From IMG/VR virus record IMGVR_UViG_3300024496_000011: a stretch of 64,000 nucleotides of DNA, one strand, 5' to 3'. Shown here piece after piece: positions 1 to 64,000 of this stretch; the stretch's first letter is position 1, and the number at the start of each line of letters is the position of its first letter. The notes under the pieces were generated by a model. It saw only the letters and a list, made by a program, of their open reading frames with translations. It was not told the DNA's origin and did not search any database. The position numbers and the translations under genes are program-made. The stretch comes from a virus.

Positions 1-8
1 TTTTGGCA

Positions 9-34
9 TAAAAAAGAGGAGTGTGACCTCCCCT
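9..34 (-). terminator. Rho-independent terminator downstream of the nrdAB operon
   Basis: Minus strand AGGGGAG-GTCACA-CTCCTCT followed by TTTTT. Confidence 0.7.
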
Positions 35-39
35 ATCTA

Positions 40-186
40 TCAGATATCATTTAACCATTCTTTACAAAAGTCATAATCTCCAAACATAAACTCATCACAT
101 TCTGCCGCTTCTTTGTATGCGTTCAGAATTTCCTGTTCACACCATTCATCATAGTTTGAATCCTGAGAAAGTATTTTTGGTAACAT
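40..186 (-). CDS. small acidic hypothetical protein (48 aa, MLPKILSQDSNYDEWCEQEILNAYKEAAECDEF...)
   Basis: Hand-translated ORF below the track's length cutoff; overlaps the nrdB 3' end and ends just before the terminator. Confidence 0.55.
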   Translation of the reverse strand: MLPKILSQDSNYDEWCEQEILNAYKEAAECDEFMFGDYDFCKEWLNDI

Positions 187-1336
187 CTTGTTTGATTCCA
201 CCAACTACATATGATTCTACTTCCGTTTCCTGGGGAGCAACCTGGAGACCTTTAGAAGAAATCCAGTGCTGTGTCCAAGGAAGTGGGTTGTTGTTTGCTG
301 AAATATCGTATTGGGGTTTTAATCCAATTGCTTTAAGTCTTCTATTTGCAATCCACTCTACATATTGCTGAAGAAGTTTATCATTGAGTCCAATCATACT
401 GCCATCTTTGAACAGATAGTCTGCCCAACGCTTTTCTTCATTAACAGCACGATCAAACATCTTATAAGTCCATTCTTCCTCTTCTTTCATAATCTTTTGC
501 ATTTCAGGATCATCACCATCTCTCCACTTATTCAGAATGTTTTGAGTAAGTGCTAGATGTTGATTTTCGTCTCTTGCGATGAGAGAGATAATCTTAGCTG
601 ATCCCTCCATAAGCTTAAGTTCACCAAAGGCGAAACTACAAGCAAAACTAACGTAGAAGCGAATACCCTCAAGAATATTAACATTTGCGACTGCTCTATA
701 GAGTTTTCGTTTAACATCATTGATTGTTTCCTTTGCGTATGAGACTCCTTCAAGATTATGCATCCAAGCATTGGATGTACCATAAGTTTGGGCTGATTGA
801 ATGAAATCATCATATGATTTTGTAACGGTCTTAGCGCGTTCCAGAATACGCTCATCGCCAATAATAGTATCAAAAACTTCAGATGGGTCTGAATAAATGT
901 TTTTAATAATATAAGTGTATGAACGACTATGAATCATTTCCATAAATCCCCATACTTCCATACATGCTTCCAATTCAGGTAGTGAGCAGTAAGGAATGAA
1001 TGCCATACCAGGACCACGACCCTGAACAGAGTCAAGCATAATCTGATACTTCAGATTAGAAGTATAGATATGCTTTTGTTCGGGACGAAGTGTTTGATAA
1101 TCTCCACGATCTTTTTGGAGAGATACCTCTTCGGGTCTCCAGAAGTATCCAAGTTGCTGAGTAGTTAATTTGTCAAAGATGGGATACTTGTATGAGTCAT
1201 ATCTCTGAATCCCAAGAGGTTTACCAAAAAACATTGGTTGCTTCTTGGTATCTACTTTTTCAGTATTAAAAACGGTCATTCCTTTAATTTCGGTGGTTTC
1301 TTCGGTTGAAGAAATTTTAAACTGCACAGGATTCAC
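149..1336 (-). CDS. nrdB: ribonucleotide reductase class Ia beta subunit
   Basis: FWRPEEV, QIMLDSVQGR, EMIHSRSY, LEGIRFYVSF, RDENQH di-iron motifs; PQETE C-terminus. Confidence 0.97.
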   Translation of the reverse strand: MNPVQFKISSTEETTEIKGMTVFNTEKVDTKKQPMFFGKPLGIQRYDSYKYPIFDKLTTQQLGYFWRPEEVSLQKDRGDYQTLRPEQKHIYTSNLKYQIMLDSVQGRGPGMAFIPYCSLPELEACMEVWGFMEMIHSRSYTYIIKNIYSDPSEVFDTIIGDERILERAKTVTKSYDDFIQSAQTYGTSNAWMHNLEGVSYAKETINDVKRKLYRAVANVNILEGIRFYVSFACSFAFGELKLMEGSAKIISLIARDENQHLALTQNILNKWRDGDDPEMQKIMKEEEEWTYKMFDRAVNEEKRWADYLFKDGSMIGLNDKLLQQYVEWIANRRLKAIGLKPQYDISANNNPLPWTQHWISSKGLQVAPQETEVESYVVGGIKQDVTKNTFSGFKL

Positions 1337-3614
1337 ACTCTCCCTCCTCTACTGTACTTAACTCACTTAGCAAATCTTGAAGATTGGGTTTTTCTTCTAC
1401 TACTTCATCAGTCTTAATATCATAAGTATTTTGATAGTAAGAAGTTTTCCACCCGTACTTGTATGTAGTCAAAAAGTCATTTGCCATTACAGAAACTGGA
1501 ACTTCATTGTCATCATAGTTCTCTGGATTGTAACTCCAGTTTCCAGAAATTGCCTGATCAAAGAATTTTTGCATCACAGCAACAACATTAATATAACCAC
1601 GATTGGACTCCATATCCCAAAGAAGCGTATAGTTATTCTTAAGAGCATGATATTGTGGAACAATTTGTTTGAGTGGTCCCTTTTTACTTTTCTTAACGGA
1701 CAAGAATCCGCGAGGTGGTTCGATTCCATTTGTTGCGTTTGACACAACGGAACTGCTCTCCGATGGCATTTGTGCGGACAGTGTTGAGTGCCTGAGACCG
1801 TGTTCCAAGATAGATGCTCTAAGATTTTCCCAATCATGCTGAAGGTTTATGGATGAAATTTCGTCTACATCTTTTTTATAAGTGTCGATTGGAAGAATGC
1901 CATCTGCATACTTGGTGCGTCCAAAATATTCACAATAACCCTTTTCTTTAGCAAGTTGGTTTGATGACTTCAAAAGGTAATACTGGAAAGATTCTGACAA
2001 ACCATGAACAGCATCCCATGCTTCCTGAGAATCATAATCGAATCCAAGTTTTGCCAAATAGTGTGCAAGACCAATAAACCCTATACCAAGAGAACGACGC
2101 GCCTTGGTGGCGATTTCTGCCGCCTCTACGGGGTACTTTTGATAGTCAATCAACTCATCCAAACCACGAACAGAAAGATCACAAAGTTCTTCAAGTTCTT
2201 CATCAGACTTTACCTTTCCAACATTGATAGCTGAAAGAATACAAAGAGCAATCTCACCCATCTTATCATCAATATGATGAATTGGATCAGTAGGAAGAGT
2301 AATCTCTTGGCAGAGATTGGACATATTCACCTTATCTTTAAATGAAGAATGAGAGTTGCAATGATCAATATTCATAATATAGATCCTACCCGTCTCAGCT
2401 CTTTCTTTAAGGAGATTGAGAATGAGTTCTTGTGCTTTAACAGTTTTTTTCGGAATGGACGAATCCTTTTCATATGCACAGTAGAGCTCATCAAAACCAG
2501 CGAGTCCAAAGCAATCATAAAGTCCAGGTACATCATGTGGGGAGAAAAGCGTGATCTCACCATCTTGAATGAACCTCTCATAGAAGAGTTTGCTGATTTG
2601 AATGCTGTAATCAAGTTTGCGAACACGATTATCCTCCGTACCCTTATTGTTTTTAAGAACAAGAATATCTTCTATTTCTTGGTGCCAGATTGGGAAGTGG
2701 ACTGTCGCGGATCCACCTCGTATGCCATTCTGCGTGCAACATCTGACAGTTGCTTCAAACTTCTTGAGAAATGGTACAACACCCGTGTGTTGAACTTCTC
2801 CCCCTCTGATTTTGCTGTTGATGCCACGGATCCTACCAGCGTTGATGCCGATTCCCGCCCTCTGTGCAACATATCTACCAATAGCCATATCAGAGCTAAA
2901 GATAGAATCGAGGGTGTCATCAACATCAACAAGAACACAACTAGCAAATTGTCTAAGTGGCGTTCGCACTCCTGCCATGATGGGAGTTGGGATGTTGATT
3001 TTGTGCTTGGAGATTGCGTCATAATACCTCTTAACATATGACATTCTAGTTTCTTTTGGGTACTCTGCGAAGATAGTGAGAGCAATCATCATATACATGA
3101 ATTGCGGAGTTTCATATACTCCACCACCGCTTCTATCTTGCACGAGGTACTTATCAACGACTTGACGTAGACCTGCATAAGTGAACAAATAGTCGCGGTC
3201 ATGATCAATATATGAATCAACTTTATCAATTTCTTCTTTTGAATACTTGTTAAAAATATCATTATCATATACTTCTCGATTTACACAATTGTAAATATGG
3301 TGCTCAAGAGAAGGCAATTCTTTCATCTTTCCATAAAGTTGCTTACGGACTGCAAAAAGAAGCAGACGAGCAGCAACATATTGATAGTTAGGATGCTCCA
3401 AATCGATTAAATCCGATGCAGAACGAATCAAGATTTCTTGAATTTCTGCGGTAGTAATTCCATCATAAAACTGAATACCCGAAGTCATCTCAACTTGACT
3501 CGCAGAGACCCCCGCAAGACCCCTACATGCCTCCTCAACCATCAAATGCATCTTATCTAGGTCAAGAGATTCAATTCGACCATCACGCTTTTTAACCTTT
3601 GTACCGTTGCTCAT
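1317..3614 (-). CDS. nrdA: ribonucleotide reductase class Ia alpha subunit with N-terminal ATP cone
   Basis: VKKRDG ATP cone, PTPIMAG, ASCVL, SNLCQEI active site, C-terminal CESC. Confidence 0.98.
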   Translation of the reverse strand: MSNGTKVKKRDGRIESLDLDKMHLMVEEACRGLAGVSASQVEMTSGIQFYDGITTAEIQEILIRSASDLIDLEHPNYQYVAARLLLFAVRKQLYGKMKELPSLEHHIYNCVNREVYDNDIFNKYSKEEIDKVDSYIDHDRDYLFTYAGLRQVVDKYLVQDRSGGGVYETPQFMYMMIALTIFAEYPKETRMSYVKRYYDAISKHKINIPTPIMAGVRTPLRQFASCVLVDVDDTLDSIFSSDMAIGRYVAQRAGIGINAGRIRGINSKIRGGEVQHTGVVPFLKKFEATVRCCTQNGIRGGSATVHFPIWHQEIEDILVLKNNKGTEDNRVRKLDYSIQISKLFYERFIQDGEITLFSPHDVPGLYDCFGLAGFDELYCAYEKDSSIPKKTVKAQELILNLLKERAETGRIYIMNIDHCNSHSSFKDKVNMSNLCQEITLPTDPIHHIDDKMGEIALCILSAINVGKVKSDEELEELCDLSVRGLDELIDYQKYPVEAAEIATKARRSLGIGFIGLAHYLAKLGFDYDSQEAWDAVHGLSESFQYYLLKSSNQLAKEKGYCEYFGRTKYADGILPIDTYKKDVDEISSINLQHDWENLRASILEHGLRHSTLSAQMPSESSSVVSNATNGIEPPRGFLSVKKSKKGPLKQIVPQYHALKNNYTLLWDMESNRGYINVVAVMQKFFDQAISGNWSYNPENYDDNEVPVSVMANDFLTTYKYGWKTSYYQNTYDIKTDEVVEEKPNLQDLLSELSTVEEGECESCAV

Positions 3615-4579
3615 ATTTTCTTCCAGGTAGTAAATTTAAGTTTTGCTTCTAATCCAGAGTAAGTATTTGATTCTATCACATTTTGAACGTTAAGTCCAGA
3701 TAAAACCATATCATTGATGTCTTTTTCTTTTATTGTTGAAGGCCAGATGACAACTTTTTGTCCATCTTCGATAACACGGGAAATTCTTGATAAGATTTCT
3801 GAATTACGTGGTTCGTTATCGTATATCCAAACACAATCACAAATACCCCACTTAGCAACATCACCATCAGCTCCGCAAAGAGCAATCGCGTTGCGAATGA
3901 AAGTTGAGTCGAATGGACCTTCGGTGATGTAGACAGTTTCACTTTTTTGGACTTCATCAAGACCATAGATTTTTGGTGCATCGTCACTGAGCATTATAGT
4001 AATGTATTTAATCTTGCTGGAACTTAAAGATCTTCCTTGAAATCCAACAAGAGTATTTTGATAGAACAAAGGAATAACAATCCTAGGTTCATCTTTAGAA
4101 GTATCATCGAAGACTTCTTTTAGGGAATTAGTCCACGATTTAAACTGATCTGTGTAATAAAATTTATCCGGGTTTAGTTTTCTATTCTCTAGATACTTTT
4201 TTGCATCAGAATTTTCGGATGCTTTTGGTAAGTTTATCTTTGATTTAAACTTTGGCGCTTCAAATTTAAATACAGGTTCATCGACAACAAAGTTTTTACC
4301 CGTATTTCCCGATTTAAATTTTTCGAAAGTATATTGTTTATAGATTACGGAATCAATTTGCTTTAAAAAATTATTAAAAGAAATATTAATACCACAGTTA
4401 TGACACTTAAAGTTTGTATTAGTTTTTACTTGGTATAAATATCCTCTTGCTTTGGTTTTATTTTTTTGAGAATCGCCACAAATAGGACAACGAAAGTTGT
4501 AAAGATTATGCTTTACTCTTTTAAATTTTTGAAATCTAGAAGAAATCAAATTGATGTATTTAACATCAATAAAATCCAT
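3611..4579 (-). CDS. gp61: DNA primase (T4 gp61-like)
   Basis: Zn finger CPICGDS...CHNC; TOPRIM YITEGPFDS and DxD-like motifs. Confidence 0.95.
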   Translation of the reverse strand: MDFIDVKYINLISSRFQKFKRVKHNLYNFRCPICGDSQKNKTKARGYLYQVKTNTNFKCHNCGINISFNNFLKQIDSVIYKQYTFEKFKSGNTGKNFVVDEPVFKFEAPKFKSKINLPKASENSDAKKYLENRKLNPDKFYYTDQFKSWTNSLKEVFDDTSKDEPRIVIPLFYQNTLVGFQGRSLSSSKIKYITIMLSDDAPKIYGLDEVQKSETVYITEGPFDSTFIRNAIALCGADGDVAKWGICDCVWIYDNEPRNSEILSRISRVIEDGQKVVIWPSTIKEKDINDMVLSGLNVQNVIESNTYSGLEAKLKFTTWKKI

Positions 4580-4605
4580 GACAATACACTGTGTGGAGTC
4601 TGTTT

Positions 4606-4633
4606 ATTCTACTAGGTTATCGTGTTTTGTCAA
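4606..4633 (-). promoter_or_regulatory. sigma70-type promoter upstream of primase-nrdAB
   Basis: TTGACA (4633-4628), 16-nt spacer, TAGAAT (4611-4606). Confidence 0.75.
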
Positions 4634-4724
4634 GACACAAAACAGTTATAAGACCTGTCCACTTTATAACTGAGTTTGTAATCTTTTGAAGAGAATATAT
4701 GGTTGTTTTATTTTTAGTTTTCAT
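4617..4724 (-). CDS. small hypothetical protein (35 aa, MKTKNKTTIYSLQKITNSVIKWTGLITVLCLDKTR)
   Basis: Hand-translated; preceded by the late-promoter-like CTAAATA at 4748-4754; hydrophobic C-terminal half. Confidence 0.4.
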   Translation of the reverse strand: MKTKNKTTIYSLQKITNSVIKWTGLITVLCLDKTR

Positions 4725-4746
4725 TGGCACCAGTGCCAACACTTGA

Positions 4747-5094
4747 TTATTTAGTTTTAACTTGTTCGGTTAAAGAATTTATTGAAGAATTTATAAAATC
4801 TGTTACAAATGGAACAAACAACAAAGCAAGTGCTACAACACCTGCTGCCATCCATTTGAACTTAGAAAGTTCGTCTACTTTTACTTCAAGTTTACCCATT
4901 TTTTCATTGATATCCACATCACTTCTTGCACAATTAAAAATTCTTTCATCATGAACTGCAAGCATTTTACAAATATTCTGATTTGTTTCACTGAGAGTTT
5001 GAATGGCAGCGTCTACACGCTCTACCATTTCCTCATGAATTTTCACTCTTTCTTCAAGAACCGCAACTTTAATCTTTGAGTCTTGTCCGAACAT
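4747..5094 (-). CDS. coiled-coil protein with C-terminal transmembrane helix (115 aa)
   Basis: Heptad-like N-terminus followed by WMAAGVVALALLFVPFV. Confidence 0.75.
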   Translation of the reverse strand: MFGQDSKIKVAVLEERVKIHEEMVERVDAAIQTLSETNQNICKMLAVHDERIFNCARSDVDINEKMGKLEVKVDELSKFKWMAAGVVALALLFVPFVTDFINSSINSLTEQVKTK

Positions 5095-5099
5095 TGTCT

Positions 5100-5315
5100 T
5101 TAAGTTGATTGTTTTTTAGGATCCCAACGATTTCTGGAATTTTTTCCTAATCCAATTATCTTTTTTCTTCTAGTCATTCCCATAACAGGATCAAAACCAG
5201 CAGTTGGACCCTTTGCTTGAGCGGATCCAGAAAAACCACCAGATCCTCCTGGAGCATTTGCGACCATTTGCTCTCTTATTATTTCAATTATCCTGTCCAG
5301 TTTCTTCTTTTCCAT
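5100..5315 (-). CDS. small late protein (71 aa) containing a copy of the mature major-capsid N-arm motif GPTAGFDPV
   Basis: Start reassigned to MEKKKLDR (ATG at 5315); motif identical to gp23 sequence encoded at 34334-34360. Confidence 0.75.
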   Translation of the reverse strand: MEKKKLDRIIEIIREQMVANAPGGSGGFSGSAQAKGPTAGFDPVMGMTRRKKIIGLGKNSRNRWDPKKQST

Positions 5316-5688
5316 TGTAGATTTTATACAGTTCGGACAAACAATACATATCAACCTGAATGTTACTCACACTAGACTTTGGATACTCTGGTAACTTACC
5401 CAAAAAAATAATAAAAGATTTAACTACATTCCACAAATCTTTTTCAAGTTTAAAAAATAACATTGGAGTTGCCGCTTCACCAAATATATTATAGAGAATA
5501 ATAAAGTGATTTAAAATCAAGTGAGTTTTCAATTCACCTGATTTTTTATATCGCTTCAATAATCTTTTAATGTACTTAAAATGATTTAAATCTTTATCAA
5601 AATCTTCTTTGGTTACCGCTTGAGGATTTTCATAGTTTTTTATTGCAAATAAAAGAAAATTATCATCATTCAATTCAGTAAATAACAT
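5284..5688 (-). CDS. conserved T4-like phage hypothetical protein (134 aa)
   Basis: LFAIKNYENP...EDFDKDLNHFKYIKRLLKRY pattern typical of T4-like cyanophage genes in this block. Confidence 0.75.
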   Translation of the reverse strand: MLFTELNDDNFLLFAIKNYENPQAVTKEDFDKDLNHFKYIKRLLKRYKKSGELKTHLILNHFIILYNIFGEAATPMLFFKLEKDLWNVVKSFIIFLGKLPEYPKSSVSNIQVDMYCLSELYKIYNGKEETGQDN

Positions 5689-5700
5689 AGACTATTAAAT

Positions 5701-6465
5701 TCAAGCAGGTGGATAAAGTGGAGTATTACCAGTAGTAATTCCAGACATTGCAACAAGAACTTCGGTCTTGACTCTCATTTCACCTTCAACTCCCATGTAA
5801 GTTGTAACCCCAACCCATCCCTCATGAGTTAAAGCGTATGAAGTTCCTTGTGCTACTTCAATTCCAGCATCAGCAACACCATAAACTGATCTAGCATATC
5901 CATCAGCAAGTCTTGCGAATCTTAATATATCACCTGTACTAATTCCAGCACTAATTGTTGAAGCAAGAGAAATTGTCGTTGCTCCAATGCTATTAATAAC
6001 AACATTATTACCATTGTTTACTAGAGCATCACCAACAACTACTCCAGTTGCCCCATTTAAAACACTTGACGAAATAACATTTGTTCCAATTCCAGCAGAT
6101 GCTGTTGCAGTTCCAGTATATGTAATTGGTGAAAAACTTCTAGCGGCAATATTTGCTGCACTGAATGTACTATCGAGAACAGTATACTTAGGTAATTCGC
6201 TAATATCAAATTGAACTCCAGAAATAGTAGCACCGCTTAAATTGGAGGTAGAAGCAATTGAAAGTTGTGTTGCACTTGTAATTCCCACAATTACAGCATC
6301 ACCATAATAAGTACCCGTTCTAGATCCAAAACGAATAACATCACCAACTGCTGCAGCACCTGCATTGCCAAAAGTAGTACCACTACCGGTCACAGTCAAA
6401 GTTTGATAGTCTAAAGATACTGTACCACCAGAACCTTTAGCATCATTATTTCCCCAGAGTGCCAT
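5701..6465 (-). CDS. putative virion structural/decoration protein (254 aa, G/T/S/V-rich beta protein)
   Basis: MALWGNND N-terminus, EGWVGVTTY...RVKTEVLVAM C-terminus; TATAAATA late promoter at 6500-6507. Confidence 0.7.
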   Translation of the reverse strand: MALWGNNDAKGSGGTVSLDYQTLTVTGSGTTFGNAGAAAVGDVIRFGSRTGTYYGDAVIVGITSATQLSIASTSNLSGATISGVQFDISELPKYTVLDSTFSAANIAARSFSPITYTGTATASAGIGTNVISSSVLNGATGVVVGDALVNNGNNVVINSIGATTISLASTISAGISTGDILRFARLADGYARSVYGVADAGIEVAQGTSYALTHEGWVGVTTYMGVEGEMRVKTEVLVAMSGITTGNTPLYPPA

Positions 6466-6499
6466 GTTCTTTCTTCCGTAAAAGTTATTTGCTAAAAAT

Positions 6500-6507
6500 T
6501 ATTTATA
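6500..6507 (-). promoter_or_regulatory. gp55-dependent late promoter (TATAAATA)
   Basis: Exact T4 late consensus directly after a terminator and 35 nt upstream of the 254-aa gene. Confidence 0.8.
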
Positions 6508-6538
6508 AAAAAAAGAGACCTTACTTTTTGGTCTCTTT
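6508..6538 (-). terminator. Rho-independent terminator
   Basis: AAAGAGACC-AAAAAGTAA-GGTCTCTTT followed by a T-run. Confidence 0.75.
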
Positions 6539-6685
6539 ATGTAAAACAACCCTCAAAAAATTAGTTGTCAGATCAAGTAATCCATTTTCCTCAAATCTTT
6601 TTGTTTTTGCTAACCACTCGGAAGTGGTTAGCAGTAGACCGAGAACAATGGTAACTCCCCAGTTGGTCACAAAACAAGTAATCAT
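6521..6685 (-). CDS. small membrane protein (54 aa, MITCFVTNWGVTIVLGLLLTTSEWLAKTKRFEENGLLDL...)
   Basis: Hand-translated; one TM-like stretch; ATGA overlap with the upstream ORF. Confidence 0.65.
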   Translation of the reverse strand: MITCFVTNWGVTIVLGLLLTTSEWLAKTKRFEENGLLDLTTNFLRVVLHKETKK

Positions 6686-6855
6686 GCTTGTGGCGTAAAG
6701 AGTTTATCCTTTACAAGATCATAAACTACATTATCAATGCTATTATCTGTACTATCAACATACTTTTTAAGTAAGTCAAGAACAAGATTTTTAACTGCTG
6801 GATGTGTCGCGATTTGAATTAAAAGTGGTTTTACCACTGCAACTACTGCGCCCAT
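6682..6855 (-). CDS. small hypothetical protein (57 aa, MGAVVAVVKPLLIQIATHPAVKNLVLDLLKKYVDSTDNSIDNVVY...)
   Basis: Hand-translated; strong SD (GGAGG) and CTAAATA late promoter at 6886-6892. Confidence 0.7.
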   Translation of the reverse strand: MGAVVAVVKPLLIQIATHPAVKNLVLDLLKKYVDSTDNSIDNVVYDLVKDKLFTPQA

Positions 6856-6894
6856 GATGTTCCTCCGTAAGAGAGTATCCTATCTTATTTAGGA

Positions 6895-8595
6895 TTACAT
6901 TAAAGATCCTTTACCATGTTTGGAAATCATTTGTTGTCTCACAAAATCTAACGCTCTTTGGGAGGTCTCTTTATGTCTTTTCATTCTTGCTTCTCTTTCT
7001 GCTGGAGTTTCTGGTTTTGATGCAGATTGTTTTGCAGGAGATGTTGAAGAACGAGCACCCATTCCACCACGCTCAAGTTGTCTATCCTTCATTCGATCAG
7101 AATCTTCTTCAGAAACAGTTTCTGGTTTTCTTTGCTTCATTAATGCTTGTTTTCTAAGAGTAGCAATCCTAGTGTCAAGAGAAGCTCTTTGTTTTTGAAC
7201 TTGAAGTTCTTGAGGGGTTAATGCAGTAGAATCTGCGACTGCTTCTTCAACTTTTTTAGGAATTCTTTCATGTTTTGTTTTTGCAAAATCACGAATTTTT
7301 TTCTCACTCATATCATCAACAATTTTAAGAACAGCATCACTTACTTCAGATCTTGGAGTCTGACCTCTTTTTACCGAAAGAGCAAGTCCAAATATTTTTT
7401 GCTGCTGCTCACTAGCAGCTTTTTCATTGATTACTTCCTCAGATACTGCTTTTTTAATTTTTTTAGCAGCAGTAACAGTTCCAGTAACACCAGATTTTAC
7501 GCCTTTACCAAATTCAGATGCTCCTTTTGCAGCAACTCTTAGTGCTTTTCCTGCAGTTTGAGTTGCTGCACGATGCCTTTCCATTCCAGATTGGTATGCT
7601 TTTACTGCGCCAAAAATTCCTTTTGCAATTGCATCTCTTACTGGTTTCTTAGATGGTTGCTTTTCAACAGCTTTTTTAATAGCAACTGATTTTTTTCTGA
7701 CAGTTGACGATGCAGGACTTGACTTAAATCTTCGAGTAGTTCCATACTTTTGAACTGCTGCCTTTGTTGCTTGAGACGGTGCAGTTCCTTTTGGAAGTTT
7801 TTGAGGACTTTTCTTTTTACCAAGTAAAGTTCTTGCTTCGTTTAATGTATATTCTTCCGAAATTTCAAAAACAAAATTTACAAATTCCTCAAGCCCAAGT
7901 TCTTCAATAAGAATATCTAAACCTTCTTCATTTAAACCCTGTTCATAAAAATATTCAGTCGCAATATCAACAGTTTCAGTAAGAACTTCTTCATCAAGTT
8001 CTACCATTTCAATCAATGTTCCACCAAGATTTTCAACTGATTCACCTATTTTAATACCAGACCCAATTGCACTTGTTTTTATTTTATTTTTTACTTGCTT
8101 TTCAACAATTTTTTGATTTTCCTTATTATCAACTTTATCGGTAATTTCAACCAAATCTTCTCTCCAATTGGAGAATCCTTCTTTTGCAACTTTTTTGCTT
8201 CCACCCATTTCATCCTTACCCAACCTACCCGCAATTACATCACCTCTAGTTACTTTGTCATATGGAGGATAATTATTTGCAAGATTGCCATCATTTGTTT
8301 TCTTCGCTTCTTCCATTTTTTGCTTCGCTTTATCTCTCAAAGCCTTCTTCATGGATTCTTTTTCATTACCATCCTTGTCAAAATCCAAGTAATCTGGTTT
8401 TGCTGCTTCCTTGATACCTTTCTTTTCTCTCATTGCCTTTGCTTTTGCAAGTGTTCTTTCTCTGGCAGCATCTTGCTCACTTTTAGGAATAGCAGTCACT
8501 GCACCAAGTCTTTCTGCAGGTTTACCAGGAACTGCAGATTCAGAAACTTGCTCCAGATATACTCTGGAAATATCATTCAGAGGATTGGTTGACAT
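6895..8595 (-). CDS. putative internal head polyprotein (566 aa) containing a DUF3008-like module
   Basis: Late promoter ATAAATA at 8628-8634; KAASEQQQKIFGLALSVKRG...MSEKKIRDFAKTKH resembles DUF3008; repeated xxE-A/S/G junctions. Confidence 0.7.
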   Translation of the reverse strand: MSTNPLNDISRVYLEQVSESAVPGKPAERLGAVTAIPKSEQDAARERTLAKAKAMREKKGIKEAAKPDYLDFDKDGNEKESMKKALRDKAKQKMEEAKKTNDGNLANNYPPYDKVTRGDVIAGRLGKDEMGGSKKVAKEGFSNWREDLVEITDKVDNKENQKIVEKQVKNKIKTSAIGSGIKIGESVENLGGTLIEMVELDEEVLTETVDIATEYFYEQGLNEEGLDILIEELGLEEFVNFVFEISEEYTLNEARTLLGKKKSPQKLPKGTAPSQATKAAVQKYGTTRRFKSSPASSTVRKKSVAIKKAVEKQPSKKPVRDAIAKGIFGAVKAYQSGMERHRAATQTAGKALRVAAKGASEFGKGVKSGVTGTVTAAKKIKKAVSEEVINEKAASEQQQKIFGLALSVKRGQTPRSEVSDAVLKIVDDMSEKKIRDFAKTKHERIPKKVEEAVADSTALTPQELQVQKQRASLDTRIATLRKQALMKQRKPETVSEEDSDRMKDRQLERGGMGARSSTSPAKQSASKPETPAEREARMKRHKETSQRALDFVRQQMISKHGKGSLM

Positions 8596-8607
8596 CTTAA
8601 TAAGTAC

Positions 8608-9885
8608 TTACTTTTTTGCCTTATACTTATTTATGAAATTGGTTCCATATGACTTTCCTCCAAATTGGAGATATTGTTTATTAGTTCCAACCGATCCTGG
8701 AGTCATTTTTGCATAGTGTTTAAATGCACCAAGAGTTCCAACAAGAGTATTTGGATGTACTTTATCTCTCATTGGACTATTCATTTCTACTTCAGAATAT
8801 TCCATCAAATCTTTGATCCAAGATTTAAACATATATCCTTCTTCCGTCACACATATCAAATGATTAGTTCCTCTACGCATTACTTCACCAATTAATCCTG
8901 TATTTAAATTTTGAATTTTATCGCCTATTTTAAATATTTTTCCCTTTACATAATTTTCACGAAGATTTTTCATATCATACTTAGGGGCAATATCCCATAG
9001 AGAATAACTTTCCTTTTTAACCTTAGATTTCTTAACTTTCATTCCCTGTCGAACAGCATCAAAAAGTGTTTGTGTTTCTCCATCATCTAATGTTTTTGGT
9101 GTTCCTCTACGGAAAGAATTAAAATCATTATCTAATACTGCTTTTCTCATTTTAGATGCAGACATTCCCTCGATACCTTCTGCATCAGCATCTCTTACTC
9201 CAGCAGATACAACTCGAATTAAATCAAAATTATATAGTTCTCCATTATATTTTTGGGCAAGGTTTTCAAATTCTGCCTGACGATCAGAACCCACAACAAT
9301 ATTCACACTAGTATATCCTTCTTCTTGTGCTGCAACAAGAACATCAAAGATTGTTCTCATATATGGGTCATTAATAATGTTCTCCTCAAAATCTGGGAAC
9401 ATTTTTTTCATGTAAGAAATTTTGATATCAGGATCTAGTGGATTTTTCTTTGGATCTTGAGTTCTTGAAGGATAAATCTTAATATCTCCACCAACAGAAA
9501 TCCTCTTTGCCGACTTAAGAAGTTTATCATGACCAATTGTTGGTGGGTTAAAGCGACCAAAAACAATAGTAAGTGGTGATAGTTCTTCTTCAGGTTGCTC
9601 TTCTGGTGCTTGTCCTGATACCGCTTGAGGTTGTGGTGCAGGTGCTTGTGTTGCTTGAGTTGCTTGAGGTAATTGAGTTTTTGCTTGTTTATTTACTGGT
9701 TGCTTTTCTCCCTTTGTCGGTCTACCATCAGTGAATTTAAGTTTCCCTTCTTCTGTTCTTGCAACTGTTTTGCCAGATCTATCTACCCATCCACCATGAC
9801 CATCTCCACGCAATCCAAGTTTTTTCGCCTGCATAGATGCTTGCGATTGCGTTGCTTCTGATAAAAATTGGAAGAAACTCTTCAT
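8608..9885 (-). CDS. cytidylyltransferase-like (HxGH) nucleotidyltransferase with capsid-targeting-like N-terminus
   Basis: FGRFNPPTIGHDKL HxGH motif, GMSASKMR KMSKS-like motif; N-terminus MKSFFQFLSE. Confidence 0.85.
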   Translation of the reverse strand: MKSFFQFLSEATQSQASMQAKKLGLRGDGHGGWVDRSGKTVARTEEGKLKFTDGRPTKGEKQPVNKQAKTQLPQATQATQAPAPQPQAVSGQAPEEQPEEELSPLTIVFGRFNPPTIGHDKLLKSAKRISVGGDIKIYPSRTQDPKKNPLDPDIKISYMKKMFPDFEENIINDPYMRTIFDVLVAAQEEGYTSVNIVVGSDRQAEFENLAQKYNGELYNFDLIRVVSAGVRDADAEGIEGMSASKMRKAVLDNDFNSFRRGTPKTLDDGETQTLFDAVRQGMKVKKSKVKKESYSLWDIAPKYDMKNLRENYVKGKIFKIGDKIQNLNTGLIGEVMRRGTNHLICVTEEGYMFKSWIKDLMEYSEVEMNSPMRDKVHPNTLVGTLGAFKHYAKMTPGSVGTNKQYLQFGGKSYGTNFINKYKAKK

Positions 9886-9933
9886 ATTGTTTATTTTTAT
9901 ACTTTTATTTATTTTTTTCTGCTTTTATATTTA

Positions 9934-10007
9934 TGGAGAATAGGAGACTCGAACTCCTGACATCCTGCTTGCAAAGCAGGCGCTCTACCAGACTGAGCTA
10001 ATTCCCC
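9934..10007 (-). tRNA. trnA: tRNA-Ala (anticodon UGC), 3' CCA not encoded
   Basis: GGGGAAT/ATTCTCC acceptor stem with G3:U70, D arm AGCTCAGTCTGGTAGAGC, anticodon arm CCTGC-TTTGCAA-GCAGG, T arm CAGGAGTTCGAGTCTCCT; discriminator A followed by TAA. Confidence 0.97.
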
Positions 10008-10017
10008 AAGTTTAGAC

Positions 10018-10046
10018 ATTATAAAACCCCTCAACTAAAAAGTCAA
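10018..10046 (-). promoter_or_regulatory. sigma70-type promoter for tRNA-Ala
   Basis: TTGACT-17nt-TATAAT ending 10 nt before the tRNA 5' end. Confidence 0.85.
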
Positions 10047-10052
10047 GGGGTT
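10025..10052 (-). terminator. terminator hairpin overlapping the tRNA promoter
   Basis: AACCCCTTGAC-TTTTTA-GTTGAGGGGTT 11-bp stem followed by TTTAT. Confidence 0.7.
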
Positions 10053-10075
10053 AAAGCAACCTTCCGATTTATTTA

Positions 10076-10972
10076 TCAGATAGTTTCAGTAACCATAATT
10101 TTCAATGCTTCTTCTCTAGTGTTACCTTGCTCCATCAATTCGGCAAGAGTTGTATCAAATACATCAACTTCTTCAGTTGCCATTCTTGAAGCAAGTTTTG
10201 AAGCACCAGAAGCAACTCCAGATGCAGCTGCTCCTACTGCTTTTTTAACACCTCTCTTTGTTCTTGCTGCAGTGTACTTAGCACTTTGCTTTGCTTTTCC
10301 AGCAACATCAGATGCTGCTTGTCCTGCTTTTCTTGCAGCACTATAAGCACCTACTTGCGCTTGAGCGATTTTCTTCTTAATTCTACCTTTAATATCAGCA
10401 GCAACTTTTGCTCTCAGTCCTCTTCTCTTTTCAGGATCCTTCGATCTTGCAGCCATTCCTGCAGCAGGGTGAAGACCTCTCTTTGTTGCATATGCAGCTG
10501 CTGGTCTATCAACAGCACGGAACTTTGCTTCTTTTCCAGCTTCCTTTGCTTTTGCAACTGCTGCTTTACCAGCAGACTTTGCTTTTCCAAGTGCAGACTT
10601 AACAGCACCTTTTACTTTAGCAATTTTTTCTGCTCTCTTTTCCTTTCTGACTACAGATGCGCCTGCCTTTCTTGCTTGACTTGCCGCTTTTTCTGAAGAT
10701 TGTGCATACTGCTTTCTTGCCGCAGCACGAGCACTCATATCAACTCTTGCTTCCGAAAGAACTTCTTCAAAGATTTCTTCCACTTCATCAAAATCATATC
10801 CTTCTTCAAGCATTTCATCAATTGTTTCTTCTACAATTGTATCAATTTCTTCGTCAGTAAGATCTTCAATGCCAGCAAACTCATCTGACATTTCTTCCAA
10901 CTCATCTCTAAGATCTTCATCATAAATTGCACTATATGCTTCACACAAACCTCTAAGTTCTTTAGAATCCAT
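10076..10972 (-). CDS. putative internal head protein: acidic N-terminus, long Lys/Ala/Arg-rich (histone-like) core, acidic C-terminus (298 aa)
   Basis: Composition seen directly; TATAAATA at 11001-11008; VLSE-AR and MATE-EV junctions flank the basic core. Confidence 0.75.
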   Translation of the reverse strand: MDSKELRGLCEAYSAIYDEDLRDELEEMSDEFAGIEDLTDEEIDTIVEETIDEMLEEGYDFDEVEEIFEEVLSEARVDMSARAAARKQYAQSSEKAASQARKAGASVVRKEKRAEKIAKVKGAVKSALGKAKSAGKAAVAKAKEAGKEAKFRAVDRPAAAYATKRGLHPAAGMAARSKDPEKRRGLRAKVAADIKGRIKKKIAQAQVGAYSAARKAGQAASDVAGKAKQSAKYTAARTKRGVKKAVGAAASGVASGASKLASRMATEEVDVFDTTLAELMEQGNTREEALKIMVTETI

Positions 10973-11000
10973 TTGAAAGTTTTTAGTAATTCTGTATATT

Positions 11001-11030
11001 TATTTATAAAAAAAGACCCCGAAGGATCAA
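11001..11030 (-). promoter_or_regulatory. UUCG-hairpin terminator followed by late promoter TATAAATA
   Basis: GATCC-TTCG-GGGTC-TTTTT-TATAAATA. Confidence 0.75.
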
Positions 11031-11212
11031 ATACCAAGAACAGCACCAATATTATCGTCAAGTTGTTGAATTACTTCACGAATATCAATTACACGCGGAG
11101 GAACACTCACTTCATCATAAGTATATCCTTTTTGTGCATCAAACAAAACTTGACGAACTGCTGCTGCTGCACGAGCATCCATTTTAATTGTTACTTGTTT
11201 TTCTTTAGTCAT
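11027..11212 (-). CDS. hypothetical protein (61 aa)
   Basis: ORF coupled to mazG by ATGA overlap. Confidence 0.7.
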   Translation of the reverse strand: MTKEKQVTIKMDARAAAAVRQVLFDAQKGYTYDEVSVPPRVIDIREVIQQLDDNIGAVLGI

Positions 11213-11613
11213 AGATCTCCATTTTTACGATTTTCAGAACGCTCAATACTGAAAGCACCTTCAGGATAACGAGCATTTAATTTCTCAAAGTTCATTTGAA
11301 TAACTTCTTCAAGAGAAATATCAAGTCCAATACATGCCTGAGAAACATACCACATAATGTCCCCAAGTTCACGCTTCAAGTGAAACAAGTTTTCTTGATT
11401 TACAGGTTTACCTTGAAAGACAATCTTCTTTACAATTTCAGTAAATTCACCTGCTTCGGCAGACATTCCTACAGCAGCAGTAAGCAGTCTTTCGGTAGGA
11501 AACTCCTGTTCCCTTAGTTCCATAAGACTGTTGATGAAAGATGCGTGGTCTTTACTAGGATTAGAAGTAGTGGTATTAACGAACTCGACATACTTATTAA
11601 GATCAATAGTCAT
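11209..11613 (-). CDS. mazG: MazG-like nucleoside triphosphate pyrophosphohydrolase
   Basis: GMSAEAGEFTEIVKK...KRELGDIMWYV...NFEKLNARYP. Confidence 0.88.
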   Translation of the reverse strand: MTIDLNKYVEFVNTTTSNPSKDHASFINSLMELREQEFPTERLLTAAVGMSAEAGEFTEIVKKIVFQGKPVNQENLFHLKRELGDIMWYVSQACIGLDISLEEVIQMNFEKLNARYPEGAFSIERSENRKNGDL

Positions 11614-12989
11614 CAGAATTTAAATCCCTCAAATGATTTTTTAGGTTTCTTTTCTTCATAATCATACTCTTCATCCTTTCCGTTGTCAAGAATATCTTGC
11701 TGAGCAGATTGTTCACAATCATAAAGTCTCATCTTGGCACGATCAATACCAACAACAAAACGCTTATGAATTGTTGGATCATTATAACGATTCTTAAGTT
11801 GTTTCACAAGAATTTGACCAAGACCTTCAAGTTCTTCTGTAGAAATTAACGCAAACATCAAGTCAGCAGTTGCAGGGAGACCGAAAGACTCAGAAGTATC
11901 TGTTAGTTCCACATCAGAAGAACCATAACCAGAACGAGTAGTCTGAGTAGCACTTACAATGGGAACATTAAATTCCACAGCAAGACCACGAAGTTCTTCT
12001 GCAATTGCTTTTACAAAAGTATAAGAGTTGATATTACTATTACCCTTATACCTTGAAGATGAACAAATGTTTAGATAATCAATAAAGATAATATCTGGTT
12101 TGAACGATTTCTTAAGAGCAAGTTCATTCAGAAGAGACTTAAAATGTCCAGAGTGTGCAGAAGCAGTTGGATACTCTTTAATGATTAAAGTACCTTGAGT
12201 TTTCTTTGCAAGGTTTGTAACCTTATTCTCAAACATTTGCTTTGGTAGATCTACAATATCCTGAATAGGAACATTCAGGAGGTTTGCGTCAATTCTTTCA
12301 GCAATGCGTTCTTCTGCCATTTCCAGCGTAATGTACAGAACGTTCCGTCCCTGGAGCAAGACGGAGCTAGCCATATGGCACATGAATAAAGACTTCCCGA
12401 CGCCCGTACCAGCAAGAGCGATGTTAAGAGTTTTGTTAGGGAGACCACCTTTCGTGATTTTATTAAAGTATTCGAGATCAAATTCAATTTTATCCTCCTT
12501 TTTATGATATGATTCGTATCTTTGTTCATAGTCTTGTAGATAATCATGTCCGATATGAGTATCAAAACTTACAGCAAGAGCATCAGAAAGAATAGAAGGA
12601 ATACTGTCACGATTTTTCTTTTCATCTTTACCGTCTGTAATATGAATTGATTCCATAAGTGCCAAATAAATGGCACGATCACGACACCATTTTTCAGTGG
12701 TATTAACTAACCAATCAAACTCAACAGGCACATCATCCAAACAAGAAATTACTTGCACAATTTCCTTAAAAGACTGTTCATTAATGTCTGTTCTTTTTTC
12801 TATCTCGATACAAAGAACCTCTTTAGTTGTTGGTTGATTGTATTGTTGTACAAAAGACTGAATTTCTTCAAATATAATTTTTTGATTAAGGTCTTCAAAA
12901 TATTCAGATTTAATAAAAGGAATTACTTTCCTAATGTATTGTTCATTGTATAAAAGGTTTCTAAGAATTAGAAACTCAACTTTCTCCAT
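11613..12989 (-). CDS. gp41: replicative DNA helicase (T4 gp41, DnaB-like)
   Basis: Walker [29 protein letters not shown]. Confidence 0.96.
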
Positions 12990-13983
12990 AACTAAATTCC
13001 TTTCGTGCGATTTGGTCTAATTGTTCCATTACTTCTTCTGTGAAGTATACTTCAGGTTCTTTTAGAATCTGTTTAGCATAAATTTTCTTACCATCAATTT
13101 CATAGCGTCCTGCTACATTCTTCCAGAGTCCACCAATCTCACCAAGTTCCAGAAGACCATAGTAACGATCAAGGCCGCGCTCATCATAATACAGACGGAT
13201 CTCAACATCTTTATTCTCCTTACTCAAACGCGATTTAGCAGTCTTAGCTTTGATAATATTGCCGACCACTTCTGTTCCATCCTTTTCTTTCTTTTTGCTG
13301 AGATAAATGATCGTACTTGCTGCGTATTTGAGTCCAGAACCTCCCCCCATTTCTTTCGTTGGTACATAAGCTCCGATGACATCGTATGTATGATTTGTGA
13401 CAAGGAGTGGAACATTTGCTTGACCTAATTTAAGTGTGAGCATTCGGAATGCACCTTTGACAAGTTGAGATTTAGTCATATCACGAACTTGTTTATCATT
13501 GAGTGCATCAGTGATTTCTTTTTCAGTGGAAAGCATTCCTAAAGAGTCTAGCACAAACATGCAAGGTTTGCGTTCTTCTACAGGTTTTTTTAAGTATAGG
13601 TCTACTGCTTTTAATGCTTTTCCACGAAATTCTTCAATAGTAACAACATTAACAACCACAAGGCGAGAAGTATCAATTCCACGGGATTCTACAAGTGATT
13701 TAGTAATAGCAGCCTCAGTATCAAAATAGAGACAATAACCATCGGGATTGGTATCAAGAAAATTCTTAACAACGGCGAGCGAGAAGAAAGTTTTTCCAGT
13801 ACTAGACTCTCCAGCAATAGCAGTAATCTTGTTCCCAGATACACCACCAAATATACTACCTGAAACCAGTGCATTAAAAATGTACGAACCAGTGTCAACA
13901 TATTTTTCAGTCTCATCAATGTCTGCGGCAAGTTGCGTATACTCACCACCAATTTCTTTTACAATATCTTTTAAGAAATCCAT
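12976..13983 (-). CDS. uvsX: RecA-like recombinase UvsX
   Basis: [30 protein letters not shown]. Confidence 0.96.
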
Positions 13984-14102
13984 AATTTATTTTTCCTGTT
14001 TATGTTAAAAGTCCACAATTTATTATAAAGATCTTTTTGATTAGAATTTTTAAGAATCTCTATAATTATTTTAAATTCTTTTTCTGTTATAGGTATGTCC
14101 AT
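13971..14102 (-). CDS. small hypothetical protein (43 aa, [33 protein letters not shown]...)
   Basis: Hand-translated; TAATG coupling to the DNA polymerase stop; fills the gp43-uvsX gap. Confidence 0.55.
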
Positions 14103-16597
14103 TAAGAAAAAAATGATTCTAAACTTACAGTTTTTTCAACATTCCAACCAATAGAATCAAGAATAATTTTAAGTGGTTCTAAAAATGCCTTCTCAAATTG
14201 TAAATCATAGTCTATGTATCTGTCAAGATTAAGCTCTTTAGGAAAATCTTGAATAAATGAGATTACATTCTCGTGGATAATATTGGGTTTTTTGAGGTAG
14301 ATAAACTTAATTTTTTCTCCATTCTGTATAAGAGAATATTTGTTAGTTAATTTATTACTCTTTATGTAATGATTAAACAAGAGAGCTCCGCGAACATGAA
14401 TTGGAGTTCCTTTGATGTAAATATCGGAAGAAGATTGATATTTAGTTACATCAGAAGCTGATCGTGGGAAAGAGATAGATTCTGGAGAAAGTGTCCTGAA
14501 TTCAAGGCGACAATTATCAATAAAATTAATTATATCATCCTCCGTCCCATTCATCAAAATTTTAAAGGAATCTTTTAGCATTTTACGACATGGCGCAGGA
14601 GTGGAAGATTTAATTGCCTCAATCCCTTTAATTTTTAATTTAGGTTCCTCATAACGAACTCCCTCACTATCCCAAACACTGAGAATATATCGCTTCTTCG
14701 CAGTCCAAATACCACGCTCAGCAATACATTCACGCTTCATAAACATCTTCTGTTCATAAGCATTCACATAGTCCGCCAATTCTTGATAAGAACTTTCAAT
14801 ATACTTTTCAAATTCCACAGAACAGACCTTATCAAGGAACGAAACAATGCCTTGAGTAGTTTTCTCTCTTCCTTGGAATACACTTTCAACCAAAGGGCCC
14901 ATATTAATATACAGAGAGTCGGTATCAGAAGCAATAACATAATCAAAATCCCCACTTTTAAGAATTTTATTCAAATAAGAATTCACCTTATTCATAATCC
15001 ACTGAATAGCAACTTGACCAGAGAGAGTGATTGCTTCAGCGTTTGCCAGTTTGTAATAACGGAAATACTGATTCCCAATGGCACCATAAGCAGAGTTCAA
15101 TTGAATCTTTCTCGCCATCTGAATATTATTGCAGCGAGATATCTCCTTAATCAACTCTTTGTTCTTTGTCTTTTCATATTCCTGTTCTGCAGCAAGCATC
15201 TTCTTCTTAAAGACTACCCGTTCATTATAAATTTTTTCCATCAGTTCCGGAAGAAACCCACGAACCTCTTTAAGAAACATTGCACCATTTGCACATACTG
15301 CATAATCTTTATACATCTCAAAGTTAAGACTTTGATCCAAAATCTTATCGACAGAAACTGTTGGATGTTTTTCTTCTAAAAGAGTTTCTGGTGAGATGTT
15401 ATACATCATAATCAAGTGTGGGTACAGTGAGTTCAAGTCAAAACTCACAACCCAATCATACATTCCAGGAACAGGTTCTTTTACATAGGCACCAGCATAC
15501 TTTTCATCCTTCTGTGTTTTATTTTTTGGAGGAATGACAATGTTTCTTTTCTTGAGATATGTGTAGATAATGTTATCCCACATACGAACTTGGTAGAACA
15601 CATCAGCATAGTTCACTTTAGCGTCATATGCCATTGTCAACGCAAGTTCAATCAATTTCATCTTGTCTTCCAGTCGGTCAACAAGTTCCACATCCTTGAT
15701 GTTGTACTCTACGAATTTCTGCCATCCTTTAGTGTAGAAATCTTTAAAAGTGTCAAACTCTGAGTGATCCAGTTTCTTCTGACCCAGTTCTACTTCGGCA
15801 ATGTAATCTAGTCGATAAGATTCTTGTGCTTTATATGTAAATTTTTTATAAAGATCAAGGTAATCAAGTTGAGTCAATCCACCAACATCAAATGTTGTAT
15901 GCTTACGACCATTAATATAAATCTCACCTTCAGTTACAAGTCCCCAATTGGAAAATCGTTTCATTAGTTTTTCACCAAGAACACGATTCAATCTTTTACA
16001 GATATATGGAATGTCATATAACTGAATGTTCCAACCAGTCACAACATCGGGAACATCGACCATCCAATAATTAATGAAACTATTAAGAAGTTCATATTCA
16101 CTTGGGCAGTAATGATAAGTTACATTACTCTGTTTATTATTAAATGGTTTAACTCCCCAAGTAATAATTTCTTTAGTTGTATAGTCCTGAATTGTAATTG
16201 CAAGAATTTCTTCAGAGCAAGATTCTACATCAGGGAATCCTTGCTCTGATGCAACCTCAATATCCAAAGTTACAAGTTTGATTTTACTAATGTCAAACTT
16301 GATTTCATCTTCCGAATATTTTTCCGAAATATATTGATAGATATAACGATCATTTCCATAGATCTCGAACCCATCGATTTCATCATATTTTTTATAGAAC
16401 TCCCGACAATCTTTAACTGTACCTGGATTGATTGGTTCTACTGCTTCTCCACTTAATGTCCTATACTTAGAATCTTTTTTAGTTTTTACAAAAAGAGTAG
16501 GAAAAAACTCATCTCTTGTTTCAAATCTTTTACCATTTTCTACGCCACGAACCAAAAATTGATTTCCAATCAACTGAACATTAGTGTAAAATCTCAT
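14102..16597 (-). CDS. gp43: DNA polymerase family B (T4 gp43)
   Basis: Exonuclease DIE motif, SFDLNSLYPHL, KIQLNSAYG, ASDTDS. Confidence 0.98.
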   Translation of the reverse strand: MRFYTNVQLIGNQFLVRGVENGKRFETRDEFFPTLFVKTKKDSKYRTLSGEAVEPINPGTVKDCREFYKKYDEIDGFEIYGNDRYIYQYISEKYSEDEIKFDISKIKLVTLDIEVASEQGFPDVESCSEEILAITIQDYTTKEIITWGVKPFNNKQSNVTYHYCPSEYELLNSFINYWMVDVPDVVTGWNIQLYDIPYICKRLNRVLGEKLMKRFSNWGLVTEGEIYINGRKHTTFDVGGLTQLDYLDLYKKFTYKAQESYRLDYIAEVELGQKKLDHSEFDTFKDFYTKGWQKFVEYNIKDVELVDRLEDKMKLIELALTMAYDAKVNYADVFYQVRMWDNIIYTYLKKRNIVIPPKNKTQKDEKYAGAYVKEPVPGMYDWVVSFDLNSLYPHLIMMYNISPETLLEEKHPTVSVDKILDQSLNFEMYKDYAVCANGAMFLKEVRGFLPELMEKIYNERVVFKKKMLAAEQEYEKTKNKELIKEISRCNNIQMARKIQLNSAYGAIGNQYFRYYKLANAEAITLSGQVAIQWIMNKVNSYLNKILKSGDFDYVIASDTDSLYINMGPLVESVFQGREKTTQGIVSFLDKVCSVEFEKYIESSYQELADYVNAYEQKMFMKRECIAERGIWTAKKRYILSVWDSEGVRYEEPKLKIKGIEAIKSSTPAPCRKMLKDSFKILMNGTEDDIINFIDNCRLEFRTLSPESISFPRSASDVTKYQSSSDIYIKGTPIHVRGALLFNHYIKSNKLTNKYSLIQNGEKIKFIYLKKPNIIHENVISFIQDFPKELNLDRYIDYDLQFEKAFLEPLKIILDSIGWNVEKTVSLESFFS

Positions 16598-16854
16598 TCT
16601 TTAATCAAGTCCTCATATTTTTCAAGTAAAGTTGGAGTTGGATCCACAAGCGTAAGAATCTTTTCCGAACTCATCATAAAAGTTTTTTCTTTTGTGAACC
16701 CACAAAGGAATGGTTCCATAGTGTGATCATTTTTCACGACGAATGGATTAATCAGTTTACAATCTGGTTCTCCAATGTCTGCACCGACTTCTTCAATTTC
16801 ACTTATAAGAATTAAACTATTCGTTAATGCTAATATTTTGATCATTTTTTTCAT
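16594..16854 (-). CDS. putative Sm-like fold protein, paralog B
   Basis: Shares INP...EPF...TKE...ILTLVDP...KY pattern with 16817-17146 and 30224-30616. Confidence 0.7.
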   Translation of the reverse strand: MKKMIKILALTNSLILISEIEEVGADIGEPDCKLINPFVVKNDHTMEPFLCGFTKEKTFMMSSEKILTLVDPTPTLLEKYEDLIKE

Positions 16855-17146
16855 TTTTTAAAATGTCCTCTTGATACATGTTTGATAATTGATCTATGGG
16901 ATCGACTAGAGTAATTACCCAATCTAAAGATACAGGAACTCTAGTATCTTTAGTAAGAAGAATCCAAGGAACCAATCTTATTTTAACAGAATTTGTTTCA
17001 ACAGATTCCTTTTCTTCACTTGATTTCATTTTAATACTGCATGGTTTATTGAAGATATAACCAACTACTTTATCTTCAACCACCATTTCTTGTATATCCG
17101 CGATAATGTCTTCGCCAGATTTTAAAATTGCAAGTTTTACAGTCAT
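16817..17146 (-). CDS. putative Sm-like fold protein, paralog A
   Basis: LKSGEDII...NKP...VPW...TKD...VITLVDP...MY. Confidence 0.7.
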   Translation of the reverse strand: MTVKLAILKSGEDIIADIQEMVVEDKVVGYIFNKPCSIKMKSSEEKESVETNSVKIRLVPWILLTKDTRVPVSLDWVITLVDPIDQLSNMYQEDILKNEKNDQNISINE

Positions 17147-17167
17147 CGTTGCTCCATACCTCTTAGC

Positions 17168-17196
17168 ATTCTACCAATAAAAAAAGGAGGAGTCAA
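17168..17196 (-). promoter_or_regulatory. sigma70-type promoter for the Sm-pair/gp43 operon
   Basis: TTGACT-17nt-TAGAAT with TG extension. Confidence 0.8.
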
Positions 17197-17241
17197 CCTG
17201 GATTTTGCCAGGTGCTCCTCGCGCCGACGATATTCAATTAC
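17179..17241 (-). ncRNA. candidate small RNA (~60 nt) between late promoter ATAAATA (17242-17248) and a terminator
   Basis: Non-coding GC-rich ATATCGTCGGCGC leader plus GAGGAG-CACCTGG-CAAAAT-CCAGGT-TGA-CTCCTC-T7 hairpin. Confidence 0.4.
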
Positions 17242-17244
17242 TAT

Positions 17245-17409
17245 TTATTCTCCACCATCTCCACCATCCCCATTGCCACCCGCACTTGATCGACTTCTTA
17301 CCGGAACTGCTTTTCCTTTTGGAATGTTTTTTTGCTTTCCTCCAGAATAAACAGTGTGAGGAATAGAATTCTTATATGCGATTGTTTTGAACTCGTCGAA
17401 AGATTTCAT
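17245..17409 (-). CDS. small basic/Gly-rich late protein (54 aa, MKSFDEFKTIAYKNSIPHTVYSGGKQKNIPKGKAVPVRSRSSAGGNGDGGDGGE)
   Basis: Hand-translated; CTAAATA at 17420-17426; MKSFxEF N-terminus. Confidence 0.65.
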   Translation of the reverse strand: MKSFDEFKTIAYKNSIPHTVYSGGKQKNIPKGKAVPVRSRSSAGGNGDGGDGGE

Positions 17410-17422
17410 TTTTTATTTTTAT

Positions 17423-17863
17423 TTAGAGATAATCCTTTCGTTTATGATGGTCAGGAACAATTCTACCAAGAGTAATATTCAAAAGCCCATCCTCAAAATC
17501 AACTGATCTAACTTCCGTATCATCAGAGAGCGTCCACGCTCTCTTAAAACTCCGTTGAGCCAAACCTTTGTGGAGATAGTTGGACTCCGTTTCTTTATCT
17601 TCTTTTTGGCCTTCAACAAAGAGTTTACCATCTTGTGTGTAGACATAAACCTCCTTCTTTCTAAATCCAGCAAGAGCAAGTTCAAGTCGTGATTCTACAT
17701 TGCTGACTTGAACTAAGTTGTATGGTGGATAGTTAGTAGTGGTTTCATGAAGATTGAATAGACGATCAAAATATTCATCCATTCCAATACTATTGCGTGC
17801 GATTCTATCCATCAAAGCAGGAAGATCTGCATGTGTAAACCGTGAAGTTACAAGGTTAGTCAT
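17423..17863 (-). CDS. hsp20: small heat shock protein Hsp20/IbpA family
   Basis: YPPYNL, LELALAGF, YLHKGLAQRSFKRAW, DGLLNITL; start reassigned to MTNLV (SD AAGGAG upstream of 17863). Confidence 0.93.
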   Translation of the reverse strand: MTNLVTSRFTHADLPALMDRIARNSIGMDEYFDRLFNLHETTTNYPPYNLVQVSNVESRLELALAGFRKKEVYVYTQDGKLFVEGQKEDKETESNYLHKGLAQRSFKRAWTLSDDTEVRSVDFEDGLLNITLGRIVPDHHKRKDYL

Positions 17864-17870
17864 TATGGTA

Positions 17871-17916
17871 GCTCCTTTAAAAGCGAGTTTGTATTGTGTG
17901 GACCCTTTCGGCATCC
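17871..17916 (-). promoter_or_regulatory. hsp20 5'-UTR: GAAA-tetraloop hairpin plus U-rich/SD hairpin (fourU-like)
   Basis: GGATGCC-GAAA-GGGTCC (17916-17900); GCTTT-TAAA-GGAGC (17884-17871) pairs U residues with the SD; TATAAT at 17929-17924. Confidence 0.45.
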
Positions 17917-17938
17917 ATTACTAATTATACAAGAAACG

Positions 17939-18019
17939 AAAAAAAGAGGTATCGGTAAAACCGAACCTCTTTTTAGGGTGTTCCGACTTTTGTAGAGTGC
18001 CGCACGAATGGCACTCAAC
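17939..18019 (-). ncRNA. candidate small RNA (~80 nt) between regA and hsp20
   Basis: Late promoter ATAAATA at 18020-18026, GAGTGCC-ATTCGTGC-GGCACTC hairpin, single-stranded TACAAAAGTCGGAACACCC linker, then terminator AGAGGTTCGG-TTTTA-CCGATACCTCT-T6. Confidence 0.45.
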
Positions 18020-18022
18020 TAT

Positions 18023-18460
18023 TTATTCGGTTTCTACTGCTTTTCCTTTTTTACCGATGTTATACTTTTGTTCTAGAATCCAATCACCTTTATCCTTATA
18101 TGCAAGAACTTTAATTTGGTTCAGAGGTGCAATATCAGAAACTTTATCTTGATTTAGAACGGTAATAAGTCCCCAATCGGCAAGTAAACGAACAATACGA
18201 TTTCGTCTCTGAACATCATTTACGGTAAGATTTGCATGTTTACCGTCCAGTGCAAATAGTTCTTTAAAATGAACAATGTAATATTTGCCTTGTTTATGTA
18301 AAATATGGCAAGACTGATAGAGTTTTTTCTCTTTGCGCGATGCAACTCCAATTCTGGTCAAAGTCTCACGAACCTTGAGGAAATCGTCTGGTTCATTAAG
18401 AATTACCTCCACCATTTGGTCTTGCGACCAATCAACCGTAGGTTCTACCGTAGTAGTCAT
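18023..18460 (-). CDS. regA: translational repressor RegA
   Basis: DFLKVRETLTRIGVAS...LYQSCHILHKQGKYYIVHFKELFALDG. Confidence 0.97.
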   Translation of the reverse strand: MTTTVEPTVDWSQDQMVEVILNEPDDFLKVRETLTRIGVASRKEKKLYQSCHILHKQGKYYIVHFKELFALDGKHANLTVNDVQRRNRIVRLLADWGLITVLNQDKVSDIAPLNQIKVLAYKDKGDWILEQKYNIGKKGKAVETE

Positions 18461-18834
18461 TTTGATCCTCCAATGTCAAGTCTTTTTTTAATAAAATTAA
18501 TTTGTTCTTTTGTCAGGATTTTTAGAGCTTGAAATGCTTTTTCATTACTATAACCATAGTATTGTTTTATACATTCTAAGTCCGTGACCTTATCCTTTCG
18601 GAGCCAAGGAGAAAATCTCTTCTTTTTCCTCAAACTATTTAGATAAAAAGAATATTGCAGATCTTTATCTAGGTGATGGTTCATATTCATTTCATTTACA
18701 AATAGAACACAATCTATATGACCAGATAAACATCTATTAATAATGTAAGGAGAATACTCTTTTACTATTGATGGATCATCCATCAAATTTTCTTTTGTAA
18801 AATTAATTGAGTTTAACCAGTCCTTCAATTCCAT
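18457..18834 (-). CDS. gp62: clamp loader small subunit (T4 gp62)
   Basis: Start reassigned to MELKDWLNSIN; YIINRCLS, RKKKRFSPW, YYGYSNEKA. Confidence 0.93.
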   Translation of the reverse strand: MELKDWLNSINFTKENLMDDPSIVKEYSPYIINRCLSGHIDCVLFVNEMNMNHHLDKDLQYSFYLNSLRKKKRFSPWLRKDKVTDLECIKQYYGYSNEKAFQALKILTKEQINFIKKRLDIGGSK

Positions 18835-19654
18835 AATTAAAAAGCAGAAGTTCTTTACGTTGTTTTTGTTCACGCATATATTCACCAACTGAACGCATAG
18901 TATAAGTAAGATCAAACTCGGCAGCGTTCCAATTCTTGAATCGGTTTTTTACAAGTTGGTCTGAGTTGTAACTAATCAGTTGATGCATAGGATAATGAAA
19001 ATCACAATCAGCAGCAAACTTATCGTGATCAAATCCTTTGTGCATTGATCCCTTTCTCCCATAGAGATTATCCTTAATGTCATAAGGAGGATCGAGATAC
19101 ACAAAAGCAGTAGTGTCTCCATCCAGAAGATAATCGTATGAGTAATTAGTTATACGCCATTTAGAAATTAACGAAGAATACGCAAGCAGTTTTTCGATAC
19201 CTCGCATAGAGAAATTGGAATTAGATGCTTGCTGCGAAAATGATGAACTCTCTGTGAGACCACTGAAAGAACACTTATTGACAACATAGAAAGCCACAGC
19301 ACGATCAAAATTTGACACGGTTTTGTCATTGATCCGTTCCTTTGATTGAAGGAAAAGTTCTCTTGCTTTGTCTGGGGTATTATTTGCGTTTTTTAAATCA
19401 ACAAGTTCACTTTTTAAATCATATCCAAACATCTGGAGTTGTTGCCAGAAGTTTACCAGAGGTTCATAAAGATCATTCACCCAAATATCTAGGTTGGGAT
19501 ACTTCTTCGTGATATAAATCGCAACACTTCCACCACCAAGAAATGGTTCACGAAATTCACTATAGTCACGAAGGTCTGGAAAATATGATCCAATCTTTTC
19601 ACAGGCACGAGACTTACCTCCTGGGTAGCGCAATGGCGTCTTAAGAGATTTCAT
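18803..19654 (-). CDS. dam: Dam-like (D12 class) DNA adenine methyltransferase
   Basis: LRYPGGKS, EPFLGGGS, VNDL, DPPY. Confidence 0.92.
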   Translation of the reverse strand: MKSLKTPLRYPGGKSRACEKIGSYFPDLRDYSEFREPFLGGGSVAIYITKKYPNLDIWVNDLYEPLVNFWQQLQMFGYDLKSELVDLKNANNTPDKARELFLQSKERINDKTVSNFDRAVAFYVVNKCSFSGLTESSSFSQQASNSNFSMRGIEKLLAYSSLISKWRITNYSYDYLLDGDTTAFVYLDPPYDIKDNLYGRKGSMHKGFDHDKFAADCDFHYPMHQLISYNSDQLVKNRFKNWNAAEFDLTYTMRSVGEYMREQKQRKELLLFNYGIEGLVKLN

Positions 19655-20172
19655 TTTAAATCAAACTTTATACGATTTTTAAATTTTTCAATTTCAATAG
19701 GACTGAAAGAAGATCCATATAGTTTACCATATTTAAAGTCAACTTTTCTAACTTTATCAATTTGACCATTTGGTAAGTTTCTATCAGTAACTGGAAACTT
19801 TAAAATATCATTTTTCCAAGCAATAGCAAACTTGGTTAGATTATTATTAAACCACACCATTCCAAATTCAGGATATTCAAGATACTTAGATTTTCTATCC
19901 AAAAAACTTAAGCATCTCCAATTAGATGGCCAATCATCTTTCCAAGTTTTGCACCTTTCAAGATCAAAAGCACATTTAAGTTGGTTATCAAAATAAACAC
20001 CAATATCTACACCATACTTACCAAAAGGTTTTGTGACAATTTTACATTGGTCGGGATATTTATTGCGAAGAAATTTTACAAATATTTCGCTTTCATTATT
20101 GTCATCAAAAGAATCAATTCTGTCTTGAAAAGTTCCATATTCAAAAATTGTATCTTTAGTGACTGTTTTCAT
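19651..20172 (-). CDS. putative PD-(D/E)XK-family nuclease, AT-rich insertion (173 aa)
   Basis: YGVDIGV...AFDLERCKTW resembles D...ExK catalytic spacing; visibly more AT-rich than its flanks. Confidence 0.5.
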   Translation of the reverse strand: MKTVTKDTIFEYGTFQDRIDSFDDNNESEIFVKFLRNKYPDQCKIVTKPFGKYGVDIGVYFDNQLKCAFDLERCKTWKDDWPSNWRCLSFLDRKSKYLEYPEFGMVWFNNNLTKFAIAWKNDILKFPVTDRNLPNGQIDKVRKVDFKYGKLYGSSFSPIEIEKFKNRIKFDLK

Positions 20173-21113
20173 TTGAATTCACACTCACACATAATTTCAG
20201 TTAATGCAGCAAGAAGATTTACTTCTTGGTCAGCCACGAACGCACATTGGTATTGATACTTAGCAATAACAAGAACGGCAGCAGGGATAGATGCGGGAAC
20301 AAGGCAATCGTAAGAGGCGTCATAAATCCTGCGAAGAAGACTAGAAGCATCGTTGTCCAAGTTGGAGACCACCCACTTTCGGACTTCAGGAAAGTTTTTA
20401 TCCTTGAGATTTTTAATAAGTTCATTTACAGAGATGTCTGAGAAAGATGCAAGAATGCCCGAGTCGATTTTTCCTCCTGTAGAATATCTCTGGCATTCGT
20501 TGAGGACCCTACGAAAGTCTGGGAAGTGTTTTGATACAAGTTCCGCAACGACTTTTTGATCATATTCAATCTTTTCCGCATCCAAGATTGATTGAAGTCG
20601 TTGGAAGAAACTACCTGCAAGTTGAACTCTTTGCTTCCCTTTGATGGTGAAGTCGATGACGGCACATCGGGAGTGAAGAGGTTCAATAATCTTGTTCTTG
20701 TAGTTACAGGTGAAGATGAATCGACAGTTATTATAAAATGCCTCAATATTCGCCCGTAGTAGGAGTTGTACATCGTTCCCTGTGTTATCAGCTTCATCGA
20801 TGATAATGACTTTGTGTTTAGCAGATCCCGTAAGTGAGACGGTCGAAGCAAAGTTCTTTGCTTGGTTCCGTACAGTATCCAGGAAACGCCCTTCGTCGGA
20901 TCCATTGATGACATAATAATCTGCCCCCAATTCATTACATAATGCTTTTGCGATTGTAGTTTTACCAATACCAGGAGGTCCTGCAAGAAGGAGATTTGGA
21001 ATCTCACCTTTCGCTACAAACTCCTTAAATGTTTTTTTAGTGTCATCGGGCAAAATACAGTCATCAATCACTTGAGGACGATATTTTTCCACAAAAAGAA
21101 ATTCACTTGCCAT
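20169..21113 (-). CDS. gp44: clamp loader large subunit (T4 gp44, RFC-like AAA+)
   Basis: VEKYRP, GPPGIGKT, IIDEAD, SRC motif; start at MASEF. Confidence 0.97.
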   Translation of the reverse strand: MASEFLFVEKYRPQVIDDCILPDDTKKTFKEFVAKGEIPNLLLAGPPGIGKTTIAKALCNELGADYYVINGSDEGRFLDTVRNQAKNFASTVSLTGSAKHKVIIIDEADNTGNDVQLLLRANIEAFYNNCRFIFTCNYKNKIIEPLHSRCAVIDFTIKGKQRVQLAGSFFQRLQSILDAEKIEYDQKVVAELVSKHFPDFRRVLNECQRYSTGGKIDSGILASFSDISVNELIKNLKDKNFPEVRKWVVSNLDNDASSLLRRIYDASYDCLVPASIPAAVLVIAKYQYQCAFVADQEVNLLAALTEIMCECEFK

Positions 21114-21115
21114 AA

Positions 21116-21631
21116 TCAAATCCAATTAGGTTTTCTTTCTGGCATACGGAGATAGTTATCAGCAACCCAAGGTTTGGATGCAATGTATCTTTTGTATGCT
21201 TCAAATGTATCAATAGTGTCGTCAAACTTCCATTCCTCAGGCATAGCACGAGCAAATGGAGTCACTTCTGTAATCTTACCCTTAGGAAACAAGTAGTATG
21301 CATCCACAAGGGTTTTGTAGCAGGAGTGAGTTTTATTATACCGCAGGCAGTATTCATCAGACAAGTTCAATCCCCACTTGATTAACCAGTAGGCATTATG
21401 GATACTCTCCAGTGCCCACTTGGTGCAGGGATGATTGCGGAATGCTCCTTTCTCGGTCTTGTAGGGGGTTCCATCTGCTTTAGGGAGAGTGCCGTAACCG
21501 TATCCCCATTTTTCTGACGCAACGATAGAGAGCATCTGACAGCACTCTAGGGGCATCTTGACAATGTGTTTGTCGGGGAGGCAAATAGCACTCTCAGCGG
21601 GCCAAGGAGAAGTAACGAAGATATTCATCAA
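21116..21631 (-). CDS. pyrimidine-dimer DNA glycosylase / endonuclease V-like protein
   Basis: MNIF...DKHIVKMPLECCQMLS...NHPCTKWA...FARAMPEE pattern. Confidence 0.7.
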   Translation of the reverse strand: MMNIFVTSPWPAESAICLPDKHIVKMPLECCQMLSIVASEKWGYGYGTLPKADGTPYKTEKGAFRNHPCTKWALESIHNAYWLIKWGLNLSDEYCLRYNKTHSCYKTLVDAYYLFPKGKITEVTPFARAMPEEWKFDDTIDTFEAYKRYIASKPWVADNYLRMPERKPNWI

Positions 21632-22299
21632 CCAAAGGTAGAATCGGGTTCCATAGCAATATAATAAGTCACATCAAACCCAGTATTCTTGAACCGTGAC
21701 AAAAGTTTAGAAGAAATCACCACCTCATAAGAACCAGGGATAATCTTGATGTTTTCTACTTTGAAATTAAAAGTGAATACCTCATCTGTTTCACCGACCA
21801 CCACAGAGAAATCATTGGAAGTATCGTTCTTTTTATCGCGAACAACCAATTTTACAACACCTGCTTCACCAACCACAGACAGGTCAGGAAGTTGATACAC
21901 AGCAGCAGCTTTAAGCAGTTTATCAAGTTCTTTGGTATCAAGAATGAAACAAACATCTTCTGAGGGTAGAGAGATAGATTTGTCTGGAGGAGTAACAATT
22001 ACATTAGGATCTGCAAAAAAATATTTGGAACGAGAACGACCTTCTTTAATGACTACATAACCGTCATTCTGAAAATCAAGTTCAGCATTTTGATGGAGGT
22101 TGAGTCCATTCAGAAATTGGTTTAGATCATAGATACCAAAATCCTTAGGCAGTTCTTCTTCAATTGTTGCCTCTGCGAGAATATTTTTCATCACAGAAAT
22201 TGTGCGAAGATTGCTTCCTTCTTTAAACAGAATGGACTGATTAATAGAAGAAAAGTTCTTGAGCAGAGTCAAAGTTTTGTCAGAGAGTTTCATAATCAA
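21628..22299 (-). CDS. gp45: sliding clamp (T4 gp45)
   Basis: MKLSDKTLTLLKNFSSINQSI, FGIYDLNQFL, FNFKVENIKI. Confidence 0.96.
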   Translation of the reverse strand: MIMKLSDKTLTLLKNFSSINQSILFKEGSNLRTISVMKNILAEATIEEELPKDFGIYDLNQFLNGLNLHQNAELDFQNDGYVVIKEGRSRSKYFFADPNVIVTPPDKSISLPSEDVCFILDTKELDKLLKAAAVYQLPDLSVVGEAGVVKLVVRDKKNDTSNDFSVVVGETDEVFTFNFKVENIKIIPGSYEVVISSKLLSRFKNTGFDVTYYIAMEPDSTFG

Positions 22300-22802
22300 T
22301 AGTTGTAAGTGTTAGTGGTGTTTTTATGAAGTCCAGCGAAATGATAAAGAAGAACGCAATAATGAATTGCCTTCAAAATGTCCATTTTGGACTTACCATT
22401 CTTCTTACCAAACCGCGAGAGATACTTGATAGCGTTGGAACGAGTGAATGGTTCACCATCTCCAATACTCTCAATCAAATCGAGAGTTTGAGTTTTAGAT
22501 TGTTCTGAAGTGTAGTGAGAATGATAAGTACTTGCAATATACTCTTCTACTGCTTTCAGAGTTTTATCTTCTTCATATTTCCAGAAACCATTTTTGTTTG
22601 TATCTTCAGGCATTTTCAAATTAAAAGTAGAAGGTAGATTCAGAGATAGATGATCATCACCAAGTCCACCAGAAAGTCGGGAACTAAGGACAAACATATC
22701 GGGAGAAGGACACGGATTTCCAGTTAGACTAATACCATCTTCTTCCCAGAAATCTTGATTAGGGATTGAACTTTCGTAAGTGCTCTCAAAGTTTTCGGAC
22801 AT
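22296..22802 (-). CDS. DUF3310/T7 gp1.7-like (putative nucleotide kinase) protein
   Basis: YIASTYHSHY...QTLDLIESIG...NAIKYLSRFGKK...DILKAIHY. Confidence 0.55.
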   Translation of the reverse strand: MSENFESTYESSIPNQDFWEEDGISLTGNPCPSPDMFVLSSRLSGGLGDDHLSLNLPSTFNLKMPEDTNKNGFWKYEEDKTLKAVEEYIASTYHSHYTSEQSKTQTLDLIESIGDGEPFTRSNAIKYLSRFGKKNGKSKMDILKAIHYCVLLYHFAGLHKNTTNTYNY

Positions 22803-22823
22803 TGTATTTCATAGTAAAGGACA

Positions 22824-22848
22824 AAAAGAGGAGGCACATTGACCTCCT
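22824..22848 (-). terminator. Rho-independent terminator after cobS-like gene
   Basis: AGGAGG-TCAATGTG-CCTCCT-CTTTTT. Confidence 0.65.
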
Positions 22849-22857
22849 TATATCCTA

Positions 22858-23949
22858 TCAGTTTGACTGCTGTTCGTCAACAGGAAGTTGAAAGTCAGCA
22901 TCAACCTTGTCATAAAGTTCAAGGAATGCTTGCTTGGTTTCATCATCAAAGCGGTTAACGCACACTTGGATTGCCTTTGCTTTATCTTGGAAAATGCTGT
23001 AAGCACGGATGATGTGAACCAGACGGCGGGTGCTGATGATCTCCTCAATACCACCATCGTAGAAAGTCTTACGGATGATGTCTGCCCAATCGACCAGGCG
23101 CTTACAGAAATTACGATCTTCAATACCCAGATCCAAAGCAATACCTTCCAGAATCTTCTGCTCAGTTGCAGGGGCGGGATAGGACTGCTCAAAGGTCACA
23201 GGGAAACGCTCAAGGAATGCTTCGTTGAGAACATTGGTGCCGATGAAGCGACCATCATCAGAACCCTTACCCTTGGTGTTGGCGGTGGCGATCACATTGA
23301 AACCAGAGGCAGGTTTCACGAAGCGACCGATCTTTTTGAGGAACACACCTTTACCTTCCAGAATGGATTGCAGGCACAGGATCTTATTAGAAGCAAGGTC
23401 AATCTCATCCAGCAGCAGCACTGCACCACGCTCAAGTGCTTCCACTACAGGACCATTGTGCCATACAGTCTCACCATTGACAAGACGGAAACCACCAATC
23501 AGGTCATCTTCATCAGTCTCGATGGTAATGTTGACACGAATCAATTCACGCTTCAGTTGAGCACATGCTTGCTCAACGCTGAAAGTTTTACCATTACCAG
23601 ACAGACCAGTGACGAACACAGGATAAAAGATATTGGACTGAATAACTTTTTTAATATCACCAAAGTTACCAAACTTGACGAAGGTATCATCTTTATCGGG
23701 AATGAGGTTTTGTTCGATAGGGGGAACCACTGCAGGTGCTTGGAAAGTGCGTTCGATTTCTTGTACTTTTTGTTGCGTCACTTCAAGATTCCATTTACCA
23801 CGACCAACTTTAAATTGATCAAGTTTTTTAGTAACAGTTTGATAGTTAGCATCGTTCAGATTACACCAGGCACGGATATCAGCACCAGTGATGGTGTTTC
23901 CATACAGGTTCTGTAGAGAAGTGCGGATGTAGTCGGAGGAGAGTGCCAT
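22858..23949 (-). CDS. cobS: MoxR/CobS-like AAA+ ATPase
   Basis: GLSGNGKT, LLLDEID, ATANTKGKG, NEAFLERF, ISTRRL; start at MALSS. Confidence 0.88.
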   Translation of the reverse strand: MALSSDYIRTSLQNLYGNTITGADIRAWCNLNDANYQTVTKKLDQFKVGRGKWNLEVTQQKVQEIERTFQAPAVVPPIEQNLIPDKDDTFVKFGNFGDIKKVIQSNIFYPVFVTGLSGNGKTFSVEQACAQLKRELIRVNITIETDEDDLIGGFRLVNGETVWHNGPVVEALERGAVLLLDEIDLASNKILCLQSILEGKGVFLKKIGRFVKPASGFNVIATANTKGKGSDDGRFIGTNVLNEAFLERFPVTFEQSYPAPATEQKILEGIALDLGIEDRNFCKRLVDWADIIRKTFYDGGIEEIISTRRLVHIIRAYSIFQDKAKAIQVCVNRFDDETKQAFLELYDKVDADFQLPVDEQQSN

Positions 23950-23974
23950 TAGTTTGCTTTGTTTCAACCTAGTC

Positions 23975-24029
23975 ATTATAGAGCAAAAAGAGGTCCTCCT
24001 GGGACCTCGGTGGTCAGTTTGCCAACTGG
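23975..24029 (-). promoter_or_regulatory. promoter: CCAGTT...CTGACCAC box, hairpin, TATAAT
   Basis: Box at 24029-24010, GAGGTCC hairpin at 24008-23990 with T-run, -10 at 23980-23975. Confidence 0.55.
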
Positions 24030-24199
24030 TTCTTGAGTTCTCTTAGGTACTCTTCACTTGCAATATGACCTGTATATCCTGGATAGTACTTATTTACTAA
24101 AGAGTCAATGCCCATAGCAGTTGTACTGCTATTACATTTAATCCATACTTCTTTTGTATTGTATTCTACCACATGTTCGAATGGAAATTTTTGTTTCAT
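24014..24199 (-). CDS. hypothetical protein (61 aa)
   Basis: ORF with ATGA coupling to the VWA gene. Confidence 0.65.
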   Translation of the reverse strand: MKQKFPFEHVVEYNTKEVWIKCNSSTTAMGIDSLVNKYYPGYTGHIASEEYLRELKNQLAN

Positions 24200-26382
24200 G
24201 CAACTAAAGAAATGAACTCACCAAGAACTTTTTTATTTAGTTTTTTAGTCTTAAGGGACTTAACGAACGCAGATTTAATTTGGGATTTAGTTGCATCTTC
24301 GGAAACTTCAAACTCAGTTTCTTGAGAAAGTGCAGTTGCAGACATTCCAAAGTACGCATCATATCCAGACTTTGTAATTGTGAAACTCTTCAGTTTCTTC
24401 CAATCATTTTGAATTTTCTCATATTCTTTTTCAAGTTGAGAATGATACATTTGAACAAAGCGACTGAAGTTGCGACTTTCAAGAACACGAATACCAATAA
24501 AGTTCATGGAAGTAAACTTATCTTTCAGGTTCCTAAGAAGAACATCAGTAAATTCATGATAACCATATCCAATCTTATAGGTAGTTCCAAGTTTACGATC
24601 ACGAAGGAATGTCGTATGTGGATTAATATACCCAGTTCCAAGAAATGGTTTCTTTTCCCACTGGCGTTTAACTTCTTTGTGGTGGACAAGTTGATTTGCT
24701 TCACCATCAGTAAGAACAATACATTGAACTTTTTGAAGTTTGTTTTCCTTTTGGAACTTAGGAAGAATCTGATGAAGAGTAATCAGAGATTCATTCAAAG
24801 GAGTTCCTGAGAGAGAAAGACGATTTGGATAAGTATAGGGAGAACTATAAGTCCTACCAAAACAATAAGCAAGACGCCAAATATTCAACATTTGATGCTC
24901 AAGAACACTACCAGAAACTTTACTAGTGAGAATATTCATCATGGAGAAAGTTTCATCTACAACCAGAAGACCATCTTTCTTTTGGTAATGTGGAGTGCGG
25001 TCTGCAGCAAGATAACGATCATTTTCATAATCATACTCACCACGACGCCACTCACTAGTAAAAGCATAAACCTCAAAAGGAATGGATACTTTCTTACAGA
25101 ACCAAACAAGATTGAAGAGTTGCTTACATGTATCAAGCATCACATCACACATAGAACCACTCCAGTCCAAAACAAATACAAGACCATGATTCTTGCCATC
25201 AGGAATCACAGATACTTTCTTGAACAAGTCTTCATTGTACTTGTAAGTATGAAGACGAGATGTATCGAGAACACCAGTGCGAGCAGTTGATGCACGAGCA
25301 TACTGATCTGCAGCCTTACGACATTCAAATTCTTTTACCAAGTAGTTGACTTCTTTTTGAGCAGAAGATTTAAACTTTTTAAAGTCAAGATCAGATTCTT
25401 TATAGAGATTTGTAGGAGTATAACTTTGTCTTTCCGCATGTTCATTATGGATTTTTTGTTGATGAGCAAAAGAATCATCAATATCTTTATGAACTTCAGA
25501 GTTCTTACCAATAACAGTATCAAGATTTACTTGAGGAACCTCAATATAAACATTTTCATATCCATCGTTACCCACAAGGTCACGAATCTTATCTTCCAAA
25601 GACTCTGCAGTGCGAACTTCAGGTTCTTCTTTTTCCCCAGAAGATTTTACGGGAGTTTCATCACCTTGAGCAGTGCCACCATAGGACTCTGAAGACTCTT
25701 TTTCAGAGGAGTTATCACTCTCACCTTCTTGCTCAGAAGAGGAGTCATTAGTCTCCACAAAATCACTTGCAGGAGACTGTGAATTTCCTTGAGTTTCGTG
25801 AGAATCAAAGTCAGCAACCTTCTGCTGTTGTTCCTTTTCTTTTTTACAATAATTATAAAGTTCTTCAGCAGCAATCAGTGTATCTGCAAAACTTTCACAA
25901 GCATCAATGATATTAATGATTTCTTTTTCCTCTGGAGTAAAATCAAGAGTCAAAAAGTTGCCAACTTTAAAATAAAGGTTAGCGCGGTCAGCAAGATTAA
26001 AAGTAGAAATATCTTCTTCTTTGAGTTGAAAGAAATCTTCTTCGTTCAGTTCCTTATATCCATTAAAGAAAGTCTTAGCAAGACCAGCATACTTACGCTT
26101 CATCAGTTTTTCAATGCGAGCATCCTCAACCACATTCACAAACTGCTGAGGAACTTTTGCAGTTTCGCTCCAATCCTCATCAGGAGTAAAGAGTGCGTGA
26201 CCCACCTCATGACCAACCAGAAGGTCATATACAAGGTTACTTGCCTTTTCCCACAAAGGCAGAGTCAGAACACGAGTATGAACATTGAAACAAGCAGTAG
26301 GAACCTTCTTGTGTTCCACCACAAGGTCTTCAGTAGCAAGAAGTTTGGCAAGTTGAGATTTGATTTCGTGAGAGACTGCCAT
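24196..26382 (-). CDS. CobT-like VWA-domain protein with N-terminal HExxH (putative metallopeptidase) domain
   Basis: LVGHEVGHALFT, NVVEDARIE, acidic linker, MIDAS FVLDWSGSM, SGTPL, IVLTDGE; start at MAVSHE. Confidence 0.85.
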   Translation of the reverse strand: MAVSHEIKSQLAKLLATEDLVVEHKKVPTACFNVHTRVLTLPLWEKASNLVYDLLVGHEVGHALFTPDEDWSETAKVPQQFVNVVEDARIEKLMKRKYAGLAKTFFNGYKELNEEDFFQLKEEDISTFNLADRANLYFKVGNFLTLDFTPEEKEIINIIDACESFADTLIAAEELYNYCKKEKEQQQKVADFDSHETQGNSQSPASDFVETNDSSSEQEGESDNSSEKESSESYGGTAQGDETPVKSSGEKEEPEVRTAESLEDKIRDLVGNDGYENVYIEVPQVNLDTVIGKNSEVHKDIDDSFAHQQKIHNEHAERQSYTPTNLYKESDLDFKKFKSSAQKEVNYLVKEFECRKAADQYARASTARTGVLDTSRLHTYKYNEDLFKKVSVIPDGKNHGLVFVLDWSGSMCDVMLDTCKQLFNLVWFCKKVSIPFEVYAFTSEWRRGEYDYENDRYLAADRTPHYQKKDGLLVVDETFSMMNILTSKVSGSVLEHQMLNIWRLAYCFGRTYSSPYTYPNRLSLSGTPLNESLITLHQILPKFQKENKLQKVQCIVLTDGEANQLVHHKEVKRQWEKKPFLGTGYINPHTTFLRDRKLGTTYKIGYGYHEFTDVLLRNLKDKFTSMNFIGIRVLESRNFSRFVQMYHSQLEKEYEKIQNDWKKLKSFTITKSGYDAYFGMSATALSQETEFEVSEDATKSQIKSAFVKSLKTKKLNKKVLGEFISLVA

Positions 26383-26551
26383 GAGGTTTGTTTCGTATGA
26401 GACCATCATAAAACGAAAGGTCGCCTTTTGGGCGACCCATGTGACGCTTTTTGAACTGGGCGAGTCGTGCTTTTGCTTGCCTCAGTGCTTGCGGTTTAAG
26501 TTTTCGTTTCTGTTCTTTCTTTGAATGGTGTTTCCAGTTTGGGACTTGCAT
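26330..26551 (-). CDS. small basic hypothetical protein (73 aa)
   Basis: MQVPNWKHHSKKEQKRKLKPQALRQAK, typical of cyanophage genes after gp46. Confidence 0.6.
   Translation of the reverse strand: MQVPNWKHHSKKEQKRKLKPQALRQAKARLAQFKKRHMGRPKGDLSFYDGLIRNKPHGSLSRNQISTCQTSCY
26405..26459 (-). promoter_or_regulatory. promoter: CCAGTT...GCGTCAC box, hairpin, TATGAT
   Basis: Box at 26459-26441, GGTCGCC-CAAAA-GGCGACC hairpin at 26437-26419, -10 at 26410-26405. Confidence 0.5.
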
Positions 26552-26565
26552 TGTTATTAAGTGGA

Positions 26566-28278
26566 TCAGACCACCATATGCGAAAAACCTTTTACTTTTT
26601 CAAACTTTATGACACTTTCAAATCTGTCCTCAAGACCTGTCTTATGAGAGATAACAAAAATGTTTGCGTCTTTAATTACATAACGAATGATTTTAAGAAA
26701 CTCTTCGGTTCCAGTGGAATCCAAAGAACTATCAAAAATTTCATCAAGAATCATTAGATTAGTATTCACCGAGTTCTTCATTCTTGCAACTTCTCTCCAA
26801 GTAAAAAGAAGTGCTAGGTCGATTCTTTGTTTTTCTCCTTCACTAAAAGAAGCATAGGAGAAATCTTCGTGAATGGGTGACTGGACGGTTTCGTTAAACT
26901 CCTCATCAAGAGTAAAGTTAATATAGAAGTCCATCATTTGCAGATAACGATTGACCTGCTGATTGATGAGTGGCAAATACTTCTTAATAATTTTGGATTT
27001 TACTCCACCGTCTTTGAGCAAACTATACGAAAAATCGTAATAGTTGATTGTGTCTTTTTTAGAAGCGAGTTCGTCGTATGTAATTTTTAAGTTGTCTTTG
27101 AAGGATTCTAACTTCTCATGTTCAGAATTTCGGTTTGCAAGGTTCTCGGTAAGAACTTGAATTTCTTTTTCAAGATTTCGGATTTGTCTTTGTAATCCGT
27201 TAATCTTAATATTGTTTTGAGAAATGCCATTCGTTAATTTTGAAATCTCCTTCGACAGAGTATTGAATTGACGCTCTCGCTCTTCTTCCTCTTTAATTGC
27301 CTCCTCTAGTTCTTTATAACCAGATTGCAACTCTTTTGCTTTATTTTGAGCGTCGTTAATTCTATTTATTCTGAAGATCTCTTCGATAGACTGTGTGCAG
27401 GTGGGGCATACCGTATTCTCTGTAAAGAACTTATGCTCTTTAGTAATGGTAGATACTTTTTGAGAAATCTTACCCTTTAAGTTTCCAAGTTTGCGTAGTT
27501 TTTCTGCATATCCAACCAACTTATCTTGCTCTCGAATATACTCATAAAGAGGTTCTTCTAAAGTACTATTCTCATTCATATATTGTTGGATTTCTTTATC
27601 CAAATCGGAAATTTTCCGATTACTATTATCAATACTTTCTTTTCCGCGATTCTCAAGTTCTTCAATGAACTCCTGTTGCATTTTGACTTTATCAAGAAGA
27701 GATTCTTTCTTCAGTTCATAAACTTTGATTTCTTCTTTTGTTTGACGAATCTTTTCTTTGATAACCATATTCATTGAAGAAAAAATCTTGATATCAAGCA
27801 AATCCTCAATGACTTCTCTACGATGTGCAGCAGAGAGTTGCATAAAAGGAACAAAAGTACTAGAACCCAGAATTACAATCTGAGTGAAGGACTTGTAGTT
27901 CATTTTAAGAACATTTTGCTCCAACCACTTCTGCTGATCTAAAGCAGCGGCAGATTGATCCAAAGAAGTATCATTTCTCCAAATCTCAAAAAGTGCAGGT
28001 TTAATTCCCCTTACAACTTTCCAATCAGCATTTCCAATCGAAAACTCTACTTCAACTCTACAGTCCTTTTCATTTACAGAGTTAATAAGTTGAGGTTTAT
28101 TAATCTTACGAAATGGTTTTCCAAACAAAGCAAATGTAAGTGCATCCAGAACAGTACTTTTTCCTGCTCCATTTGTACCGACAATGAGATTAGTTTTATT
28201 TTTTGTAAAATCAACTTCAGTGTACTGATTGCCAGTGCTTAAAAAGTTTTTCCAACGAATAGTTTTAAATAAAATCAT
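26566..28278 (-). CDS. gp46: recombination endonuclease ATPase subunit (T4 gp46, Rad50/SbcC-like)
   Basis: GTNGAGKS, CPTC zinc hook, FSEGEK signature, ILDEIFD, VISH. Confidence 0.97.
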   Translation of the reverse strand: MILFKTIRWKNFLSTGNQYTEVDFTKNKTNLIVGTNGAGKSTVLDALTFALFGKPFRKINKPQLINSVNEKDCRVEVEFSIGNADWKVVRGIKPALFEIWRNDTSLDQSAAALDQQKWLEQNVLKMNYKSFTQIVILGSSTFVPFMQLSAAHRREVIEDLLDIKIFSSMNMVIKEKIRQTKEEIKVYELKKESLLDKVKMQQEFIEELENRGKESIDNSNRKISDLDKEIQQYMNENSTLEEPLYEYIREQDKLVGYAEKLRKLGNLKGKISQKVSTITKEHKFFTENTVCPTCTQSIEEIFRINRINDAQNKAKELQSGYKELEEAIKEEEERERQFNTLSKEISKLTNGISQNNIKINGLQRQIRNLEKEIQVLTENLANRNSEHEKLESFKDNLKITYDELASKKDTINYYDFSYSLLKDGGVKSKIIKKYLPLINQQVNRYLQMMDFYINFTLDEEFNETVQSPIHEDFSYASFSEGEKQRIDLALLFTWREVARMKNSVNTNLMILDEIFDSSLDSTGTEEFLKIIRYVIKDANIFVISHKTGLEDRFESVIKFEKVKGFSHMVV

Positions 28279-28537
28279 GATCAGTGTTTGGAGGAATTAC
28301 AATGTCATTTGGAGTAATCACTGCATATTGATACCCATGCAGTTCACAAGTTTTTATCATTACTTCATCTTCAATTTCAATTACATGCATTTCTGGATAT
28401 CCTTCTTCTTCTAACATCATAGCATACCGAACAGCATCATCCTCTTCCTGAAAAAGATACAAAATATGTTCTCCCTCATCATCAATTACGGAATATGCTC
28501 CTTCAGTTTCTCTGCCATTGATTGTTAGAATAAACAT
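28265..28537 (-). CDS. DUF3110-like protein (cyanobacterial family)
   Basis: LFQEEDDAVRYAMMLEEEG...CELHGY...IVIPP matches my recollection of DUF3110 (FEDEDDAxRYAxLLEAQD). Confidence 0.65.
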   Translation of the reverse strand: MFILTINGRETEGAYSVIDDEGEHILYLFQEEDDAVRYAMMLEEEGYPEMHVIEIEDEVMIKTCELHGYQYAVITPNDIVIPPNTDHDFI

Positions 28538-29578
28538 TTAAACTAATTCACATGCCTCTTGATAAATTTCTTGCATCATTTTTTGAATGACTGATTTATC
28601 AAGACTAATTTCTGCCTCCTCAATATATCTATTCAGGATAGAAATAGTGTCTTCGCTTTCAAATGCTTCAAACTCTTCATGTTCTTGAATGTCAAAATTC
28701 TCAATGATTTTGAGTTCTGCAATGTTGGAAGAATAAAGTTTATCAATAAACTTTTCAAACTTTTTAGTGTCAGACTTTTTACGAACAACAACCTTTACGA
28801 TCTTGTTTTCGTACTCACGAGTATCAAATGTTTGATAGTTAGTGTCCTCATAATAAATGTTATGGAACATCTTATAAGGATTGTTTACATGCTCGTGAGT
28901 TATCGTTTCAGTATCAAAAATAGTGAATCCACGAGTATCACCAACATCAGTCCAGTAGATCTCATAGGGATTTCCTAAGTAAAAGACCGTTCCATCATTC
29001 GATCTAGTGTGATAGTGTCCCGAGTAGACTCTAGTGAACTTATCAAATAGTTTGCCCTCCAGACCGTGCTCCATGACGATTTGCTTATTAACTCTAAATC
29101 CCTGGAGTTCAAGGTGCCCCATCGCGCACGGGCAAGTTGTCTTTTTAATAAGTTTGAGAGTACTTTCCTCATTTTCTTGATTAATCCAGGGTATAAAAAG
29201 TGTTCGGAGATTATCGAGAATAACTTCAGTTGGTTCCGAATATACCGTCACATTATCATACTCACGCAAAAGTAAATCAACTGCATTTACATTATTAGTG
29301 TTCTTATAATAAGCCGTATGATTTCCTACAATTGTATGGACCCTTACACCCATTTCTTGAAGACGGTCATAGTAATTATTTTTTGCCCAAGATAAAGCAG
29401 AGAAATCAATTCCCTTACGACTATCAAAAGTATCTCCCATATCTACAACAGTAGTAATCCCTTGCTCTTCGAGTGTAGGGAAAAATACATTGTCGTAGAA
29501 ATTTAGAAAATAATCATGAAAGAGTTTGGAATTCTTTCTCGCACCAAAATGTTGGTCTGTAATAATTGCTACTTTCAT
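28538..29578 (-). CDS. gp47: recombination endonuclease nuclease subunit (T4 gp47, Mre11/SbcD-like)
   Basis: ITDQHFG, MGDTFD, VGNH, MGHLE, SGHYH. Confidence 0.97.
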   Translation of the reverse strand: MKVAIITDQHFGARKNSKLFHDYFLNFYDNVFFPTLEEQGITTVVDMGDTFDSRKGIDFSALSWAKNNYYDRLQEMGVRVHTIVGNHTAYYKNTNNVNAVDLLLREYDNVTVYSEPTEVILDNLRTLFIPWINQENEESTLKLIKKTTCPCAMGHLELQGFRVNKQIVMEHGLEGKLFDKFTRVYSGHYHTRSNDGTVFYLGNPYEIYWTDVGDTRGFTIFDTETITHEHVNNPYKMFHNIYYEDTNYQTFDTREYENKIVKVVVRKKSDTKKFEKFIDKLYSSNIAELKIIENFDIQEHEEFEAFESEDTISILNRYIEEAEISLDKSVIQKMMQEIYQEACELV

Positions 29579-30118
29579 TCAATACCGCAGTTTGCTGTGA
29601 ACTCCGTCCTTGATAGAATTATAATCGGAATAGTTCCCGCCGTCAATAGTGTTGTCGTCTGTGAAGACTTCCGAAAATCCAGACCTTTCAAGGATTTTAT
29701 TTTTGATTTCCAATTGACGCTTTTCTCTTTGGATGCGACGAAGGAAAGCGTAGTGAATGATTTGAGTGAAGTATGCGAAAGGATTTTGTGACTTCTCCGG
29801 ATTGAAATTGTGAATGTACTGAACACAATTTTCAATACCATCAGAAATCATATCTTCCTTGAACATGTAGTTCACGAAGTTTGGTTTAAAGGAAAGGTGA
29901 TTCGCAATCTTTAAGAAACACTCTCCAATGTAGCGGGGAATAGGAGGTTTTGTATCCCAAGTCTTTGCACGGTCTTCTTTCGTTAATTCTCTGCCAAACT
30001 TTTTAATAAAAGTTATTTCAACATCTTCACGATATTTGATGATAGCAGCAAGGAACTCTTTATTATTGACATAATGCTCTGACCTTTTTCTTTTGGCCAT
30101 GACTGCTGTGGTAATCAT
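29579..30118 (-). CDS. gp55: late transcription sigma factor (T4 gp55)
   Basis: HYVNNKEF, IANHLS, NFVNYMFKEDMISDGIENC, NPFAYFTQI. Confidence 0.97.
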   Translation of the reverse strand: MITTAVMAKRKRSEHYVNNKEFLAAIIKYREDVEITFIKKFGRELTKEDRAKTWDTKPPIPRYIGECFLKIANHLSFKPNFVNYMFKEDMISDGIENCVQYIHNFNPEKSQNPFAYFTQIIHYAFLRRIQREKRQLEIKNKILERSGFSEVFTDDNTIDGGNYSDYNSIKDGVHSKLRY

Positions 30119-30143
30119 AAGTTTTTATCATTATTATGTATAG

Positions 30144-30172
30144 ATTATACCACTTATACAAATGCTTGACAA
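30144..30172 (-). promoter_or_regulatory. sigma70-type promoter for gp55 operon
   Basis: TTGTCA-17nt-TATAAT with TG extension. Confidence 0.8.
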
Positions 30173-30194
30173 GGTATTCAAAAGTTGATACAAT
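30166..30194 (+). promoter_or_regulatory. antisense sigma70-type promoter back-to-back with the gp55 promoter
   Basis: TTGACA (30166-30171)-17nt-TACAAT (30189-30194); the -35 shares the near-palindrome CTTGACAAG with the gp55 promoter. Confidence 0.65.
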
Positions 30195-30223
30195 TACCTT
30201 TGTGGAGGTTGATAAGATAAGCT

Positions 30224-30616
30224 TTAACTATTTTTATAGAGTTTCTCTAATATCTCTTTAGCATCATTGACATTAGAGATATAACCCATTTTACGACTGA
30301 TTTTTGATTGATTTATACTTTTTTTATCAGATTGTCGTACATAATTTTGATACATCATTATTATTTTTATATCTGAAGATTCGGAAAGAGTTAATACATC
30401 TTCAAGATTTATTAAAAACATATCTTCCTTTGTTGTTTTTAACCAAGGTTCTATTTTATATCCAACAACTCCCATTCTAGTAGTAACTTCGCTTAAAACA
30501 ATGGGATTTGAAATAATCAATATTGTTCGATCTTCTTCTTCAGAGGCAGCAACTTTAGCAAATATTTCTTCCCCTGTTTTTAATTTTATTGTTGCATAAA
30601 AATCGTCTTCTATCAT
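30224..30616 (-). CDS. putative Sm-like fold protein, paralog C
   Basis: KLKTGEEIF...SNP...EPW...TKE...VLTL...MY. Confidence 0.7.
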   Translation of the reverse strand: MIEDDFYATIKLKTGEEIFAKVAASEEEDRTILIISNPIVLSEVTTRMGVVGYKIEPWLKTTKEDMFLINLEDVLTLSESSDIKIIMMYQNYVRQSDKKSINQSKISRKMGYISNVNDAKEILEKLYKNS

Positions 30617-32082
30617 TTTTTTAAATTAATTGTAATTATATCGTAATTAAAATTCTCTTCATTATAGATCTTAATTCTTTCAATGAGATGATTTAGAGTA
30701 TAATTTTTTCTTGCGTTATATGTACAGTCATCAGCGATATCATAAAGTGTTGCTTTTACTTTGTCTTTTCCTTTTCTAAGAACTCGTCCAATGCTTTGAA
30801 GATTACGAATTCTTGATTTGCTTGGTGAGGCAAAAATAACATTATGTAAATTTTTGATGTTGATTCCGGTAGAAAAAGTTCCATAAGATGCAACAATAAT
30901 TGCATTATTTTCTCTTTCTGTAATTTCTCTAACCAATTCTCTTTCTTCAGCGTCAACTCCACCATGAATAAAAAATACTTTACGATCATTTCGCTTATTA
31001 GTATTTATCTTTTCAAATAAGATAGCTCCATGCGCTTCTACTCTTGAAAATAAAATAAGGGTATTTCCTTTTAAATCTAATGCAAGATTTGTAATAAATT
31101 TATTTCTTTGTTCATGAGAAATTAAATATTGAATCTCATCTTCATAAGTTTCAAATTTTTGTGGATTATGTTTTAAAACAATACACTGAATATCTAATTG
31201 TGATAAATGACCTTGCCTCATCAATTCATCTGTTTTGGTAACTTTATAAGATGGACCAAATAACCCCTCTAAAACCCATTTATGTGTTTGTGTTCCATCA
31301 AGAGTTCCAGTAAAACCAAAACGATATTTTGCATGATGAAGTTTGGTCATAATTTCTATCAAGGATTTGCTCTTGAAAAGATGAGCTTCATCGCCTATAA
31401 TTACATTATATTCTTCAAAAAAAGATCTCTCTAGTTTATAAACAGACTGCCAAGTTGTGATCGTTACAGAATATTCATTTGTTTTTTCTTTACCCGAATA
31501 AATACGGTGACAATATGAATCAGCATCCCAACCATAGTCTTGGAAATCCTTGTACATCTGCTCTACCAAAGATGTCGTTGGAACAACTAGAAGAATTTTT
31601 TGTCCTTTATCTACATAATACCTTACGAGGGAATAAATCATCAAGGATTTTCCTGAGGCTGTGGGTGATATCAATAATTTTCGGTTATGTCGTAGAGCAT
31701 CGTATACTCCCTCTACTTGATACTCCCGTGGAGAATGAGCACAAATAGATTTCATATAGTCTTTTACACCTTCATATGAAATATTTTGATTTATTTCGAA
31801 AGGTTGTCCGTAAAATTTGTTATCTTCAAACTTATAAGAATATCCGTATTGATTGCAAAAATTTACAATTTTATCTAAGAGACCAACATATATTTGTTTC
31901 GATCTCATATCATATAAATGAATTTCTCCATTCCAATTTCTACCTCTATACTGAGGCATAAATTTTGCATTAGGAACCTCAAACTTAAAGTGATCTCTAA
32001 GTTCATACTCAATATGAGGTTCTGTATTGATTTTTAAAAATACTTCGTTTGATTTAGAAATAATAAGATCGGTTGTGTTCAC
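30613..32082 (-). CDS. uvsW: SF2 helicase UvsW
   Basis: PTASGKS, GDEAH, GFTGT, QSIGRVLR; late promoter at 32104-32110. Confidence 0.97.
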   Translation of the reverse strand: MNTTDLIISKSNEVFLKINTEPHIEYELRDHFKFEVPNAKFMPQYRGRNWNGEIHLYDMRSKQIYVGLLDKIVNFCNQYGYSYKFEDNKFYGQPFEINQNISYEGVKDYMKSICAHSPREYQVEGVYDALRHNRKLLISPTASGKSLMIYSLVRYYVDKGQKILLVVPTTSLVEQMYKDFQDYGWDADSYCHRIYSGKEKTNEYSVTITTWQSVYKLERSFFEEYNVIIGDEAHLFKSKSLIEIMTKLHHAKYRFGFTGTLDGTQTHKWVLEGLFGPSYKVTKTDELMRQGHLSQLDIQCIVLKHNPQKFETYEDEIQYLISHEQRNKFITNLALDLKGNTLILFSRVEAHGAILFEKINTNKRNDRKVFFIHGGVDAEERELVREITERENNAIIVASYGTFSTGINIKNLHNVIFASPSKSRIRNLQSIGRVLRKGKDKVKATLYDIADDCTYNARKNYTLNHLIERIKIYNEENFNYDIITINLKK

Positions 32083-32110
32083 GATGATTCATTCATCTGT
32101 GAATATTTAT

Positions 32111-32548
32111 TTACCCTAGTCCAGCGTTAAATCTCATAAATTCAATTGCATTCTTGATTTGATATGTTCTATTTTGAATCATTTTTAAAATGCTTTCAAT
32201 ATAAACAAGCATAGTGTCATAATAATCTATTTTCAAACAAACAGTTGACAATTTTTCATCGGCATCCAAATATTTTTGCATAGTGTCTTTATCCCTGATT
32301 TTTTTGGGAAATGGATTTTCCACATAAACATCAGGATCTGCCTTCCCAGAATAGTATTCATATCTTTCATGTCTAATATTTCTTTTTTGTTGTTCTGCTT
32401 TTTTTCTCAACAAAAAAATGGTATTGTATAGATCAAAATATTTTGCGTGAAGGATGGGAATATTTGTAGATTCCGTATGAAGATTATCCATGTCAATTTT
32501 GGAGTCCTGCTCCCACATTTTTTGAATAGTATCAAGATCAAAACTCAT
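32111..32548 (-). CDS. uvsY: recombination mediator UvsY
   Basis: DSKID...LHAKY...EYYSGKA...NRTYQIKNAIEF. Confidence 0.92.
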   Translation of the reverse strand: MSFDLDTIQKMWEQDSKIDMDNLHTESTNIPILHAKYFDLYNTIFLLRKKAEQQKRNIRHERYEYYSGKADPDVYVENPFPKKIRDKDTMQKYLDADEKLSTVCLKIDYYDTMLVYIESILKMIQNRTYQIKNAIEFMRFNAGLG

Positions 32549-33105
32549 AAAGGATCGCCATTCAAATCTGTAATATTAAACATAGTATACTTGAAAGATA
32601 CTTCTGCTGTAAAGTATTGAATGTCTGTTTCTGTAGCATCAAATTGTAATGTAGTCAAATTATAAGGAAACAAGTCTCTAAATTTTATTTTAAAGTTTGC
32701 ATTTTGGCTGCTTGTTAAAACAGTTAAAGTTCCATCCGAATACAGATTCATCAATCCTTTTCTTGGTTGATTCATATTTGGATTTGAAGTTTGTAATTCG
32801 TATATTTCTTCCAAGGATTCGGGAAATCCAAGACCACGAATCCAGTTTGAAATTTCAGTGTAATTCGTCAAATCCTCATCAACTAAAAACCTAAGAGTGA
32901 AATCTTCAAACTCTATCTTTTCCCCAGGTTGAGGTATGTCTCTCAAATATGATGGTTGATTGGCAATTCCTAAAGTTAATCCAGGTATATTTGCAGAATT
33001 ACTAAAAAAGGCAACTTTAGGTGCTCTATTTAAAATAAATTTAAATCCAACAGGTGCTAGAAAATTTCTATTCTGTATTTGATTCTTAAATGAGTTGGTC
33101 GTCAT
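32545..33105 (-). CDS. gp3: tail tube terminator/completion protein (T4 gp3)
   Basis: NFLAPVGFKF, ANIPGLTLG, FLVDEDLTNY, SFKYT. Confidence 0.88.
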   Translation of the reverse strand: MTTNSFKNQIQNRNFLAPVGFKFILNRAPKVAFFSNSANIPGLTLGIANQPSYLRDIPQPGEKIEFEDFTLRFLVDEDLTNYTEISNWIRGLGFPESLEEIYELQTSNPNMNQPRKGLMNLYSDGTLTVLTSSQNANFKIKFRDLFPYNLTTLQFDATETDIQYFTAEVSFKYTMFNITDLNGDPL

Positions 33106-33114
33106 TTTTTTAAA

Positions 33115-33150
33115 TATTTAGATAAAAAAAGAGACCCTTTTGGGGTCTCT
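33115..33150 (-). terminator. terminator after gp23 followed by late promoter CTAAATA
   Basis: AGAGACCCC-AAAA-GGGTCTCT-T7, then CTAAATA at 33121-33115. Confidence 0.8.
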
Positions 33151-33172
33151 CGATAATCTTATGTGATATTGA

Positions 33173-34603
33173 TCACATGAGGTTCTTAACAGCAACTCTT
33201 CTGTAGTAGCGGTTCTGGTTGGTCTGAAGACGACCGAGACCCTGATTGGTTCCTTCTGCAAATGGGTTAGCAACAAGACCATAACGGGTCTTAAAGCCAA
33301 TCTTAGGCTGGAAGGAGTTCTCACCAACGGCACGAACCATTTGGAGAGGAACATAAGGACAATAGAAGAGTCCAGCGTCATAAGGGGAAGCACCCTTATA
33401 ACCAACAACATAATACTGGTTACCTGGTGAGGTGTTACCCGCAGTGAGGTTAGCAGAATATGGGTCAATGTAGACGCGGAATTTGCCCATTAGAGTACCA
33501 GCAAAAGTATTGCCGGTGTCATCAACAGACAGATTAGCGTTAAGTGCAGGGGTGTAGTCTAGAACACCAGCCATGGTTAGTGCTGAAGCAACATCAGCAG
33601 AACACATGATGATGTTACCCTTTCCGCGACGAGTTCTTTGTGCGATTGCGTTAGCATCACGCTCGATTTGGAATAGGAGACCCTTGAACTTCTCAACTGA
33701 CCAACGACCGTTGGAGTCAACATCGAGGTCGAAGATACCAGCTGTTGCAGTGTTTTGAACAGCACCCTGTTCAGCAACCTTATAGATGGTTCTGATAACT
33801 TCGCGGTTGATTTCAGCAAGAATCTCAGTTGAGAGAATGTTTGCTAATTCCGCTTCAGCATTCAGACCATGGATTGCCTTGAGGTCTTGAGCGAGTTCTA
33901 ATGAGTACTCAGCTTTCAGAGCGCGTGACTTTGCAGTAACAGTGACTTTCTCGATTGAGAATGCCATCTGGTTGAATGCATCACCAGCTGTACCATCAAG
34001 GTTTTCTGCGTCGCCAGTAACCATACCCTGACCTACATTGTAGGCGGTTGAGGTTGCGCTACCAACTGGGTTTAGAACTGATGGGTTGCTTCCTGCTTGT
34101 GCAGTAGTACCCATACCAACGCCAACTTCAGTAAATCCTGCAGCCTCATCAAAACCTGCGTCTTGACCGGAGAATGCAGTATCTACTTCATTGAAGAAGG
34201 TTTCAGTTCCGCTTTGGTTGGTATAGCGGGAACGCATTGCGAAGATAAGTCCAGTAGGACCACTCATTGGTTGAACGCCAGCCAGGTCATAAGCGACCAG
34301 GTTGGGCATTGAACGACGAATGAGTGAAATCAGAACTGGATCAAAACCTGCAGTAGGACCACCAGCAGCGGAACCGCCACCGAAAGCACCACTAGCACCA
34401 GCAGCATTACCGCTGTTGGTTGGTGACTCCATGAGCATACTCATGGAACCGTTGTCGAAAGCAGATTGCTCTCTTAAAAATTTTTCTTGGTTTTCGAGCA
34501 GGACAGCGGTTACAGCTCTACGATGAGAATCTTTGATAGGGTCGATACCCTGATAATCTAGTAGAGGTGCCCACTTTTCCTGCAGATGCTCAGAATGGAA
34601 CAT
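33173..34603 (-). CDS. gp23: major capsid protein (T4 gp23)
   Basis: EKWAPLL, GVQPMSGPTGLIFAMRSRY, SRALKAEYSLELAQDLKAIHG, FYCPYVPL, KTRYG. Confidence 0.99.
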   Translation of the reverse strand: MFHSEHLQEKWAPLLDYQGIDPIKDSHRRAVTAVLLENQEKFLREQSAFDNGSMSMLMESPTNSGNAAGASGAFGGGSAAGGPTAGFDPVLISLIRRSMPNLVAYDLAGVQPMSGPTGLIFAMRSRYTNQSGTETFFNEVDTAFSGQDAGFDEAAGFTEVGVGMGTTAQAGSNPSVLNPVGSATSTAYNVGQGMVTGDAENLDGTAGDAFNQMAFSIEKVTVTAKSRALKAEYSLELAQDLKAIHGLNAEAELANILSTEILAEINREVIRTIYKVAEQGAVQNTATAGIFDLDVDSNGRWSVEKFKGLLFQIERDANAIAQRTRRGKGNIIMCSADVASALTMAGVLDYTPALNANLSVDDTGNTFAGTLMGKFRVYIDPYSANLTAGNTSPGNQYYVVGYKGASPYDAGLFYCPYVPLQMVRAVGENSFQPKIGFKTRYGLVANPFAEGTNQGLGRLQTNQNRYYRRVAVKNLM

Positions 34604-34655
34604 TTGCGTTTACCTTTTTTACTAAAGTGATTTTTGGGTTTGATTAATATTAAGT

Positions 34656-35810
34656 TCAGTTTTTGGCGACTGCCTGAAGAGTTCTTAGGTAGGTAGCCAT
34701 TTGACCGGAAATTACTTCAGGTGCTGGATCCATACCATCCGACAAAGTTTCAGTTCTGGCCTGTGGAGAAACTACTCTTGAAGGAAAATATGATTCCTTC
34801 AAAGTCTCCAGCTTTTCACGATATTTTGCTTCACTTTCAAACTCAACACTTTCGGCAAGTGAAGCGAGCTTGTCTTTCTGAGTGTCTGCTAGACCTTCAG
34901 CGACTTCTTCAAAGATTCCATCAGCAACCGACTCTGCGAGACGCTTGTTAAGTGAAATGTTCTTCTCAATTTGCTCGTTGAGTTTTGTCTCCATTTCATC
35001 AAGTTTTTCTACCATGCTTTCAAGCACATTATATTTATCTTCAGGGATTGATACATAATGTTCTTCAAAAAGACCCTTCATTCCTGCAAGGAATGATTCG
35101 GTCATTTCGGTCTTAAGACCGCTTTCAACTGCAAGAATATTTTCTTGCATCCACTCTTCAGATACATACTCAAGGTATGCATCTACGCGCTCCGAAAGTT
35201 CAGTTTTAATTTCTTGAACTTCTTCTGCAAGAGCAGCAACATACTGCTCTTCAAGTGCTTCTTTAATATCAGAAACTTTGGAACGAAGAGCAGCTTCAAA
35301 AATGGTTCTTGCTTTTTCTTGGAACTCTTCGGAGAGTTCTTCGCCAGCAAGCAGAGCATTAACATCTTCTTCGATGCTAAACTCTTCTTCCATTTCTTCT
35401 TCTTCTTCTCCTTCCTCTTCTTCCTTCTTTTTGCCTTTCTTACCGCCTTCTTCTTCCTCTTCTCCTTCCTCTTCTTCCTTAGCGGCTTCTAGGAGCTCTT
35501 CATCTTCATCATACTCAAGTTCTTCATCTTCCTTAACACCTTTCATTGCTTCCGCAGGTTTAGCACCTTTGTTGACAACATCCTTAACTTGCTTAAGGGT
35601 TCCTCCAGGTGTTTTAAGTTTTGCAGAATCATCATCTGGACGGTAGTTGGAAGGATCTGGACCTCCAAGATCTTCCCATCCGCCCGTTTGTCCATCAGGA
35701 ATATTGCCTGATAGGTTTGGCATTGCTTCTCCAGCCTTTGCATTTGCATTAACGGCGGTTTTGGATTGCTTAGTGCCTACTTCCATTTCTTGTAAATCTC
35801 CACGAGACAT
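34656..35810 (-). CDS. gp22: prohead core scaffold protein (T4 gp22)
   Basis: LSEEFQEKARTIFEAA, YLEYVSEEW, KLETLKESYF; acidic N-terminal region. Confidence 0.93.
   Translation of the reverse strand: MSRGDLQEMEVGTKQSKTAVNANAKAGEAMPNLSGNIPDGQTGGWEDLGGPDPSNYRPDDDSAKLKTPGGTLKQVKDVVNKGAKPAEAMKGVKEDEELEYDEDEELLEAAKEEEEGEEEEEGGKKGKKKEEEEGEEEEEMEEEFSIEEDVNALLAGEELSEEFQEKARTIFEAALRSKVSDIKEALEEQYVAALAEEVQEIKTELSERVDAYLEYVSEEWMQENILAVESGLKTEMTESFLAGMKGLFEEHYVSIPEDKYNVLESMVEKLDEMETKLNEQIEKNISLNKRLAESVADGIFEEVAEGLADTQKDKLASLAESVEFESEAKYREKLETLKESYFPSRVVSPQARTETLSDGMDPAPEVISGQMATYLRTLQAVAKN
35390..35520 (-). repeat. low-complexity GAA-rich tract encoding poly-Glu/Lys in gp22
   Basis: EEEEGEEEEEGGKKGKKKEEEEGEEEEEMEEE. 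Confidence 0.8.
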
Positions 35811-35849
35811 TTGAACTCTCCGATTAACCTTAGTAATTTAATCTATATT

Positions 35850-35857
35850 TATTTATA
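35850..35857 (-). promoter_or_regulatory. late promoter TATAAATA for gp22-gp23
   Basis: Exact consensus. Related ATAAATA/CTAAATA copies precede other late genes at 37094, 38944, 40669, 43577, 47266, 48748, 50998, 53942 and 61200. Confidence 0.85.
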
Positions 35858-35867
35858 AATTAATAAA

Positions 35868-36521
35868 TTACAATGAATTTAAAAACTCATTGAATAATTT
35901 AATTTTATGTTCTTCTAGTATTCTTTGATCAACTAGAGCATTAATTTTTCTTTTGGTATTCTCTGCTAATTTCTCTCGCAAAATACCACCATCCCAAATC
36001 CACTCTTTACCTTCCATAATTCCCTGAACAAAAGCGTCAGGTGCAGAAGGATCTGCAACAATATCTGCTGCAGTTGCAAGCATAAAATCTTCACCAACTT
36101 CTTTAAATCCTTTAGTATTTTCTCTTAAAGAACCAATTCCACGAGATGAAACACCAAGAGTCACTCCATCTTTGAGAAGTGATTCGGCAATTTTACCCAT
36201 TGGAGTGGATAAAATTTGTGCCTTACCAATAAAGTTATTACCACTTTGCTTGAGTTCTGTAATTTTATGAGAAACTCTATCAAGATTTACAGTAGGTCCA
36301 TCTGGATGACCTAATTCGCCAAGTGCTCTACCTTTTTGAACATAATTTTCATTATAACGGTTAACTTCTCTTTCCATAATTTGGAAAGGATACATTCTAC
36401 CATTACGATTAACACATTCACTTTGGAGGAAAACTCCCTGAATATAAAGTTGTTTTTTACCACCTACAGTTTCGGTGATAACTTCTACTTTTTCTACTTC
36501 TTCTCTGATAAGTTTCATCAT
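35868..36521 (-). CDS. gp21: prohead protease (T4 gp21)
   Basis: NRNGRMY, ALGELGHP, GVSSRGIGS, DIVADPSAPDA. Confidence 0.97.
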   Translation of the reverse strand: MMKLIREEVEKVEVITETVGGKKQLYIQGVFLQSECVNRNGRMYPFQIMEREVNRYNENYVQKGRALGELGHPDGPTVNLDRVSHKITELKQSGNNFIGKAQILSTPMGKIAESLLKDGVTLGVSSRGIGSLRENTKGFKEVGEDFMLATAADIVADPSAPDAFVQGIMEGKEWIWDGGILREKLAENTKRKINALVDQRILEEHKIKLFNEFLNSL

Positions 36522-37069
36522 GCTTGTCCTGAGATTTGTACTTGTTGGTAATAAAGAGTTCCTGAACCGACACCATATGCAGAAACTTTATTTGAAATCG
36601 AAACACTAGCATCTGTTGGGGCAAATGCAGTTAAAATTCCACTAGAGTTATTATCTACGGTCATTCTTGTTTGATAATAACCATTTATACCGGCACTCGT
36701 ATCAACTGACAAAACTTGTTTATGAGTGAAATCATAATATGACTGACCACCAACTGTTAAAGATACATAATCACCAACCCCAAATGGAACTTGAGTTCCT
36801 TCTGGAACAATAATAGTTGTTGTTGTACCTGTAGTAACTCCAACAACTTTATTTGATGCTTTAGTCAATGCAAGAGTTTCTGATCCACCAGAAGAAATAT
36901 AATAATCAGTGGAAGTTGCTGAAGGATTTCCTCCCACAGAAATATGAGCTGCTCCTCCAACAGCAACCACTCTCAAAACACTTGATTGTACTGAAAATGC
37001 AGATGATGTTGTTGCAGCACCTGCAGTAAATGTAAATGAGGAACCTGCCCCAACTGGTCTGTGAGCCAT
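36518..37069 (-). CDS. putative virion structural protein (183 aa, beta-rich)
   Basis: Late promoter at 37094-37100; position in the head cluster. Confidence 0.7.
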   Translation of the reverse strand: MAHRPVGAGSSFTFTAGAATTSSAFSVQSSVLRVVAVGGAAHISVGGNPSATSTDYYISSGGSETLALTKASNKVVGVTTGTTTTIIVPEGTQVPFGVGDYVSLTVGGQSYYDFTHKQVLSVDTSAGINGYYQTRMTVDNNSSGILTAFAPTDASVSISNKVSAYGVGSGTLYYQQVQISGQA

Positions 37070-37107
37070 TATTTTTAATAATACACTTTTAGTTATTTAT
37101 TATTTAA

Positions 37108-38433
37108 TCAAGTTAAGTCATAAAAACTCAAAGCACCAATACAATTTCCACTTCCAGAAATTGCTCTAACTGCTAATGTAAATGTGTCACTAACTTTTGC
37201 TTGAGTTCTTCCAAGTTGTAAATCCCAATTATATTCTGTATTTTCGTTTAAAGCAGTTGATGCTTTATTTGCAGATGAAATATATTCTGCTCTAACAACT
37301 GTTCCACCAGACATAGAAGTTGCAGTTGTATTTTGCTCCACATTTGGAGATGAAGAATTTACCCAACTTCCGCCACTGAGAGTTGCATTTTTAATGAGAG
37401 CGACTTCATAATAAACTGATGTTGCACTATCTGGAAGTGCATTAATTTGATTCGGAAGAATAACTGCATCTTCTCTTCCTGCTTTGAGACGAATACTTAC
37501 AAGAGGAATAAAAGTTGTAGATGCTACTGAAACTAGTGCATCTTGTCTTGCTACATCTGATGCAACCCTTTTTTCATAACCACCATTAGATTGAATAGAA
37601 ACGCATATCTGTTTCATTGTTGATGTAGATGTTGTGACTCCAGTGTTTAATATTTCATATCTAACTGGAAGTGTAGCAGTTGTCATATATGTACTATTAA
37701 TTGTATTTGCATGATTAAAGATATGAGTAATATGAAAATTACCATCCTTATTTACAAATCCGCAACGAACTGCACCAACACCTAACCACTCATATTCGGT
37801 GAACATAATTTGTGCCATTGATAAATCCAATCTATGTCCACTTGAATTTTTAGATGTTGTTCCCACTCCAACACCATCATAAGTATCAATATTCCATTCG
37901 GATTGTGGAACTTTAATTTCTGTGCTAATACCAGATCTTTCAGTTCTCATTACCCAGTATACTGTGGTAATTCCAGTAGAATCAGTTGCTTGTTCTAAAA
38001 CTACGCCATTTGTTGATGATGCATAACCAACTCTTTGAGTAAGATTTGCTTTTGGTGATGCCATTACAAATGTTTGAAAAACTTGTAATGCTTTACCAGG
38101 TTGATATGAAAATACTCTTTTACTTTCTCTTACAATAGAACAACCTGCAGTAGTACCAATTCCTAATGTTGCAGTACTTTGATGTGTTATAATTCCAACA
38201 GTAGATCCTGCTCCAAGAATTACATCATCAAAATCACCATCTTGAGAATATCTATGAGTTGAGTCAAAAAGAGTAAATGGTTGTGATACTTTTAATCTAC
38301 CAAAAAGATCTCCTGAAAATCCTTGACCTAATGGATCAAAAATATTTCCAAATTTATCTGCTTGTAAAAAAACCTCAAAAAGACTTCTTTCTTGGTTCAA
38401 ATAATCTTGAGTATTCTTATTCCACTGAGCCAT
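37108..38433 (-). CDS. putative virion structural protein (441 aa, beta-sandwich/lectin-like)
   Basis: MAQWNKNTQDYLNQERSLFEV, DLFGRLKVSQPFTLFDS, YEWLGVG; in the head cluster. Confidence 0.65.
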   Translation of the reverse strand: MAQWNKNTQDYLNQERSLFEVFLQADKFGNIFDPLGQGFSGDLFGRLKVSQPFTLFDSTHRYSQDGDFDDVILGAGSTVGIITHQSTATLGIGTTAGCSIVRESKRVFSYQPGKALQVFQTFVMASPKANLTQRVGYASSTNGVVLEQATDSTGITTVYWVMRTERSGISTEIKVPQSEWNIDTYDGVGVGTTSKNSSGHRLDLSMAQIMFTEYEWLGVGAVRCGFVNKDGNFHITHIFNHANTINSTYMTTATLPVRYEILNTGVTTSTSTMKQICVSIQSNGGYEKRVASDVARQDALVSVASTTFIPLVSIRLKAGREDAVILPNQINALPDSATSVYYEVALIKNATLSGGSWVNSSSPNVEQNTTATSMSGGTVVRAEYISSANKASTALNENTEYNWDLQLGRTQAKVSDTFTLAVRAISGSGNCIGALSFYDLT

Positions 38434-38436
38434 TTA

Positions 38437-38757
38437 TCAATCAATCCATTCTAATTTTGATGGGTGGTATCTGCTTGCTTTTTTAATATTGCAGTTCTTT
38501 TCTGCAATTGGATAAATCTGGTGAACAATTGCACCTGGATATTCTGCTTGCAATTCTTCACCTAAAGATTGTTTTGATGGAATACCAGTTCTGCTGGTCA
38601 ATTCCATCCTATAAAGACTTCCATTCCATACTACATCTGCAACATATCCTTCACCAACTGATTGTTGTTCTGGTTGAGAAGAATTGATGTAAAGATTTCC
38701 GTTAAAATCTCCGGAAATATTTACTGATTCTGAGATGAATTGTTGAAATGATTTCAT
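38437..38757 (-). CDS. putative internal head protein (106 aa) with capsid-targeting-like N-terminus
   Basis: MKSFQQFISE; C-terminal module paralogous to part of 45258-47246. Confidence 0.7.
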   Translation of the reverse strand: MKSFQQFISESVNISGDFNGNLYINSSQPEQQSVGEGYVADVVWNGSLYRMELTSRTGIPSKQSLGEELQAEYPGAIVHQIYPIAEKNCNIKKASRYHPSKLEWID

Positions 38758-38915
38758 TGTTCCTCTTCTACTTCTCCAGAAAACATTGAAACTGCAACAG
38801 AAGGTCGGAAAGAATCTATTTTTTCTGCTGATTTTGTGAATAAAAGTTCTTTAATTTTGTCGCTAATCTGAGAAGGTGATTCGTCAGAGACAATCATATC
38901 CATAAGATCATCCAT
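38754..38915 (-). CDS. small acidic prohead core protein (gp67/gp68-like position, 53 aa)
   Basis: Hand-translated MDDLMDMIVSDESPSQISDKIKELLFTKSAEKIDSFRPSVAVSMFSGEVEEEQ; directly after gp20; late promoter at 38944. Confidence 0.7.
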   Translation of the reverse strand: MDDLMDMIVSDESPSQISDKIKELLFTKSAEKIDSFRPSVAVSMFSGEVEEEQ

Positions 38916-38949
38916 TTTTAATAAACTCATAAGTAATCTCTAGTATTTA

Positions 38950-40644
38950 TTAAATTTCTCCACCCTTAGGCATTTCTGCAATTTTACCACTTGCTTCGGT
39001 GGCAGCACCTTGAGCATCTAAATTTGGTTCCATCACTGGTTGTCCCAAATTCATTCCTGCAGGTTGTTGTCCAGGTTCTAATGGCATACCTGTCATTGGA
39101 TCTATTGGTGCATTTGGATCTGGAATAATACCATCTTTAATTTCTTTTTTCATAATTTTATCCTGCTCAAGAATTTCTTCATCAGTTTGACGAAGAATCT
39201 TTCTTCTCAAATAATCTTGAGAAAAATACTTTCCAACATAAGGTTCTGCAATCTGAACCATATTCAATCTTTCATTGAGTAACTCAGCATCCTTGAGTTC
39301 AGCAAAGTGATTATCATATAAGAAGTCATATTGAATATGCTCACTCATAATTTCCCAGTCTTCTGGAGTGATAATATTTTTGAGAATCAATTGCGTTCTC
39401 AACATATCATGGAACATGTATGAGAATCTTTTTCTCAAACGAGCAACAAACTTGCTAAACTTAACTTCATCTCTCAGAATTTCTGATGACCGACCAAGAT
39501 TAAATCCACCTTCTCCATCCATTCTTGATGGTGGGACATTTAGTGAACGATAAAGTTTCTTCTTAAAATATTCAATATCTGTAATCTCTCCAAGGTTTTG
39601 ACCACCAGGAAGTGTAGAGATTTCAGTTCCTCTACCACCTTCTCTTCTTGGGAGCCAGAAGTCCTCAAGCATTGCCATGAATTTTTTATCATCGCGAATT
39701 TCTCCGGTGCTTGCATCATATACCAGTTTATTGCGATAACGCATCATAACATCACGAAGATATTGTTCCGCCTTAACCTTTGGTAGATTACCTACATCAA
39801 TATAAAAAATTCTTCTTTCTGGCGCACGAGACAGACGATAAATTACCAGTGAGTCTTCAATCATTCGCAGTTGATTGAGGGACTTGATTGCTTTATGAAG
39901 ATATGAAAGTGTTGATCCCTTATTCCTATCTACAAGACCTGAGGTGCAATATGTGATAGAATCCTTTGACATTTTAATTCCAGTATTTCCACCTAAAGAA
40001 GATGGATTTGTGGTTGGATATGTCATCTTTGGATTATAGATGAAATATTCCTCAATTTCAGGAAACTCATAATCCATTGGATTATCAGCATTTATATTAG
40101 ACAGTCTATATCTGTTGTTATCTTTCTCATTCTTTTTATGTTGTCTCACATAACGCATTTTAATTGCGTCTATGTAACGAAGTTCTTGAATTCCTTCTTG
40201 TGGATTCTTTAGATCAATTACTTTGTGATAAAATAACCTTCCATCAATATACCAATTCCTATAAATTTCGTGAGATTTTTTATCAAAATCTAAAAGTGAT
40301 AAAATATGTTTGAATTCTTGTCGTATTTTATTCTTAATACCATCACTAGCGTTCAGATTTGAAAGTTCAATTTCTACTGGACTGTCATTTGTATCCGACA
40401 CTATGGCTTCATTTACAATATCTTCAATGGCACTATCACACTCTGGATGAAGTGCCATTTCACGATATCTTTTAATTAAATCAAATTCAGTTCTATAAAC
40501 ACCTTCAATATCTACATATGAACCAAAAAAACCACTACTCAAGTAGTGGTCTGACCCATCCTCATTATTTGGAGGAACGGGAGAGACCGTACTTGGAGAT
40601 AGTGGTTCATTATCCTCAATAGAGAATCCAAATAATTTTGACAT
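38950..40644 (-). CDS. gp20: portal protein (T4 gp20)
   Basis: RNWYIDGR, IYRLSRAPERRIFYIDVGNLPK, EDFWLPRREGGRGTEI. Confidence 0.98.
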   Translation of the reverse strand: MSKLFGFSIEDNEPLSPSTVSPVPPNNEDGSDHYLSSGFFGSYVDIEGVYRTEFDLIKRYREMALHPECDSAIEDIVNEAIVSDTNDSPVEIELSNLNASDGIKNKIRQEFKHILSLLDFDKKSHEIYRNWYIDGRLFYHKVIDLKNPQEGIQELRYIDAIKMRYVRQHKKNEKDNNRYRLSNINADNPMDYEFPEIEEYFIYNPKMTYPTTNPSSLGGNTGIKMSKDSITYCTSGLVDRNKGSTLSYLHKAIKSLNQLRMIEDSLVIYRLSRAPERRIFYIDVGNLPKVKAEQYLRDVMMRYRNKLVYDASTGEIRDDKKFMAMLEDFWLPRREGGRGTEISTLPGGQNLGEITDIEYFKKKLYRSLNVPPSRMDGEGGFNLGRSSEILRDEVKFSKFVARLRKRFSYMFHDMLRTQLILKNIITPEDWEIMSEHIQYDFLYDNHFAELKDAELLNERLNMVQIAEPYVGKYFSQDYLRRKILRQTDEEILEQDKIMKKEIKDGIIPDPNAPIDPMTGMPLEPGQQPAGMNLGQPVMEPNLDAQGAATEASGKIAEMPKGGEI

Positions 40645-40674
40645 GATTTATTGAAATTGGTTTCTGACTATTTA

Positions 40675-41325
40675 TCAGCTAATTTGAACACCAGTTGCAT
40701 CATTTCTAGCTGGACCTTTTCCTGCACTCCAGTATTGAACTTGGAACTCTACAGTATATTCTTCAATTGCATCTGAAGAATCATATGAAAGATCAATTGC
40801 AGAAATTGCAGTTGGGAAAATTCCATCAAATTTGTAAGTTCTTAATGGAGTAACATCAACAGAAGGTTGTGCAGCACCACCATTATTTGTGGTAGAAAAT
40901 CTTCCCTTATCATATCCTCTGCCAAGTTGGTGTACAAAGGCATCGGTCATATAGGAACTTGGATTAGTAGCACCGCTATTATTATCAAGTTTGCTGATAT
41001 TATTCATCCACAATTCAAAAGCACTTCTTAATTGGAAATCTTCATCATTGATGATAGTGACTGTCCAAACATCGAAGGTTCTATCACCCGCAACTTTCAA
41101 AATTCTACCTCTAAAAGGTACATCAATTGAAGCAATATTTGAAGCAGGAAGAGCAGCTGCTTTACATAGAAACTTAAATGTTTCTATTTGATTGCTACTA
41201 CCAGTTTTCCAAAAATTTGTTAATGGAGCTGGGAAAGATGGTATTTCAACTTCAAATAGATTAGGTCTTGCGCCACCTCCAGCAAGTCTTTCTTTAAAAC
41301 CTGTGATTGTTCTGAGAGTAGACAT
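40675..41325 (-). CDS. gp19: tail tube protein (T4 gp19)
   Basis: GGARPNLFEV, FRGRILKVAGDRTF, IEEYTVEFQVQYW. Confidence 0.95.
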   Translation of the reverse strand: MSTLRTITGFKERLAGGGARPNLFEVEIPSFPAPLTNFWKTGSSNQIETFKFLCKAAALPASNIASIDVPFRGRILKVAGDRTFDVWTVTIINDEDFQLRSAFELWMNNISKLDNNSGATNPSSYMTDAFVHQLGRGYDKGRFSTTNNGGAAQPSVDVTPLRTYKFDGIFPTAISAIDLSYDSSDAIEEYTVEFQVQYWSAGKGPARNDATGVQIS

Positions 41326-41359
41326 TTTTTAGTTCCTCCTTTTGATTAATTTAAATTAA

Positions 41360-43543
41360 TTAAACTCTACCAGCAACTTCTTCAAAACTTACGCCTGTGC
41401 GCGTCGCTACAAATGTTAGAGTAACATAGTTAATTGATTTTGATGGTTTGAGGAAGATGTCTGCCCTAAACTCATTGTTGTCAATGACATCTGGAGTGTT
41501 GTTTGTTTCGTCGCAAATCACTAAGAAGTCGTAAATACCTCTCTTTGCTTGTACATCGCGAAGATATGGTTCAACAATATTTACAAAGTTTGCCCTTGTA
41601 ACTTGATCGTTGATTTCAAATAGTTGTGCTTGAGAAGCTTTTTCTAGAGATTGTTCAATGGTTAGGAACAATCTTCTAACATTAATTCTATCAAATGCTG
41701 AGGCATATGCTAGAGCAGTTTTATCGCCAAAGAGGTAAATGCCGATACCAGGTTGACTGATAATTGAGTTAACTCTGGAAGTGTAAAGCAGATCTCTTTG
41801 TGGTTTATTTGGATTATATGCAAGTTTAATTGCATTATTTAATACACCTCTTTGCTGACCAGCTGGTGAATACCATGGGAAGGAATTGATATTCGTTCTC
41901 ATCATTAGACCAGCAATGTCTGCATTGCATGGTACATATCGGAAAAGGTTATTAAACCTATCATAAGTGTACTTATATCCACTATCAAATACTGCATAAG
42001 ATGAAGAGGAAAGTGCGCTGAAGAATCTAACTATGTTTGTTGTTTGTGTAGTAGTATTTGATAAATTAACTACGCCATCTCTGTGAGGAGAAATTACAGC
42101 AATACAATCTTTTCTACCTTCAGCAATTGATATTAACTTATTAGCTTTTGCTTGAGACTCGGATTCATTTGTAAGTCCAGGACCGTTGATCAGAAAATCA
42201 ACCTGAACATCATCTTTGTTGGCAAAAAGATCATATGCAGTAGAAATATTTGATAAAGTCGCTTGCATACCACCAGTAGAAGAATAATCAACACCACCAA
42301 CAAGAGTGTAGGTTACATTTCCAATTGCACTATAAACTATGTTTTGTGCATCTTGTCCCCAAAGACCTTGTGATGTTGTATATGGGGTGTAACCCGAAGA
42401 GAATCCAGTTGCTTTTGGAGAGGTTCCATGATAAGAATCCGCACCATTAGATGGATTATATCCAGCATAAATGTAGGATGAGAAATTTGATAAGAAATTT
42501 TTATACCAAATTTTCTGGGGGGAGTTTACGGAAGATACCGAATCTGCCGCTTTTGAAAGACTTAAATGCTTTTCAAGAACATTTCCCTGAACTCCAGTAA
42601 TTGCGCCAGTATCATCAACGATTGCGATATGCATCGCATCATTCTTACCATTTCTCTGAATTGAATAATTATTTGAAATTGGCTTTGGAGCTATGGACTT
42701 CCAGTAAATTATAGAGTTTGTTAAACCAAGAGTTTGCTGATCATACCAATCTAATGCAGTAGCAACTGTAGATGTACCAGCAGTGGAACCTGAATTATTG
42801 ACAAAAGTGAGAGTGTCTGATGCTTGGAAAGAATCTATTTCACTTCCTTGAGCATATGTTGTTGCAGTCTCCGTATTAGCGGCGGATACTCTGGATAGAA
42901 TCTTTACATCTATACTACTGTTACCATTTGTTGCATCAGTAGTTACTCCAGTAATAATACCTTTTAAGTAACCATTAAATACGGATGTTGAACCTGCTCC
43001 AGCAAGAACTGCATTGCTAATTGGGGTTGTTATACCATATCCAACAATTGCTCCAATTGAACCTGGATTAGTTGATGCAATGGTAATTCTCTGATCTGCT
43101 AGATCGTCAATTAAACAAACTTTTAATTTGTTTCCCCATGATCCTGGGTTTTTTGCGGAAAATGTGAAATTTGTTGCTGTTGCCCAGTTAGCATTATAAT
43201 CTTCATAATTTTTAATCTTTGCCGAAGAAGTAGAAGCTGCGCCAACTCCAGCATTTGCATTATTTAAAGTAGCACCATCTGTTCTCACAACTTTCAAGAT
43301 ACCACCGTATGAAAGATAAGATGAAGCACTCATCCAATATTCATATTGAGCATCAGTTGAAATTGGTTTGCCGAAAGTACTAATTAACTCCTGTTCGGTA
43401 TTAATATCAATTGCTTGCTCAACTGGTCCGATTGCAAAGGGTCCAGCAATTGCACCAATATTATCTAATACATTTTCAGCTCTCCCGACTGTTAAATCAA
43501 CTTCCCTAGTAATTACACCGGGAGACAATTGAGGAGTCGCCAT
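41360..43543 (-). CDS. gp18: tail sheath protein (T4 gp18)
   Basis: SPGVITREVD, PWYSPAG, AFDRINVRRLF, KSINYVTL. Confidence 0.97.
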   Translation of the reverse strand: MATPQLSPGVITREVDLTVGRAENVLDNIGAIAGPFAIGPVEQAIDINTEQELISTFGKPISTDAQYEYWMSASSYLSYGGILKVVRTDGATLNNANAGVGAASTSSAKIKNYEDYNANWATATNFTFSAKNPGSWGNKLKVCLIDDLADQRITIASTNPGSIGAIVGYGITTPISNAVLAGAGSTSVFNGYLKGIITGVTTDATNGNSSIDVKILSRVSAANTETATTYAQGSEIDSFQASDTLTFVNNSGSTAGTSTVATALDWYDQQTLGLTNSIIYWKSIAPKPISNNYSIQRNGKNDAMHIAIVDDTGAITGVQGNVLEKHLSLSKAADSVSSVNSPQKIWYKNFLSNFSSYIYAGYNPSNGADSYHGTSPKATGFSSGYTPYTTSQGLWGQDAQNIVYSAIGNVTYTLVGGVDYSSTGGMQATLSNISTAYDLFANKDDVQVDFLINGPGLTNESESQAKANKLISIAEGRKDCIAVISPHRDGVVNLSNTTTQTTNIVRFFSALSSSSYAVFDSGYKYTYDRFNNLFRYVPCNADIAGLMMRTNINSFPWYSPAGQQRGVLNNAIKLAYNPNKPQRDLLYTSRVNSIISQPGIGIYLFGDKTALAYASAFDRINVRRLFLTIEQSLEKASQAQLFEINDQVTRANFVNIVEPYLRDVQAKRGIYDFLVICDETNNTPDVIDNNEFRADIFLKPSKSINYVTLTFVATRTGVSFEEVAGRV

Positions 43544-43595
43544 GTTTTTCTCCGTAATCTCAGTTTATCTAAAAAATATTTATTAAAAAATTGAT

Positions 43596-45242
43596 TTACA
43601 TATACTCCCACATGTAAGATCTATCCCCATATTCATCTACGAACCATCGATCGCCATCCGAGTCAACAAAACTTTCATTATCTAGACCATCAGATATAAA
43701 CCCAAAAGGCGACATATCCTGTTCAATTTGATTTTTTTGTTCTTCATATAGTCTTTTTCTTACATCTTGATCCGTAAGTTCTTTAAAATAGTCTTGAGCA
43801 ACCAACCAGGCATAAATGACCAAACACATTGCAAGGTCATCATTGCATCCTTCTTCTGCTTCAAATGAATTATGTTTTTGAATAAAAGTGGTTAGCTCAC
43901 TAATTATTTCATAGTCATTTAAATATAATTTATTTTCTTCAATCATAGTCTTTAAATTAAGACATCCAACTTTTTTTACAGTTTTAGACATCTTAACGCC
44001 TAGTTGAGTTTTCTTTCCAGAAAAACCTTGCCCTACAATTTGACCCGCTCTACCTCTCATAGAGCACATAAGCAAATTATTATATTCTAAATCGTATTGA
44101 AGAATACTTGCAACTTGATCTCCAACATCATTTACTTCACATAAAATATATGCACTATTATATGCCACTGCTGTTTCCTGAATGATGCTTGGGAAGAGCA
44201 TTGGTTTTATTTCATTGTTTCTATATTTTGCAACAACTTTATGTGGAAATTGTGTTATATCAACTACGGTGAAGGCAGAATAATCATTTCCAACACCTCT
44301 AGCAACATCAACAGTAATTAAATAATCATGATTTTCTTCTGGATCAACATAAACATCCAACCCAGCACTACGTGTTTTGGGATGATCATAAACTAAAGAT
44401 CTCAGTTTGCTTGGTGCAATAAGAGTATCAACAGACCCTAAAAATTCACATTCAAACTCAACTTTGAATTGTTGTTCACTTGTATTTGCAATAGTCTGGG
44501 CTTTCCATGCTTCGTCTCTACCTGGAACTTCCGACCAATGAACATCAGTGAAAACATATTCATTTTTACCTTTCTCTGCATCGTGCCACATTCGGTAGAA
44601 ATGATTCATACCATGTGGAGTAGAAACTATAATAACTTTAGTTTGTTTACCAGAAGTAATTGTTGGATATACCGAGGCAAAGAATGAGTCTGCAATATGA
44701 TTTGGAACGAACGCAAATTCGTCCAAGAATAGAATGTTAAATGACATTCCTCGAACAGCAGAAGCTGATGTAGATGCTGCTAAAATCTTGGAACCATTCT
44801 CAAGTTCTAGAGAACCTTTATTCCAAGATATAATTCCTTGCTGCATCCACTTGGGTAAGTTTTCATAAGCGGTCTGTAACCTATCTAGGAGCTCCCTGGC
44901 AGTCGCTGCTTTGTTTGCAAGGATACCTATGTTAACATTGTCGTTAAACACCGCATAGTGGAGCAGGAAAGACACTACGGTAGTTGACTTACCTGTTTGC
45001 CTAGGCATCTTACAGATATTAAATCTGTGGTTATGGAAATTATTAATTAATTTCTCTTGGAAGTGATATGGTTTAAAAGTTTGTAAACCATGATCCAAGG
45101 TCACAATTTTTACATAATTATTTGCAAAATAAACTGGGTCATCCTTACACTTAACAAATTCAAGAATTTGTTCTTGGGTAAATTCAATTGGCGTATTTGC
45201 TTTTTTTAGAAGCGGATTACCAAGATAAACATCATTTGACAT
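43596..45242 (-). CDS. gp17: terminase large subunit (T4 gp17)
   Basis: MPRQTGKST, LFLDEFAF, VSTPHG, DVARG, NDDLAM. Confidence 0.98.
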   Translation of the reverse strand: MSNDVYLGNPLLKKANTPIEFTQEQILEFVKCKDDPVYFANNYVKIVTLDHGLQTFKPYHFQEKLINNFHNHRFNICKMPRQTGKSTTVVSFLLHYAVFNDNVNIGILANKAATARELLDRLQTAYENLPKWMQQGIISWNKGSLELENGSKILAASTSASAVRGMSFNILFLDEFAFVPNHIADSFFASVYPTITSGKQTKVIIVSTPHGMNHFYRMWHDAEKGKNEYVFTDVHWSEVPGRDEAWKAQTIANTSEQQFKVEFECEFLGSVDTLIAPSKLRSLVYDHPKTRSAGLDVYVDPEENHDYLITVDVARGVGNDYSAFTVVDITQFPHKVVAKYRNNEIKPMLFPSIIQETAVAYNSAYILCEVNDVGDQVASILQYDLEYNNLLMCSMRGRAGQIVGQGFSGKKTQLGVKMSKTVKKVGCLNLKTMIEENKLYLNDYEIISELTTFIQKHNSFEAEEGCNDDLAMCLVIYAWLVAQDYFKELTDQDVRKRLYEEQKNQIEQDMSPFGFISDGLDNESFVDSDGDRWFVDEYGDRSYMWEYM

Positions 45243-45257
45243 AATAAACTCTACTTA

Positions 45258-47246
45258 TTAGTTACAATTCCAACGACGAAGTGCTTTATTGATCCTTGAA
45301 TCTGGATCCCTTGCGGTTTCTGCTGAGGTTAATCTTTTTTTCATTCCAGACATACGACTGCAAAAATTTTTTCTCCTCTGCGCTCTTTTTCCTGTTGGAT
45401 TTTTTTCAGTTACTGCAGTTTGAAGTTTTGAACCTGGATTCTCACGACGATAAGCATTTACTGCTTTTTGACTAAGACCATCAGTTTTATCTTTACGATT
45501 TACTGATTGCCAATCTTCATCAATTTCAACTTCTTCTCCCATAGTTTTTACATAATTTTTACTTGGACCTGGTTTTGCTGCACTGCCTCCCTGAGGTCCA
45601 AATGCTTGAATTAATGGTTGTCCTGGTTGAATCTCGGAAACTGAATGGTAAACAACCATTGATCCCGGATAAACTTTTTGAAGTTCGCTATTAATTTCTT
45701 TTCTTGAAGGAATTTTTACCTGGGGGAAAAACATCTTCATTGCATAATATTTACCTCTCCAAGAAAGAGTGACTGCAATCACATTGCCAGTTTGCGCCTG
45801 AAGTCTTGTTGCTTCATCTATTTCTATTTGAGTCTTAAAACCTTTAATTGGTTCTGGTTGAATTAAATCAACAACTTCCGCAAAAGTATTCCCTTCAGCA
45901 TCCTCTATGGTTACATCTTCCGCCTTTACGCAGTTTGGATAACGCTTTCCAAACATTGTTTTCATACCTTTCTTTTTATAACCAGGCCAACATTTTTCTA
46001 CCACAAATTCATTTGTAATTTTATCAACTAAGGTTTGTTCTTTAATTTTTGGAAGTTCTGGAGTTGGACCCAATTTTTTAGAAGCAACTTCCTTTTCTCC
46101 TCCAACACCGCTTTTTGCTAAAGACCTTATTTTTTCTCTTTTTCTTGCAGTTTTATGTGATGACGGATCAATGGTAAATCCAAAAGATTCTTCCATTTCT
46201 CCACTTGCAACATAATCTGCTGCAGTATCAATATAATCTGCTGCTTTGGTAATCTTTGATTGAACCCATGCTTCTAAAGATCCTTCACCTTTACCTACCT
46301 TCTTTTCAAGTCTTTTAGCAGCATCAATAATATTTTTAAGTTCAGATCTAGCCATTGAATATTCTTGATCTTTTACAGAAACCTTATCCCATGCTTTTTC
46401 GCCATAAGAACATTCAGATCTTGTTTCTCTTTTATCACATAAAGGACAATATCTTTCTTCTTCATGTGCAGTTTCTTCTGATTTAGTCCCCCAATTTGCA
46501 GCACCAACTTTACGGCATTTTACTAATGCTCCAGATGCATATGCACTAGGCCAAACATCATATCTAGATTTTACTTTATGATAACAAGCGTCCTTTTTTC
46601 CACTACCTTTTCCTTTTTTATCAGATTCTTCATTCATTTTTTTCTTCCTTCCTTGACAATGAGCTCTCTGAGAAAATCCTTTAGGGTTGTCACAATCTAT
46701 AGATTTTTTATATTTATCGGACCAATCTTCTTTAACAGATTTTTCTGGTTTATCTGTAGAAACATATGTTGGTTTTGCAGCTCCTGTTTTTTGCTGCTGA
46801 CCTGGATCTGCTGCTTTTTTTCTTCTTGCTGCAGAAAGTCTTTGTGCTTTAGTCATACTTGCTCTTTTTGATGAAGAAACACATTTTGGTGTTCCCTCAC
46901 CTGGTTCATCGCTTGCACAAGTTCCACCAGTTACAACATTTACCCATCCAGATTTTCCATCCTTTGATTTGGATTTGCCAAACCAATCGCGAAGACCTTC
47001 TTCAGTAACATCTTTAAATTTTTTGTGGTGCTTTTTAGCATCTGCTTCCATTTTTTTCAAACGAGTATAATAATCTGGAATTTCGTCGAGATGTTGTAAA
47101 GCAATATCACGGGCAAGATCGTGGTCTTTAGTATGCTCATGCTCAATTGGTTCTCCCATATCAAGTTGTCTTTGTATAAAAGAAACATCAAGACGATGTT
47201 TCTTTGCAATTTGCTCAACTGTTTTATGGGACTTAAATTTAGACAT
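45258..47246 (-). CDS. modular late protein between gp16 and gp17 (662 aa), probable internal head polyprotein
   Basis: String of short basic, partly Cys-containing modules separated by acidic xxE junctions; own late promoter at 47266-47272. Confidence 0.7.
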   Translation of the reverse strand: MSKFKSHKTVEQIAKKHRLDVSFIQRQLDMGEPIEHEHTKDHDLARDIALQHLDEIPDYYTRLKKMEADAKKHHKKFKDVTEEGLRDWFGKSKSKDGKSGWVNVVTGGTCASDEPGEGTPKCVSSSKRASMTKAQRLSAARRKKAADPGQQQKTGAAKPTYVSTDKPEKSVKEDWSDKYKKSIDCDNPKGFSQRAHCQGRKKKMNEESDKKGKGSGKKDACYHKVKSRYDVWPSAYASGALVKCRKVGAANWGTKSEETAHEEERYCPLCDKRETRSECSYGEKAWDKVSVKDQEYSMARSELKNIIDAAKRLEKKVGKGEGSLEAWVQSKITKAADYIDTAADYVASGEMEESFGFTIDPSSHKTARKREKIRSLAKSGVGGEKEVASKKLGPTPELPKIKEQTLVDKITNEFVVEKCWPGYKKKGMKTMFGKRYPNCVKAEDVTIEDAEGNTFAEVVDLIQPEPIKGFKTQIEIDEATRLQAQTGNVIAVTLSWRGKYYAMKMFFPQVKIPSRKEINSELQKVYPGSMVVYHSVSEIQPGQPLIQAFGPQGGSAAKPGPSKNYVKTMGEEVEIDEDWQSVNRKDKTDGLSQKAVNAYRRENPGSKLQTAVTEKNPTGKRAQRRKNFCSRMSGMKKRLTSAETARDPDSRINKALRRWNCN

Positions 47247-47268
47247 CGACCGATAGTATTTTTTCTAT

Positions 47269-47703
47269 TTATTGGTCTAGAGACCCTTCAGAACTTTGTT
47301 GTTTTAATAACTTTGCTAATTCTGCAGTAGAACCGACAAAAAGTGCATTATTTACTGTAGTTGGACCTTTTGGTTTGTCTTCTTCAATATCTTTTATCTT
47401 CTTTTGCAAGTCCATTAATTTGTCTGTTGCATCAGCAACATTTTTAATTAACTGTCCCGCAACTTCATATGCTCTAGGCATTTCACTTTCTTGAGCTAAT
47501 TCTAAAATACCATTAATTGCTTCTTGACCTTTCTCAATCAATGAATACAAGTTACCTCTAGTGTATTCATAATCTTTTTTTATGTCGTTATTTGCATTAT
47601 TAATGGTTTCTATTTTTTCTTCAACTACTTCTGGATTTTTTACTATCTCAGTAGAAACATTAAAAGTTTCATTTAAGTCTTTAAATTTTTTTGTCATTTT
47701 CAT
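47269..47703 (-). CDS. gp16: terminase small subunit (T4 gp16)
   Basis: DYEYTRGNLY, HPRAYEV-like MPRAYEV, FVGSTAEL. Confidence 0.92.
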   Translation of the reverse strand: MKMTKKFKDLNETFNVSTEIVKNPEVVEEKIETINNANNDIKKDYEYTRGNLYSLIEKGQEAINGILELAQESEMPRAYEVAGQLIKNVADATDKLMDLQKKIKDIEEDKPKGPTTVNNALFVGSTAELAKLLKQQSSEGSLDQ

Positions 47704-48701
47704 GATATTGTACCACTAAATCCAAAATCATCTCCCACTTGTATTAGAGCGTCATCAGCATCTGTTATCTTTTTAACTGGAGAACCTAAAACATGAGCAG
47801 ATGCAACAGTTTTATCAGCACCTCTTACAACGGTTAAAACATTACCAGTTTTTGATTTCACTAACATTTCTTCCTCATCAATGTAGATGTAAGTATTACT
47901 ACTAATATTTGATGAGTCATTAACCGAAATTGATGTATCTGTTGCGGATACATCAACAGATAAATTAGTAGTTATTTGGCCAGTATAATTTTTAGTTGCT
48001 CTAGGTTCAACACTGTAAACAATTTCTCTTGTTGGAGTTTTTGTAGTATCTCCAGAAATAAGTCCAATAGAAACTCTTCTGATAACATCCGAAGAAGCAG
48101 AAGAAATAGGACCAAAAAGATATGTTTTTGCAGTAAATCTCAAAGTATAAATTAATGATCTTCTAGTAGAAAAGTCACCCTCATAATCATCGGACATTGA
48201 AATACTATTCAATACAACGGGAATATCTCTTTTTTCCCCAATTTGTTCTACTAAGTCAATTGTCATCGTATAAGCTGGTTGAAAATATGGTAAAATTTGC
48301 TCAATAATTTGAAGCATATCATCATTCAACTTAGTGAATATACTAACTTCAAAATCTAAATTATATGGAACTGGTAAATATGACTTTTTTTGTTGGGTTT
48401 TATCGGTTACTGAAGTTGTTAAAAATGTTTGAGTAGTTGTCGCTTTTCTTGATGAATCGTATGACAATCCAACCAATTCAAATGACATTCTAGGTAAACT
48501 TATTTGAATTGGTTTATTGAGGTCTGGTGATTGCTCAATTCTTGCTAAAAATTTCTGTGTTGGTCCATATGCCAAAGGAACTTTAATAACACTAACCGTG
48601 TTATCATTGTTATTTGTGTGTTTGATAGAAATATTGTTAAAAAGAGACCCAAAGGAAACTACAGTTCTTCTTAATATTTCGTGATAAAAATACTCAAACA
48701 T
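47700..48701 (-). CDS. gp15: tail terminator / sheath stabilizer (T4 gp15)
   Basis: YFYHEI, VPLAYGPTQKF, LPRMSFE, PVPYNL, EQILPYFQP. Confidence 0.95.
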   Translation of the reverse strand: MFEYFYHEILRRTVVSFGSLFNNISIKHTNNNDNTVSVIKVPLAYGPTQKFLARIEQSPDLNKPIQISLPRMSFELVGLSYDSSRKATTTQTFLTTSVTDKTQQKKSYLPVPYNLDFEVSIFTKLNDDMLQIIEQILPYFQPAYTMTIDLVEQIGEKRDIPVVLNSISMSDDYEGDFSTRRSLIYTLRFTAKTYLFGPISSASSDVIRRVSIGLISGDTTKTPTREIVYSVEPRATKNYTGQITTNLSVDVSATDTSISVNDSSNISSNTYIYIDEEEMLVKSKTGNVLTVVRGADKTVASAHVLGSPVKKITDADDALIQVGDDFGFSGTIS

Positions 48702-48750
48702 TTTAAAAAAATCTATTTGGTAAATTCAATTTAGATATGAATTTAATTAT

Positions 48751-50127
48751 TTATGGATTTCCGAATGGATTACTTTCAGTAAAGTCTATTATTAAATCAG
48801 ATTCACCTTCTATCTCTTCATTTTGAGCATATGGATCTGTTTTATTATAAGAATCTTCAATTCTTAATTGATAAGAAGCTCCACTTTTTGCGCCAACTAT
48901 TCTTTCTCCTGTTTTGAAGGTTCCAGATATTTTATGTACTTTTAATTCTTTAGTGACTGCGTTCCAAGAATTTACTTTTGCTGTTGTATTAGTAATAGAT
49001 CCAGTTACCAATTCATTAAAAATATAAGTTCCGATTCCGGAAGTTGGTGAAGATTCGATAGTTATTGTTGGATTTGATGTATAACCTATTCCAGCATCTA
49101 TGAGTCTTATCTGAGTTATTGATCCACTTGAGTTTATTACTGCATAACCTTTGGCAGTTGTTCCTATACCAGGACCACTAAAGGTGACTGATGGTGAAGT
49201 AGTGTATCCAGACCCACCACTTGTTACTGTAACTACTCCAACTATACCATTACCAATGACTGCTGTTGCTGCTGCTCCCGCACCGCCACCTCCGACAAAC
49301 ACAACACTTGGTGCCACTGTGTAACCAGCTCCAGAATTGCTAAGTTGAACTCCTTGAACTTTTAAGGAACTAGTTCCATTACAATCTATTAATCCACCAA
49401 TCATTGTTGCAATACCAACTGCCGTAGTTCCTCCTGATGGCGCTGATGATATTGCAACTTTTGGTACGGATGTATAACCATTACCTCTATTTGTAATTCT
49501 TACAAATCTAATTCCACCATTTACTATAGTAGCAGCTGCTGTTGCAGTTGATGCAGATCCAACCAAAGTTAGTGTTTGAATGTATCCTTGATCTTGTATA
49601 TTATCGTCTATTTGTTCTATAGTAGTATCAACAACTTCATCTTCATATCTAAACAATTCACATCTTAATTCGTATACATAATTTTTTTGAAGTTGATAGA
49701 ATGGTTGTTCATGTTCAACATATTTAATTTCGAATAATCTATCCCCTAACGGAAAATAAATCAAATCTCCTTCTTTTGGTCTGGTTGATAATTTTACATC
49801 TGTCATATTTTTTATGAGAGGAGATATGTAATTCTCAAATCTCTCTTTAGAAATAATCAAATTTAAATCATCTAATTCTTGAATTCCAAATTTTGATAGT
49901 ATAGTTCCTGCGCCACTATACCCTTCATAGCTATTAAGATATGCCTCTAAAGGAAAAGCATTTTGAAATTTTGATTCTATAACTTCCTTTATTATTGTTT
50001 TTTCTGTGATATATGCTCTTGGTAAATAATAAATTTCAACACCATACATCCTTAATTGTTCATTTATTAGATCTTGGATAAGATCTTGCTCTGTTCTAGA
50101 TCCTTGAAGAAAAAATGGATTGAGCAT
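48751..50127 (-). CDS. gp14: neck protein (T4 gp14) with inserted GxGYT beta-repeat domains
   Basis: YGVEIYYLPR, PKEGDLIYFP, FEIKYVE, FTESNPFG; four GxGY(T) repeats inserted. Confidence 0.92.
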   Translation of the reverse strand: MLNPFFLQGSRTEQDLIQDLINEQLRMYGVEIYYLPRAYITEKTIIKEVIESKFQNAFPLEAYLNSYEGYSGAGTILSKFGIQELDDLNLIISKERFENYISPLIKNMTDVKLSTRPKEGDLIYFPLGDRLFEIKYVEHEQPFYQLQKNYVYELRCELFRYEDEVVDTTIEQIDDNIQDQGYIQTLTLVGSASTATAAATIVNGGIRFVRITNRGNGYTSVPKVAISSAPSGGTTAVGIATMIGGLIDCNGTSSLKVQGVQLSNSGAGYTVAPSVVFVGGGGAGAAATAVIGNGIVGVVTVTSGGSGYTTSPSVTFSGPGIGTTAKGYAVINSSGSITQIRLIDAGIGYTSNPTITIESSPTSGIGTYIFNELVTGSITNTTAKVNSWNAVTKELKVHKISGTFKTGERIVGAKSGASYQLRIEDSYNKTDPYAQNEEIEGESDLIIDFTESNPFGNP

Positions 50128-50130
50128 ATC

Positions 50131-50979
50131 TTATCCTATCATATCTAATGGTGGAAGTTCATAAGTGTTAGACATTTTTTCCATTAAAATGTCAATTTCT
50201 CTTTGAGCGTCATCGTACATTTGTCTGCCATTTAATTCAACTCCACCTGGAAGTTTGACTCCAGTAAATTTCATCATATTTTGTCCCCACTGTCTCTTGA
50301 TTAATGATGTTAAATATGGTTTCACAAAAGAATCATTCCAAACTCTACTGTAATCATTTGGATCTAAAACTGAATAGCAATCAATGACAATGTATTGATT
50401 ATTAGTTACAGTTGACCAATCAATATCTAAATATAATCTATCTTGTCTTTTGTTAAATCTAATTTGTTTTTGTGTATTGAGAAGAAAATCTAAATCTTCA
50501 AGGTAAGTTTTTACCATTGCATAAGATAATAGTTCTGTGCTACCCCAATAGTAAATATCATTTAAAAATAATTGATACTTTACGCTAAACATATTATGGG
50601 TAATAGTGTTAGCACTATCAAAAAGAAATATTTTATTTACACCTAATACTGATGGTGGAATTTGGAGATAATTACTATTTTCTTCATATGTAAAAGTCGT
50701 TGTTACCCCAACTATAGTTGTTGTAACACTTGTTGATGCTATTCCTACTGCAGGTCCGGTTCCACCTCTTGCTCGGCCCCTATTAATATCATTTTGATTT
50801 ATCTTGTACTTATAAAATGTAGGATATACACCATCAAAATGTCTTTCTTGAAAAAACTGAATGGCGTCATCTACTAGATCATCAATTTGCTCATCCGCAA
50901 CATTAATTTCTAAAACTGGTGCCCCCAGTTTTCTTTTACAATAATCTATTAGTTCTTGTCTAGTAGATGGTTGCGACAT
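50131..50979 (-). CDS. gp13: neck protein (T4 gp13)
   Basis: RKLGAPVLEINV, KRQWGQNMMKF, LPGGVELNG. Confidence 0.96.
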   Translation of the reverse strand: MSQPSTRQELIDYCKRKLGAPVLEINVADEQIDDLVDDAIQFFQERHFDGVYPTFYKYKINQNDINRGRARGGTGPAVGIASTSVTTTIVGVTTTFTYEENSNYLQIPPSVLGVNKIFLFDSANTITHNMFSVKYQLFLNDIYYWGSTELLSYAMVKTYLEDLDFLLNTQKQIRFNKRQDRLYLDIDWSTVTNNQYIVIDCYSVLDPNDYSRVWNDSFVKPYLTSLIKRQWGQNMMKFTGVKLPGGVELNGRQMYDDAQREIDILMEKMSNTYELPPLDMIG

Positions 50980-51000
50980 TTATCTTCTCTTTTAAAATAT

Positions 51001-51180
51001 TTATGATTTAGATATTAAAAGTTGAGATACAACCTCTTGTTGCTTTAAATATAACTTATAATAACATTTAGCAATATTTTTTGCATCTTCAATATTAGAT
51101 ATACTATCTATTTCTGAAGCAACTTTAAAGTATTCAAAACTTTTGCTTAAATTTTCAAGTTCTATACTATCTGGATTCAT
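51001..51180 (-). CDS. NblA-like (phycobilisome degradation adaptor-like) two-helix protein, 59 aa
   Basis: Hand-translated MNPDSIELENLSKSFEYFKVASEIDSISNIEDAKNIAKCYYKLYLKQQEVVSQLLISKS; size and residue pattern match NblA. Confidence 0.55.
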   Translation of the reverse strand: MNPDSIELENLSKSFEYFKVASEIDSISNIEDAKNIAKCYYKLYLKQQEVVSQLLISKS

Positions 51181-51394
51181 TTAACAAACTCCTTAGTAAA
51201 CTTTTTATTTCATCAAGATCACTTTTCATATTAGCAACATTTTCTTCAAGGGATTGTATTTTTAGATTCTCTTTTTCTTTTAATTTCTTTTGCAAAATAT
51301 ACGCATTGTAATCTGACATACTAGTATTAACTACCGCTTGAGTTTTATCGTCTCTTATTAAATTTGAATGGCCTGTAATTTTTGAATGACTCAT
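51167..51394 (-). CDS. hypothetical coiled-coil protein (75 aa)
   Basis: GHSNLIRD...AVVNT, C-terminal heptads. Confidence 0.75.
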   Translation of the reverse strand: MSHSKITGHSNLIRDDKTQAVVNTSMSDYNAYILQKKLKEKENLKIQSLEENVANMKSDLDEIKSLLRSLLNESR

Positions 51395-51400
51395 AGTTTA

Positions 51401-53902
51401 TCATGCTAAAGCAATAACTCTTAAATCTTTAACTCTAGGTGGATATGCTTGATTTGTTGAAGTTCCAACAAATTTAATACCAAAATATCTAAATGGTGGA
51501 AGATTATCAATTGTGAATTCATACTCCCTAAAGTCTAAAATATCACCATCAAATCCAATGACATCTGTTTTTGATACCATTTTATCTGGAGATCCATCAT
51601 TGTTTGCTAAATTAATAATTTCTCCAGTTGAAGTTAAGTTTTTATATCCTGGGAATGGATAATAAATCATCTCCGAGTTTGGATCATCTGTAATTGAATA
51701 AAAACATCTGATATCATTTTGGGTATTAATATAAGCATTCATATAAACTTTAATAGATGATGCCGGAGTCTCTAGTGATATTGGTTTAGTTGCATAAACA
51801 AATGATGATGGATCTCCTTCTAAAGTTGATGTTCTATTGTCAGTTATATAGTTTGATATTGGATTATTTACTCTGTTTGAAATAAACATCACAGCAACTC
51901 TATCCAAATCAATCACTGGAGAAATATATGCATTTGTTGTGGATAGATTTAAGTTAAGAGTGAATGATTTGTTTGCTGGTAAATTTGTAAGTTTTGAAGA
52001 TTCATTTACTTTTGAAGAAACGACTCTTGGGGTTGAAAAATAATTAGTCGCATTCAAGTTAATTTGCTCAAAACCTTGATCTATGAATGAAATTTCATTT
52101 CCACCTATGCTACTTCCTGAAACTGATCTGATTGATGCATTGACATTAGTTCCTCTTAATGTCATAGTTTGAACTATTGGTTTTGCAAGTTCAAAAGGAA
52201 TATTTTGTGTGGCGTTTATAGAACTTCCGCCAGTTGATTTAGTTTCATTTAAAAATAGTTTTGGATGTCCCGTGGATGTAGATCTATTCGTCATTGTAGA
52301 ATTTTGATCGGACATATCAAGTTTTATATGATAGTAATCCAAATCAAGTGGATTAGAAACAGTGGCGTTCGATAAATCATGAGTTTTGTTAATTCTTCTT
52401 AAAGAAACTCCAGACAACTCATACTTATAAATTAAACTCCCTGCATCATGAATAAATGATTTAGTTTGATCAACACCCCTTGTAATTCCTGTTAATTTTG
52501 GTGGAGATGTTGTCGAATTTACGCCTGTATAAGAAATAATTTCATCTTCAATTTTAATATATCCTGGATTCGTAGCTCCTACCGATACATTTTCAAAAGT
52601 TTGAAAGTTTGCGATTGTTACACTTTCTACTTGAATATCATCATTTGATGTTGCTGAATAATTTGCAAATAATTTAGTTGGTTTTAAGTCTGATACTACA
52701 TTTGAAACGGCAACCAAATTATTTGCAGAGTTCATTCCATGATTCTTATGATTAACTTTTAAATGTAGTCCATCAGATAAAGTTATTATACCATCTGTGG
52801 GTATAGTAACATTTCCACCAGTTCCATTTAAATCAGTAGTAATTCCTAAATTATTAATAAATCTAATAGTTTTTCCTATTCCGGTTAAATATTCTCCTTG
52901 CACTTGATCTATTATTAATTCATTTACGCCAGAAATTTGAGATACCGACAATCTTAAATTTCTACCTAAGTTTTTAGATCCAATAGTAGTAATACCAAGA
53001 ACATCTCCAACAGAATAACCAGTTCCTCCATTTGAAATTGTTGCTGCGACAGCAACACCATTGGATATTGTTATATCTGCTGCGGCATCTCTTCCAGAAC
53101 CTGTTATACTATTCAATGAAACATTTGTAAAAAGATAACTGCCTGATGATGGAGTATAACCTATACCAGAATTAATAATTCCTAAAGTGCTAAATGCAGA
53201 ACCAGCTGATCCAACAAAATTGCCAGTTGCATTGCTATTTTGTTGAATTATCGTATTACCTGGAGATGGTAGTTTTGAATCTGCAATAGTTGTTCCTATA
53301 CCTACTTTAATTTTTTTAGATGCAATTTCTAAAGAATCCTTGACTAAAGTTGCAACCTGACCATTTCCAACACTTAGATCTGGATTATAGAAATTTATAT
53401 TTCCACTTCCAACGAAATTTGCTCTGTATAATTTAAACTTTAAATCTTCCAATTGGCTTGGAGTCCAAGTAGATCCATTTTGCGATTTAAATAAAGATCC
53501 ACTCAGAGGTTGCTTCGAAACTAGTACTTGTTGATCTTCTGTAAGATTTGAAGTACTAACTTCAACTTCTGATAATCTAGCAATCCATACATTATATACA
53601 CTAGAATTTGAAAGTATGGCTAAAGCATGAAATTGTTTTCCCGCCAAATAAATTGGCGAATCAAATGTAACTCTAGTTGGAACTGATGCGTCCGCAGAAA
53701 TGTTTACATTTTTTGGATCAATAACAACCTCTCCAAATGGATAAACTTCATTTGTAGGTACACCCAACTGCATTGGTCTCAATTGAACTGTAACTGGAAG
53801 TTCCGCATCTCTGGAGTAAAAATATAAATCAACAGAAGTTACAAAAATACCGCTGTCAGGTTCTACATAAAAAGATTGTGCTAAAGGATCTATTATTTTC
53901 AT
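51401..53902 (-). CDS. baseplate/tail structural protein, C-terminal part of a DUF4815/VrlC-like protein (833 aa)
   Basis: Starts MKIIDPLAQSF; GSLFKSQNGSTW, EDLKFKLYRANF, SPVIDL, PRVKDLRVIALA. Confidence 0.75.
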   Translation of the reverse strand: MKIIDPLAQSFYVEPDSGIFVTSVDLYFYSRDAELPVTVQLRPMQLGVPTNEVYPFGEVVIDPKNVNISADASVPTRVTFDSPIYLAGKQFHALAILSNSSVYNVWIARLSEVEVSTSNLTEDQQVLVSKQPLSGSLFKSQNGSTWTPSQLEDLKFKLYRANFVGSGNINFYNPDLSVGNGQVATLVKDSLEIASKKIKVGIGTTIADSKLPSPGNTIIQQNSNATGNFVGSAGSAFSTLGIINSGIGYTPSSGSYLFTNVSLNSITGSGRDAAADITISNGVAVAATISNGGTGYSVGDVLGITTIGSKNLGRNLRLSVSQISGVNELIIDQVQGEYLTGIGKTIRFINNLGITTDLNGTGGNVTIPTDGIITLSDGLHLKVNHKNHGMNSANNLVAVSNVVSDLKPTKLFANYSATSNDDIQVESVTIANFQTFENVSVGATNPGYIKIEDEIISYTGVNSTTSPPKLTGITRGVDQTKSFIHDAGSLIYKYELSGVSLRRINKTHDLSNATVSNPLDLDYYHIKLDMSDQNSTMTNRSTSTGHPKLFLNETKSTGGSSINATQNIPFELAKPIVQTMTLRGTNVNASIRSVSGSSIGGNEISFIDQGFEQINLNATNYFSTPRVVSSKVNESSKLTNLPANKSFTLNLNLSTTNAYISPVIDLDRVAVMFISNRVNNPISNYITDNRTSTLEGDPSSFVYATKPISLETPASSIKVYMNAYINTQNDIRCFYSITDDPNSEMIYYPFPGYKNLTSTGEIINLANNDGSPDKMVSKTDVIGFDGDILDFREYEFTIDNLPPFRYFGIKFVGTSTNQAYPPRVKDLRVIALA

Positions 53903-53964
53903 TTTAATTGTTAATTGTTGGACGATAACTCCACTATGATATATTTATTTCTCATTTTACTTAG

Positions 53965-56900
53965 TTATTTTTTACCTTTTTTCTTATTATTTACTGGTGA
54001 AACTGTGATTGCGTTTGGTATTACAGTGGTAAGACCGTTTGGACCTGTTACTCTTACATCTCTTACAAAATCTTTTTGTATTTGCTTAGCTGGTTGTCCT
54101 AATGATGGACTATTTTGTGTTGTAGGAATCATGCCTTTTGCTTGATTACTTTCTTTTAGTTGAGTAGATAATGCTGCATAATTTTTATCGGTTGGAGTAA
54201 CTTTTGCACCTTGTGCATTAAACGCTTGTTCTGCTTTATTGGCACCAATTTTCTTCTTGAGTTCTCCATAAGTAACTTCTTTACCATTATATTTAATTGT
54301 TGTTAGAGGAACCGAATAATATGGTTGATTGCTACCTTGAAGTTTCTTACCAAAAAGACCTGCTACAAATTTATCCCCACCAATACCACGCTGACCATAT
54401 ACTAATCCACCTGCATTTACATTTAAGAATTTGATACCAGCAGTTGATTTTGGTTCAACAGGTTTCACTGGACCTGGATCTGTCGTTGGTCCTGGAATAT
54501 CATCGAGTGGTGGTGGTTGTGTCGTTGGTCCTGGATCAGGTGTCCACGATGGAGTGGGTTGATTATCAATTGGCGATGGGAACACCGGTGTTGGTGTTGG
54601 TTGTGGTTGTGGTTGAGGTTCTGGTTGTGGTTGTGGTTGTGGTTCTGGTAAAGTATTTCCAACAATAGTTGTTGCGACCACTGCAACCGGTCCAGTAGAA
54701 ACCTCAGATCTACTTTCTATTATGGTTTGAGTTTCAGTTCTAGCAGTTCTGACAGATAATATATTTTCTTGTACCCTATTAATTTTACCTTCAGAATAAA
54801 ATCTTTCTTCCGCACTTGTAATTGTAGAATCAATTAAAGAATTAGTTGAGCTACTTGTTATTCTGAAAAGTTTTGTGCCTGTTTGGAAACTTGGATTTCC
54901 GAAAACATTTGGATTTGGGATAAAGAAAGATCCTATTATTACACCATTGACATCAGTAATTAATCTAATATTCGTTATTACTGCTTCTGCGCCACTTGTA
55001 TTTCCTCTAAGTCTCATTCCAGTTTGAATAAATCCAAAGAAATCGCCAAGAGCTTGTTGTGAAAGACTAAAGGTATCAATATTTAAAATCGTTGAAGTTG
55101 ATGAATAATTTGTTGGAATGTCTTGTACTGAGTTATATGGATCTTTTGTAAAGATTTCTGTTGGTGAATTGTAAGGTCCATATTTATGATTTGAATTTGC
55201 CACTCTAAAAGTAATCTTTGGTGTAGAAGATTGAACTCCTAAAATCTCAGCTCCATCACTAACAACACCCTGTACAGTTTCACCCACTTGGAATGTTCCT
55301 GAAACCATGCTAATTTCTAATAGTTTTGGAACTATAAATTTATTAACATCAAGACCACTAAAGAATGTGTAAACTCTTGTTAGTGGTTTTAATCTCTTGG
55401 CAACAAATTCAATATTCCTAGACCTCATGAAAGGACTTATATCAGAACTTAGAACAGTATCACCTAAAGAAACATACTTAGTATCTTCTTTAGTAATTTT
55501 TCTAATACCACTTCTTGTACTTGTGCCAGTTTTAGTTATTGTCTCTAAATCTTCTTTAATGATGTAATATCCAACATTAACTGTTCTTGAATCTTTTGCT
55601 GTAGTTGAACCTGTCCAGACAGTTTCCCAAGATCCCCAAGTTACTGGTCCAAATCCAGTTTGTTTATCTAATTCTGAAGCAGTAATTTGAGATTCTGACT
55701 GAATATAATTTGTTGCCACTTCTGTTGAATTTGCAACAAGTCTTACGACATCAACCCAAACATCTGAAGATGGGGCAAGATTGATTGTTCCGCCATAATA
55801 ACCAACTCTGTATGGAGCAACACTTTCTACTCTAGTTGCATATGGTTGATTTATTTCTTCCACTTCCAAATAATCTAAGGTAATTATATCATTTGTTTTT
55901 TTGATGTTAGTTCCTATTAAGTCTGTAACATACCTAGAATCTACTTGAGAATTTGAAGTTACACCTAATCCAATAAGAGAATTTGACCCTAAAACTAAAT
56001 CAACTAATGTATTATATGGTGAAGGTCTTAGTTCCGAGTTAGCAACATCAATACTGTTCTTTACTATTGTTACTTTTTTCTGTGAAGATGTTGTAGAAAA
56101 GTCATCAACAAAAAATCCAGATTTAAAACGATTTAAACCATTGACATCTCTAATAAAAAGATTTGAAGTATCTGTTTCTAATAAAGAAAGTGAAGTATAA
56201 TACTCTAAATTTTTAATTCTATTCTCAAGAGAATAGATATCTTTCATTCTATATCTCTTGTGTTCGGCAAGATTTAGACTTGCATCGTTTATGTCGCACA
56301 AATATGCTGGTAATGTAATAGTTGCTATATCTAAAGCATCTTCAATTCCAATTGGTGGTTGTGGATTATCTGCAGGTTCCCCTTTATTTAACTGGAATAT
56401 TCCATCTTTAGTTAAATAAATTTTATCTACTCTTGGTAAATAATAAGAATAATTTAATAAAATAGATTCATCGGAAGCCAAAACATTAGATGCAGAATTT
56501 CCACTAGAAGTAAAACTTCTAGATCTAAATTCAAATGGAGATAATGAAGATGTTGTAACTGTAAATTCAGAAACTCTTGGTCTAATATCTAAAATATCAC
56601 TATTCCTAATACCATTGACGGAAGGTATGTCACAATAATCAAATTGGTTATAAGAATTTGCAGTTGTTATATTGCCATCATCAGAAGACAAAAAACTTGC
56701 AGACTCAAATACAATTTTTAATTTTCTAATTGGTTCTTTTGCTGCAGATTTTCTAGTTATTCTAGAATAATCATATATCGTGTTTCTTTGACCATTATCA
56801 AAAATATAATTTGTGGTGACATTATTATCACCTGCATCAGAAGAAGTTATAACTGCTGTTATTCCGGATTCTTTGAAAGTGATTGTTTCGTCAATTCTGA

Positions 56901-59619
56901 ATCTATTAGAATTTCTAGAGATATATGATATTTTTATTGAATTTAATTTTTCTGCATAAACACCAACAGCACCACTTATAGATCCAACAAATTCTTCTCC
57001 AATTAATAAATCATCTGTCTTATTAGTTGGGCCCTCGATAGTTGTTAATGTTAAATTTGGTAGTTCTGGTTCTGAAGTATCATTAGATTCGTATATTCCG
57101 TATAATTTAGTTACATCAGGTTCTAATAAACAAATATCCTCATCCTGAACTCTTGTTCCATATGGATAAGTTCCATATGTTAAACCATCATTGTTTGTAG
57201 TTGCTCCAACTCCAGAATATTGATATTTTGACTTGTCTACAATAATTGTTTTAATTCTATTTTTATTTTTAACTTTCGATTTAATATCAATTTTTCTTAA
57301 AGTACCTATTAGTCTTCCGGTGCCAGAACTTGTTTGGAGCCCATTTATTGTCAATTCTCTTCCACCATTACCAAAGACAAGTTTATCTGAGCTTAAACTT
57401 TCAGTTAATCCAGAATCTGTAATTAAAACATATCTTTCTTCATCAAATGGTAAGAAAGTTTCATCTGATTCTGCAGATACTGTGTTTGTTGAATTTGATG
57501 TAATTGTCACATTATATTGATTTCTCACCGTCAATGAAGATTCGGTTAAATCTACGGAAGCAACATTTCTATTTGGTAATGTTGTATATAAATTATTATC
57601 TAAAGAAGATTGGAAATTAGAATATAATATTCTAAAATCACTTGGATTTATATCTGAAGTCGGTAAACCACCATCACAGACTCCACTGACAGTAGTAACG
57701 CCAGATATTGTAATAGAACTTTGAGATACTGAATTAATTTTTGCAAAAGTATTTACAGAAAGTCCTGGATTTGAAAAAGCTACAATGTTTCCTACTGTAG
57801 CAATTCCAGTAAAAATATAATTAGATGATGTTACCGTGCTTATTCCACCACCAGTAGCAGTAATTTTAACTTGACCAACATCTGAGATTGTAGATAATTT
57901 TATATCAGATGTGAATGTAGATCCGCTTCCAACAATACCATAAAGGGATTTAACATCATTTGTTGAATATGCCGTGATTGCTGTAGAAACTCTAGTATTT
58001 TCTATACCATCAAAAATTAATCTTTCACCAATTACAAAAGTACCTTTTGTATTATATGCGGTGATAATTCCCGAATTAGATGCGTCATATCTTAAAAATC
58101 CAACAGCACCACTAGACTTACCCTTAATATAAGTGGGTGTAGTTAAACTAATAGGTTCATTTAATGAAATTTCTGTATAAGTTTGTATATCATACAAAGA
58201 AATATCCCATTCATTAGAATCTGGTTGAGAAGTATTATATGATCCAGATTCTAATGCAAAATCATAAACTCTTGCAAGACCTATTTCTTTTCCCGAAGAG
58301 TTGGTTTGATTTGTCCCTACTCTAGAATCTCTTAAACTTACAGTATAAGATGTTGATATTCCTAGAGATGGTGATCCATAGACTCTATTTAAAGTATATG
58401 TTGGACCTGTTACATAATTTACGCTTTGATTTTGTAATAGTTTTGTTGTTCTTGGTTTTTCAAAATCCAAATATGTTGTTCCTACAACATCTATCTCATA
58501 TCCACTCACAAATGCTTTAAGTGGAGAAATTATATAAGTACCTAAATCATCAGAAGCTTTGTTATTATTATATGTTACTTGATTATCTTTAAATACGCCA
58601 CCATTTCCCTTTAAATCATCTAAAGTTTCTTTAACGGAGAGAGATGGGGATTTTACATAATAATTTCCAGATTCATCATAAGTTCTTCTTGCAAATTCTT
58701 TTTCAAGAATATTATAATCTGGATTATTAATTTGTTTTTGTATTATACCATTTCTAACTTCTAAAAGTTGAACAAAGTTTGGAGTAGCTTCTGGATTTTC
58801 TACATTTAAAGGAATTTTTGAAAGTATTGCTTGAATTGATAATCGATCTGCTCCAGGTGCAGCGTAATTTGAAAATCCTTGGGCATTATCATTTAAATCA
58901 ATATCATCATCGGGAGTTATAATACTCTCAAATATTTCTAGTCCAACTCTATAGCTTGGATAATTTGAATATTGATCTAATAAAATAGTTTGATCATCTA
59001 CAGTAACAAAATGACCTCTAAGGTAGTAAACACCTTCGGAAATATTTACTGCTGATCCTATTGAGTTTGGATTTGATAAAATTGTAGCGGCAAATCCTTC
59101 ATTTTGTTGAATTATTACATTTTTATCTCCAAAAATAGTGCTTTGCTCTGATATCCCATCTTCCACCAGCAAAACTTCATTCGAACCAAATCCTTGATAA
59201 CTATTTGATAGTAGATCTGAATTTAAAAAATTAACATATAAAGTGTTATTATTTCTTTCCGAATTAGAAAAATCTAAAACACCAACAACTACAGCTCTAA
59301 CTCCACTATTTACGCCACGAATTGTCTTCCCTATCAAATAAGGAAGATATTCTATTACATTAATACCAAGATAACTTTCTTGAATTTCTACTGCATAATA
59401 GTTGTCAATATAATTAATATTTCCGGGAATTACAATAGATCCTTCTTTGAAAAAATGATTTCCAAATTTTTCAATTTGATTTTGTAATAATGATTGAAGA
59501 GTGGTTAATTCTCTAGCTTGAACTGGATAACCGGGTTTAAATAAAACTTTATAATATTGACTTTCTGGGTCAAAGTCATCAAAATATGGAGAAACATTAA
59601 GGTTGGTTTGCTGTGGCAT
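53965..59619 (-). CDS. large baseplate/tail structural protein, DUF4815/VrlC-like (1884 aa)
   Basis: SPYFDDFD...VLFKPGYPVQARELTTLQ; RRTYDESGNY; RFKSGFFVDDF; Pro-rich linker near the C-terminus. Confidence 0.8.
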   Translation of the reverse strand: MPQQTNLNVSPYFDDFDPESQYYKVLFKPGYPVQARELTTLQSLLQNQIEKFGNHFFKEGSIVIPGNINYIDNYYAVEIQESYLGINVIEYLPYLIGKTIRGVNSGVRAVVVGVLDFSNSERNNNTLYVNFLNSDLLSNSYQGFGSNEVLLVEDGISEQSTIFGDKNVIIQQNEGFAATILSNPNSIGSAVNISEGVYYLRGHFVTVDDQTILLDQYSNYPSYRVGLEIFESIITPDDDIDLNDNAQGFSNYAAPGADRLSIQAILSKIPLNVENPEATPNFVQLLEVRNGIIQKQINNPDYNILEKEFARRTYDESGNYYVKSPSLSVKETLDDLKGNGGVFKDNQVTYNNNKASDDLGTYIISPLKAFVSGYEIDVVGTTYLDFEKPRTTKLLQNQSVNYVTGPTYTLNRVYGSPSLGISTSYTVSLRDSRVGTNQTNSSGKEIGLARVYDFALESGSYNTSQPDSNEWDISLYDIQTYTEISLNEPISLTTPTYIKGKSSGAVGFLRYDASNSGIITAYNTKGTFVIGERLIFDGIENTRVSTAITAYSTNDVKSLYGIVGSGSTFTSDIKLSTISDVGQVKITATGGGISTVTSSNYIFTGIATVGNIVAFSNPGLSVNTFAKINSVSQSSITISGVTTVSGVCDGGLPTSDINPSDFRILYSNFQSSLDNNLYTTLPNRNVASVDLTESSLTVRNQYNVTITSNSTNTVSAESDETFLPFDEERYVLITDSGLTESLSSDKLVFGNGGRELTINGLQTSSGTGRLIGTLRKIDIKSKVKNKNRIKTIIVDKSKYQYSGVGATTNNDGLTYGTYPYGTRVQDEDICLLEPDVTKLYGIYESNDTSEPELPNLTLTTIEGPTNKTDDLLIGEEFVGSISGAVGVYAEKLNSIKISYISRNSNRFRIDETITFKESGITAVITSSDAGDNNVTTNYIFDNGQRNTIYDYSRITRKSAAKEPIRKLKIVFESASFLSSDDGNITTANSYNQFDYCDIPSVNGIRNSDILDIRPRVSEFTVTTSSLSPFEFRSRSFTSSGNSASNVLASDESILLNYSYYLPRVDKIYLTKDGIFQLNKGEPADNPQPPIGIEDALDIATITLPAYLCDINDASLNLAEHKRYRMKDIYSLENRIKNLEYYTSLSLLETDTSNLFIRDVNGLNRFKSGFFVDDFSTTSSQKKVTIVKNSIDVANSELRPSPYNTLVDLVLGSNSLIGLGVTSNSQVDSRYVTDLIGTNIKKTNDIITLDYLEVEEINQPYATRVESVAPYRVGYYGGTINLAPSSDVWVDVVRLVANSTEVATNYIQSESQITASELDKQTGFGPVTWGSWETVWTGSTTAKDSRTVNVGYYIIKEDLETITKTGTSTRSGIRKITKEDTKYVSLGDTVLSSDISPFMRSRNIEFVAKRLKPLTRVYTFFSGLDVNKFIVPKLLEISMVSGTFQVGETVQGVVSDGAEILGVQSSTPKITFRVANSNHKYGPYNSPTEIFTKDPYNSVQDIPTNYSSTSTILNIDTFSLSQQALGDFFGFIQTGMRLRGNTSGAEAVITNIRLITDVNGVIIGSFFIPNPNVFGNPSFQTGTKLFRITSSSTNSLIDSTITSAEERFYSEGKINRVQENILSVRTARTETQTIIESRSEVSTGPVAVVATTIVGNTLPEPQPQPQPEPQPQPQPTPTPVFPSPIDNQPTPSWTPDPGPTTQPPPLDDIPGPTTDPGPVKPVEPKSTAGIKFLNVNAGGLVYGQRGIGGDKFVAGLFGKKLQGSNQPYYSVPLTTIKYNGKEVTYGELKKKIGANKAEQAFNAQGAKVTPTDKNYAALSTQLKESNQAKGMIPTTQNSPSLGQPAKQIQKDFVRDVRVTGPNGLTTVIPNAITVSPVNNKKKGKK
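54587..54649 (-). repeat. hexamer tandem repeat (CAACCA/CAGAAC variants) encoding (PQ/PE/PT)n linker
   Basis: Plus strand ggttgt/ggttct/ggtgtt repeated about 10 times. Confidence 0.9.
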
Positions 59620-59625
59620 GATTCT

Positions 59626-61182
59626 TTAGAATTGCAAAATGACTTTGATATCTTCTTTTTGATTTGATGACCTAGTTATAGAAGGTCTGTTATCAACATA
59701 TATAATGTTTCCAGAATATTTTTTTACTTCTGGATCAGAAACACCATTAATAAATGTTTGACCGACATAATACTTTCTATTATTTATTGTAGTAGATACA
59801 CCAGTAAATGAAGTATCAATTCCTAATCCACTTATACCTGAGGAATTAATGGTCAAAGATCCACCTGTGCTTGGAGATGATGTAAACCTATGCATTTTAA
59901 ATCCATAAATTGAATTTGGGTTTTTTGTACCATCACTATTAAATCCAACTAAAGTTCTATCCTGCCAATATTTTAAAACACCAGTATTTTTATCATAAGA
60001 AACAACTCTACCTACAGCTGTAGATCCTATTCCTATTGTTTGAGTGATAACGCTATCGTAAATAAAATTCGCAGTACTATAAGCGATTCCAACAAGTTTT
60101 AATGCAGATAAAGCACTAGATTTGTCTTTATTTAAAATTTGATTTGATCCAAACGCTAACGGATTTTCTACTATTCCAACCCTTGCAATTTGATTACCAA
60201 CAATAAAATCTGGATTTTCTAAATCATTTTCTATTCTAGAATATACTAAAACTCTATACGCACCCAATTCTCTATAAATGTCGTATCCATGGCCATTTTG
60301 GGGAGGAATAATGACATCAAAAACTGGAGGTGTTGATCCAGCGGGAACTCCTCCGGCAGATAAATTTACAGTTCCATATGAGTATCCAGAACCGCCATTT
60401 GTAATAATAGCGGATTGTACTCTAGAGTCGCTATTAATCACTATGGTACATTCTGCTCCAGTTCCATCTCCATTTATAGGAACCCTAGTGTATGTTCTTC
60501 CTGCAGTACCAATTCCAGTTCCTCTATTAGTAACTGTTACAATTTTAATTTGACCGCTCACTTCCGCGTTATTTCTAACTGCAGAATAATCGCTGTTTGT
60601 CTCCCAATCAGAGGGAACTGGAATAAAATTAGTAGATTCAAACTTCACTAATTCATTCGGTTTAATAGTATATAAGTATTTCCAGATGTAACCATCTTCA
60701 CTATCGCCAGCAGATCTTGGCTCTAAATCAGTAAAAGTTGGTTCGTCTAAAGAAGGTTTTCCTTTTGGATTTTCTGGGTCAACACCATTATAAAGACATA
60801 TATAAACTCTATAATCACTATTAACTACATAAAAATTTGATGCATATAAACTAGTTGCATTTGAAGGTACTGATAAATTTGTTCTACTAATATCATGTCT
60901 ATACATATCATAGACAGTTCCAGAACTCCAAGTAATTTTTCTTATTACCTGTCTGACATCACCCGGCAAAATCTTTTTTAATGCAATTATAGTGTCCCAA
61001 TAATCATTTTCCTGATCAAAATTATCTTTTGGCGATGGTGGAACAGAGTCCCAATTAGAATCATAATTTGTTGCATTCGGTAAACCTACAAAAGTATAAT
61101 AACCGTTTGCAGAAGAAGTTGCTGCCGCAACAAAGTTTTTTGCGTTTAATATTCTAATTTGATCAGTTATAATTGCAGACAT
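59626..61182 (-). CDS. gp8: baseplate wedge subunit (T4 gp8-like)
   Basis: ITDQIRILNA, YDMYRHD, GYIWKYLYTI, YIDNRP-like YVDNRPSITR. Confidence 0.85.
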   Translation of the reverse strand: MSAIITDQIRILNAKNFVAAATSSANGYYTFVGLPNATNYDSNWDSVPPSPKDNFDQENDYWDTIIALKKILPGDVRQVIRKITWSSGTVYDMYRHDISRTNLSVPSNATSLYASNFYVVNSDYRVYICLYNGVDPENPKGKPSLDEPTFTDLEPRSAGDSEDGYIWKYLYTIKPNELVKFESTNFIPVPSDWETNSDYSAVRNNAEVSGQIKIVTVTNRGTGIGTAGRTYTRVPINGDGTGAECTIVINSDSRVQSAIITNGGSGYSYGTVNLSAGGVPAGSTPPVFDVIIPPQNGHGYDIYRELGAYRVLVYSRIENDLENPDFIVGNQIARVGIVENPLAFGSNQILNKDKSSALSALKLVGIAYSTANFIYDSVITQTIGIGSTAVGRVVSYDKNTGVLKYWQDRTLVGFNSDGTKNPNSIYGFKMHRFTSSPSTGGSLTINSSGISGLGIDTSFTGVSTTINNRKYYVGQTFINGVSDPEVKKYSGNIIYVDNRPSITRSSNQKEDIKVILQF

Positions 61183-61211
61183 TTTGCCGTTTTTTTATTT
61201 ATTTATGAATA

Positions 61212-63998
61212 TTATTGTAAAGTAGTTGAATAACCAACATATCTCAAAGGATTAATTCTTTGGATAACCGCAGATGTTGACAAACCTGATATTCCATTAT
61301 TTGTGTATGAAGTAAAAGATTTTGGTCTCTTTCTAACAGTGGTATTTATTTTACCCCAACTATATTCGCCATAGAAAGCACTATATCCCATTCCAGATAA
61401 TCCATTATAACCTAAGACACTTACAATCACTCTTGACACATTTGTTACTCCAATTCCAGGAACACTTGTCTGTGCTATGGAAACTGATGCAACTTTGTAA
61501 ACATTGTCCAAACAAGATGTCCCAACTCCAACTATTGAAGAGGATGAATCTAGAGATGTTATTCCATAACCAATGTTAGAATTAAAAATAGTAAAGTAAT
61601 AGTCTGTTTTAATTCCACTTATTCCTGTAGTAGCTACTCCAACATTAATATTTGTGTTTCGTAAGTAGGACTCTGTTGGTACAAATAAATCAAATATAAT
61701 TCCAGTTGAAGCTATTCCAACAGATGTTGTCTGAACACCAACAATAATTCCAAAATCACCTTCATAAGTAACATCTTCAATTTTTTCTGTTTTGGGTGAT
61801 GGATAAGAAATTAAAACATAAGGTGGTTTCGATTGAGTATATCCAGATCCTGGGTTTGTAATTGTGAATGAAGTTACAATCCCCGATGATATTGATGATG
61901 TCACTAAACAAGTGCTTCCAATTCCAGTAGGAGATGAAATAGTAACAGATGGTGATGTGGTAAATCCAAGTCCGCCATTTGTTAACGAAATAGCAGATAT
62001 TGTTCCTGCAATAGAAACTACTGCCGTAGCAGATGCTCCAACTAAACTATCTTGAGATGTTATTAATATTTTTGTTTTATATGGAACCGTTGCATTTTCT
62101 CTTAGGTCATCGAAGAAAATCTTTGCATTTTGTACAAAAATCTCTGTCGAACCTACACTAACATTCTGTATAATATTAGTGGTTGGTTGAATTAATGACT
62201 CATATAAAATTCTATCTTTGCCAACTTCTTTTCCATTGACAATCTTATCTTCGGTTTGTTTACACCAAACTACAGGTCTTACTAAATTTTCATCTAAAGA
62301 TAGTCCAACATCTGAATATGGATTAGTCTCAACGCTATCTGACGAAACAATATCAGTTACTAATCTTTCATTCTCTTTCAATGAAATAGAATCGCCGTTT
62401 ATCCTCAGATTATCTCCAACTTTTACAGATTCTAGAATATCTGCAAAAACAACATCAACTTGACTGGTTCCTTTGTAGAATATAATCTTACAAGAATCAC
62501 CTTCTTTTGGTGCTTCCGTAAATGTAATTATACTTCCGCCATTAAATATGTAACCAGATCCTGGAACTTGTAAAATATCATTAATAAAAACTAATAATGT
62601 TGACTGTACATCAATACTCGATCCGCTTAAAGATCTAATGGCTGTTTGAATTCCATCTATTTTAATTGGGAAATTTCTTCTTCTGCCATTAAATAAATTT
62701 TCTACCTTATCAATAACTTGAAAATCTCCAATTGACCATCCAGAGAACTGGTCAGAAAATACCTGATCAATAGTAATCTCAAAATTTCTAAATGGTTTTG
62801 TTGGATCTGTAGGAATTCCTACCAATCCACCAACAGGAACCGTTAATAATTCTGACACTTTATATGCATAACCAAGATTTTTAATTTCAAAATTAACCAC
62901 ACTGGATCCTTGACCAACTATTATGTCTATGGTTGCCTGTGTTCCAACACCAGAATATCCACCTGAATATACTAAAGGAATATCTGAATAATTTAATGGA
63001 CTTTCAAAAACAACAGTTGGTGGATTTGATGTTGTATAACCAGATCCGGGATTAGTTATGATAACATTATTTGATATATGACCTGACAAAATTGTAGCAA
63101 AACCAACAAATTGATAATTAAGGAGTCCAGTACTTGAAGTTTTAACTCCAACATCAACCAGACCAACCATTGGAGAATTTAGAGATATTAATGCGGTTGC
63201 ATCTTTACTAATTATTTGACTTGTTGTACTTGCCGCACCAATTGTAATATAAGTAGACCCAACAGAAACAATTGGCACATTAACTAAAACAGATCCTATT
63301 CCAATAGTATTTGCTGATGAGAATAAAAGTTTTCCAAATACACCATCAATATTATCGATAGGTATAATTGTCTGACCTGATCCGACCGTAGTTGAAACCT
63401 TAGTTATAATTTCATATTTTAGTGAAGATCTATATCCAGATCCAGTATTTCCAATGCTGATTGATGAAATAGTTCCGGCAGAAGAAACTATCGAAGTTCC
63501 ACCTGCAGAAACTAAAGGTTGGTAACCAAATCCTTGTGTAGAACCTACAGAAATTATAATACCACCTCTAGGTATACTAGAAGTATTAATATCATATGCA
63601 GTAGAAGATATATTTCCAGTAAAACCAATTGTTGTTATACCAGAGTTTTCTTCCAATTTATAATCACCAAAAATATTAATGGATCCAAGTCTTTGTGGTT
63701 CCTGGAATACATTATTGATTAAAATAACCGCAGATGATCCAGATGTTGATAAACCGGAAACATTTGACCCAGAAGATTTTAGAGTAAACTGAGTAGAAAC
63801 TCCACTAAACTGTTCATCTAAACTATCAAAAACATAGTTAGTTTTATATGTGTCTTCGTTTGAATTTTCTATACCAGATCTTAAGAAAACTCTTCCACTA
63901 AAAGTTGATCTTGTAGTAATACCTGTAAAATCTCTGGCATCTGGTCTATTTGTTATTGTTCCAATCGGAGAATTTCCGTAAGGTGCGTCAATAAAATG
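61212..63998 (-). CDS. very large baseplate wedge protein (gp7-like), 5'-truncated by window edge
   Basis: Frame stays open from 63998 (HFIDAPYGNSP...); the track's start at 63656 is an internal TTG; GSGY repeats; C-terminal YSWGKI. Confidence 0.75.
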   Translation of the reverse strand, partial: HFIDAPYGNSPIGTITNRPDARDFTGITTRSTFSGRVFLRSGIENSNEDTYKTNYVFDSLDEQFSGVSTQFTLKSSGSNVSGLSTSGSSAVILINNVFQEPQRLGSINIFGDYKLEENSGITTIGFTGNISSTAYDINTSSIPRGGIIISVGSTQGFGYQPLVSAGGTSIVSSAGTISSISIGNTGSGYRSSLKYEIITKVSTTVGSGQTIIPIDNIDGVFGKLLFSSANTIGIGSVLVNVPIVSVGSTYITIGAASTTSQIISKDATALISLNSPMVGLVDVGVKTSSTGLLNYQFVGFATILSGHISNNVIITNPGSGYTTSNPPTVVFESPLNYSDIPLVYSGGYSGVGTQATIDIIVGQGSSVVNFEIKNLGYAYKVSELLTVPVGGLVGIPTDPTKPFRNFEITIDQVFSDQFSGWSIGDFQVIDKVENLFNGRRRNFPIKIDGIQTAIRSLSGSSIDVQSTLLVFINDILQVPGSGYIFNGGSIITFTEAPKEGDSCKIIFYKGTSQVDVVFADILESVKVGDNLRINGDSISLKENERLVTDIVSSDSVETNPYSDVGLSLDENLVRPVVWCKQTEDKIVNGKEVGKDRILYESLIQPTTNIIQNVSVGSTEIFVQNAKIFFDDLRENATVPYKTKILITSQDSLVGASATAVVSIAGTISAISLTNGGLGFTTSPSVTISSPTGIGSTCLVTSSISSGIVTSFTITNPGSGYTQSKPPYVLISYPSPKTEKIEDVTYEGDFGIIVGVQTTSVGIASTGIIFDLFVPTESYLRNTNINVGVATTGISGIKTDYYFTIFNSNIGYGITSLDSSSSIVGVGTSCLDNVYKVASVSIAQTSVPGIGVTNVSRVIVSVLGYNGLSGMGYSAFYGEYSWGKINTTVRKRPKSFTSYTNNGISGLSTSAVIQRINPLRYVGYSTTLQ

Positions 63999-64000
63999 AA

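Follow-up and report, generated by a model that had tools for sequence, protein, structure and literature searches.

The major capsid protein of bacteriophage T4, gp23, is cut after Glu65 (PMC9546572, PMC9958956, PMC7136217). Before the head expands, gp23 residues 66-105 have no ordered structure and lie within it, probably in contact with the scaffold (PMC9546572). On expansion this tether moves outside, where it forms the N-arm (about residues 92-105) and the 25-residue N-fist, residues 66-91 (PMC9546572, PMC9958956, PMC7136217), and the N-fist/N-arm contacts four neighbouring subunits (PMC9958956). The head-length mutations A66D, A94V and G97S map to the 66-105 segment (PMC9546572), and five subunits at the portal vertex have disordered N-fists (PMC7136217). 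The role of this flexible N-terminus before expansion has so far only been inferred.

The T4 internal proteins IPI, IPII and IPIII are basic, are borne in the head and carry a propeptide, the capsid-targeting CTS, that ends in hydrophobic-x-Glu (PMC9026906). Residues 4 and 7 of the CTS are reported to be critical for targeting and residues 8 and 10 for processing, and the CTS alone suffices for packaging (PMC9026906); although T4 head assembly is a textbook system, the sorting of proteins into its scaffolding core is still called mysterious (PMC9958956). T4 gene 61.1 was listed by Nolan 2006 among conserved ORFs without a function (PMC1524935), and our literature search found no link of 61.1 to gp23 or to the CTS. 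In the cyanophages, T4-GC 426 has been described as a 'structural protein' (Sullivan et al., 2010), and 17 peptide counts were obtained for it from S-SM1 virions by mass spectrometry (PMC3037559 Table S8).

Here we have analysed a 64,000-nucleotide stretch of viral DNA (IMG/VR record IMGVR_UViG_3300024496_000011), which we refer to as the window. It encodes a 71-aa protein in which the flexible N-terminal segment of the phage's own gp23 recurs as a free-standing copy. The protein shares its genomic slot and N-terminal module with T4-GC 426 (phrog_696), and can be considered a short version of it (phrog_3286); the forms of T4-GC 426 of 170-290 aa have an extra C-terminal domain and no propeptide.

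The small gene and its surroundings

The gene for the 71-aa protein lies close to a primase gene, and its product can be divided into the segments listed with its neighbours below.

3611..4579, minus strand: gp61 DNA primase (phrog_47, E 6e-84)
4747..6465, minus strand: tight four-gene run that includes the small gene
4747-5094, minus strand: DUF7201 coiled-coil protein, between the small gene and the primase gene
5100..5315, minus strand: small gene, 71 aa, stop codon at 5100-5102
5103..5165, minus strand: residues 51-71, basic K/R-rich tail with a conserved GSR.RW
5166..5183, minus strand: residues 45-50, MGMTRR, aligned with LISLIRR of the window gp23 and VMGMVRR of T4 gp23
5184..5210, minus strand: residues 36-44, GPTAGFDPV, the same as gp23 residues 82-90
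5211..5270, minus strand: residues 16-35, Gly-rich copy of the gp23 N-fist and site of the co-variation with gp23 of the same phage
5271..5315, minus strand: residues 1-15, amphipathic helix ending I-R-E, a putative propeptide, capsid-targeting piece and gp21 site
5284-5688, minus strand: DUF7207 protein, directly upstream of the small gene
5701-6465, minus strand: Gly-rich virion-type protein of 254 aa, first gene of the run
6500..6507, minus strand: TATAAATA, T4 late-promoter consensus, 34 nt upstream of the gene for the 254-aa protein

The first 32 nt of the small gene overlap the 3' end of the DUF7207 gene, and the DUF7201 gene alone lies between the small gene and the primase gene, all on the same strand. 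From its sequence and position, TATAAATA probably heads the run as a late promoter. The motif ATAAATA has 32 matches in the window, 30 of which are on the coding (minus) strand, and many of them are found about 20-40 nt upstream of the starts of structural genes (for example at 6500, 11001, 35850, 40669, 43577, 53942 and 61200), a placement that is consistent with a late-promoter motif.

Several other features of this region can be noted. The DUF7201 protein has a hydrophobic C-terminal segment, and its homologue in S-SCSM1 is annotated 'holin-like'. The gene at 6895-8595 (minus strand) codes for a highly charged protein of 566 aa with a DUF3008 domain (E 1.6e-11). The gene at 8608-9885 (minus strand), with ATAAATA just upstream at 9906 and 9928, codes for a 425-aa nucleotidyltransferase-like protein that starts MKSFFQFLSE-A, very like the T4 CTS MKTYQEFIAE; cyanophage homologues of this protein (cytidylyltransferase/NMNAT) have been reported in the virion proteomes of S-SM1, S-SCSM1 and S-CREM2.

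The 71-aa protein matches phrog_3286 at E 1e-7 and phrog_696 at E 5e-10, and no Pfam family was matched by it or by its homologues. AF2 gave a helix at residues 3-19 and coil or disorder for the rest. Judged by this prediction and by the missing Pfam match, the HK97-fold body of Gp23 (PF07068) is absent. The putative propeptide is a 15-residue helix rich in Lys and Ile which ends in IRE and contains no aromatic residue, and it does not follow the 10-residue T4 CTS pattern (aromatic at 4, Phe at 7, Ile at 8, Glu at 10). Among the small-protein homologues E15 is invariant and M17 is invariant or nearly so. A PDB profile search with the cyanophage small-protein family gave nothing meaningful.

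The window also codes for head proteins, including a portal protein and the following.

33173..34603, minus strand: gp23, major capsid protein (Pfam Gp23, E 7.5e-148)
34313..34438, minus strand: gp23 residues 56-97, which run from the LME site through the N-fist equivalent, the 9-mer and the start of the N-arm to RR
34430-34438, minus strand: LME site of gp23, preceding the N-fist-equivalent segment
34656..35810, minus strand: gp22-type scaffolding core protein (Pfam T4_CASP, E 6.7e-81), a candidate docking partner
35868..36521, minus strand: gp21-type prohead protease (Pfam Peptidase_S77, E 1.3e-38), the presumed processing enzyme of the small protein

Two genes are situated between the portal and protease genes (36518-37069 and 37108-38433, minus strand), where T4 has the core genes 67 and 68. 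One of the pair is a DUF7243 protein (E 1e-27) and the other, of 441 aa, has no Pfam match; they may be cyanophage components of the prohead core.

Likeness to gp23 and co-variation with it

The 9-mer GPTAGFDPV is identical in the small protein (DNA 5184-5210) and in gp23 (34334-34360), and the underlying DNA agrees at 24 of 27 bases, the three differences all being at synonymous third positions. Over the ungapped stretch from the N of '...NAPGG' to DPV, 17 of 25 positions are identical (68%), and both proteins go on to reach a common RR. When the small protein was shuffled with its composition preserved, none of 5000 shuffles gave a 9-mer match to the six-frame ORFs of the window, and the longest match, of 8 residues, was found once in 5000. 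A search of the phage's own 126-kb genome record with gp23 returned only gp23 itself and the small ORF (E 2.9e-6), and no gp24-like paralogue. The N-terminal match between the two window proteins is missed by BLASTP with composition correction, because the copied segment is Gly-rich. With profiles the match is clear: hhalign of the small family with cyanophage gp23 N-termini gave a probability of 97.7% and an E of 1.8e-12, aligning small-protein residues 17-48 with gp23 residues 63-94.

A hydrophobic-x-E site precedes the segment in both proteins (IRE in the small protein and LME in gp23), and in the profile alignment the LME of the window gp23 lines up with the LTE cleavage site of T4. With the exact cyanophage cleavage site placed by this alignment with T4, the copied segment corresponds to the T4 gp23 cleavage site, the N-fist (66-91) and the start of the N-arm. 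In gp23 the tether is joined to the HK97-fold body and ends up outside, whereas the window form is a free peptide with a basic tail. The earlier note on this DNA had described the 71-aa ORF as a near-copy of the mature gp23 N-terminus; its coordinates, translation and identical 9-mer were confirmed, as were the two x-E sites and the basic tail after the copied segment, and its view of the protein as a mimic of this N-terminus, here the N-fist and the start of the N-arm, is supported.

We found more than 730 metagenomic homologues of 64-72 aa that are conserved over their full length, N-terminus included, and the shared motif is kept in more than 700 homologues. A tblastn search at E <= 1e-3 gave only six phage records, as the query is short and of low complexity; when the limit was raised to 10, many cyanophages were found. 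In isolated cyanomyoviruses the gene occupies a fixed slot, in the order Gly-rich virion protein, DUF7207 (T4-GC 198), small gene, DUF7201 (T4-GC 201), gp61 and nrdA, as inspected in Syn33, P-TIM68, S-B43, S-SCSM1, P-SSM7 and S-CREM2. The homologues range from 58 to 297 aa, with a constant N-terminal module and a basic C-terminal part that varies from about 15 to 250 residues. Homologues of the Syn33 type lack a propeptide and begin directly at the module, and Syn33_189 matches phrog_696, the T4-GC 426 family, at E 2.4e-98.

Members of the family have been found in virions by mass spectrometry. In addition to the S-SM1 peptides of T4-GC 426, seven unique virion peptides were reported for S-CREM2 ORF160 (PMC10665884 Table 3). 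S-SCSM1 ORF97 is a 'virion protein' in a GenBank record whose labels follow a CsCl-virion proteome; its detection is taken from this label and from what the paper states about its figure, the supplement being without ORF97 peptides. In the 297-aa S-CREM2 ORF160 the N-fist copy is followed by a long basic tail that contains Cys/Trp motifs, a layout which suggests that one module has been put to use as a handle for a variety of cargoes.

It can be seen from the cyanophage genomes that the copied segment follows the gp23 of the same phage. Sequences of gp23 and of the small gene were gathered from 20 cyanomyovirus genomes. When searched with the gp23 N-terminus, all five genomes of the first search gave exactly gp23 and the small gene, and the small gene was the extra match in 12 of 15 further genomes. 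Over the 18 residues before A-G-F/Y-D, the small protein agrees on average at 10.3 positions with gp23 of the same phage and at 7.0 with gp23 of other phages. The co-variation that the earlier note proposed to test was found: with 15 lineage representatives, none of 100,000 permutations scored as high as the natural pairing (p <= 1e-5, z about 5.9). Lineage-specific features recur in both genes: an unusual motif with Tyr and Arg in S-T4 and Sf-CH8, the run GFTGAAAP in S-CREM2, and a shortening by four residues in one IMG/VR genome (G001). Among the cyanophages sampled, the Tyr/Arg version of the gp23 N-fist region was seen in S-T4 and Sf-CH8 only.

The copied segment varies much faster than the gp23 shell (50% versus 87% identity for SynMITS9220M01); as a rule, no other part of gp23 is as variable as the N-fist region. 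At identical residues, codon identity was 41.6% within genomes and 38.4% between genomes. As the within-genome value is near the between-genome level, it is in the protein sequence that the likeness is maintained. Recent gene conversion is thus improbable, and on these figures we rejected it as the general cause of the co-variation. P-TIM68, with identical codons at 12 of 16 identical residues, may be an exception that reflects one recent conversion event. The constancy of genomic slot and layout across the clades also speaks against independent duplications in each of them, which we consider unlikely.

T4 gene 61.1 and other T4-like phages

When the T4 genome was searched with gp23 residues 46-110, one other place was found, gene 61.1 (E 5.4e-6), which lies directly upstream of the primase gene 61. 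Its 54-aa product (phrog_1823; long forms phrog_2086) starts MKTFKEFIKE and continues with a copy of T4's own N-fist and a Lys-rich tail. Like the window protein, it has a propeptide ending in x-E, then x-M-V-A, a copy of the N-fist of its own phage and a Lys/Arg-rich tail, and it co-varies with its own gp23. A propeptide ending in x-E together with a basic tail, features first noted for the window protein, is the general layout of the family. Two differences are evident. The T4 propeptide is a canonical CTS whereas that of the window is a different amphipathic helix, and the cyanophages, unlike T4, have the DUF7201 gene between the small gene and the primase gene.

The start of gp61.1 fits the CTS pattern, with the critical residues 4, 7, 8 and 10 all kept, and the start motif M-K-x-Y/F-x-E-F-I-x-E occurs at only three sites in a near-wild-type T4 genome (61.1, ipII and ipIII). 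The T4 internal proteins share this motif with gp61.1 but, unlike the window protein, have no gp23 copy. Comparison of T4 gp61.1 with T4-type gp23 by hhalign gave E 2e-13 over 49 columns that span the cleavage site, and among PDB entries gp61.1 is matched best by gp23 residues 58-94, in an alignment that again crosses the cleavage site. No PDB entry, including the solved T4 head structures, has a gp61.1 chain. The vertex protein gp24 and the small protein both derive from gene 23; unlike the small protein, gp24 is a complete capsid-fold paralogue of gp23 without the N-fist. In Aeromonas phage 31.2, the T4 gp23 N-terminus matched the 61.1 homologue at E 1.4e-8 and gp24 at 0.004.

The T4 query alone found 61.1 homologues in 1485 phage records. 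In phages of Aeromonas, Vibrio, Acinetobacter, Shewanella and Pseudomonas the homologue is just upstream of the primase gene, and the small ORFs as read in four of these five phages (PspYZU05 excluded) have the N-fist copy after an x-E site and before a Lys-rich tail. The slot beside the primase gene is thus the same in six non-cyanobacterial T4-like phages, T4 included, as in six cyanophages. For five non-cyanophage genomes the natural pairing with gp23 had the top score of 120 permutations, with three permutations tying. Orthology of the cyanophage and T4 genes is argued from synteny and layout, the direct profile similarity being weak: hhalign of the two small families gave E 0.0026 and a probability of 11.6%, covering only E-x-M-V-A...G. 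Cross-clade comparisons of small-protein and gp23 profiles were not significant, and each small family therefore tracks the gp23 of its own clade. The occurrence of such a gene beside the primase gene throughout the T4-like phages suggests that a factor in head assembly has so far gone unrecognised.

In KVP40, KARL-1 and Thanatos-1 the 61.1-type peptide forms the C-terminal 45-50 residues of a protein of 112-158 aa (phrog_2086). The N-terminal domain of this protein, which ends V/F/T-E immediately ahead of the N-fist copy, falls outside the known families and may represent a large propeptide. In a T4 time-course, 61.1 is classed 'early' in one column and 'NA' in the other (PMC9697503 supplement), which we read as early RNA without an assigned protein class. 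In T4 (MZ375356.1, 12500-19000) gene 61.1 adjoins 61.2, which matches Pfam AdfA, anti-DarT factor A, at E 3.8e-137, and the block between genes 41 and 61 (dmd, sp, 61.2 and 61.1) looks like an anti-defence island.

Possible roles in the head

The reading that we prefer, to which we give a probability of roughly 0.45, is that the small protein is an internal head peptide which is targeted to the prohead, processed by gp21 and docked by mimicry of the phage's own gp23 tether. The N-terminal helix ending in hydrophobic-x-Glu would be a capsid-targeting propeptide that is removed by gp21. With the gp23 tether inside the prohead shell and presumably beside the scaffolding core, the look-alike segment would take the same kind of contact, whether with the scaffold core, the inner shell or the gp23 tethers, and through this contact the small protein would become incorporated into the head. 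It would remain inside in the mature head, the basic tail probably lying on the DNA. The basis for this reading is what is shown here, namely the self-mimicry, its co-variation with gp23, the spread of the family to T4 and the T4 targeting motif, while the presence of homologues in virions comes from the published papers and the GenBank record. The context fits, as the window codes for gp21 and gp22 and the gene is in a run of virion-type genes headed by a putative late promoter and not far from the nucleotidyltransferase gene with the CTS-like start. Set against it are the propeptide of the window protein, which lacks the aromatics of the T4 CTS, the Syn33-type homologues without a propeptide, the 'early' class of 61.1, the T4 head structures without a gp61.1 chain and the weak direct profile similarity of the cyanophage and T4 forms. 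Since the CTS alone packages proteins in T4, the N-fist copy must do more than targeting.

A more specific version, which we put forward tentatively as possible rather than probable, is that this free tether copy beside the primase gene, which co-evolves with gp23 from coliphage T4 to marine cyanophages, works by like-with-like pairing inside the prohead, with the gp23 tethers or with their site on the scaffold. If so, it would represent a principle of self-mimicry for capsid targeting or for the control of head size or expansion. The classical T4 CTS would then be a minimal form of the same self-mimicry, because the final eight residues of the gp23 propeptide (F-x-x-F-I/L-x-E) are similar to it.

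Pairing could also serve regulation rather than packaging. The free tether would pair with the approximately 900 gp23 tethers or compete for the scaffold, tuning shell-core contacts, head size or the timing of expansion, and packaging would be a by-product. Such pairing, or a fast-evolving partner in common, explains how a hypervariable low-complexity segment is tracked without a synonymous signal. The gene is kept across T4-like phages as a core morphogenetic factor would be, 61.1 being among the conserved ORFs of the Nolan list, and the T4 head-length mutations fall in the copied segment. To our knowledge, no phenotype is known for T4 61.1, which counts against a regulator, and classical T4 head genetics did not recover the gene, suggesting that it is not essential; we consider a regulatory role unlikely. 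We regard as rather improbable the explanation put forward in the earlier note, in which the cleaved peptide fills the lattice at the portal or pentons in place of a missing N-fist/N-arm and its basic tail ties these sites to the DNA. In its favour, the copied segment is exactly the one that forms the T4 N-fist/N-arm and touches four subunits (PMC9958956), the five disordered N-fists make the lattice irregular at the T4 portal vertex (PMC7136217), a peptide bound to gp23 surfaces would be expected to co-vary with gp23, the homologues are virion proteins and the 126-kb record has no gp24 paralogue. T4, however, has gp24 and also 61.1, so the lack of gp24 is not the reason for the gene and the main premise is lost. 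On the expanded T4 shell the N-fist sites face outwards, whereas a protein that has a CTS and a basic tail would be expected within the head, and the homologues bear C-terminal extensions of 130-250 residues. Moreover, the shell has changed far less than the N-fist, so that the co-variation is not readily accounted for by adaptation to shell grooves, and the T4 head structure papers examined model no such peptide, mentioning only an unassigned helical density under gp24.

An anti-defence function would account for the need to resemble the gp23 of the same phage, if the copy, packaged or made early, were a decoy that binds an abortive-infection sensor of the host for nascent gp23 (Lit/Gol- or CapRel-type) without activating it. 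T4 61.1 is beside dmd, sp and 61.2 (AdfA) and is 'early' in one data set (PMC9697503), the CTS-bearing internal proteins of T4 include an injected anti-restriction factor (PMC9958956), and the Gol trigger is within the first quarter of gp23 (PMC3014915). The conserved Gol core, however, is just beyond the copied part and is not included in it, no sensor is known for the copied segment, and anti-defence genes are usually patchy whereas this gene is fixed beside the primase gene from coliphages to cyanophages. We therefore judge a decoy quite improbable. That the small protein has no function of its own, being a chance likeness of low complexity or a passive conversion tract of gene 23, is largely refuted and highly improbable. 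The segment is rich in Gly, Ala and Ser and goes unscored by BLASTP with composition correction, and the codons of P-TIM68 could mark one recent conversion. Against this stand the shuffles, the overall codon signal at background, the hundreds of homologues conserved over their full length, the detection of protein products in virions and the conservation of the gene from T4 to the cyanophages.

The preferred reading, of an internal head peptide docked by tether mimicry, offers a concrete and testable function for T4 61.1, which has none assigned, and for an abundant cyanophage virion protein. The small protein is also a natural probe for the binding partner of the gp23 tether, and if the segment is a targeting signal it could provide a new cargo-loading tag for T4-type capsids.

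A recurrent database error is corrected by these results. Small ORFs of the 61.1 and T4-GC 426 types are often annotated as 'major head protein' or 'major capsid protein', for example Syn33_189, PSSM7_198 and those of Shigella phage A2 and Yersinia phage PYPS2T. These labels are wrong and are an artefact of the common N-terminal segment; 'major head protein' is a misnomer here because the small proteins have no HK97-fold domain, and the RefSeq label of this name derives from phrog_696, which is the small family and not gp23.
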